A program made the position numbers and the translations under genes. Of a stretch of 32,000 nt of DNA, positions 1 through 32,000 are shown piece by piece. Positions within the stretch are counted from its first letter, which is position 1. The number at the start of each line of letters is the position of its first letter. The DNA lies in assembly GCA_046497275.1 (NCBI GenBank), contig JAWOFX010000044.1, positions 1 through 32,000 of the forward strand. The letters are read 5' to 3'. A model generated the notes under the pieces. It ran no database searches. It was not told where the DNA came from and saw nothing but the letters and a program-made list of their open reading frames with translations. The DNA comes from Promethearchaeia archaeon (GTDB taxonomy: Archaea; Asgardarchaeota; Lokiarchaeia; Sigyniarchaeales; SOKP01).

Positions 1-457
1 TAATCGGGGCAATCCGAAAACTGACATCTTCTAAAAGTTCAACCAAAATCCCTCCGATTCCAAACATTAATGCTGGTCCAAATTGGGGGTCAGTTGTCAT
101 ACCAATAATTAATTCCGCAATAGGTTCTTTAGCCATTCCTTGAACTGAAATTTGTTTTTCTGTTTTTGAAGGGATATTCATAAGCTCATCATAAGCTTTC
201 TCAACTTCTTCTTTATTGTTAAGGTTTAGCTTTACGGCTCCAGTATCGGATTTATGGACGATGTCTTCTGCCATTAATTTCATTACGACTGGGTATACAA
301 TATTTTCAGCGGCTTGTATTGTCTCATCCTTTTCTTTGGTCAATTTCTGTTCGGGAATCGGAATGCCGATTCCTTTCAATAACTCCTTAGATTCAAATTC
401 AGTAAGGACATTTTGCCCTGCTTCAGCTTTCCGTTTTAATATATCTGAAACACTCAT
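1..457 (-). CDS. acdB: ADP-forming acetate/acyl-CoA ligase beta subunit (ATP-grasp), 5' part; runs off the window start
   Basis: Not in the ORF track. Manual translation from ATG at 457 gives MSVSDILKRKAEAGQNVLTEFESKELLKGIGIPIP...YPVVMKLMAEDIVHKSDTGAVKLNL...ELIIGMTTDPQFGPALMFGIGGILVELLEDVSFRIAPI. The HKSD.G.V and DPQFGP..MFG.GGI.VE..DV motifs are typical of AcdB. Frame is open to position 1. Confidence 0.9.
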   Translation of the reverse strand, partial: MSVSDILKRKAEAGQNVLTEFESKELLKGIGIPIPEQKLTKEKDETIQAAENIVYPVVMKLMAEDIVHKSDTGAVKLNLNNKEEVEKAYDELMNIPSKTEKQISVQGMAKEPIAELIIGMTTDPQFGPALMFGIGGILVELLEDVSFRIAPI

Positions 458-773
458 AATTATATTCTTCCTTAGTATTTTAGAATGATAATATTTTATC
501 TGATTATTTAATAGAATTATGATTAAAATTTAAAATTATTTAAATATCAATATCTTGGGTTAATGATATAGATTTTAAATTAATTGAAAATAAATTAAAA
601 CATTTAGTAGGAAAAGATATAATACTTTAAATTTTATTTTTAATGCTTTTAAGGTATTTTTTTTGTATTTTTCAGAATTTTTACGAGTTATTAGCCAAAG
701 TTTTTTTTGAAGAATTTCTTCACAAAATTTAATAAATATTTATTCAAAATCACAAAATAGAACTGGAATAAAA

Positions 774-1787
774 ATGAGTATAGATATTTCTGAAGGAATT
801 GAAGAGGGAAAAGTTACTTTAAGAGTGTTAACAACTAATACAGCTAGTATAACCGTATTAACCGAAGAGAAATTCGGAGGAAAAGTGATACAACCTGAAG
901 CAGCAGCTAATAGAGTCGTTGGAGAACATGGATTATCAATGAGTATTGAAATTCAAGATGGAGAAGAGAAACATTTATTTTTATTAGACACAGGAGGGTT
1001 AACTCAAGCGATCATCGATAATAGCAAACAATTAGGAGTAGATTTAAACGAAGTTGAGAAATTAATATTAAGCCATGGACACTTTGATCACTGGGGTGCA
1101 CTGCCTGCTGTCATACCTTTACTTAAAGAAGGTACTGAGCTCATTCTGAATCCCTTAGTATTTGAGCAAAATTATGTTGCTTTACCAAAATCTGGAGAAG
1201 AAATACCCGCTGAAGAATTAGGTCCTAATCTAAGAAAATTGGATAAAGAAGGAAAGCTTCTCATAAATAAGAAATTACCTCAGCTAAATAAAACTATGAT
1301 AATGAATCTTGCTGAGGAGAATAATATCAAAATAATTGAAACAACTGAACCTATGAAATTATACGATGGTATATGCACCAGCGGAGAGATAGAACTCTTT
1401 GATGAGGATGAAATTACAAAAGGATTTTATTTTCAAAAAGGTAGGAAAGAATTTGAGAAACATAATTTTAGAGATGAAACTGCGATTTATTTCAATATAA
1501 AAGGTAAAGGGCTAGCAGTTTTAACAGGTTGTGGTCATTGTGGAATAATGAATACAATACAACATGGACAAAACCTCACCGGTATTGATCAAGTATATGC
1601 TGTTATCGGAGGATTTCATGAAGAGTGGAATCCAGTTGATAAATTAAAGAGGAAGGTTCAATATTTTGAAGAGTTGAATCCTGAAATAATCTGTGGTATG
1701 CATTGTACGGGTTTCGGATTTAATAAACTAATGTCAGATCACCCAGCACATACTCTTGGTGTTGTAGGTACAGAATTTCATTTATAA
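774..1787 (+). CDS. Metallo-beta-lactamase-fold hydrolase (COG1237 / MJ0448-like)
   Basis: GEHGLS, LLDTG, SHGHFDHWG (HxHxDH), TGCGHCGI, GGFH and HCTG motifs. Confidence 0.88.
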   Translation: MSIDISEGIEEGKVTLRVLTTNTASITVLTEEKFGGKVIQPEAAANRVVGEHGLSMSIEIQDGEEKHLFLLDTGGLTQAIIDNSKQLGVDLNEVEKLILSHGHFDHWGALPAVIPLLKEGTELILNPLVFEQNYVALPKSGEEIPAEELGPNLRKLDKEGKLLINKKLPQLNKTMIMNLAEENNIKIIETTEPMKLYDGICTSGEIELFDEDEITKGFYFQKGRKEFEKHNFRDETAIYFNIKGKGLAVLTGCGHCGIMNTIQHGQNLTGIDQVYAVIGGFHEEWNPVDKLKRKVQYFEELNPEIICGMHCTGFGFNKLMSDHPAHTLGVVGTEFHL

Positions 1788-1893
1788 TTTTCAAAAATTT
1801 TTTTATTTTTTTATATAAAGCATATCAAAATATAAAGTATCATAAAGAAGTAAAGAAAAAGATTTCGATTAAAAAAAACAAAAATAGATTTAA

Positions 1894-4746
1894 TTAACTG
1901 GTAAACACAGTCATATCTCGTTTGATCCTAATTCTCCATTTTCGTAACTCATCTACAAGAAAGACACTGAATCCTGCAATAATTATAGCTATCCAATAGA
2001 ACGGATGAAACAGAGGAACTACATTAAAAGCAATTCCTAAGGGGGTATATAATATTAATAATTGTAATCCTAATGAAAGACCAGTTGCCCAGAATAGATG
2101 CTTATTTGGAAATAGCCAAAATGGCTTTTTATTTGACGTACACGAATACACGAACAATAATTCACAGAGGACTAAATTTGTAAAAACTATTGTTTGTGCT
2201 ATCGCGATTTGATATTCTTGTGCTGTATATGCGACCCCGAAGAAGGTGCCTCCAGAAACTAAAGCAGGATCTATCCCTCCGGTAGTCCATGCAGGAATTA
2301 AAACTGCCCAAAGTAAAATATAAAGCGTGATATCTGTAATTGATGTATATACACCCAATAAAAGGACAGGTCCTTTTATCTCTGATATTAGAGAAAACCC
2401 CTCTCGTGGTTTATCCTTCATTACATCTGGATCTGTTGGAGTGAACCCCAAAACCATTGCTGGAATTCCATCTGTGGCAATATTTAACCATAATATTTGA
2501 ATAGGTGTTATTGGAAGTGCGAGAAACGTAAGTACGAAGAATTTCATTACGATATAGGCCGTCAAAATTAAAAAGATCTCATCGAAATTTGTACTTAGCA
2601 TATATCGAAAGAAGCCTTTAGTAGTCTCGAAAATTCCACGTCCTTCCTCTATAGCAGCAACGATTGTGGAATAATCGTCATCCAATAAGATCATATCTGA
2701 TGCTTCTTGAGTTACTTCAGTCCCTTTTATACCCATTGAAACCCCAACATTTGCTCCTTTCACTGCAGGAGCATCATTTACTCCATCACCAGTCATAGAA
2801 ACGACATTTCCTTCTTGTTTTAATGCTTTAAGAATCCTTAATTTGTGTTCTGAGGTTACTCGTGCGAAAATATCGATATCTTTAATTTTTCTAAGTAATT
2901 CATCATTAGTCATTTCTTCTAATTCCGCCCCAGTTATTGCTTCATCATCTTTATCCGTTAAACCAATTTCCTTTGCAATAGCAATTGCAGTAATTTTATG
3001 ATCTCCTGTTATCATTATAGTCCTAATACCCGCGTTTCTGGCCACTTGTATGGAATTCTTTACTTCATCTCGAGCGGGATCGATAATTCCTGCCAAACCG
3101 AGATAAATAAAATCTTTTTCAATATCATCCTCACTATACCCTTCTTCTAATGGTTTATATCCAAGCCCTAAGACGCGCAAGGCATTTTCAGCGAATTCAT
3201 TATTCTTTGAAAGATATTTGTCCTTTATTTCTTCAATATTTTTTATATCTCCATCATATAATCCTTTGCCCGCTTTATTTATAAGAATGTCGGGTGCCCC
3301 TTTAATTAAAGAATATAATTGTCCATTCATTCGTACAACTACTGACATCATTTTTCTGTCAGAATTAAATGGAATCTCGTCTATCTTTTCTGTTTTCGTG
3401 TCTATATTCATTTTTTTAGCAAGAACCTTTAAAGATATTTCAGTTGGATCGCCTATAACATCGGTTTTATTAGTTCCATCTTTTCGGGGAGTGACTGTAG
3501 AATTATTACAATACATACACACTTCCAAATATCTCTTTAAATATTCATTGTCTTCGATTTTGACGCCCTCTCCAGAGTTTTTTACTATCTTCCCTTCAAT
3601 ATTATAACCAATACCTTCTACATCATATTCTTTTCCTCCGACAAAAACTTTTCGAACAGTCATCTCATTTTTTGTTAAGGTTCCTGTTTTATCAGAACAG
3701 ATAATATTAACTCTGCCCAATGTTTCTACGGCAGTAAGTGTTTTAACTAATGCATTACGCTCCGCCATTTTTCGCATTCCAATACTCATCACAACGGTTA
3801 TAACAACCACTAAACCCTCGGGAACCGCTGAGACGGCCAGACTAATTGCAACCTTAAATGCATCAATCATTTTCTCAATTTGATTCCCACCCCCAGTTGG
3901 AAAGGCAAAAACTAATATGGCTTCTGTAATAAAGACGATAGCACATATAATTATGATAATTATTCCTAATTTTCTTCCGAAAATATCTACTTCTTTTTGG
4001 AAAGGACTTTTTTCGTGTTCTTCCTCTTGTATTTTTTCGGCAATTTTCCCCACTTCTGTTTTCATACCCGTTCTTACAACGATAGCTTTGCCGTTTCCTC
4101 GAGTTATAATTGTATTACTGAAGACCATATTTTTCCTATCTGCCAATATTGTTTTTTCCTCATAAATGTTGAGATCTTTTTCAACTGGTTGAGATTCTCC
4201 TGTAAGAATTGCTTCGTCTGAATATAATGAATACGCTTTTACGAGTCGTGCATCCGCTGGTATTTTATCCCCCTCATCTATTTGGATTAAATCACCTGGA
4301 ACAACTTCTTTTATATCTATTTTTTTAATTTTCCCCTCTCTAATTACTTTTGCATAGTGAGGCGCCATCTTTTTTAAACTTTCTAATGCTTTTTCTGCTT
4401 TATATTCTTGGTAAAATCCTAAGATTGCGTTTACGATAAGAATTACAAAAATGACAATTGCATCCAAGAATTCTGAAGCTTCATTCCCTCGAGATAATTC
4501 AAAAAAACCGATTATAAGGGAAACAGCAATAGCAAAAAATAATAAATATACGAGAAAATCTCTAAATTGGCTAAAAAAGATTTCCCATGCTGTCACCTTT
4601 TTTGTTTCCTTTATTTCATTATATCCATATTTTTCTATTCTTTCTTGCACTTCTTCTTTACTAAGACCATCTTCTATGGATGTTTCTAATTCATCCGCTA
4701 CCTTTTCAACTTCTAAAGCATGAGCGCTTAATTCTTTAATTTCCAT
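1894..4746 (-). CDS. P-type ATPase, P2A (SERCA-like Ca2+-transporting), copy 1
   Basis: TGES, PEGL, DKTGTLT (phosphorylation site), KGAP, TGDGVND, M5 STNFDE, M6 WLNIATDG, M8 LCE; about 10 hydrophobic segments. Confidence 0.93.
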   Translation of the reverse strand: MEIKELSAHALEVEKVADELETSIEDGLSKEEVQERIEKYGYNEIKETKKVTAWEIFFSQFRDFLVYLLFFAIAVSLIIGFFELSRGNEASEFLDAIVIFVILIVNAILGFYQEYKAEKALESLKKMAPHYAKVIREGKIKKIDIKEVVPGDLIQIDEGDKIPADARLVKAYSLYSDEAILTGESQPVEKDLNIYEEKTILADRKNMVFSNTIITRGNGKAIVVRTGMKTEVGKIAEKIQEEEHEKSPFQKEVDIFGRKLGIIIIIICAIVFITEAILVFAFPTGGGNQIEKMIDAFKVAISLAVSAVPEGLVVVITVVMSIGMRKMAERNALVKTLTAVETLGRVNIICSDKTGTLTKNEMTVRKVFVGGKEYDVEGIGYNIEGKIVKNSGEGVKIEDNEYLKRYLEVCMYCNNSTVTPRKDGTNKTDVIGDPTEISLKVLAKKMNIDTKTEKIDEIPFNSDRKMMSVVVRMNGQLYSLIKGAPDILINKAGKGLYDGDIKNIEEIKDKYLSKNNEFAENALRVLGLGYKPLEEGYSEDDIEKDFIYLGLAGIIDPARDEVKNSIQVARNAGIRTIMITGDHKITAIAIAKEIGLTDKDDEAITGAELEEMTNDELLRKIKDIDIFARVTSEHKLRILKALKQEGNVVSMTGDGVNDAPAVKGANVGVSMGIKGTEVTQEASDMILLDDDYSTIVAAIEEGRGIFETTKGFFRYMLSTNFDEIFLILTAYIVMKFFVLTFLALPITPIQILWLNIATDGIPAMVLGFTPTDPDVMKDKPREGFSLISEIKGPVLLLGVYTSITDITLYILLWAVLIPAWTTGGIDPALVSGGTFFGVAYTAQEYQIAIAQTIVFTNLVLCELLFVYSCTSNKKPFWLFPNKHLFWATGLSLGLQLLILYTPLGIAFNVVPLFHPFYWIAIIIAGFSVFLVDELRKWRIRIKRDMTVFTS

Positions 4747-4994
4747 TTTTTTTTATGAATTTGATTTATAACTACGTATTTAAAATAAAAATTATATAGT
4801 TTTAATATTAGAATTGGTACTTATATTTTAGATTTACCTTTGAATTTATATTAAATTTTTAGTTTTAAATTATTAAAGATTAAAATGTGTTTATAAATTC
4901 AAATACCCCTTACTTTAAATAACTTAGAAGTAAGTTTGAAAAAAATTTATCTTGTAAATCAAAATTCACATTGAACATATAATCTTATTTTTCG

Positions 4995-5083
4995 ATACCA
5001 TCGGTGAGAAAACCAAAACTTTCGCTACATTAGTCCTAATTAAACAACTTTTCTCACTCTGACTCTCCACGATACCGATGTAT
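4995..5083 (-). ncRNA. Candidate structured RNA / cis-regulatory element between the two ATPase genes
   Basis: Nested inverted repeats: CATCGGT 4999-5005 with ACCGATG 5074-5080, and GTGAGAAAA 5004-5012 with TTTTCTCAC 5049-5057. Inner hairpins ATTAG-TC-CTAAT (5029-5040) and minus-strand AGC-GAAA-GUU (GNRA loop). Family not identified. Confidence 0.4.
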
Positions 5084-5100
5084 GTCTGAAACTCCCATTC

Positions 5101-5114
5101 ATAAGAGCTCTTAT
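5101..5114. promoter_or_regulatory. Perfect 14-bp palindrome ATAAGAGCTCTTAT (possible operator or hairpin)
   Basis: Exact self-reverse-complement in an intergenic region; function inferred only. Confidence 0.3.
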
Positions 5115-5189
5115 AAAAAGCCATAAGATTGATTTAATATTAAAAAAGTTATAAAAATAAAAAAATAAAAAAAAATAAACACAAAACCC

Positions 5190-8039
5190 TTAACTTGTAA
5201 ATGTAGTCATCTTTCGCTTTATCCTGATCCTCCATTTTCGAATCTCATCTATAAGAAACACACTAAAAGCCCCTAAGAGAAGAACAATCCAATATTCTAA
5301 GCGATAAAGGGGTACTACTTTAAAAGCTATTCCTAAGGGTGTATAGAGGATTAATAACTGTAGTCCTAAGGAGAGTCCAGTTGCCCAGAAAAGATGTTTA
5401 TTCGGAAATAACCAAAAGGGCTTGATATTTGAAGTACATGCGAATACAAACAATAATTCACATACTACTAAGTTTGTAAATACTATTGTCTGTGCTAATG
5501 AGATCGCATATTCTCTTGCTGCCGTACCTGCAATCAAATAATTCATAGTTAAATTTGGATCAATTCCCGCTTGAGCCCATGCTGGAATTAAAACTGACCA
5601 TAACAAAAGATAAAGTGTTATATCGGTGATTGATGTATATATTCCAAGTAAAAGAACTGGGCCCTTAATTTCTGTTATTAATGAAAAACCTTTTCGGGGC
5701 TCTTCTTTCATAACATCAGGGTCTGTAGGAGTCAAACCGAGCACCATTGCGGGAATACCGTCCGTTGCAATATTCAACCATAATATTTGAACTGGTACGA
5801 CGGGTAAAGCGATGAAGGTAAATGCGAAGAACTTCATTACGATATATGCCGTAAGAATTAAAAATATTTCATCGAAATTCGTACTTAACATATATCTGAA
5901 GAATCCTTTTGTCGTTTCAAATATTCCTCTTCCTTCTTCTATTGCATCTACTATTGTAGAATAATCATCATCAAGTAAAATCATATCAGACGCCTCTCGG
6001 GTCACTTCCGTTCCTTTTATTCCCATTGCTACACCAACATTTGCTCCCTTTACTGCTGGGGCATCGTTTACTCCATCACCCGTCATTGAGACTACTTTTC
6101 CTTCACCTTTTAATGCCTTAAGTATCCTTAATTTATGTTCAGAAGTCACACGAGCAAAAACATCTATATTTTCAATCCTTCGGAGTAGTTCATCATTAGA
6201 CATTTCTTCTAATTCAGCACCAGTTATCGCTTCTTCATTATCTGTTAATCCAATCTCCTTTGCAATAGCTATAGCTGTAATTTTGTGATCTCCTGTAATC
6301 ATAATAGTTCGAATACCAGCCATTCGTGCTTCTTTGATGGATTGTTTTACCTCATCTCTCGCGGGGTCAATTATTCCTGCCAATCCGAGATATATAAAAT
6401 CTTGTTCAACCTCTTCTTTGGAATATCCCTCTTCTAAAGGTTTATATGCTATTCCCAGTACTCGTAGAGCATCTTTGGCAAATTCTTCGTTTTTAGAAAG
6501 ATATTTATCTTTAATCTTCTCTATTTGTTTAATTTCTCCGTTATAAAGCCCTTTTCCTGCTTTTTCTATAAGAACATCCGGTGCTCCTTTGATTAAGGAA
6601 AATAATTCTCCATTCATTCTAACTACAACAGACATCATCTTTCTATCGGAATTAAAAGGGATTTCATCAACTTTTTCTACTTCAGAATCGATATCCATCT
6701 TTTTTGCTAGGACTTTCAAGGATATTTCTGTAGGATCTCCAATAACATCGGTCTTTTTGGAATTTTCGTTTTTAGGATTGACTGTAGAGTTATTACAATA
6801 CAAGCATACTTCCAAATATCTTTTTAAATAATCATTTTCATCAATTAAGACTGGTTTTTCGGAATTATCCACAATTTTCCCTTCCAGAGAATATCCAACG
6901 CCTTCTACATCATATACCTTCCCTCCGAGAAATACCTTTTTAACTGTCATTTCATTTTTCGTCAATGTTCCCGTTTTATCCGAACATATGATGTTAACTC
7001 TTCCTAACGTTTCAACAGCGGTTAAAGTTTTCACTAAAGCATTCCTCTCCGCCATTCTTCGCATCCCTATACTCATGACTACCGTAATTACAACTACAAG
7101 ACCTTCTGGTACTGCCGATACCGCAAGACTAATTGCTATTTTAAAAGCTTCAATTATTGCATCAATTTCTTCTTGATTGAATTGAAGTCCCTCGTCTATT
7201 GTAATTAATATAAATTCTATAGCAAAAACGGCAAAACAAATAATTAGGATAATTATTCCTAACAATTTCCCAAAACTATCAACTTCCTTTTGAAAGGGAC
7301 TTTTTTCATATTCTTCTTCTTGTATTTTTTCAGCTATTTTTCCTACTTCAGTTTTCATCCCAGTTCTTACTACAATCGCAAGACCATTACCTCGTGTGAT
7401 AACTGTGTTACTGTAGACCATATTTTTTCTATCTGCCAACATTGTTTTTTCGTCATATAATTTAAGATCTTTTTCAACTGGTTGGGATTCTCCTGTAAGA
7501 ATTGCTTCATCAGCGTACAAGGAATAAGCTTTTATGAGTCTTCCATCTGCGGCAATTTTATCACCTTCATCTAATTTAAGTATGTCCCCTGGGACGACTT
7601 CTTTTACTTCAATTTTTTTAACTTTTCCATTTCTAATAACTTTTGCATAATGAGGTGCCATTTCTTTTAGGCTTTCTAATGCTCTTTCTGCCTTATATTC
7701 TTGATAAAATCCTAATATAGCGTTTACGATAAGGATTACAAATATAACAATGGCATCCACAAATTCTGAAGGCTCTTCACCGGAGTAAATGGAATAAACC
7801 CCAATAATAATTGATATAACAATCGCAAAAAATAACAAATAGACCAAGAAATCTTTAAATTGACTAAGAAAAATCTGCCAAGCTGAAATTCCTTTAGTTT
7901 TCTCAATTTCATTTGTACCGTATTTTTCAATTCGTTTTTTAGCTTCCTCTTCACTAAGACCATTCTTTGTCGATGTATCTAATTCATCCGCTACTTTTTC
8001 AACTTTTAATGAATGTACGTTTAATTCTTCATTTTTCAT
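5190..8039 (-). CDS. P-type ATPase, P2A (SERCA-like Ca2+-transporting), copy 2 (tandem paralog)
   Basis: Same motif set as copy 1; colinear with it over the whole length (949 vs 950 aa). Confidence 0.93.
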   Translation of the reverse strand: MKNEELNVHSLKVEKVADELDTSTKNGLSEEEAKKRIEKYGTNEIEKTKGISAWQIFLSQFKDFLVYLLFFAIVISIIIGVYSIYSGEEPSEFVDAIVIFVILIVNAILGFYQEYKAERALESLKEMAPHYAKVIRNGKVKKIEVKEVVPGDILKLDEGDKIAADGRLIKAYSLYADEAILTGESQPVEKDLKLYDEKTMLADRKNMVYSNTVITRGNGLAIVVRTGMKTEVGKIAEKIQEEEYEKSPFQKEVDSFGKLLGIIILIICFAVFAIEFILITIDEGLQFNQEEIDAIIEAFKIAISLAVSAVPEGLVVVITVVMSIGMRRMAERNALVKTLTAVETLGRVNIICSDKTGTLTKNEMTVKKVFLGGKVYDVEGVGYSLEGKIVDNSEKPVLIDENDYLKRYLEVCLYCNNSTVNPKNENSKKTDVIGDPTEISLKVLAKKMDIDSEVEKVDEIPFNSDRKMMSVVVRMNGELFSLIKGAPDVLIEKAGKGLYNGEIKQIEKIKDKYLSKNEEFAKDALRVLGIAYKPLEEGYSKEEVEQDFIYLGLAGIIDPARDEVKQSIKEARMAGIRTIMITGDHKITAIAIAKEIGLTDNEEAITGAELEEMSNDELLRRIENIDVFARVTSEHKLRILKALKGEGKVVSMTGDGVNDAPAVKGANVGVAMGIKGTEVTREASDMILLDDDYSTIVDAIEEGRGIFETTKGFFRYMLSTNFDEIFLILTAYIVMKFFAFTFIALPVVPVQILWLNIATDGIPAMVLGLTPTDPDVMKEEPRKGFSLITEIKGPVLLLGIYTSITDITLYLLLWSVLIPAWAQAGIDPNLTMNYLIAGTAAREYAISLAQTIVFTNLVVCELLFVFACTSNIKPFWLFPNKHLFWATGLSLGLQLLILYTPLGIAFKVVPLYRLEYWIVLLLGAFSVFLIDEIRKWRIRIKRKMTTFTS

Positions 8040-8317
8040 TTTTAGATCAAATTTTATGTAACATTTTTGTATTAGATATTAAAAATATATAAGTTAATAC
8101 TTTAAATTTAATAAATCGATCTAATTCAAAATCTTCGTTTTTATGCTATTTATGAAGAAAGAGTTTATTCAATAGATGTGAATTAATTGTTGATTTTGAA
8201 AATGCTTAACTCATTTTAGTTTAAGAATAGAACTTATTGAGTCATCCCAAAAAATTTTATGTTAAAAGTCTTATTTAATATATAGAATAAAATAGAAACG
8301 ACAATATAAACTCAAAA

Positions 8318-8325
8318 AAGGTGGT
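8318..8325 (+). promoter_or_regulatory. Shine-Dalgarno-like AAGGTGGT upstream of TTG 8328
   Basis: GGTG core 4 nt before an in-frame TTG; the nearest upstream in-frame stop is TAA 8307-8309. Confidence 0.55.
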
Positions 8326-8327
8326 TT

Positions 8328-8708
8328 TTGTTTAGGGTTAAGATTACAAAAACAGCATTAAAATTCATTTATCGAGAACAAGAAAAAAAATATCCGGATA
8401 ACAGCAATCGAAAACCGACAATTGCAGTATTTTATCATCAAAATTCAACGTGAACCACATTTTTCTGTGGTAATATCGTCGAAGTGGTAGATAAAAATAA
8501 AATTCTGAACGATTCGCATCTTTTTATTCTCTGGGATGATGTGGAGGGAAATCCACCTATCGATATATTTATTGAAGATCAAGTAATGGATGAGATTGAA
8601 CAAAAACCGGAATTACTAATTGATGCAGTTATAGGAGAAATAAAAGATAAAGAATATGGGATGCTGTTTATTAAAAAAGATTCAAATATATATATGGATA
8701 AAAAATGA
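8328..8708 (+). CDS. HesB-like (Fe-S biosynthesis-fold) putative selenoprotein 1, 126 aa, Sec at codon 42 (TGA 8451-8453)
   Basis: Translation through the TGA: MFRVKITKTALKFIYREQEKKYPDNSNRKPTIAVFYHQNST-U-TTFFCGNIVEVVDKNK...IDIFIEDQ...ELLIDAV...MDKK*. HesB-like N-terminus (xKIT..A..fI). Homology to the neighbouring paralog on both sides of the TGA. SECIS-like hairpin follows. Confidence 0.8.
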
Positions 8709-8740
8709 TCTGATCTTATAAAACCTCGAAGATTGGGGAT
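8705..8740 (+). ncRNA. Eukaryote-type SECIS element 1 (overlaps terminal stop codon)
   Basis: A-UGA-U (8705-8709), stem CUGAUCUU (8710-8717) with AAGAUUGG (8729-8736), 11-nt loop AUAAAACCUCG, then G-GA-U (8737-8740). Gives the U.U, G.A, A.G tandem core. Confidence 0.8.
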
Positions 8741-8741
8741 T

Positions 8742-8757
8742 GACGGTGCGTCCGTTT
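8742..8757 (+). terminator. Small hairpin GACGG-UGCGU-CCGUU directly after SECIS 1
   Basis: 5-bp stem (one G.U); positional equivalent of the hairpin after SECIS 2. Terminator role is a guess. Confidence 0.35.
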
Positions 8758-8910
8758 ATAGATTCCATATTAATTATGTGCTATAAATTAAAAGACAAAT
8801 ATAGAATAGAATTAAAGTAACTTCTTCTATTAAAATTTTAAAATATAATCTGAATTTTTTATTCAGTTAATTATTTAGATTATACTAAGAATATAATTAA
8901 GAAAAATAAT

Positions 8911-8916
8911 AAGGTG
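8911..8916 (+). promoter_or_regulatory. Shine-Dalgarno-like AAGGTG upstream of probable ATT start at 8925
   Basis: 8-nt spacer to ATT. A similar AAGGTG with a 9-nt spacer precedes the likely livG ATG at 31453. Confidence 0.5.
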
Positions 8917-8924
8917 TTCTTAGT

Positions 8925-9278
8925 ATTAAAATAACTCTTACAGAAGATGCTAAAGAAATAATTAAGGAACAGAGCAAAAAGATTCGTGAAAGAGAAAAAA
9001 TACAAAACATAGTATTAGCGATTTATCAATACACGAGTGGATCTTGATCTGGATATTTTTGCATGGATCTTGTTCAAATGGCAGACAAACGAGACGTTGA
9101 AAAAAATAGGAACTTCAAATATATGACAAATAATAATGGAATTGAAATTTATATAGAAAAAGATACCCTAAGCACTTTAAATTCAATTGAGGAACTAATA
9201 ATCGATGGAAAAGGAATCGAAAGATATGGTCAAAAAACTGCTCGACTTACCTTAATTAAAAATTACTTAAAAAAATGA
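8925..9278 (+). CDS. HesB-like putative selenoprotein 2, about 117 aa, Sec at codon 41 (TGA 9045-9047); probable ATT start
   Basis: Translation through the TGA: (M)KITLTEDAKEIIKEQSKKIREREKIQNIVLAIYQYTSGS-U-SGYFCMDLVQMADK...IEIYIEKD...ELIIDG...NYLKK*. The KITLTEDAKEII N-terminus is characteristic of HesB-like proteins. TGA aligns with that of paralog 1. SECIS-like hairpin follows. Start codon uncertain: no in-frame ATG/GTG/TTG upstream of the TGA. Confidence 0.8.
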
Positions 9279-9310
9279 TCTAATCTTACAAATATTAGAA
9301 GATTAGTGAT
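9275..9310 (+). ncRNA. Eukaryote-type SECIS element 2 (overlaps terminal stop codon)
   Basis: A-UGA-U (9275-9279), perfect stem CUAAUCUU (9280-9287) with AAGAUUAG (9299-9306), 11-nt loop ACAAAUAUUAG, then U-GA-U (9307-9310). Confidence 0.82.
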
Positions 9311-9314
9311 TTTT

Positions 9315-9335
9315 CAGGTTGCGCCTGTTTTTTTT
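9315..9335 (+). terminator. Hairpin CAGG-UUGCG-CCUG followed by an 8-T run, after SECIS 2
   Basis: 4-bp stem plus T-tract 9328-9335, in the gap before the convergent aconitase stop. Confidence 0.45.
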
Positions 9336-9418
9336 AAATAAATGTGATTTATTCACATTCTTCTTTTATTTTTAATATAATATGAATATCGTAAAGAAGA
9401 AATGAAAAATAAACAATT

Positions 9419-11344
9419 TTATTTTTGTTTGTTTCTGATATATGGCAATTTTCCGCCAGCTCTTAAAATCTCAGTCATTCTATTACTTAAATTATGAATT
9501 ACAGGTATTTCAGAATTTTGTGTGAGATTATGTACCATTAATTCTCTTTTCTCAAGAGATTCTAATTCAATTTCTATCTCATCGTCTTGATCAATAAGAT
9601 CATAATCATTCAATCTCTGAAAAGTTAAAGGCACAATTCCGAAATTAACAAGATTATCTAAATGGATTCTTGCAAACGATTTGGCAATAATCGCTTTAAT
9701 TCCCAAATATTTAGGAGCTATTGCAGCATGTTCTCGACTTGAACCTTGACCATAATTTTCTCCTCCTATAATAAATCCTCCATCACTTTCCAATGCTCTT
9801 TTTGAAAAGCTTGGGTCTATAGGATTGAAAACATATTGACTAATCTCGGGAATGTTACTTCTCAAAGGTAGAATTTTTGCTCCCGCAGGCATTATATGAT
9901 CCGTTGTAATATTATCTTCTACTTTAAGTAATACTTTTCCCTCCAATTTGGCAGCTAACGGAGGAAATTCCGGTAGAGATTTTATATTAGGCCCTCTGAC
10001 AATTTGTACATCTTTGGCCTCCCTAGGAGGTAAAGGGGGGATGATCATATTATCATTCACAATGAATTTTTTAGACATTTGTATTTTAGGAAACTCACCA
10101 AATTTCCGAGGATCTGTTATTATTCCTTCGATTGCAGCCATTGCAGCAGTCTCAGGACTTACAAGATATACGCTAGCACTTTTCGTTCCAGATCTGCCAA
10201 GAAAATTTCTATTAAATGTCCTTAAAGACACAGCATCACTTTTAGGAGCTAATCCTTGACCAAGACATGGTCCACAAGCATTTTCAAGGATCCTTGCTCC
10301 AGCTTCAATAAAATAGGCCATTTCTCCAGAACGAATCATATGGTTCACTACTTGACGAGATCCTGGAGAAATTGTAAGGACGGTATGTTGACTGATTGTT
10401 TTGTTTTTAAGCATATTAGCAGCAATTTTTAAGTCTCTTAGAGAAGAATTTGTACAACTGCCAATACAAACTTGATCAACATTCAATCCTTCAATTTCAT
10501 GTATTGGTTTAACATTCCCAGGACTATGAGGTTCAGCTACTAGAGGTTCAAGTTCATCTAAATTAATTTCGATAACATCATCATAGATAGCATCCTTATC
10601 CGGCTCTAATGAGGTCCACACTTCTTCTCTACTTTGTGCTTCTAAAAATACTCTTGTAATTTCATCCGATGGGAAAATTGAAGTTGTTGCTCCTGTTTCT
10701 GTTCCCATATTAGTGATTGTTGCTCTTTCTGGAACAGAAAGTGTACTAATACCCGGACCAGTATATTCTAATATCTTATTTACCGCTCCTTTCACGCCTA
10801 TTCTTCTTAAAACTTCTAAAATAATATCTTTTGCTGAAACAAATTCAGTCAATCTTCCAGTTAAACGTACATTAACAATTTCTGGCATTCTAAGATAGAA
10901 AGGCTCTCCTGCCATAGCAGCAGCAACATCTAACCCTCCTGATCCGATTGCAATCATTCCTATGCCTCCACAAGTGGATGTATGACTATCACTGCCTAAT
11001 AAACTTTTTCCAGGAACAGAGAATCTTTCAAGATGGATTTGATGACATATTCCATTTCCTGGTCGAGAAAAGAATAATCCATATTTAGCAGCAATATTCT
11101 GAAGATATCTATGATCATCTGCATTTCTAAAATCTGTTTGTAGGATATTATGATCCACATAACTTACGGATAATTCCGTTTTTACTCGTGGTACGTCCAT
11201 TTTTTCGAATTGAAGATATGTCAGCGTCCCTGTTGAATCTTGGGTAAGTGTTTGGTCCATTCTTATTCCAATCATTTCACCCTTTTTGGATTCTCCATCG
11301 ATGAGATGATCCTTTAAGAGCTTTTCCGCAAGTGTGTATCCCAT
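9419..11344 (-). CDS. Aconitate hydratase, single-chain about 640-aa type (aconitase family)
   Basis: DQTLTQD, VDHN, GICHQ, GSDSHT, IGSCTN, NACGPCLG, NRNF.GR, ITTDHI and NYGQGSSREHA motifs; three Fe-S ligand cysteines present. Confidence 0.9.
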   Translation of the reverse strand: MGYTLAEKLLKDHLIDGESKKGEMIGIRMDQTLTQDSTGTLTYLQFEKMDVPRVKTELSVSYVDHNILQTDFRNADDHRYLQNIAAKYGLFFSRPGNGICHQIHLERFSVPGKSLLGSDSHTSTCGGIGMIAIGSGGLDVAAAMAGEPFYLRMPEIVNVRLTGRLTEFVSAKDIILEVLRRIGVKGAVNKILEYTGPGISTLSVPERATITNMGTETGATTSIFPSDEITRVFLEAQSREEVWTSLEPDKDAIYDDVIEINLDELEPLVAEPHSPGNVKPIHEIEGLNVDQVCIGSCTNSSLRDLKIAANMLKNKTISQHTVLTISPGSRQVVNHMIRSGEMAYFIEAGARILENACGPCLGQGLAPKSDAVSLRTFNRNFLGRSGTKSASVYLVSPETAAMAAIEGIITDPRKFGEFPKIQMSKKFIVNDNMIIPPLPPREAKDVQIVRGPNIKSLPEFPPLAAKLEGKVLLKVEDNITTDHIMPAGAKILPLRSNIPEISQYVFNPIDPSFSKRALESDGGFIIGGENYGQGSSREHAAIAPKYLGIKAIIAKSFARIHLDNLVNFGIVPLTFQRLNDYDLIDQDDEIEIELESLEKRELMVHNLTQNSEIPVIHNLSNRMTEILRAGGKLPYIRNKQK

Positions 11345-11570
11345 ATTAATTCAAAACTTTCTATTTTATATTTTGATTAATTAGCTAAACTAATACTAAG
11401 GTTCTATTTATATAATTTTTAAGAATTTATACTCAATAAACTAACCTTTTTATTTTATTTAATTTAGAGGAAAATAAAAAATTTATAAGCCTACAGTTTT
11501 TTATAAAAGTTAATTAAATTTATCTAATAAAACTGAAACTTTAAAAAAAACATTACAGTGATTAAGAAAT

Positions 11571-12101
11571 ATGAGAGCTGCTCGTGTGTTCAGATGGACA
11601 GTACGAATCTTTGTTCTCTTTTTGACAGGAACAATGACTGCAGTATCAGTACTGGGAGGTCTTTCAGCGGTTCAAATCTTATCAAATCCGGCGAATATAC
11701 AGATAGCTGATGATCCAGTGTTATTTCAATTTAATTCTACCCAACCCGAAAAAACCAATGTATCAGTTCCTTTTTATTTAAATAACGATGGATATTATAG
11801 TCTCAATGGTCTAAATATTGCTATTAATATAACTTTAGTATATAATAGTACTAGTGAAGAGGCATTTATATTTAGGAAAAATCAAACCTTTCCTAACATA
11901 CCAGCTGGTAGTGTCTTAGATTCTAACTTTGAAGCATTAAATGGAGATGGATTTATTCCAGGAAATTTTCCAGAATCATTTGACGATCCTAATATTGAAT
12001 TATGGTTTAATATATCGGTTTCTGCCCGTTATTCATTGGATTTATTATCATTTTCAGTTAATATAAACAATTTAAATTTATGGAGTGACACTCTCTATTA
12101 A
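11571..12101 (+). CDS. Hypothetical protein with N-terminal membrane anchor and beta-rich extracellular domain
   Basis: Hydrophobic residues about 10-35, then Asn/Ser/Thr-rich sequence with several NxS/T sequons (NST, NVS, NIT, NQT, NIS). Confidence 0.7.
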   Translation: MRAARVFRWTVRIFVLFLTGTMTAVSVLGGLSAVQILSNPANIQIADDPVLFQFNSTQPEKTNVSVPFYLNNDGYYSLNGLNIAINITLVYNSTSEEAFIFRKNQTFPNIPAGSVLDSNFEALNGDGFIPGNFPESFDDPNIELWFNISVSARYSLDLLSFSVNINNLNLWSDTLY

Positions 12102-12107
12102 ATTAGG

Positions 12108-12602
12108 ATGATTAAAATGGGCGCAGCAAAAAATATGGTTAAAGGTTTTTTATTTATGATTGGATATGTTGGATTTACCATCATCGTCCCTTTTATAACT
12201 TTTTCTTGGATACGAACTTTAGAAATATCCGGTATCGAACTTGGATTAACTCAACAAGGATATGAAAATATTATCTTTTGGGTGGTAGCGTTCGGTTTAT
12301 TGATAAGCGGATGTTCATTTTTCACGTATTCTGCACCAAAACAGTCAATTCGAAAGGGAGTGTTCGCTTTAATTCAAATTATCCTAAATTGTATGTATCT
12401 CTGGAGCTATAAATTTTCAGGTGCGACTGCCGTTGAATTTGAAATTATTTTATATGATGGATTTGTGACGATTAATCTGGAACAAATGGTATTGATATAT
12501 ATGGGTATTTACTTTCTAACTATTGCCATAAAGATCTATGACCTTGTTGACTTTACAATTAATAGAGATAAAATACGACAAAAAAGGTGGGGGAGAGAAT
12601 AA
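12108..12602 (+). CDS. Hypothetical integral membrane protein (about 4 TM); start possibly ATG 12117
   Basis: Four hydrophobic stretches; starts 6 nt after the upstream stop. Confidence 0.7.
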   Translation: MIKMGAAKNMVKGFLFMIGYVGFTIIVPFITFSWIRTLEISGIELGLTQQGYENIIFWVVAFGLLISGCSFFTYSAPKQSIRKGVFALIQIILNCMYLWSYKFSGATAVEFEIILYDGFVTINLEQMVLIYMGIYFLTIAIKIYDLVDFTINRDKIRQKRWGRE

Positions 12603-13018
12603 AAATGCTATTTCAATCACTTGATTTCCTGCAAACCATCGCAAATATTTTTGGTACGATATTAACCTATTTAGGTCCAATTGTGAGTCCAATAGGAGAA
12701 TTCATGGTATTTTGGATTAGTTATGCTTTAGAATGGTTTCCTGATGACGACTGGACTATCTATATAGTGATTTTTGTTATCCTTATTATAGCAGGTATTA
12801 TTATCAATTGTTACTGGCCCGGAGATAAACCACCTAAGAAAGGGGAATTAAAAGAGAAAGAGCCAACTAAAGAAGAAAAAACTGATTTTAAAGAAGCTTC
12901 TTCTTTTGAGGACGAAGAACCTAAGTTTGAGACCGAAGATGACCTTCTGACTGAAGAGGATGAACTTAATTCTGATTTTGATGAAGATCTTTTACCCGAA
13001 GAAGAAAATAACAAATAA
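12587..13018 (+). CDS. Hypothetical membrane protein with very acidic C-terminal tail; start probably ATG 12605
   Basis: Hydrophobic N-terminal half, then a D/E-rich tail; ATG 12605 lies 2 nt after the upstream stop. Confidence 0.65.
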   Translation: MGERIKMLFQSLDFLQTIANIFGTILTYLGPIVSPIGEFMVFWISYALEWFPDDDWTIYIVIFVILIIAGIIINCYWPGDKPPKKGELKEKEPTKEEKTDFKEASSFEDEEPKFETEDDLLTEEDELNSDFDEDLLPEEENNK

Positions 13019-13055
13019 GAATAAGAAAAAACTAAATTAAATTTTAATTTTCCTT

Positions 13056-13685
13056 TTATTTTTTATATTTAATTAATAGTTCGGCAACTCTTTTTCCTAA
13101 ATTAATTGCTATAATTCCCGCTAGTTCATCTGTTTCCTCTTTTCGCAAAAACTCCTTTCTTCCATATTTTTGGAGTGAAGTGACAGGAATATTTTGCTCT
13201 AAGACCGGATTACCAAGTGCACCTACGATTATCATCCCCTGAATTATTGCGAAGTTAATTAAATCAGAAATAACACCCCCCGCAGCGTCATTTCTCGTGC
13301 CAATTGCGACTAAGGGTGCAAATATGATATTTTTTAATCGGTATTTATCCATTTTCCAAGGGCGAGAACGATCAATTAGAACTTTGAGTTGTGATGAAAC
13401 ACTTCCAAAATAGCTCGGTGAGGCAATTAATATAGCATCTGAATCCAGCAAAGTCTCTTCCAGCTTCTTCATATCATCATTTTCCGATAAAGGACATTCA
13501 TAAGGGTCTCTAAGACATTGATCACAGCCTGTACAAGCGCTAATTTCAAAATCTCCGATATATAGTTTATTAATTGATATCTCTTCCGAAATTACTCTTA
13601 TTCCTTCAATTGCTTTTTCAATTAAAAAATTGCAACTCTTATTTTTACGTGGAGAACCCACAATAAGACTTATTTTAAATGTCAT
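13056..13685 (-). CDS. Iron-sulfur flavoprotein (Isf) / NADPH-dependent FMN reductase family
   Basis: GSPRK, CTGCDQC-x6-C cluster motif, ASPSYFGSVSSQLK..IDR. Confidence 0.88.
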   Translation of the reverse strand: MTFKISLIVGSPRKNKSCNFLIEKAIEGIRVISEEISINKLYIGDFEISACTGCDQCLRDPYECPLSENDDMKKLEETLLDSDAILIASPSYFGSVSSQLKVLIDRSRPWKMDKYRLKNIIFAPLVAIGTRNDAAGGVISDLINFAIIQGMIIVGALGNPVLEQNIPVTSLQKYGRKEFLRKEETDELAGIIAINLGKRVAELLIKYKK

Positions 13686-13801
13686 ATAATTGGAGAATTT
13701 ATGAAAGTATTAAATTTTTCGTTATCATATTCAATGCATCGTATATTATTATCAAAATCAACAAGAAATCTTCTCAAAATGAATATAAAAATCAAATTAT
13801 C

Positions 13802-14725
13802 TTATAATCCACGATAAAACTCAGGTCGTAAAACTTCTTTATGTGAGAGTCCATATTGTAGAGTATCTAAGATCTTTTGTTTATCTTTTTCAAGAATCCC
13901 TTTTATAGGAAGATAATTTGATGCATGATTGGATCTAAACACACAATGGGCTTTTTTATTAGGAAAATTTATATTTTCGATAAATATTTTCAATTCTCTT
14001 AAGATTTGCTCTGATGACATCTCTTCAAACATTCCATTCTGCTTTCTTTTAAACATCTCTGTGCCAGGTGGTACCATCAGACTTAAAAATGCGATATACC
14101 AAATTCTCTCATCTTCTGGACATATTTTATTCACTAAATCTGCGGATTCTATAGCGTGTTTTTTTGAAAGTTCGGGATTATTTGCTCCCCCCAATCCATT
14201 TATAAAAGTTGCCGAAAGTGTAATATTAGCTTTGAACAATTTTTTTGAAGCTTTAATATGATCTTCTTTTAATGCGTGTTTATGCACGTTCTCTAAAAGT
14301 TCATTATAACCTGATTCAAATCCGACATATGCAATCTTCAATCCAGCATCGAATAGTGCTTTTAATTGTTCATCTGTTTTTTTAATAATATCTTTGGAAT
14401 GAGCATATACACCACATCGCTCTAAATGTGGAAATATCTCATATGCATATTTTGTTACATCTAATAATTTTTTAACAGGGGTAACCATTGCGTTTCCGTC
14501 TAAGAAAAAGATTCTTCTAACATTTGGTCCATATTGATTTCTCGCAGCATCAAGATCTTGCTTTACTTTAATAACCTCTCTTACTTTAAACTGTTTTCTT
14601 AAGTTTGACATGCAGAAATCGCATTTGTAAGTACATCCTTCCGTAAGCTGAATCAATAATGAATTACCTTCTGAGGGAGGTCTGAATACGGGTCTACAAT
14701 AATAAATATCACCATTATCAGACAT
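13802..14725 (-). CDS. Radical SAM protein of unknown function (RPPxE family), paralog A
   Basis: RPPSE, CTYKCDFC (CX3CX2C), FFLDGNA, AYVGFESG, RSNHASNY. Confidence 0.88.
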   Translation of the reverse strand: MSDNGDIYYCRPVFRPPSEGNSLLIQLTEGCTYKCDFCMSNLRKQFKVREVIKVKQDLDAARNQYGPNVRRIFFLDGNAMVTPVKKLLDVTKYAYEIFPHLERCGVYAHSKDIIKKTDEQLKALFDAGLKIAYVGFESGYNELLENVHKHALKEDHIKASKKLFKANITLSATFINGLGGANNPELSKKHAIESADLVNKICPEDERIWYIAFLSLMVPPGTEMFKRKQNGMFEEMSSEQILRELKIFIENINFPNKKAHCVFRSNHASNYLPIKGILEKDKQKILDTLQYGLSHKEVLRPEFYRGL

Positions 14726-14731
14726 GATTAT

Positions 14732-15424
14732 CTATTTTTTTTTAAATTCTTCTAAATCTATTTTCCCTTCCATATATAATTCTTCTTTTTCTTCGTCAGC
14801 TTCATCTGGTCTATCATCACAGTATGGTAAATGCCGACTTAGTCTGACATACTCATTACCACAATAAGGACAGGGAATAGTTTCTTTTTCCTGCTTTTTT
14901 TCTTTCTTTTTCTTAGATTTTCGAGGTCTAGTGGGAATATAATCATCTAGATCTACATCTTCAGGAGCAAATTCACATTCTGTAATATGTGCCGCTAAAT
15001 TATCAAATGTTTCTCCACAAAAGGGACATTCTACTGCGAAATCCTCACTTTCATCGATCCCTTTCCCTGTTTTTCTCTTTTCAAACCTTTCTGGAATTTC
15101 CTCTTCTTCTTCCTCGAATTCTTCAACAGATAAGTCAATCTCCTCCTCCTCTTCCATTTCTGCAAGTTTTAATTCCTCGGCTTCCTTTTCTTTAATGAGT
15201 TTTTCTGCTTTTAATTTACTTTCTTGATATATATCTGAAACTTTTTGATTTGTTTGAGAATAAAGTGAGCAAACTTGACAAACATATGCTTTGGTACCTA
15301 ATACAAGATCTCTCTCTGGACAATAAGCTAGAGGTTGCAAACTACTAGAAATATTACCTAATGGTTCAAGATGCTTACAAGCATTTTTTCTGATATATTT
15401 TAGTTTTTGTTTTCTTCTTGGCAT
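14732..15424 (-). CDS. Multi-zinc-finger protein with acidic linkers (N-terminal 4-Cys cluster plus two C-x2-C-x9-H-x3-C fingers)
   Basis: CPFCGETFDNLAAHITEC and CPYCGNEYVRLSRHLPYC; poly-Glu tracts; N-terminal C...C...CQVC. Confidence 0.8.
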   Translation of the reverse strand: MPRRKQKLKYIRKNACKHLEPLGNISSSLQPLAYCPERDLVLGTKAYVCQVCSLYSQTNQKVSDIYQESKLKAEKLIKEKEAEELKLAEMEEEEEIDLSVEEFEEEEEEIPERFEKRKTGKGIDESEDFAVECPFCGETFDNLAAHITECEFAPEDVDLDDYIPTRPRKSKKKKEKKQEKETIPCPYCGNEYVRLSRHLPYCDDRPDEADEEKEELYMEGKIDLEEFKKK

Positions 15425-15518
15425 TGTATATCACTAAAAAGTAGTAATTAAAAAAATGAATTATAAAATAAAATTTTTATGATTAAAATATGATAATTGA
15501 TTCTATATCAATTATAAA

Positions 15519-17165
15519 TTAAAAATTAAAATTTATAGAGTCCAGATCTTCCCTGATTTTGTTTTGAATATCTTTATCCTCTAAATTTGGAAGTAATTCT
15601 TCTAAAATATTTCTCAAATCTGTAATTTTTTGAACTAATACATCTGTTTTTGTCCATAATGATTTACGTAAAGGATGATTTTTTATTAGCGCCATATTGT
15701 AATTTTCAATAGCCTCTCTATAGAAGAGACAACTATTTTCTAATAAATTTAATCTCGATTGGTATATTGTTCCTATTTTATGGAAACATTGAGCTGCGCC
15801 TACATAATCTTCTACAGATACAAAAAGAGTAGCTGCATTTTCAATTTTATTTAAAGCCTCTTCCAATACACTATTCTCTCCTCTTTTTAGGAGTAAATAC
15901 CCTAATAAATAATCTCCCTCCCCTTGATAAAACAATGAATTTTCTTTTTTTGCGAGGACTTTCAACTTCTCTGCAAATTCCTCTGCCAGAATTAAATGAT
16001 TACTGGAAATGCAGTTTTCACAAATAAGTTTCAACAATTCTAAAACACGCCCAATATCTCCAATATTTTCATATTTAGCAATTGCTTCACGATATTTCTC
16101 CACACCTAGGAAAATATCTCTATTTTTTAAAGCTTGATTTCCTTCATACACTAGTTCTTCTGCCAAAGCTTGTTTTTGTATGTTCTGATCTTCAAAAGGT
16201 TTTTTCTGAGTTCCATAAAATAAATCATCCCCATCAAAAGTAATTTCGTTACCCATAGGAATTTCATCCAACATTTCTTTATCAAATTCCATATTGATAT
16301 TACGAGGGTTTTGAGTTTTTTTCCTTTGATTTTCGATTTGTTCGATATTTCCAGTATAATTAGATTCTAACTTGAAATCTTCTCCATAAGCCGATTGTAA
16401 GGGTTTACCAGCAGAAACAAGTGCAGATAATTCTGAGAGTACATTTGCGAAGAAAAATTTGTTCAGTCCTTTGACAATATAATCAACGTCATGATAATTA
16501 GAATCATAATTAGGATGATTTGTATCCATCTGTACATCTGAGAGACGATATATTTCAAATCCAGTATCAAATTTTGTAATTTTATGTTCAGTCCCTTCTA
16601 TTTGTTCTTTTTTTTTCTTTCCCAGTAAGGTATGATCGAATACTAATCCAATCGCATCTGGATTTGCTCCTTGAAAACCTAATTGATTAATCAAATCGAT
16701 ATATGAAAAAAATAGACCAAGTCCAGGATGAGAATGAAACCATCCTACTATATATTGGTTTTGATTTTCTTCTTCTAATTTCTCTTCGATATTTTGAATA
16801 AAACCATAATGTCGTTCATCTAATTGAACATCGGTTGCATGTCCAAATGTTAAAGCTTCCGCTCTTTCAACATATACAAATTCTTCATCAGTATATCCTA
16901 TAAGTATTCCATAGATTTCTTTCCATTTCTCTGGAGGGATAGATTTATTTGCGTATCTACTCGCGTATAAAATAATTGTTTTATATGCTTCTGCTTTAAT
17001 AATGACAGCTTTCTCATATTCCTCTTCTTCTTCACTAATCGTTTTTGACTTTAGATCATAACTATCTATAGAATTTCCTGAGTGTTCTTTTAGATCGGAT
17101 TCATTATCTATTTTCTTTTCAGTTTCACTATCTTCATTATCGGGTTTCTCTAATTCTCTTGACAT
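15519..17165 (-). CDS. JAMM/MPN+ metallo-isopeptidase (Rpn11/CSN5-like) fused to a C-terminal TPR-like helical domain
   Basis: EIYGILIG plus VGWFHSHPGLGLFFSYID gives the complete E...HxH-x7-S-x2-D motif; the C-terminal about 210 aa show TPR-like helical repeats. Confidence 0.85.
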   Translation of the reverse strand: MSRELEKPDNEDSETEKKIDNESDLKEHSGNSIDSYDLKSKTISEEEEEYEKAVIIKAEAYKTIILYASRYANKSIPPEKWKEIYGILIGYTDEEFVYVERAEALTFGHATDVQLDERHYGFIQNIEEKLEEENQNQYIVGWFHSHPGLGLFFSYIDLINQLGFQGANPDAIGLVFDHTLLGKKKKEQIEGTEHKITKFDTGFEIYRLSDVQMDTNHPNYDSNYHDVDYIVKGLNKFFFANVLSELSALVSAGKPLQSAYGEDFKLESNYTGNIEQIENQRKKTQNPRNINMEFDKEMLDEIPMGNEITFDGDDLFYGTQKKPFEDQNIQKQALAEELVYEGNQALKNRDIFLGVEKYREAIAKYENIGDIGRVLELLKLICENCISSNHLILAEEFAEKLKVLAKKENSLFYQGEGDYLLGYLLLKRGENSVLEEALNKIENAATLFVSVEDYVGAAQCFHKIGTIYQSRLNLLENSCLFYREAIENYNMALIKNHPLRKSLWTKTDVLVQKITDLRNILEELLPNLEDKDIQNKIREDLDSINFNF

Positions 17166-17327
17166 AATAAGATGGAGATATTTTTATAGAATTAAGTAAA
17201 TCTTATAGAATAAATAATAAAATACTTAATTAAAATTATCTATTATCAAAAGACCTAAAAATTTATTAGCTAATAAAAAGTGAGAAAGGATAAATACAAA
17301 AAAATTTTTAGGTTAATCCAATAAAAC

Positions 17328-18542
17328 CTAAATTACTCCCTTTTTTTTAAGAGTTTTAATTTCATCTCTTGAATACCCCAATGTTTTTAATATTTCTTTT
17401 GTCTGTTCTCCAACTTTGGGTGCTAAAGATCTAATACTTAAAGGAGTCCTAGAATATTTTATTGGTGTATTTACATTTGAGATTTCCCCTACTTTAGGGT
17501 GGTACTGCTTAACTACCATATTTCGAGCAATTATTTGAGGATCTTTACAAGCTTCAGAAAATTTTTTAACTGGTGCGACACATGCGTCCTTACCTTCGAA
17601 GATCTCCATCCATTCTTCTTGAGTTTTTTTCATAAATTCCTTTTGGATCTCCTTGAACACTTTTTCTCTTTCCGCTCCTTGAAGACCTTGTTTTAATTTT
17701 AAATCTTCTCTTCCTAATGTTTCACATAGCGTGTGCCAAAATTTCATTTCAATTGCTCCTACTGTTAGATAACGATTATCCTTTGTTTTATAAATCTGAT
17801 AATAAGGTGCTGATCCATGAAGAGGGTTCTCAGGTACTATAGTGCTACTTTTTTCCTCAGAAAAATGATATGCGGCAGCCATAGGCATAAAGGAAAAGAC
17901 AGTATCCAGCATACCAATATCAATATATTGTCCTTGATTATTTGGATTATTTTTTCTCTCTAAAATAGCACCTAAAATTCCTATAGTTGCTAATAAACCC
18001 CCTCCAATATCTGCTGCTTGTATTCCTGGAACTACAGGTTTTCTCTCTTGATTTTCTACATCATACTTTTTTCTCTTTCTATTTAAATCCAACATTCCGC
18101 AAATCCCAACATAGTTCATATCATGTCCCGCCCATTGTTCATAAGGACCTGTCTGCCCATATCCTGAAAGTGAACAATAAATTATTCTGTTATTTATATT
18201 TTTAAGGGTTTTATAATCAATTTCTAATTTTTCCGTTACTTTAGGCCTGAATGTCTCTAATAAAACATCTGCCTTTTTAATTAAGGTGTAAAAAATTTCT
18301 TTTGCCTTTTGGTTTTTGAGATTTAACGTTATAGATTTTTTATTTCGCATAATAATTGCATTAAACGCGCTATATCTGTGTCTGCCTTTTTGATAAAAAG
18401 GTGGAGGATTTGCATAAGGGAATTTGGGATTCTCTACTCTTATAATTTCTGCTCCCAAATCTGCCAAGATCATTGAACAATAAGGACCAGGGAGCATTCT
18501 ACTTAGATCTATTACTGTTATATTTTCTAAAGGTAATGTCAT
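17328..18542 (-). CDS. Family III CoA-transferase (CaiB/BaiF; alpha-methylacyl-CoA racemase-like)
   Basis: DLSRMLPGPYCSMILADLGAEIIRVE, RNKKSITLNLK, SLSGYGQTGPY, GHDMNY, AADIGGG. Confidence 0.92.
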   Translation of the reverse strand: MTLPLENITVIDLSRMLPGPYCSMILADLGAEIIRVENPKFPYANPPPFYQKGRHRYSAFNAIIMRNKKSITLNLKNQKAKEIFYTLIKKADVLLETFRPKVTEKLEIDYKTLKNINNRIIYCSLSGYGQTGPYEQWAGHDMNYVGICGMLDLNRKRKKYDVENQERKPVVPGIQAADIGGGLLATIGILGAILERKNNPNNQGQYIDIGMLDTVFSFMPMAAAYHFSEEKSSTIVPENPLHGSAPYYQIYKTKDNRYLTVGAIEMKFWHTLCETLGREDLKLKQGLQGAEREKVFKEIQKEFMKKTQEEWMEIFEGKDACVAPVKKFSEACKDPQIIARNMVVKQYHPKVGEISNVNTPIKYSRTPLSIRSLAPKVGEQTKEILKTLGYSRDEIKTLKKKGVI

Positions 18543-18688
18543 ATAAATATAAATTAGTTTTTTATTCTTTTAGAAATTGGGTTTTTTTTGGATAACCGTG
18601 TGACATAATCTCAAAATATATTACTTATTCATAAAAAAACCATAAAAAGAAAAAAAAGACAAATAATAACACCAAAAATAAAGATTTC

Positions 18689-18708
18689 TAAAATACCGGC
18701 GTATTTTA
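18689..18708. promoter_or_regulatory. Inverted repeat TAAAATAC-CGGC-GTATTTTA
   Basis: Perfect 8-bp arms with a 4-nt spacer, upstream of ORF 18775; role inferred. Confidence 0.3.
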
Positions 18709-18774
18709 CCGTTATGAAACTGATGATACTATATATTTTCAAGAAAATTCTGAAACTTTCATAAATGAATAAAT

Positions 18775-19098
18775 ATGGGTCCTTTTAGTGGAAAGGATAT
18801 TCTACTCAGATGTTTTCGCTGTCGAAAGCTTTTCAGAACGCTTAAAGCGACAAATTGGGACGACTTCAAAAGGATCGCCGAAAAAGAAGGAGGAGAAATC
18901 TTTCAATGAATTTTCAATAAAATTAGAGAAATTATTTTGATGGATCTTACTCCTTGGGAGAATGCTTCTCTCTTTATTAGTTATTTTCACTATTTAGAGA
19001 AAAAAGGGACTATAAACTTTCCAAATTCCTCATCACCCCCGATCAAATTTTCGCCAAAGAACGATCTTCCTACAGAAAAACTAAAAAGAAAAGTGTAA
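18775..19098 (+). pseudogene. 107-codon frame with a single internal TGA (18907-18909); CxxC-containing hypothetical, pseudogene or readthrough
   Basis: MGPFSGKDILLRCFRCRKLF...GGEIFQ*IFNKIREII...SPPIKFSPKNDLPTEKLKRKV*. C-terminus resembles that of ORF 21104-21463. No SECIS found. Confidence 0.4.
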
Positions 19099-19123
19099 TT
19101 TAATTTCAATAAAATCAAACCAC

Positions 19124-19251
19124 AAAGGTATCAAATGAGTCCGAGTAAATTTCTAGTGTTGACTCACAATCTGCCTATGTATAATATTTGCTAGTAGTGT
19201 TACCTAACACCAATTCACGTATTTTTTACGGTCTACAGAGAATTGCACTCT
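19124..19251. repeat. Dispersed non-coding repeat, copy A (about 125 bp)
   Basis: Colinear with 21462-21581 (GTATCA.ATGAGT.C.AGTAAATT.CT...ACTCA..CTGC.TAT...TTACCTAA.ACCAATTCAC.TA.TTTTT.CGGT...AGAG-N7-CTCT). Confidence 0.75.
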
Positions 19252-19427
19252 TAACAATATATTACTTGAGAGGGAAAAAAATGAATATTTACCAATCTTT
19301 AAATTTCATTTCATTTTTTAATTAACATATTTTTCCTTACAAAAGTTTTTTAAAAACGTTTTACACAATAAGCCAAGTTTTAAAGGAATTATATAACAAA
19401 TCATTTATTATAAATCAATAGTAAAAA

Positions 19428-20942
19428 GTGATTTATATGAATCAAAAACTAGAAGAAGAATTAGAAAAAGTAATTGAGACTGAGGAATCACAGAAAAAAT
19501 TTATGAACTATGTAGTACGTTTCGGAAAGTGGCTATTATTTGTATTACCTATCATTTTGGTAATCATCACTATCCTAACAATCGTTTTAATTGAGGAGAT
19601 TCCTGAAGCGACTAAGTGGATTGACTCACCAGTAGATTATAAAATTTTAACCATTTTATATGTAATAGTCTTAGCGATATATTTTTTCAATTCATTAATA
19701 TTGATAATAACTTCAAGGAGAACTAATAAATCATTAGAACTTCGATTAGACTATGAAAAAAGAAAAGGAAGACCAATCGATAGTCTTGATGGATTCCGAT
19801 TAGTTATGGATAATATTAATCGTGTATTAATCTTGATGAATATAACAGCCTTAATATCCATAGCATCAGTGACATTATTTGCAATAATGTTAACGATAGG
19901 AAATGTCGAGTTAAGTTATATTGCAATGGGAACAACACTTGTAGGATTAGGATTAGCTTTGCTGATAAGAACTGTTAATTTTAACATAACCGATGTAAAT
20001 GGTCTTCAAGAATTCTTTGAGCCACTTACCCATAGTATTTTATTAGATAATTTTTTTACTGAAGTTTTTAGTAATCATTTAGATCCTGTTACATACTTAA
20101 AATGGGATGATTATATACTTGGAATAGAAGATATACTTACTGAAGAATTCGTTCAACTAATTTCTGAAAAAGAAAAGGAAGAACTTCCAATCACATTCGC
20201 TATAGAAAAGATTCTCTTTCTTTATTACCTTAAATATCTAGATGTGTTAACAGAAGAGCAATTTATTCAAGAATTTAAAGAAGTTGTAGATTTAGATTCT
20301 AAAGATTTCGATATTCAAGATGGATATTGCATCGAAAAAAAATGGGTATTTGCTAAAAAACATATGTATAAAATATTTAAATTCATAAAGAAACATAATC
20401 CCGAATTTTTCACAATAATAGATAGACTACAACTTGAGTTAGTAGATAATATCGAACGAATTGCTAATGATCCAATATATTTTGACTCATCTGCCAATGA
20501 AGTAGTTAATTTACATTCAGAGCTGAATGTTATGATTATTCTTTATAATAATAGACCCGAACCAAGAGATTATAGAATCCGAGTGTATGCTCCCGGATTT
20601 GAACCTAAAAAGGTTTCATTAGGTATCGAAGTCGAGGGTAGGGGATCTTTTAAGATTCCCAGTGAAAATATCCCCTTGGTGTCGGATGGAAGACTGGATA
20701 TCACGCAAGTTCTCTCCATGATCTTAGAAAATGCAGATACTGTTTGGTTAACACTGGAACCAATAAAAAAGGGAGAACAAACAATTCAAATCTTCATAGA
20801 AACGACCGATGGTCATATTGTTGGAGGTGAAACTAGAACAATAAAAGTCAAAACAAATATTAAAGATTATATCAAAAAACTTTCTTCTCTCGGCTCTGTT
20901 GTAAGTGGAATAGCTGTTGCACTCTCACGAGCTATTTTCTAA
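19428..20942 (+). CDS. Hypothetical membrane protein (about 4 N-terminal TM helices, soluble helical and beta domains); start probably ATG 19437
   Basis: 504-aa ORF with normal composition; no recognised motif. Confidence 0.75.
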   Translation: MIYMNQKLEEELEKVIETEESQKKFMNYVVRFGKWLLFVLPIILVIITILTIVLIEEIPEATKWIDSPVDYKILTILYVIVLAIYFFNSLILIITSRRTNKSLELRLDYEKRKGRPIDSLDGFRLVMDNINRVLILMNITALISIASVTLFAIMLTIGNVELSYIAMGTTLVGLGLALLIRTVNFNITDVNGLQEFFEPLTHSILLDNFFTEVFSNHLDPVTYLKWDDYILGIEDILTEEFVQLISEKEKEELPITFAIEKILFLYYLKYLDVLTEEQFIQEFKEVVDLDSKDFDIQDGYCIEKKWVFAKKHMYKIFKFIKKHNPEFFTIIDRLQLELVDNIERIANDPIYFDSSANEVVNLHSELNVMIILYNNRPEPRDYRIRVYAPGFEPKKVSLGIEVEGRGSFKIPSENIPLVSDGRLDITQVLSMILENADTVWLTLEPIKKGEQTIQIFIETTDGHIVGGETRTIKVKTNIKDYIKKLSSLGSVVSGIAVALSRAIF

Positions 20943-21103
20943 ACTTTATTTAAGTATTTTATTTTTGTTTTTTTTTAGCAGATTTAATGAGTATGAGTAT
21001 TATTTCTTTTAGGATACCAATCTCTATGAAATTTGAATATGTCTAGAATAAAAATCTAATTAAAATACTTACATTTTAAGAAAAATAATTAGGAAAACGG
21101 AAA

Positions 21104-21463
21104 TTGGTTGATAAGGGAGTCAAACATAATGGATTATTCCGCTTAAGAAATTGTCATATTATTCACGGAGATACCAATGGTGCGGGAAACATCGACAGAA
21201 AGAAACATCCAGATCTCTTTTCAATTGAGATAATCGCCTACAATTTTGGTTTAAATTCAGAATTTTACCTTGCATATAATTTTCTCCCCGATCATTTGAA
21301 ATCTAAACATAAAACATTGACTCACTCAGAGAGAAGAAGATTTAAAAGTTTGGTTAATAGATTTTTGATGAGTCCCCGAATTTTATTTAGTCCGTCGAAC
21401 GGAATACTCATAAAAGAGTTAAAAAGAGAAGAAAGGCTAAATAAAAGTAAGATTAGAAAATAA
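21104..21463 (+). CDS. Hypothetical small basic protein
   Basis: 119-codon ORF from TTG; C-terminal SPRILFSPSN...ELKR is shared with the 18775 frame. Confidence 0.45.
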   Translation: MVDKGVKHNGLFRLRNCHIIHGDTNGAGNIDRKKHPDLFSIEIIAYNFGLNSEFYLAYNFLPDHLKSKHKTLTHSERRRFKSLVNRFLMSPRILFSPSNGILIKELKREERLNKSKIRK

Positions 21464-21581
21464 AAGTATCAGATGAGTTCAAGTAAATTCCTTTCAATTA
21501 CTCAAACTGCATATACTTAAATAATAGTTTTACCTAATACCAATTCACTTACTTTTTGCGGTTCTTAGAGATGTACGCTCT
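21462..21581. repeat. Dispersed non-coding repeat, copy B
   Basis: See copy A; also directly follows the stop of a small + strand ORF. Confidence 0.75.
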
Positions 21582-21648
21582 AAAAAATGCATAAATTTCT
21601 TACAATTCGATATTAAGTTTCAAAATAATAAATATAGAAAAAAAGAGA

Positions 21649-22161
21649 TTAAATTTCGATTATTTCAGCTTGCATTTTTACCGTATCTACTATTGCAAAT
21701 GTTGGCTTACCAGTCAAATAACCACACGCTTCTCCAGGATTTACTACTAATGTACCATTTTCATATCTTTTATTGATAATATTATGGGTATGCCCTATTA
21801 ATATTATATCAAAATGTCCAGATTCAGCTAATGCGCTAACTGTGTCCTCACTAGCGATATGTGTTGCATAAATTTTTTTTCCATTTAATTCTGTGATTAA
21901 TTCCATTCCTACTAAATCGCAAAGTCTCCCTAAATTTTCCTTCAAAAAGACACGATCCCCATCATTATTGCCATATACTCCCATAAAATTATCTTTAATA
22001 TTGTCATTTAGCTCCTTAAAAGCATTATATGTAAAAGGGGAAACATAGTCTCCACAATGAATGAGGGCATTAACTTCGCGTTGATTAAGAATAGAAACTG
22101 CTTCAGAGATATTACTCATATGATCATGAGTATCTCCGATTACACCTATTAACATTTTCAT
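21649..22161 (-). CDS. Metallophosphoesterase, YfcE/MJ0936 family
   Basis: GDTHD, HCGDY, GNND, GHTH and NPGE motifs. Confidence 0.9.
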   Translation of the reverse strand: MKMLIGVIGDTHDHMSNISEAVSILNQREVNALIHCGDYVSPFTYNAFKELNDNIKDNFMGVYGNNDGDRVFLKENLGRLCDLVGMELITELNGKKIYATHIASEDTVSALAESGHFDIILIGHTHNIINKRYENGTLVVNPGEACGYLTGKPTFAIVDTVKMQAEIIEI

Positions 22162-22304
22162 TCAATTTTTTTTTATTTTTGTTAATAATTGGTAATTTTT
22201 TAAATTTCTATTTAAAAGTTTTTAATTTGAATAAATTTTAACCATAAAAATATATTTTAATAGAGATTTGTTAAAGATAATTAAGAATCTAATTTGCGAT
22301 TTAT

Positions 22305-23375
22305 ATGAGTATTCAATATTTAAATTTAGAAAAAAAGTCAGTTGATAAAGAACTGCAGAGATATTTCCAAACTCTTGAAAAAAGAGAAGTAGATGAGATA
22401 TTTAAAGATTTTATTAACGAATTTAAAGGATTTATATTAAATGAGAAGGCGAAAAGATTACATCCCTCATTATTAATAGCCGCATTTAAAGGAATCATTA
22501 ATCCTATGTATTTGGAAGATCAAATAACTGATATCCGAAAAGTCTCTCTCTCAGTAGAATTTTTACATAACGCTCATTTAATTCAAGATGATCTAATAGA
22601 TGATGATGAATATCGGAGGGGAAAGTTATCTTTTCATAGACAATTTAAAAATAATTTAAATCAATATTATGAGCATAAAAAGGAAGCACTTGATCAAAGA
22701 ATTACACAATATGGTAAGGATATGAGTGTTTTAGGAAGTACATATGCTTATAACTTGGGTGTGGATATAATAAAAGATTCTGAATTTCCCGAAAAATTAA
22801 AATTAATGGCAATAAAAGAATATTCAGATGCTATTGATTATCTATTAAGAGGGCAAATAATAGAAGAATATATGACAAATTACAGCATGGTTATGTCTTT
22901 AGAACAATATCTTAATATTGAGGAATTGATGAGAGCGAGAGTTTTTGAAAAATCAGTGAAAATTGGCGCCATATTAGCAAAAGGAAATATTCATTATCAA
23001 ATTAAGCCACTCTCAGAAGCTATGCTTAGGATTGGTCAAGCTTATGCGATTAAAGATGATCTGTTGGATGTTGAAGAAGATATTAAAGCAAGAAAGAAAA
23101 AAATAGTGTATATCCTTGCGATACAGAATACCAATGAAGAGCAATCAATTAAACTAAAAGAATTATTTTTAAAGGATAATATTTCGGATGATGATGTAAA
23201 AGAAATAAAAGAGATCTTTGAGGAAACGAGTGCTATGAAAATTGCTGAACATCTTTCAAAAAATTTAATTTCTCAAGCAAAAACATATTTAGAAGATATG
23301 TACCCTGATCTCAATAAGGATCAAAAAAAGTTTTTTATGACTTTTTCAGATTATGTTTTTGAAAGAGAATCATAA
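22305..23375 (+). CDS. Trans-isoprenyl diphosphate synthase (GGPP synthase-like), divergent
   Basis: FARM LIQDDLIDDDEYRRG, GQ..E, SARM GQAYAIKDDLLD. Confidence 0.82.
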   Translation: MSIQYLNLEKKSVDKELQRYFQTLEKREVDEIFKDFINEFKGFILNEKAKRLHPSLLIAAFKGIINPMYLEDQITDIRKVSLSVEFLHNAHLIQDDLIDDDEYRRGKLSFHRQFKNNLNQYYEHKKEALDQRITQYGKDMSVLGSTYAYNLGVDIIKDSEFPEKLKLMAIKEYSDAIDYLLRGQIIEEYMTNYSMVMSLEQYLNIEELMRARVFEKSVKIGAILAKGNIHYQIKPLSEAMLRIGQAYAIKDDLLDVEEDIKARKKKIVYILAIQNTNEEQSIKLKELFLKDNISDDDVKEIKEIFEETSAMKIAEHLSKNLISQAKTYLEDMYPDLNKDQKKFFMTFSDYVFERES

Positions 23376-23416
23376 ATAAAAAAGAAAGACTTTAGATAAT
23401 TAATTCTTTTAAAATT

Positions 23417-24013
23417 CTATATTATTTCGGCATTTAACTCATAATTTTCTAACATCAAACAATTAATGGCCTTAAAAACTTCCAATACGTTATAATTCTC
23501 TAAGGCTGATGTCCGATAAAAGCCATCTAAATCGTTATTCTCTATAAACTCTTGGATAAGATGTTCTTTCACAATTTCCATTTGAGAAGTTTTATCTAAT
23601 AAATCAGTCTTACTCGCGACCAAAATCATTGGAATTTGTTTTTTTAATTTTTCTTTTAATAAATTATACCAATATTCAAGTTGTTGGAAAGAAGAATAAC
23701 TAACCGAGTCGAAAACTAAAAGAGCACCATCAGCACCCTTTATAAATCTTGGAATCAATGGTTTAAAACGATCTTGCCCTCCAAAATCAAATATTGAATT
23801 AACGATACATTTTTCTTTCTTCTTATCAGAAAATTCATCCTTTAATTCAATGTCTATATAAGTAGAATGAAAATTAATACCGATGGTAAGTTCAGTATTC
23901 ATATTGAAAGAATTAAAGCAATATCTATTGAATAAACATGTTTTTCCAGCACCTCCACCTCCAACTATAACAATTTTGAAGCAATAAGCGACTTCTTTAC
24001 TAGCTTTCATCAT
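23417..24013 (-). CDS. Ras-superfamily small GTPase, Rab-like (Asgard type)
   Basis: G1 GGGGAGKT, switch I TIGINF, G3 DFGGQDRF, G4 SKTD, G5 TSAL; no C-terminal Cys motif. Confidence 0.9.
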   Translation of the reverse strand: MMKASKEVAYCFKIVIVGGGGAGKTCLFNRYCFNSFNMNTELTIGINFHSTYIDIELKDEFSDKKKEKCIVNSIFDFGGQDRFKPLIPRFIKGADGALLVFDSVSYSSFQQLEYWYNLLKEKLKKQIPMILVASKTDLLDKTSQMEIVKEHLIQEFIENNDLDGFYRTSALENYNVLEVFKAINCLMLENYELNAEII

Positions 24014-24205
24014 TAAGCTTTGTTATTAGCTCTTAAATACTGAATTAATTTCCAAAGAGTTTATGGTTAATCTAATTACTCATAGTTAAAAAAATAATTG
24101 AAAATCATCTATAATATAAGCATAAAATCTAAAAGTTTAATTTTCTTTATTTAAATAATTGATTTTAATTCAAACTTCGATTAAATTATATTTAAGATTC
24201 TTATT

Positions 24206-25114
24206 ATGCTTGAAAAACTTCCTCCGGATAATATTGTAATACGTCCACCAGTAGAAGCATATTCTGTTCTAATTCCCGTCACAGGGGGGTGCTCATGGAA
24301 TAAATGCCGGTTTTGCGGAACCTATAAAGGAGTTTATGGAGTGATACAGGAATATGCCATTCGAGATTTAGAGAATGTAAAAAAAGATATTGATTATTAT
24401 GCTGAAAAAAATTATCATGGATATCCCGTATTTTTAGCAGGGGGTAATCCCACTTCAGCTCCTACAGAATATCTTGTAGAAATATTATCATATGTAAGGA
24501 AAAAGATTCGAAATGTTCCACGTTTAAGCTGTTATGCAAAAGCCTTAGATATTCTAAGAAAATCAGATGATGAATTAAAGCAATTAGCAGATGCAGGGCT
24601 GGATATCGTATATATGGGATTAGAGAGCGGTTCAAGCAAGATTTTACGGATAATGAAAAAAGGAACTAATGCGGAATCAATAATTGAAGCAGGAAAGAGG
24701 GTTATGAAAGCAGGAATTAAATTATCGCTTTATATAATTTTAGGATTAGGGGGTAAGAAATACTCTAAAGACCATGTAGAAGGAACAGCAAGAGTCTTAA
24801 CTGAGGTAAATCCTACTATTTTTCGATTTAGAACATTGAATATTCTCCCAAATACTCCTCTTTGGGATGATTGGAAATCTGGAAAGTTTGAATTATTAAG
24901 TCCCGTTGAGAATCTAAAGGAAGAAAAGCAAATAATTGAGTTATTAGGGGAAAACGTTGACTCCGAAGTCTATAATGACCATGTTTCTAACTATTGTAAT
25001 ATAGAAACCGATAATATAAAAGAGGATAGGGAACGTTTCATAATAACATTAGAAAACATGATTAATGACCCCGCTATAAAAAGTATGCCTAGGATAAATC
25101 GCACAAGAATGTAA
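24206..25114 (+). CDS. Radical SAM protein of unknown function (RPPxE family), paralog B
   Basis: RPPVE, CSWNKCRFC (CX4CX2C), FLAGGN, VYMGLESG, NDHVSNY. Confidence 0.88.
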   Translation: MLEKLPPDNIVIRPPVEAYSVLIPVTGGCSWNKCRFCGTYKGVYGVIQEYAIRDLENVKKDIDYYAEKNYHGYPVFLAGGNPTSAPTEYLVEILSYVRKKIRNVPRLSCYAKALDILRKSDDELKQLADAGLDIVYMGLESGSSKILRIMKKGTNAESIIEAGKRVMKAGIKLSLYIILGLGGKKYSKDHVEGTARVLTEVNPTIFRFRTLNILPNTPLWDDWKSGKFELLSPVENLKEEKQIIELLGENVDSEVYNDHVSNYCNIETDNIKEDRERFIITLENMINDPAIKSMPRINRTRM

Positions 25115-25319
25115 ATTCTTTTCACAATCATTAGGAGAGATTAATAGTAAACTAATTTTTTTTGATCATCAATAAAATTTATTTTAAATGGGTTTACATA
25201 TTATTAAAGATATTTCATTTAATCTCTATTATTCAAAAAACTTAATAGTTAGAAATATCTTAATTATTAACATTCAAATTTCAAATAATTATTAGAATAA
25301 TTAATTTATCTCTTTAAAT

Positions 25320-26780
25320 ATGACAGACTATTTTCGAAAAAAAATACATTATAATGATATTATCGCGACATTTGACGATATTTTAATTTTACCAGGGTAT
25401 ACTCAATCATATGAAGTTGATATTTCCGCTAAATTAGATAAGTATCATTTTAAAATCCCAATTATGACGGCTGCTATGGATACAGTGACAGAAGAGGAAA
25501 TGGCCATAAAGATGGCTCTTCTCGGGGGGCTTGGAGTTCTACACCGAAATTGTTCTTATGAAAAACAATTAGAAATGTGTAAAAATGTAAAACGAGCACG
25601 CTCTTTTATAATCCGTGATGTTGCCACTATTGATGTAAATGCACCGGTTAGAAAAGCAAAACATTTGATGGAAAATACTGGGATTAGTGGACTTGTGGTC
25701 TTAAATAACGAAAATAAGGTTTGTGGGATCTTTACTAAACGAGATATTCCCTATTCAGAAGAGGAAGCACGTAAAGGAAAAGTTAAAGATTATATGACAC
25801 GGGATCTAATTTCTATCGAACCAAATGTTTCAAGACAAGAAGCATTGGATGTACTCTATAAAAATAGAATAGAAAAGCTCCCAATTATTGAAGACGGATA
25901 CTTGAGAGGGTTAATAACCAAAAAAGACTTGAAGCCTGAATTTCCTCATGCATCTATCGATAAGGAGGGTCGATTATTATGTGCATTAGCAATCAGTCCA
26001 AAAATGCCTGAATCTAGTTCGACTCAAAAAAGACTAAAAGAAATTGATCAATTTGTTGATATTTTCTTTATTGATGTTGCTGATTTTTATAAAGAGAAGG
26101 ATATAGAGAGTGTTAAAAAGCTAATGGAATTTTTAGAATCGGAATTTGTACTTGGAAACATAGGCACCTATGAAGCTGCAGAACATCTTCTCTCAAAATG
26201 TGACTTTTTTGAAGATCGTTTTATTGGAATAAAAGTTGGAATGGGCTCGGGCTCAATTTGTTCAACTTCAATTCAAACTGGGGTTGGTGCTCCCACATTA
26301 TTCGCAACTGCGCAAGTGGCTGATGCTATAAAAGATTATAACTCCAATATAGGATTAATTGCTGATGGAGGGTTTAAAAATCCTGGCGATTTACCTAAAG
26401 CATTTTCGGTTGGAGCAGATATGATCATGTCGGGTCATTTTTTTGCTGGCTGTACAGAAAGTCCTGGATATATTGATACAATTCAAGGACGCAAGGTTAA
26501 AGTATATAGGGGAATGGGTTCTAAGGAAGCTAGGACCACTAATTATGTCCTTGATAGATATGTGGAAGGCGCAAAAACTTTGCCAGAAGGCGTATCAGAT
26601 TATGTTCCTTATGTGGGCGAAGTATCTGGAGTTATAGAATCTCTTACTGAAGGACTCTCAAACGGAATGATCTATGCTGGAGCACGGAATATAGACGAAA
26701 TGAAAAACAATAAAATTGGTTTAGTAAGTGCTGTGGGGATGATTGAACAGAAACCACACGATCTGTTAGGAAAATACTAA
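25320..26780 (+). CDS. guaB: IMP dehydrogenase with tandem CBS domains
   Basis: TFDDILILPG, AAMDTVTE, two CBS repeats, catalytic GSGSICST, IADGG, YRGMGS, flap DRY, PEGV. Confidence 0.88.
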   Translation: MTDYFRKKIHYNDIIATFDDILILPGYTQSYEVDISAKLDKYHFKIPIMTAAMDTVTEEEMAIKMALLGGLGVLHRNCSYEKQLEMCKNVKRARSFIIRDVATIDVNAPVRKAKHLMENTGISGLVVLNNENKVCGIFTKRDIPYSEEEARKGKVKDYMTRDLISIEPNVSRQEALDVLYKNRIEKLPIIEDGYLRGLITKKDLKPEFPHASIDKEGRLLCALAISPKMPESSSTQKRLKEIDQFVDIFFIDVADFYKEKDIESVKKLMEFLESEFVLGNIGTYEAAEHLLSKCDFFEDRFIGIKVGMGSGSICSTSIQTGVGAPTLFATAQVADAIKDYNSNIGLIADGGFKNPGDLPKAFSVGADMIMSGHFFAGCTESPGYIDTIQGRKVKVYRGMGSKEARTTNYVLDRYVEGAKTLPEGVSDYVPYVGEVSGVIESLTEGLSNGMIYAGARNIDEMKNNKIGLVSAVGMIEQKPHDLLGKY

Positions 26781-26898
26781 ATTTCAAGAAGATTCTTAAT
26801 TATTTTTAATAAAAAAAAGGATCTAATTCATAAAGATAGTGAAATAAAAAAAGTTATATAATATATTTTTTAAGAAAAAATTAATCCTTTGAGTAGGT

Positions 26899-28584
26899 TT
26901 AGACTTCTTCTCCTCGTCTCTTTGCTTCTATGTCTTTAAGATCTTTTCTTTGTACTTTTCCTACTAGAGTTTCAGGGAGTTCTTTTCTAAATTCGATAAA
27001 TTTTGGAGCTTTATATGGTGCGAGATTTTCCCTAGCAAATCCTTTAATTTCTGCTTTCATCTCATCAGTTTCCCTATATCCACTTTTTAGAACCACATAG
27101 GCTTTAACTAACTCACTTCCAGGAAGCTTCTCGTTTGGAATACCAATTATAGCCACATTTTCAATTGCTTCATGTTCAAATAGCAAATCCTCTACTTCTC
27201 GAGGATAAACTTTAAATCCACTAACATTTACCATGTCTTTTTTCCTATCAACGATATATAAATAACCATCCTCGTCTATTTTGCCTATATCACCTGTTAG
27301 AATCCATCCATCTTTCAATTGATTTGCCGTCTCTTCTGGTTTATTCCAATACCCTTTCATCACTTGTGGGCCTTTTATCATTATCTCTCCTCTTTCCCCG
27401 ATAGGTACAATTTTCGTATAATCTTCGACGTCAACTAATTTTACTTCTGTATCGGGAAACCCTAATCCGACTGAACCTATTTTTCTCTCACCATTTACTG
27501 GATTACTATGAGTTACAGGAGATGTTTCAGTCATTCCGTATCCCTCGAGGATCTTTCCCCCTGTTCTTTCTTCAAATTCCTTCAATACTTCTGGAGGCAT
27601 AGGAGCTGCCCCTGTATTACATACTCTTATTGATTTTAAGTCTTTTGCATAATCCTCAAGATCATCTCTTTCCAACAAACGCATATACATAGTTGGAACT
27701 CCTGGAAATAATGCTGGTTGAGTAGATTTAATTATTTCGAAAAGTGACTTTTGATCTCTCGGATCCGGGTTCAAAGCAATTGTGGATGCATTATATATAG
27801 GAGTATTCATACAAACGGTCATTCCATAGATATGAAACAAGGGTAAATTTGTTAGAGCTGTATCTTTCCCTCTTTCTGTTTCTGCAGCGACCCATGTTGC
27901 TGTTGCCACACAGTTAGATACAATGTTATAATGAGTTAACATAGCACCTTTAGGGAGACCAGTTGTCCCTCCTGTATACTGTAGAATTGCAATATCCTCT
28001 TTTGCATTTGTTTCGAATTTTGGGGGATTAGGTTTTGTATCTCTAATTAGATTCAAGAATTGTTTAGTTCCAGCTATTTCAGGAGGCTTAATGGGAGGAT
28101 TCGGTGAATAATCAAATACATTCGTAATAATGATATGTCGTAATCGTGTTCGTTCCTTGATATTGTTTATCTTTTCTAATTGATTATCCCAAGCTATTAT
28201 AATTTCCGCTCCTGCATCATTTAATTGATATGCAAGTTCATGCTCCGTGTGAAGTACACTACAAGCTGTTACAATTCCTCCAGCTTTCTGAATTCCATAA
28301 AAACTAAAAAGAAACTGAGGAAAGTTTGGCAACATAATAGCAACTCTATCACCTTTCTTCACTCCAAGATTGACTAAAGCTGTCGCTAATCTATCTGCAA
28401 TATCTTTGAAATCTTTGTAGGAAATCTTATTTTTCATAAACCAAATTGCTGTATTTCTTCCAAAATCTTTAGCAGCACTATCAAGAAATTCTTTTATATT
28501 AATTTCAGGATAGTCAATATGATGGGGAACTTCCTTATCATAGTGTTTTAACCACGGTTTTTCGACATATGGATTTTCACTCAT
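26899..28584 (-). CDS. fadD: Long-chain fatty acid-CoA ligase
   Basis: LQYTGGTTGLPKG, GYGMTETSP, TGDIG..DEDGY.YIVDRKKD, SGFKVYPREVE, GKVQRKDL. Confidence 0.9.
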   Translation of the reverse strand: MSENPYVEKPWLKHYDKEVPHHIDYPEINIKEFLDSAAKDFGRNTAIWFMKNKISYKDFKDIADRLATALVNLGVKKGDRVAIMLPNFPQFLFSFYGIQKAGGIVTACSVLHTEHELAYQLNDAGAEIIIAWDNQLEKINNIKERTRLRHIIITNVFDYSPNPPIKPPEIAGTKQFLNLIRDTKPNPPKFETNAKEDIAILQYTGGTTGLPKGAMLTHYNIVSNCVATATWVAAETERGKDTALTNLPLFHIYGMTVCMNTPIYNASTIALNPDPRDQKSLFEIIKSTQPALFPGVPTMYMRLLERDDLEDYAKDLKSIRVCNTGAAPMPPEVLKEFEERTGGKILEGYGMTETSPVTHSNPVNGERKIGSVGLGFPDTEVKLVDVEDYTKIVPIGERGEIMIKGPQVMKGYWNKPEETANQLKDGWILTGDIGKIDEDGYLYIVDRKKDMVNVSGFKVYPREVEDLLFEHEAIENVAIIGIPNEKLPGSELVKAYVVLKSGYRETDEMKAEIKGFARENLAPYKAPKFIEFRKELPETLVGKVQRKDLKDIEAKRRGEEV

Positions 28585-28663
28585 AAATTATAAACCAAAT
28601 TTGTTGTTATTTTTTTTATTTTTTATTAGTTATTTATATTTTAATATTTGCTCTTAATAAAAA

Positions 28664-30001
28664 TCAACCTTCTATATTATCTATAGCATTAATAGCAGAT
28701 TCACATACATAATCACATTCATCATGAACTAAACTTTCTAAGCCAGAAAGTACTTCAGAAGTCTTCACTCCCATTTTACCTAAAGCTTCAGAAGCTCTCC
28801 ATCTTACATCGGGTTCTTTATCATTCAAAGCCTCTAATAAGGAAGGAATAGCACTTTCTGCATTTTTTCCAATATTACCAAGTGAGAGTGCGGCTTCACG
28901 TCTCACAGTACTTTTCGAATCTTTCAACGCTATTTCTAAAGCGTGAACAGCTGCATCGGAATTGAGACCAATTTTACCTAAAGTTCTTGCCGATTCTGCT
29001 CGAATAGTTTTTTTACCATTTTTTAGATAATTTATTACATCTGGTATAGCATTTTCAGCTTTTACTCCCATTCCTCCGATAGAGAATAAAATAATTCTTC
29101 TCATACTCTTATTCGCAGATTCTAGGTTATCAGTTAAAGCAGAAAGAGCCTCTTCTCCAATATTTTTCATTGCATCGGCAGCCTTCCCTCGAACAGCCTC
29201 ATCTTTATCACTTAATAATTTTGATAGGTTTTGAATCACTTTTGGATCTGGAATTTCTAAATCTCCTAATGCTTCTGTTGCGGTTTTTCGAATAACAGAG
29301 TTCTCATGATCCAAAACATTTAAAAGAGAAGGAATAGAAGCTTCTCCAATTTCTACTAAAGTATCTATAACTTTATATCTAACTCTCCAATCATAATCTC
29401 CAAGCGCATTAATCAATGCAGGAATAGCTTTTTCAGTATTTCTTCCGATTTCACTAATTGCCTCAGCAGCAGCAGATCTTACCTCCCAATTTATATCCTT
29501 CAATGCTTCCATCAACTCAGGAATAGCATCATACGCATCTGTTCCAATCTTTCCTAATGAATTAGCAGCTTCAATCCTCACCTCGGGTGATTCATCCTTT
29601 AAGGTTTTTATTAGGTTCACAATAGCTTCATGTTTAGCACTCCCAATTTTACCCAAAGTAACAACGACGGCTTTCCTAATAGAGACTTCTTCATCATTTA
29701 TAAAATTCGTTAATTCAGGAATGGCTTTTTCAGCGACATTACCAATTTTTCCTAAAGTTCTTGCGGATTCACGACAGACACTCCAGTCTTCATCCCTTAA
29801 GCATGAAATTAATTCATCGATCGCACCTTCTGATTTATTTCCTAATTCACCTAAAACTAAAATAGCGTTGAATCGGACAGATCTACTTTCACTATTTAAA
29901 AAATTAATTATATCATTAATAATAGAAGAATCTTTTTCAACTCTTGAAACAATTAAATCTATTCTTGCATTTCTTAGCAATTTTTCTAACGATGCTGACA
30001 T
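28664..30001 (-). CDS. HEAT-repeat (PBS-lyase-like) protein, about 13 repeats
   Basis: About 31-aa period of L.D....VR..AA..LGKIG; SD GGAGG upstream, inside the end of livF. Confidence 0.9.
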   Translation of the reverse strand: MSASLEKLLRNARIDLIVSRVEKDSSIINDIINFLNSESRSVRFNAILVLGELGNKSEGAIDELISCLRDEDWSVCRESARTLGKIGNVAEKAIPELTNFINDEEVSIRKAVVVTLGKIGSAKHEAIVNLIKTLKDESPEVRIEAANSLGKIGTDAYDAIPELMEALKDINWEVRSAAAEAISEIGRNTEKAIPALINALGDYDWRVRYKVIDTLVEIGEASIPSLLNVLDHENSVIRKTATEALGDLEIPDPKVIQNLSKLLSDKDEAVRGKAADAMKNIGEEALSALTDNLESANKSMRRIILFSIGGMGVKAENAIPDVINYLKNGKKTIRAESARTLGKIGLNSDAAVHALEIALKDSKSTVRREAALSLGNIGKNAESAIPSLLEALNDKEPDVRWRASEALGKMGVKTSEVLSGLESLVHDECDYVCESAINAIDNIEG

Positions 30002-30015
30002 TTTTTTAAAACCTC

Positions 30016-30732
30016 CTATATTCCCAAATAAACCTCTTTTATTTTTGGTTCTCTCATCAATTCCTCTTTAGTTCCTCTCATCTCTATTTTTCCTTCTTCA
30101 AGAACATAAATGAGATCCGCAACTTCCATTGCTAAGGTGGCATCTTGTTCAACTAATAGAATAGTTGTGCCTTCTCTTCTGATTTTCTCGATTGCTTCAA
30201 AAATATTTATTTTTACCTTAGGGGCTAATCCTAATGATGGTTCATCCATCAAAAGCAATTTCGGATCGCCCATAAGAGATCTGCCTATAGCAAGCATCTG
30301 TTGTTCTCCTCCACTTAGAGTACCCGCTCTTTGTTTTTGTCTCTCTTCAAGTCTCGGAAAAATTTCATATACAAATGATAATAATTCCTCATATCTGTCT
30401 CGATCCTTCACATTATGAGCACCAACATCTAAGTTTTCTAAAACTGTCATATCATAGAATAACCTTCGTCTTTCTGGACAGTGTATAATCCCTCTGGAGG
30501 AAATTTCATAAGGTTCTAATTCATCAATTCGCTCTTCCATAAAAAAGATTTTTCCTCTGTCTGGCTCTTCCAATTTTGTAATCACTCGTAGAAGTGTAGT
30601 TTTTCCTGCTCCATTAGGCCCTATAACCGCATCGAGTGAACCTTCCTCTATAGTTAAATTGATCTCCTCTAATGCTCTTGCTTTACCATAATAATGATAT
30701 ATTTTACTTATTTCAAGCAAATTCCTCTGCAC
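30016..30732 (-). CDS. livF: Liv-type ABC transporter ATP-binding subunit; start possibly TTG 30720
   Basis: GPNGAGKT, CPERRRLF, LSGGEQQMLAIGR, LLMDEPSLGLAP, LLVEQ. Confidence 0.9.
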   Translation of the reverse strand: MQRNLLEISKIYHYYGKARALEEINLTIEEGSLDAVIGPNGAGKTTLLRVITKLEEPDRGKIFFMEERIDELEPYEISSRGIIHCPERRRLFYDMTVLENLDVGAHNVKDRDRYEELLSFVYEIFPRLEERQKQRAGTLSGGEQQMLAIGRSLMGDPKLLLMDEPSLGLAPKVKINIFEAIEKIRREGTTILLVEQDATLAMEVADLIYVLEEGKIEMRGTKEELMREPKIKEVYLGI

Positions 30733-31465
30733 CTCCTAAATATGCCTCTAAAACAATTTTATTGTTTGCAACTTCTCTTGGGGGTCCATCAGCTATAAAC
30801 TTCCCTTGATGCATCGCAATTACTCTTGGAACTAAATTCATTAATTCGTGTAAAACATGACCTGTTATAAAAATACTAACGCCATCATCATTTAATCTTT
30901 TTATTAGGTTTGTTATTTTCCCTTGTTCTTCATGAGTTAGACCACTAAAAGGTTCATCTAAAAGCAATAATTTCGGATTGGTTGCGACTGCTTTACCTAT
31001 TTGTAGTCTTCTTAGATCGCCATGAGGTAAAATCACGGGAGGTAACCGAGCTTTATCAATCAATCCTACTGATGTAAGGACTGTACTAGCATATTCATTT
31101 ATTCCAATATCTTTTGAAACTCTTTTACCACGAGGTGACAAGCAAGAGACTTTAATGTTATCTAATAAAGTAAGGAATTTAAATGATCTAACTATCTGAA
31201 ACGTTCTAGCAATTCCTATATTAACTATTTTATCGGGTCTTTTACCAGTAATTGTCATTCCATCAAATCTTATTATCCCGCTATTTGGTTTCTCAAATCC
31301 TGAAATTAAATCAAATATAGTTGTTTTTCCTGCTCCATTAGGACCAATTAACCCAACAAATTCACCTCTATTTATTTCAAGACTAAAATCGTTCACAGCG
31401 GTTAACCCACTAAATCTTTTTGTTAAATTTTTTATTTCTAAAATAATACCCATAATAATATACAC
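30713..31465 (-). CDS. livG: Liv-type ABC transporter ATP-binding subunit; start probably ATG 31453
   Basis: GLTAV, GPNGAGKTT, GIARTFQ, LPHGDLRRL, LLLDEP, YLG C-terminus. Confidence 0.9.
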   Translation of the reverse strand: MYIIMGIILEIKNLTKRFSGLTAVNDFSLEINRGEFVGLIGPNGAGKTTIFDLISGFEKPNSGIIRFDGMTITGKRPDKIVNIGIARTFQIVRSFKFLTLLDNIKVSCLSPRGKRVSKDIGINEYASTVLTSVGLIDKARLPPVILPHGDLRRLQIGKAVATNPKLLLLDEPFSGLTHEEQGKITNLIKRLNDDGVSIFITGHVLHELMNLVPRVIAMHQGKFIADGPPREVANNKIVLEAYLGGAEEFA

Positions 31466-31477
31466 CTTTTTCGATTT

Positions 31478-32000
31478 TTATTTTGCCATTAATACATCAT
31501 ATAGATCTTTCAAATGTTCGACTGCTGGTTTTAACATACCTTCTTCAGCAAAGCGAATCACGATTAATAAAATTATTGATAAAATTAGTAGACCAATAGC
31601 AACAGAACCTCCAGCATAAACCAAGGATTCTAACACAAGAATAAAGAAAAATGCTCCCAATGCAGAACCAGTAATCGTAGCAATACCTCCTATAGAGGCA
31701 AATATAACAGGATAGAAGGAGAATTGAACTTGAAAGCTCCCATAATCAGCACTTCTTGTGAACATAGCAAATAACCCACCAGCTATGCTCGCAAATAATG
31801 CACTAATTATAAAGGCAATAATTTTTTTTTTTGAAATGTTTATTCCTGAAGCCCTTGCTCCTTTATCATCATCTCGTATTGCTTTAAGAGTTGTGCCAAA
31901 GTTAGACTTAGTAATAAGAAGCAGAGTGATAAGCGATATGATCATGAATATAAAATGAATATAATATGAAATGACTGGGTTAGTAGATAGTTTTGGTATT
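31478..32000 (-). CDS. livM: Liv-type ABC transporter permease, 3' part; frame continues beyond the window end
   Basis: FGTTLKAIRDD..GA.ASGIN..K.K..AF.ISA.FA..AGGL, IGGIATITGS..GA. The frame stays open from ATG 31945 to position 32000. Confidence 0.88.
   Translation of the reverse strand, partial: IPKLSTNPVISYYIHFIFMIISLITLLLITKSNFGTTLKAIRDDDKGARASGINISKKKIIAFIISALFASIAGGLFAMFTRSADYGSFQVQFSFYPVIFASIGGIATITGSALGAFFFILVLESLVYAGGSVAIGLLILSIILLIVIRFAEEGMLKPAVEHLKDLYDVLMAK

Follow-up and report, generated by a model that had tools for sequence, protein, structure and literature searches.

Selenocysteine (Sec) on a HesB fold is already known, as is the archaeal selenoprotein with a lokiSECIS element. 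The HesB-like selenoprotein family TIGR01911 (HesB_rel_seleno of NCBIfam), found in Methanococcales and some bacteria, consists of small single-domain proteins of the IscA/HesB fold with one Sec in the loop of the first conserved HesB Cys; it is characterized by the motif UxGP (PMC13188914) and by euryarchaeal SECIS elements of the GAA_A type. A second curated family, NF041239, carries a CC/Se motif, was first predicted in Moorella thermoacetica, and is listed as bacterial with no archaeal mark (PMC13188914). The IscA, SufA, and ErpA carriers hold a chalcogen ligand in the loop between the long strands of this fold.

The number of selenoprotein families described for Asgard archaea was five in Mariotti et al. 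2016 (PMC4989117) and seven in Huang et al. 2024 (PMC11227280); the surveys of this phylum found five widespread and two rare families by homology to known selenoproteins. A 2026 review counts eleven archaeal selenoprotein families (PMC13188914), likewise identified by homology. The lokiSECIS was defined as an element at the very end of the coding sequence, composed of AUGA, a 9-bp stem, an 11-nt loop with an A-rich start and an ultraconserved terminal G (usually preceded by A), and GA, and VhuU.1 had been described there with a UGA stop inside its AUGA (PMC4989117). The same structure is a type I eSECIS-like element in Huang et al. 2024 (PMC11227280).

The window analyzed here is a stretch of 32,000 nucleotides of a Promethearchaeia archaeon (contig JAWOFX010000044.1), whose genome is a metagenome-assembled genome with an estimated contamination of 4.4%. 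Under genetic code table 11, only short plus-strand ORFs lie between the genes for a cation ATPase and an aconitase-family protein: 8328-8453 and 8484-8708 in the place of gene A, and 9063-9278 only in that of gene B. Reading through one TGA each yields two full-length proteins of 126 (A) and about 117 (B) amino acids, as the sequence-only reading had proposed (Table 1). In BLASTP, the read-through proteins aligned over 102 residues with an E value of 6e-11 (25% identical and 52% positive positions), U facing U and C facing C, and the earlier description of a highly diverged pair that matches on both sides of a TGA, placed at the same column and followed five codons later by Cys, is thereby borne out. 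The two motifs, U-TTFFC in gene A and U-SGYFC in gene B, have the common form U-x4-C. As judged from this alignment, A and B are diverged paralogues, tandemly duplicated.

Table 1. Features of the A/B locus (positions in the window)
Feature	Position	Strand	Remarks
P2-type (PEGL) cation ATPase, divergent to gene A	5190-8039	-	Pfam
SD-like GGTGG 5' of gene A	8320-8324	+	Read from sequence
Gene A (subfamily A)	8328-8708	+	126 codons; TTG start; TGA stop 8706-8708
In-frame TGA of gene A, codon 42 (U42)	8451-8453	+	Read as selenocysteine codon
Cys partner of gene A, TGT	8466-8468	+	Five codons after in-frame TGA
lokiSECIS of gene A (predicted)	8705-8739	+	AUGA 8705-8708; stem 8709-8717/8729-8737 (9 bp); loop 8718-8728 (11 nt); GA 8738-8739
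GC-rich mini-hairpin past SECIS A	8742-8756	+	5 bp, loop UGCGU, then short T run; compensatory changes in orthologues
SD-like GGTGT 5' of gene B	8913-8917	+	Orthologues: GGTGA, 6 nt, then ATG
Gene B (subfamily B)	8925-9278	+	117 codons from putative ATT start; TGA stop 9276-9278
In-frame TGA of gene B	9045-9047	+	Read as selenocysteine codon
Cys partner of gene B, TGC	9060-9062	+	Five codons after in-frame TGA
lokiSECIS of gene B (predicted)	9275-9309	+	AUGA 9275-9278; stem 9279-9287/9299-9307; loop 9288-9298 (11 nt); GA 9308-9309
GC-rich mini-hairpin past SECIS B	9315-9327	+	Then T8
Aconitase-family gene, other flank	9419-11344	-	Table 11 ORF

The TTG of gene A lies merely 3 nt past its SD-like motif, and most subfamily A orthologues have GGTGA or GGTGG at a fixed distance of 6 nt from a conserved TTT-AAR. 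The frame of gene B is open from 8913, directly after the TAA at 8910-8912 (121 codons when counted from this upstream stop), and ATG, GTG, and TTG are all absent between that TAA and the conserved N-terminus.

Relatives of the two genes were detected by six-frame search in 49 of the 154 genomes of the order, all within one family, and nearly all matches had a single in-frame TGA. When 400 genomes of the phylum were searched with a profile, matches came from 53 of the 134 genomes of that family; about 40% of the genomes in this one Lokiarchaeia family have such genes, frequently as two copies. A locus search with gene A as the query returned no related loci. For conservation analysis, 38 full-length members from 30 loci and at least 12 genera were used. 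Every one of the 38 has TGA at the Sec column and Cys at +5, and these are the sole invariant columns in the joint alignment of A and B. Since all 38 relatives retain the TGA column, the match of A and B across the TGA is far above chance. The position of the TGA is fixed, and replacement by TAA or TAG was never seen among these members. Protein conservation is equally strong 5' and 3' of the TGA, and the coding conservation upstream of it, the lack of which would have told against the sequence-only reading, is present in the 38 members. The subfamily patterns are ..AIFYYSSxx-U-TMxFCGNVVELVEK..LFIKKxxNVYG (A) and ..LAIYQYxxRS-U-SGxFCxDxVQL.. (B), and the tandem arrangement of the window is found in many genera.

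A Cys residue occupies the Sec column in seven database proteins (P0024, P0025, P0034, P0036, P0032, P0044, P0059), as well as in a third tandem paralogue (C-type) located between A and B in one genus. Among the orthologues examined, no assortment of non-Cys residues was found at this column. Weaker relatives from other families and classes of the phylum have a single TGA in this column, where the context is SSS-U-SG, RG-U-CG, or IG-U-GG, and most of these possess a SECIS of their own. The check for a conserved TGA or Cys thus returned both, TGA in the 38 members and Cys in true homologues.

We consider it very probable that A and B are Sec-decoded selenoprotein genes of the HesB fold equipped with lokiSECIS elements, a statement of identity and not of function. 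AlphaFold models of the products (pLDDT 85.8 for A and 88.4 for B) both have IscA and SufA as top PDB matches (Foldseek probability 1.0). The gene B model aligned with E. coli IscA over 97 of 97 residues (VIA-align Z 10.1, rmsd 3.4 A); its leading Z values are 10.1, 9.9, 9.5, and 9.3, all of its ten highest-ranking matches have the HesB fold, and the first unrelated fold follows at Z 2.9. The structural matches of gene B include DsrR (Z 8.4), which has the IscA fold and belongs to sulfur metabolism. Matches in AlphaFold DB clusters were to FeS-cluster-biogenesis, ErpA, and IscA entries, and a profile search of PDB sequences gave nothing relevant.

In the models, Sec is located in the loop joining the two long strands, where it would be the putative equivalent of the first cluster-ligand Cys of IscA. 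This assignment rests on the range of the Pfam match, the position of the loop in the model, and the local sequence, SGS-U-SGY in gene B, which resembles GG-C-SG of IscA. The A/B proteins differ from IscA, SufA, and ErpA in having Sec for Cys at the loop ligand position, an extra invariant Cys at +5, and no C-terminal C-x-C; neither subfamily has any C-terminal Cys. Matches of Desulfoferrodoxin-N and FeS4 to the segment CGNIVEVVDK of gene A were not significant (E 0.14 and 0.057, respectively), and we keep them as a mere hint of a metal knuckle.

According to the mechanism we propose, the products of 126 and about 117 residues take the IscA/HesB fold, with Sec in the loop at the first cluster-ligand Cys of the A-type carriers and the invariant Cys five residues on. 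By analogy with IscA, the Sec/Cys pair, completed across a dimer, may bind iron, an Fe−S cluster, or another soft metal, and the protein may serve as a carrier; we put this forward tentatively, as a possibility that falls somewhat short of an even chance. A metal or cluster site is favored over a redox role because Sec and the Cys at +5 alone are invariant and because relatives on this scaffold hold Fe−S at the loop across the dimer, while the missing C-terminal Cys pair of the A-type carriers weakens the reading as an Fe−S carrier.

That same loop could instead have a redox function, in which Sec and the Cys at +5 form a reversible selenenylsulfide and the protein acts as a small oxidoreductase, or as a persulfide/perselenide relay of sulfur or selenium, on the HesB scaffold. 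We rate this main alternative as only slightly less probable than the metal site. The sole two invariant residues do share one loop, most uncharacterized prokaryotic selenoproteins bear Sec-Cys redox motifs (PMC13188914), and both the missing C-terminal ligand pair and the structural match to DsrR are consistent with such a role. However, the U-x4-C spacing matches none of the known redox motifs, the proteins fold like Fe−S carriers and not like thioredoxin, and more distant Asgard members have carrier-like, Cys-rich C-terminal tails.

Although fold and loop recall the catalogued HesB-like selenoproteins, it is very unlikely that A and B are ordinary members of TIGR01911. What they have in common with it is the fold and a Sec in the loop that follows the second strand, and gene B matches the Fe−S_biosyn model PF01521 weakly (23.1 bits, E 9e-5, against a gathering threshold of 26.3). 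Gene A does not match PF01521, and 2 of the 38 members do so at E values of at most 0.01, neither reaching the cut-off. Neither protein matches TIGR01911 (cut-off 66.35 bits) at E values up to 10, nor does any of the 38 members at E values of at most 0.01, and no protein exceeds the TIGR01911 cut-off in 201 Asgard genomes, including 40 genomes of the host family. The UxGP motif is absent from A and B, which have U-x4-C and a eukaryote-like lokiSECIS instead of the GAA_A type, and the A/B family is restricted to Asgard archaea, with the tandem pair in many genera. The term HesB-like, which the sequence-only reading had applied, therefore holds for the fold of both proteins, with IscA and SufA heading the matches of both models, and fails for membership in TIGR01911, given the lack of an HMM match and the different motif.

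The nearest curated sequence family is NF041239 (cut-off 40 bits), to which gene B scores 16.6 bits (E 0.006) and gene A has no match; among distant Asgard relatives with a U-C motif, scores go up to 37.5 bits, and all scores throughout the 201 Asgard genomes remain below the cut-off. In contrast to the CC/Se motif, the Cys of the window proteins is at +5 and does not adjoin Sec. With no cut-off of a curated HMM reached and the C-terminal Cys pair missing, these proteins point to a separate family with a HesB fold, and we have filed A and B as a distinct HesB/IscA-fold family with NF041239 as its nearest curated relative, outside TIGR01911.

A conserved stretch is common to the 3' ends of A and B. 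Each gene is followed by an element whose AUGA contains the gene's own stop codon and which starts about 230 to 255 nt past the Sec codon. Both elements display the features of a lokiSECIS: AUGA 5' of the stem, GA 3' of it, a 9-11-9 geometry, an A-rich loop start, and a terminal G. The loop sequences, AUAAAACCUCG and ACAAAUAUUAG, both begin A-rich and have G as the last base; that of gene A ends in G and that of gene B in AG. Folding of the gene B SECIS region gave a z value of -2.1. An equivalent element is located 3' of 34 of the 38 relatives, 244 to 280 nt past the Sec codon. Across the 34 aligned elements, neither UGA of the AUGA, nor the 3' GA, nor the terminal loop G varies (alignment A2); the leading base is G in a single element and A in the other 33. 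In the stem, 93% of the cells are paired, and two-sided changes, 51 cells in all, occur in 8 of the 9 pairs. Sliding the 3' partners lowers the covariation score from 0.544 to values of 0.09 to 0.15, and 0 of 500 shuffles reached 0.544. Judged by sequence and covariation, the 3' elements of A and B are textbook lokiSECISs with a predicted role in Sec insertion. The two elements with their embedded stop codons had been missed in the sequence-only reading.

While the A/B elements share AUGA, stem, loop, GA, and position at the end of the coding sequence with the lokiSECIS of Mariotti et al. 2016, they serve a gene family not linked to the lokiSECIS before, closely resemble one another, with CUU/AAG at the top of the stem and xAAAUxxUAG as the loop, and add a conserved second mini-hairpin that we did not find described. 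Two hdrA-vhuD loci of the genome possess elements with 9-11-9 geometry, and each vhuD contains two in-frame TGAs. A small GC-rich hairpin with a UGCG-type loop lies past both window elements and equally past the elements of these two loci. The one past SECIS B may be terminator-like or may belong to the SECIS as an accessory. The genome-wide pattern scan is unspecific by itself, with 43 matches compared to 15 to 33 in shuffled genomes. A covariance model built from the 34 family elements detected nothing in the genome except the two elements of the window and scored vhuD, selD, and other SECIS loci at chance level; because the model is dominated by family-specific sequence, it provides no cross-validation, and the comparison with the vhuD SECIS relies on the pattern scan. 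The sole Rfam match on the region, snoZ247 over SECIS A, was below threshold and was dismissed.

The genome encodes the machinery that Sec decoding calls for, as the sequence-only reading had anticipated. A tRNA-Sec was identified with Rfam (49.4 bits), with the anticodon UCA in the anticodon loop CUUCAAA and a 30-nt insertion, although ARAGORN called none in the genome. SepSecS scored 381 bits, and 59 of 61 family genomes encode it. The scores of PSTK (173 bits) and EFSec (234 bits) fall short of the curated equivalog cut-offs, yet both are clear best matches. SelD was found as well and is itself Sec-containing, with its own in-frame TGA. In the proposed mechanism, the internal UGA would be decoded as Sec by tRNA-Sec and EFSec, directed by the eukaryote-like lokiSECIS at the gene's own UGA stop. 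The terminal UGA within the SECIS core would act as the stop and mark the probable endpoint of translation, since the ribosome would have to unwind the core to reach it. A and B are probably separate transcription units, as an SD-like motif, a SECIS, and a T-rich end accompany each of them.

These data leave little room for a TGA read as an ordinary amino acid, whether by reassignment of the code to Trp or Gly or by near-cognate read-through independent of a SECIS. Some public pipelines do give W in relatives, but long housekeeping ORFs of the window have no in-frame TGA; the neighboring ORFs of 949 and 641 amino acids are intact under table 11, which indicates that TGA does not serve as a general sense codon in this genome. 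In addition, TGA ends both gene A and gene B, homologues have Cys and not Trp at the column, and a dedicated Sec machinery and SECIS are present, making this explanation extremely unlikely. That the TGAs are real stops, and the locus a set of decayed pseudogenes or four unrelated small ORFs, is likewise extremely unlikely: table 11 gives nothing but short ORFs and public calls are hypothetical-protein fragments, but conservation is equal on both sides of a TGA that never shifts or becomes TAA or TAG, and a covarying SECIS lies 3' of each gene. Our conclusion that both UGAs encode Sec, as originally suggested, is strongly supported by the TGA in all 38 members, the Cys homologues, the covarying SECIS, and the Sec machinery.

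Standard annotation had been suspected of truncating or missing such genes, and public protein sets agree with this. A search of 1.84 billion representative proteins gave 72 matches, mostly fragments that start just past the TGA or end just before it, and public gene calls for the relatives are fragments labeled as hypothetical proteins. Full-length public proteins have W or Cys at the Sec column, where W is TGA translated as Trp. Public annotation thus truncates or mistranslates these genes, an example of how such genes are split or misread by standard procedures.

The family was not found in Mariotti 2016, Sun 2021, Valentin-Alvarado 2024, Huang 2024 with its supplements, or the 2026 review, and may have been reported elsewhere; the family, its U-x4-C motif, and the tandem A/B organization appear to be new. 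It is tempting to join all observations into one reading: an uncatalogued, Asgard-wide selenoprotein family, the twelfth of archaea, that comprises A and B together with Cys paralogues and the U-C and U-S-G types of other classes; an IscA scaffold whose Sec/Cys loop would form a selenium-ligated metal or Fe−S site; and a non-canonical start codon at a fixed SD distance in about half of the A-type genes, which lack ATG, GTG, and TTG. In its entirety, this combination is speculative and rather unlikely to hold. The family enlarges the Asgard selenoproteome, and homology-based surveys missed it despite UGA-containing relatives in other Asgard classes. Models of how archaeal SECIS elements gave way to eukaryotic ones gain about 35 new, covarying lokiSECIS examples, and the family also provides a small, tractable protein with selenium putatively at the place of the cluster ligand of Fe−S carriers.

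Two neighborhood associations were considered and set aside. The linkage of a Cys-type HesB-like ORF to SepSecS (contig C33) was rejected, as the adjacency is confined to one genus. A functional link to the P2-type ATPase is unsupported, given that synteny is lost in distant members and that the PEGL type is no soft-metal pump; the ATPase gene adjoins none of 7 distant members, compared with family genes in 34 of 41 related loci.

The start codons of gene B and of part of subfamily A, in the HesB-fold selenoprotein family, are unusual. Gene B lacks an ATG, GTG or TTG start; an ATT at position 8925 of the window occupies the place of the ATG in orthologues, 6 to 7 nt 3' of a GGTGN motif, and one gene B orthologue has ATA at the start position. 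A comparison of loci L028 to L056 found the canonical start to be missing from 13 of the 24 subfamily-A genes. In those 13 genes, an in-frame stop codon lies 0 to 2 codons upstream of a conserved TTT-AAR, which is itself located exactly 6 nt downstream of GGTGA.

Both genes also terminate within their SECIS elements. While gene A orthologues (in L028 and other loci) have a C terminus ending in ..NVYG-TAA a few nucleotides upstream of the AUGA, small indels in gene A of the window (8690 to 8708) shift the frame, so that the protein ends in ..NIYMDKK and the stop codon is the UGA within the SECIS AUGA. The stop codon of gene B is likewise the SECIS UGA, whereas in nearly all orthologues the stop codon is a TAA upstream of the SECIS. 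The SECIS core varies among relatives: ACGA replaces AUGA 3' of the gene B orthologue in L028 (genome G145, same genus), GUGA is found in L031, and AUGU is found in L052. The SECIS element in L056 appears to be disrupted.

A GC-rich mini-hairpin of 4 to 5 bp with a UGCG-type loop lies 2 to 5 nt 3' of the SECIS GA. It is kept across the selenoprotein family of genes A and B with compensatory changes, and it is also present 3' of the vhuD SECIS and of two other SECIS-like elements of the same genome. This mini-hairpin, which is absent from the lokiSECIS section of Mariotti 2016 (PMC4989117), may serve either as a terminator or as an accessory part of the SECIS.

Coordinates of features in the window and in other contigs of its genome (G000)
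Feature	Location	Remarks
P2-type cation ATPase paralogues, tandem pair	window 1894-4746, 5190-8039	minus strand; PEGL motif; ~950 aa each
Start regions with odd start codons	window 8320-8333 (gene A), 8913-8927 (gene B)	
GC-rich mini-hairpins	window 8742-8756, 9315-9327; also G000 C109, C100, C167	
tRNA-Sec matches	G000:C33:11-129, C165:63-181	identical scores; both at contig ends
Cys-type HesB-like ORF	G000:C33:4765-5097 (L103:1489-1821)	110 aa; Fe-S_biosyn E 1.2e-4

On the minus strand of contig C100 (locus L082), a perfect lokiSECIS with a mini-hairpin (AUGA at plus-strand coordinate 58512) is located 24 nt 3' of an ORF of ~70 codons. This ORF is a candidate small membrane selenoprotein, with a hydrophobic helix at the N terminus and an in-frame TGA (..GEPSG-U-AY..) 17 codons upstream of the stop. 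On the minus strand of contig C118 (locus L083), an ORF ends in ..PDSGC-TGA-TGA, after which the frame stays open for ~38 more codons. The SECIS-like hairpin 3' of it (AUGA at plus-strand coordinate 75990) departs from the lokiSECIS in having a 12-nt loop, or GG in place of GA.

The two tRNA-Sec matches, one adjoining SepSecS and the other EFSec, are probably a single locus split by the assembly. ARAGORN did not call the tRNA-Sec, which has 30 extra nucleotides inserted in its T-arm region. SepSecS and tRNA-Sec are followed, 1.3 kb downstream, by the Cys-type HesB-like ORF, whose Cys shows a weak alignment to the Sec column. Because this neighborhood is kept within the genus only, the proximity is probably due to chance. 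In 34 of 41 related loci, one such P2-type ATPase gene is conserved next to the selenoprotein genes, in divergent orientation.

Follow-up and report, generated by a model that had tools for sequence, protein, structure and literature searches.

Two tandem paralogous genes in the window, i.e., the whole 32,000-nt stretch of a Promethearchaeia archaeon contig analyzed here, appear to encode small HesB/IscA-fold selenoproteins, and the terminal TGA of each is the UGA of the AUGA motif that opens a Loki-type SECIS element. We consider it likely that the overlap arose incidentally in this lineage, as a variant of the arrangement fixed in VhuU, and that the UGA acts as a plain stop. Each mRNA would carry its SECIS directly behind the ORF, and in the HesB/IscA-fold family as a whole the element seems always to adjoin or overlap the ORF end. 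The initial annotation described the pair as Asgard selenoprotein genes with eukaryote-like SECIS elements whose core UGA is the in-frame terminator, a description that is correct. The features concerned are the following.

8328..8708 (+): gene 1, HesB/IscA-fold selenoprotein, 126 codons (predicted from translation, ortholog column and AF2 fold)
8692..8770 (+): outer helix I of SECIS 1, in which the last sense codons (8692-8698) are predicted to pair with 8764-8770 (RNAfold MFE)
8705..8739 (+): SECIS 1, with core AUGA 8705-8708, helix II 8710-8717/8729-8736, 11-nt loop 8718-8728 and 3' GA 8738-8739
8709..8786 (+): putative 25-codon extension of gene 1, read as non-coding 3' UTR (SECIS RNA)
8742..8756 (+): mini-hairpin 3 after SECIS 1 (GACGG / UGCGU / CCGUU), predicted by folding
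about 8925..9278 (+): gene 2, a diverged paralog of gene 1 (from translation and sequence)
9275..9309 (+): SECIS 2, with core AUGA 9275-9278, helix II 9280-9287/9299-9306, 11-nt loop 9288-9298 and 3' GA 9308-9309
9279..9341 (+): putative extension of gene 2 by 20 codons, interpreted as non-coding; its TAA (9339-9341) lies past the RNA end observed at 9325
9315..9335 (+): mini-hairpin 3 after SECIS 2 (CAGG / UUGCG / CCUG, 9315-9327), followed by a U8 run (9328-9335), predicted by folding

Gene 1 starts with TTG at 8328, and its translation places the Sec-UGA at 8451-8453 within the motif U-T-T-F-F-C. The Sec-UGA of gene 2 lies at 9045-9047 (U-S-G-Y-F-C), and the two proteins, at 28% identity, have the U-x4-C motif in common. 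In both genes the next in-frame stop after the Sec codon is the SECIS core TGA (8706-8708 in gene 1 and 9276-9278 in gene 2), which leaves 255 nt and 231 nt, respectively, between Sec-UGA and terminal UGA. As first noted from the sequence and confirmed by the translations, both 3' ends read AAA AAA TGA TCT, and the frames stay open past this UGA for 25 codons in gene 1 (up to TAA 8784-8786) and 20 codons in gene 2 (up to TAA 9339-9341). We found no in-frame ATG, GTG or TTG between the TAA TAA at 8907-8912 and the conserved N-terminus of gene 2; its start is likely the ATT at 8925, 8 nt after a GGTG (8913-8916), and in genomes G002 and G004 a TTG stands at the place of this ATT.

The two elements have the same layout. 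AUGA and one nucleotide precede a helix of 8 bp, which is capped by an A-rich loop of 11 nt with G as its last base, and one nucleotide separates the helix from the 3' GA; the apical loops are AUAAAACCUCG and ACAAAUAUUAG. Helix II consists of 8 standard pairs plus a U.G or U.U at its base (a 9-nt arm), and a quartet of the form U.U / G.A / A.G / U.(U or G) is possible at the base of both hairpins. When the SECIS elements of the family were aligned, the AAA and the final G of the loop were invariant, as was the 3' GA (8738-8739; 9308-9309), for which tandem sheared G.A pairs with the UGA are predicted to be possible. Covariation among 24 family members supported helix II: 7 of its 9 pairs showed double (compensatory) changes, 93% of cells were paired and the covariation score was reached by 0 of 500 shuffles. 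The covariance model matched SECIS 1 with 48.3 bits (E 6e-7) and SECIS 2 with 60.8 bits (E 7e-10). Folding energy set SECIS 2 apart (z -2.4), while RNAfold alone did not single out SECIS 1 (z about 0); the prediction of SECIS 1 is supported by comparison, not energy. No Rfam family reached its gathering score in the window. At a relaxed threshold, a C/D-box snoRNA gave a weak match over SECIS 1 (21 bits vs. a gathering score of 38), which we read as K-turn likeness.

Both hairpins have every feature given for the lokiSECIS, namely an AUGA just 5' of the main stem, a 9-nt arm, a loop of 11 nt that begins A-rich and closes with G, and a GA just 3' of the stem (PMC4989117), and they fit the type I eSECIS-like model in PMC11227280. 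The element type admits 7-15 bp for the main stem and AA in place of GA. The elements of those reports and the ones described here share the AUGA, the 9-nt arm of 8 pairs plus U.U or U.G, the 11-nt loop, the GA and the place behind the ORF. With eukaryotic SECIS elements they share the quartet (U.U / G.A / A.G / N.N), the A-rich apical loop and the 3'-UTR place, but helix II is shorter here. Also as in eukaryotes, a UGA too near the element appears to be read as a stop. We know of no SBP2 for Asgard SECIS elements.

Beyond the canonical element, a G+C-rich hairpin of 3-7 bp, often with a UUGCG or UGCG loop, was predicted after the SECIS GA in 30 of 30 folded elements, 24 of them from the HesB/IscA-fold family and 6 from other genes. 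In about 26 of the 30 this is a clear short stem-loop beginning 2-6 nt past the GA, with stems that differ in sequence. The hairpin also follows SECIS elements on contigs C109, C100, C167, C74, C118, C44 and C114 of this genome (G000). The outer helix I of SECIS 1 encloses the core, helix II and hairpin 3; roughly 11 of the 18 gene-1 orthologs have it as well, and the compensatory variants AUACGG/CCGUAU and CCUAUGG/CCAUGGG occur among them. A three-helix structure closed by pairing of the last codons is predicted for VhuU as well as for many gene-1 orthologs. In the parts of the published lokiSECIS descriptions considered here (PMC4989117, PMC11227280), neither the mini-hairpin after the GA nor the last-codon outer helix is described, but both are present in the elements reported here.

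The AF2 model of the gene 1 protein (pLDDT 87, pTM 0.79) was compared with the PDB by Foldseek, and the best matches were IscA (1r94), SufA (2d2a) and IscA (1s98), with probabilities of 0.99-1.0 and TM scores of 0.5-0.6. On the basis of this model, the gene 1 product is predicted to have an IscA/SufA-like fold. Sequence profiles gave less: TIGR01911 matched 2 of 23 members, all below threshold (best E 1.3e-3), PF01521 likewise hit 2 of 23, its best match (E 9e-5, 23.1 bits) falling short of the cut-off of 26.3, and a profile search of PDB sequences with the family returned no match. The family resembles the HesB-like selenoproteins (TIGR01911, motif UxGP) and the CC/Se motif family (NF041239) in its small size, IscA-like fold, obscure function and a Sec where IscA proteins have their first cysteine. 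However, its matches to TIGR01911 and NF041239 are sub-threshold (best E 1.3e-3 and 6e-3, respectively), its motif is U-x4-C, the C-terminal CxC is absent and nearly all members found belong to one Promethearchaeota family.

Searches in all six frames, first of 41 relatives and then of 301 genomes from the phylum, turned up the family in hardly any genome outside this one taxonomic family; a related-locus search with gene 1 alone as query returned no match. The closest named relatives of the genome, identified through the adjacent aconitase-like gene, are Promethearchaeota (Asgard) MAGs. About 40 loci were found in related genomes (L001-L029, L051-L080); tandem pairs are frequent, and a third, Cys-containing paralog is present in some. 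The U-x4-C family is widespread in that Promethearchaeota family and is absent from the Asgard selenoprotein families listed in PMC11227280 (section 13). All orthologs have one in-frame TGA at the same alignment column. In two genomes, third paralogs have Cys at the Sec column, no SECIS and a TAA stop; judged by alignment, Cys paralogs that lack the element are a classic Sec/Cys signature. The genome also has SepSecS, SelD with an in-frame TGA, and tRNA-Sec, which was found with Rfam RF01852 (aragorn listed none). Indirect support for the prediction that these SECIS elements direct Sec insertion at the upstream in-frame UGA of their genes comes from the single alignment column that the UGA keeps in about 40 genes, from the absence of the element in Cys paralogs and from the Sec machinery encoded in the genome.

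To compare the position of stop and SECIS, we located the Sec codon, terminator and SECIS in each of 37 orthologs from 29 other genomes. The initial annotation had asked whether orthologs keep the AUGA core in frame with the stop. They do not: the core UGA served as the stop in 0 of the 37, and their terminators were TAA in 34 and an upstream TGA in 3, the latter 6, 14 and 20 nt before AUGA. The distance from stop to AUGA ranged from 3 to 45 nt (median 7), and relative to the ORF the core UGA fell in frames 0, 1 and 2 in 8, 13 and 16 orthologs, respectively, so that it was in frame in 8 of 37, less than the one third expected by chance. Since the SECIS of orthologs lies at variable distance and frame from the stop, which was the pattern named at the outset as pointing to an incidental overlap, a designed overlap is disfavored. 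The core itself was AUGA in 32 of 37 orthologs, and AUGU, ACGA or GUGA in the others. Such variant cores stand in otherwise conserved elements, e.g., ACGA in gene 2 of G002 (L018:2454-2531) and AUGU in three genomes (L058, L060, L066). The ortholog in G198 (L074) has about 40 nt inserted in the apical loop.

Comparison with the same-genus genome G002 suggests how the two ends arose. For gene 1, AAT GTA TAT GGA TAA AAA TGA in G002 corresponds to AAT ATA TAT ATG GAT AAA AAA TGA here, a difference of +2 in a TA repeat and +1 in an A-run. For gene 2, a deletion of about 10 nt took out the TAA. The residues gained are MDKK and YLKK, and they belong to a disordered tail (AF2 pLDDT <50 for residues 120-126). 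By this comparison, the core-UGA stop is a recent, genome-specific state derived from a UAA-terminated ancestor. Gene conversion between the two 3' ends was also considered and is unnecessary, as AUGAUCU occurs in several orthologs as well and the stops were lost by different mutations.

From these observations we propose the following course of events. The ancestral and usual terminator would have been a UAA in an A-rich stretch, 3-45 nt before the AUGA core, and this UAA would have been lost twice in this genome. In gene 1, the +2 change in the TA repeat would have put the UAA out of frame and the +1 change in the A-run would have brought the core into frame; in gene 2, the deletion of about 10 nt would have removed the UAA. 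Because the UAA is lost, translation would go 3-4 codons further, until it meets the next stop in frame, i.e., the invariant core UGA of the SECIS, and the added tail of 3-4 residues on a disordered C-terminus would probably be tolerated. While a ribosome has the core UGA in its A site, its mRNA channel would enclose the core and most of helix II; the element could then not fold to recruit Sec-tRNA, and the release factor would win. At the Sec-UGA, 231-255 nt upstream, the element would be free and would work normally. That translation ends at the core UGA, and that it does so for steric reasons, is what we infer from this arrangement, and the steric argument draws on bacterial and eukaryotic ribosomes, not on those of Asgard archaea.

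UGA is a minority stop in this genome, as had been claimed from the window: among frames of at least 200 codons, 70.8% end in TAA, 14.9% in TGA and 14.3% in TAG. A pattern scan and the covariance model together located 11 Loki-type SECIS elements genome-wide, and the element of SelD brings the number to twelve. The core UGA is the terminator in three of these genes (gene 1, gene 2 and VhuU), one VhuD has a UGA stop directly adjoining AUGA, and the remaining genes have UAG or UAA 4-33 nt upstream. UGA therefore ends 4 of 12 SECIS-bearing genes vs. 15% genome-wide. In VhuU, the core-UGA stop was present in 31 of 31 copies (29 genomes, 12 genera), where ...GGA UGA falls within AUGA (UUGA in one copy) and the Sec-UGA lies 84 nt upstream. 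RNAalifold predicted a three-helix structure for VhuU. Its helix I, formed by the last codons with sequence downstream of a second small hairpin, covaries, with UA/CG at 14/13.

Earlier reports already describe such overlaps. In Loki VhuU.1, the AUGA motif doubles as the stop codon, many stops are UGA, and a minimal-distance rule was proposed (Mariotti et al., 2016; PMC4989117); the stop UGAs of Lokiarchaeia were said to 'often overlap' AUGA (Huang et al., 2024; PMC11227280). The overlap of stop and core is a described feature, to which the present genes add a further gene family. Loki VhuU.1 and the genes described here are alike in having the core UGA as in-frame terminator, a Sec-UGA upstream and the same type of SECIS. 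In VhuU, however, the state is fixed, the last codons form helix I and the Sec-UGA is 84 nt up, whereas here the fold is HesB/IscA, the state is recent and the distance is 231-255 nt. In M. maripaludis, a SECIS relocated to directly behind the ORF was still functional (PMC9622424).

Another study's independent DNA run yielded contigs identical to the window over 8314-8784 and 8891-9344, and contigs from RNA libraries match both gene ends. Since the independent DNA contigs are identical and the RNA contigs match, the sequence is real. RNA contigs from two salt-lake metatranscriptome studies both stop at 9325 and then run into adapter; this position falls within hairpin 3 and precedes both the U8 run and the TAA at 9339-9341. 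It is possible that 9325 is the mRNA 3' end of gene 2, which hints at an mRNA that has no stop codon for the supposed extension. Stretches that no RNA contig covers, e.g., 8796-8950, are uninformative on transcription.

An error of assembly or sequencing in the TA repeat and A-run could in principle have produced false frames in genes that truly end in UAA, and the gene 1 changes do sit in slippage-prone repeats. However, the independent DNA and RNA contigs are identical over both gene ends and show no other letters or indels, and the difference in gene 2 is a deletion of about 10 nt rather than a homopolymer error, so that we regard an error as the least probable of the readings weighed here. 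It is scarcely more probable that the second UGA is sometimes decoded as Sec, as had been suggested, to give a C-terminal extension of 25 or 20 residues (SDLIKPRRLGI..., SNLTNIRRLVI...). The two open frames, with their first 11 residues alike, invite this reading, as does the observation that the C-terminal Cys ligands usual in IscA-type proteins are missing from this family. But xNLxNxRRLxI can be read in the core frame from all 31 family SECIS elements, including those of orthologs in which it follows a UAA or is out of frame and would be untranslatable, and the same frame stays open for 3-71 codons (median 20) across these 31 elements; the two open frames past the UGA are no longer than chance would give. 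Only two copies would be translatable, both are under constraint from RNA pairing, and the base differences between them keep pairing, not amino acids. Since the RNA is conserved and ortholog open lengths run from 3 to 71 codons, the likeness of the two peptides and their lengths carry no signal, and the likeness is a by-product of RNA conservation. In addition, a SECIS could not fold with its own core in the A site, and the gene 2 RNA contigs of both studies end at 9325, before the TAA. The extension is unsupported.

Selection for a stop at the core is somewhat less implausible, and we still consider it unlikely. Termination within the K-turn would couple protein release to transient melting or remodeling of the SECIS, and thereby tune Sec insertion by trailing ribosomes or mRNA stability. 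The two genes of one genome reached the same end state by different mutational routes, the arrangement is strictly kept in VhuU (31/31 copies, 12 genera), and 4 of 12 SECIS-bearing genes end in UGA vs. 15% genome-wide, all of which would fit selection. Yet 0 of 37 family orthologs have the core-UGA stop, the core is in frame in 8 of 37, under the one-third chance level, and a UAA 3-9 nt before AUGA would let the terminating ribosome melt the core too, so that the overlap adds nothing qualitatively new; the conservation in VhuU may just reflect last codons and a stop that are locked into helix I and the core. The more specific proposal that selection favored the core-UGA stop because a ribosome in the K-turn displaces a SECIS-binding factor and resets the element, making Sec insertion termination-dependent, is less probable again; if true, such resetting would give Asgard selenoprotein mRNAs a built-in feedback of their own. 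The idea that the terminating ribosome unwinds the SECIS holds insofar as it is physically implied. The feedback inferred from it does not appear to be special to this genome, since orthologs with a close UAA (3-9 nt upstream) or a last-codon helix I would also lose the folded core. An incidental overlap with a plain stop remains our preferred explanation, with the caveat that the core-UGA state was gained by both paralogs of one genome but by none of the orthologs in 29 other genomes; had the two changes occurred independently, the coincidence would be improbable and might point to selection specific to this lineage.

A recoding element that gates the termination of its own gene, or that inserts a second Sec, would have been a new regulatory principle, and the comparative data argue against both. 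What the family offers is a natural series, in which the stop that goes with one type of SECIS stands at -1, at 3-9 or as far as 45 nt from the core, and VhuU always has it at the core itself. The series suggests that Asgard SECIS function tolerates melting by every terminating ribosome.

A further gene bears on how near to the element a UGA may be read as Sec. It encodes a zinc-ribbon protein of 36 aa (CxxC...CxxC; G000:C167:696-806 on the minus strand, locus L033:174-287:-), and about 19 of 24 orthologs (L197-L218) end in ...FK-UGA-UAA/UAG with a lokiSECIS 30-60 nt downstream, while homologs that lack the SECIS end in ...FKC-TAA/TAG. The protein looks like a tiny selenoprotein with a C-terminal Sec, outside the seven published families of Asgard selenoproteins. 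In G000 its UGA is only 33 nt before AUGA and seems to be read as Sec, with the SECIS acting at very short range. In eukaryotes, work by Martin et al. in 1996, cited in PMC4989117, reportedly put the UGA-SECIS spacing at 51-111 nt, a minimum that the 33 nt of the zinc-ribbon gene would undercut. The switch from stop to Sec is suggested to lie between about 20 nt, the farthest upstream UGA read as a putative stop, and 33 nt; such bounds would be useful for annotating Asgard selenoproteins and for reporters of the archaeal-to-eukaryotic SECIS transition. The HesB/IscA-fold family, the zinc-ribbon protein with C-terminal Sec, and the extra hairpin and outer helix look more novel than the overlap itself.

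Three further ORFs are candidates for additional selenoproteins (G000:C118:76013-76495, minus strand; G000:C74:12108-13052, plus strand; G000:C100:58534-58746, minus strand). No Pfam match was obtained for the three; each has an in-frame UGA and a lokiSECIS 11-25 nt after its UAA, and one has adjacent UU in ...GCUU.... The neighbors of the tandem pair in the window are genes for a P-type ATPase (949 aa, 5190-8039, minus strand) and an aconitase-family protein (641 aa, 9419-11344, minus strand), the best relatives of the latter including Promethearchaeota, Bathyarchaeia and several bacterial MAGs at 61-75% identity.
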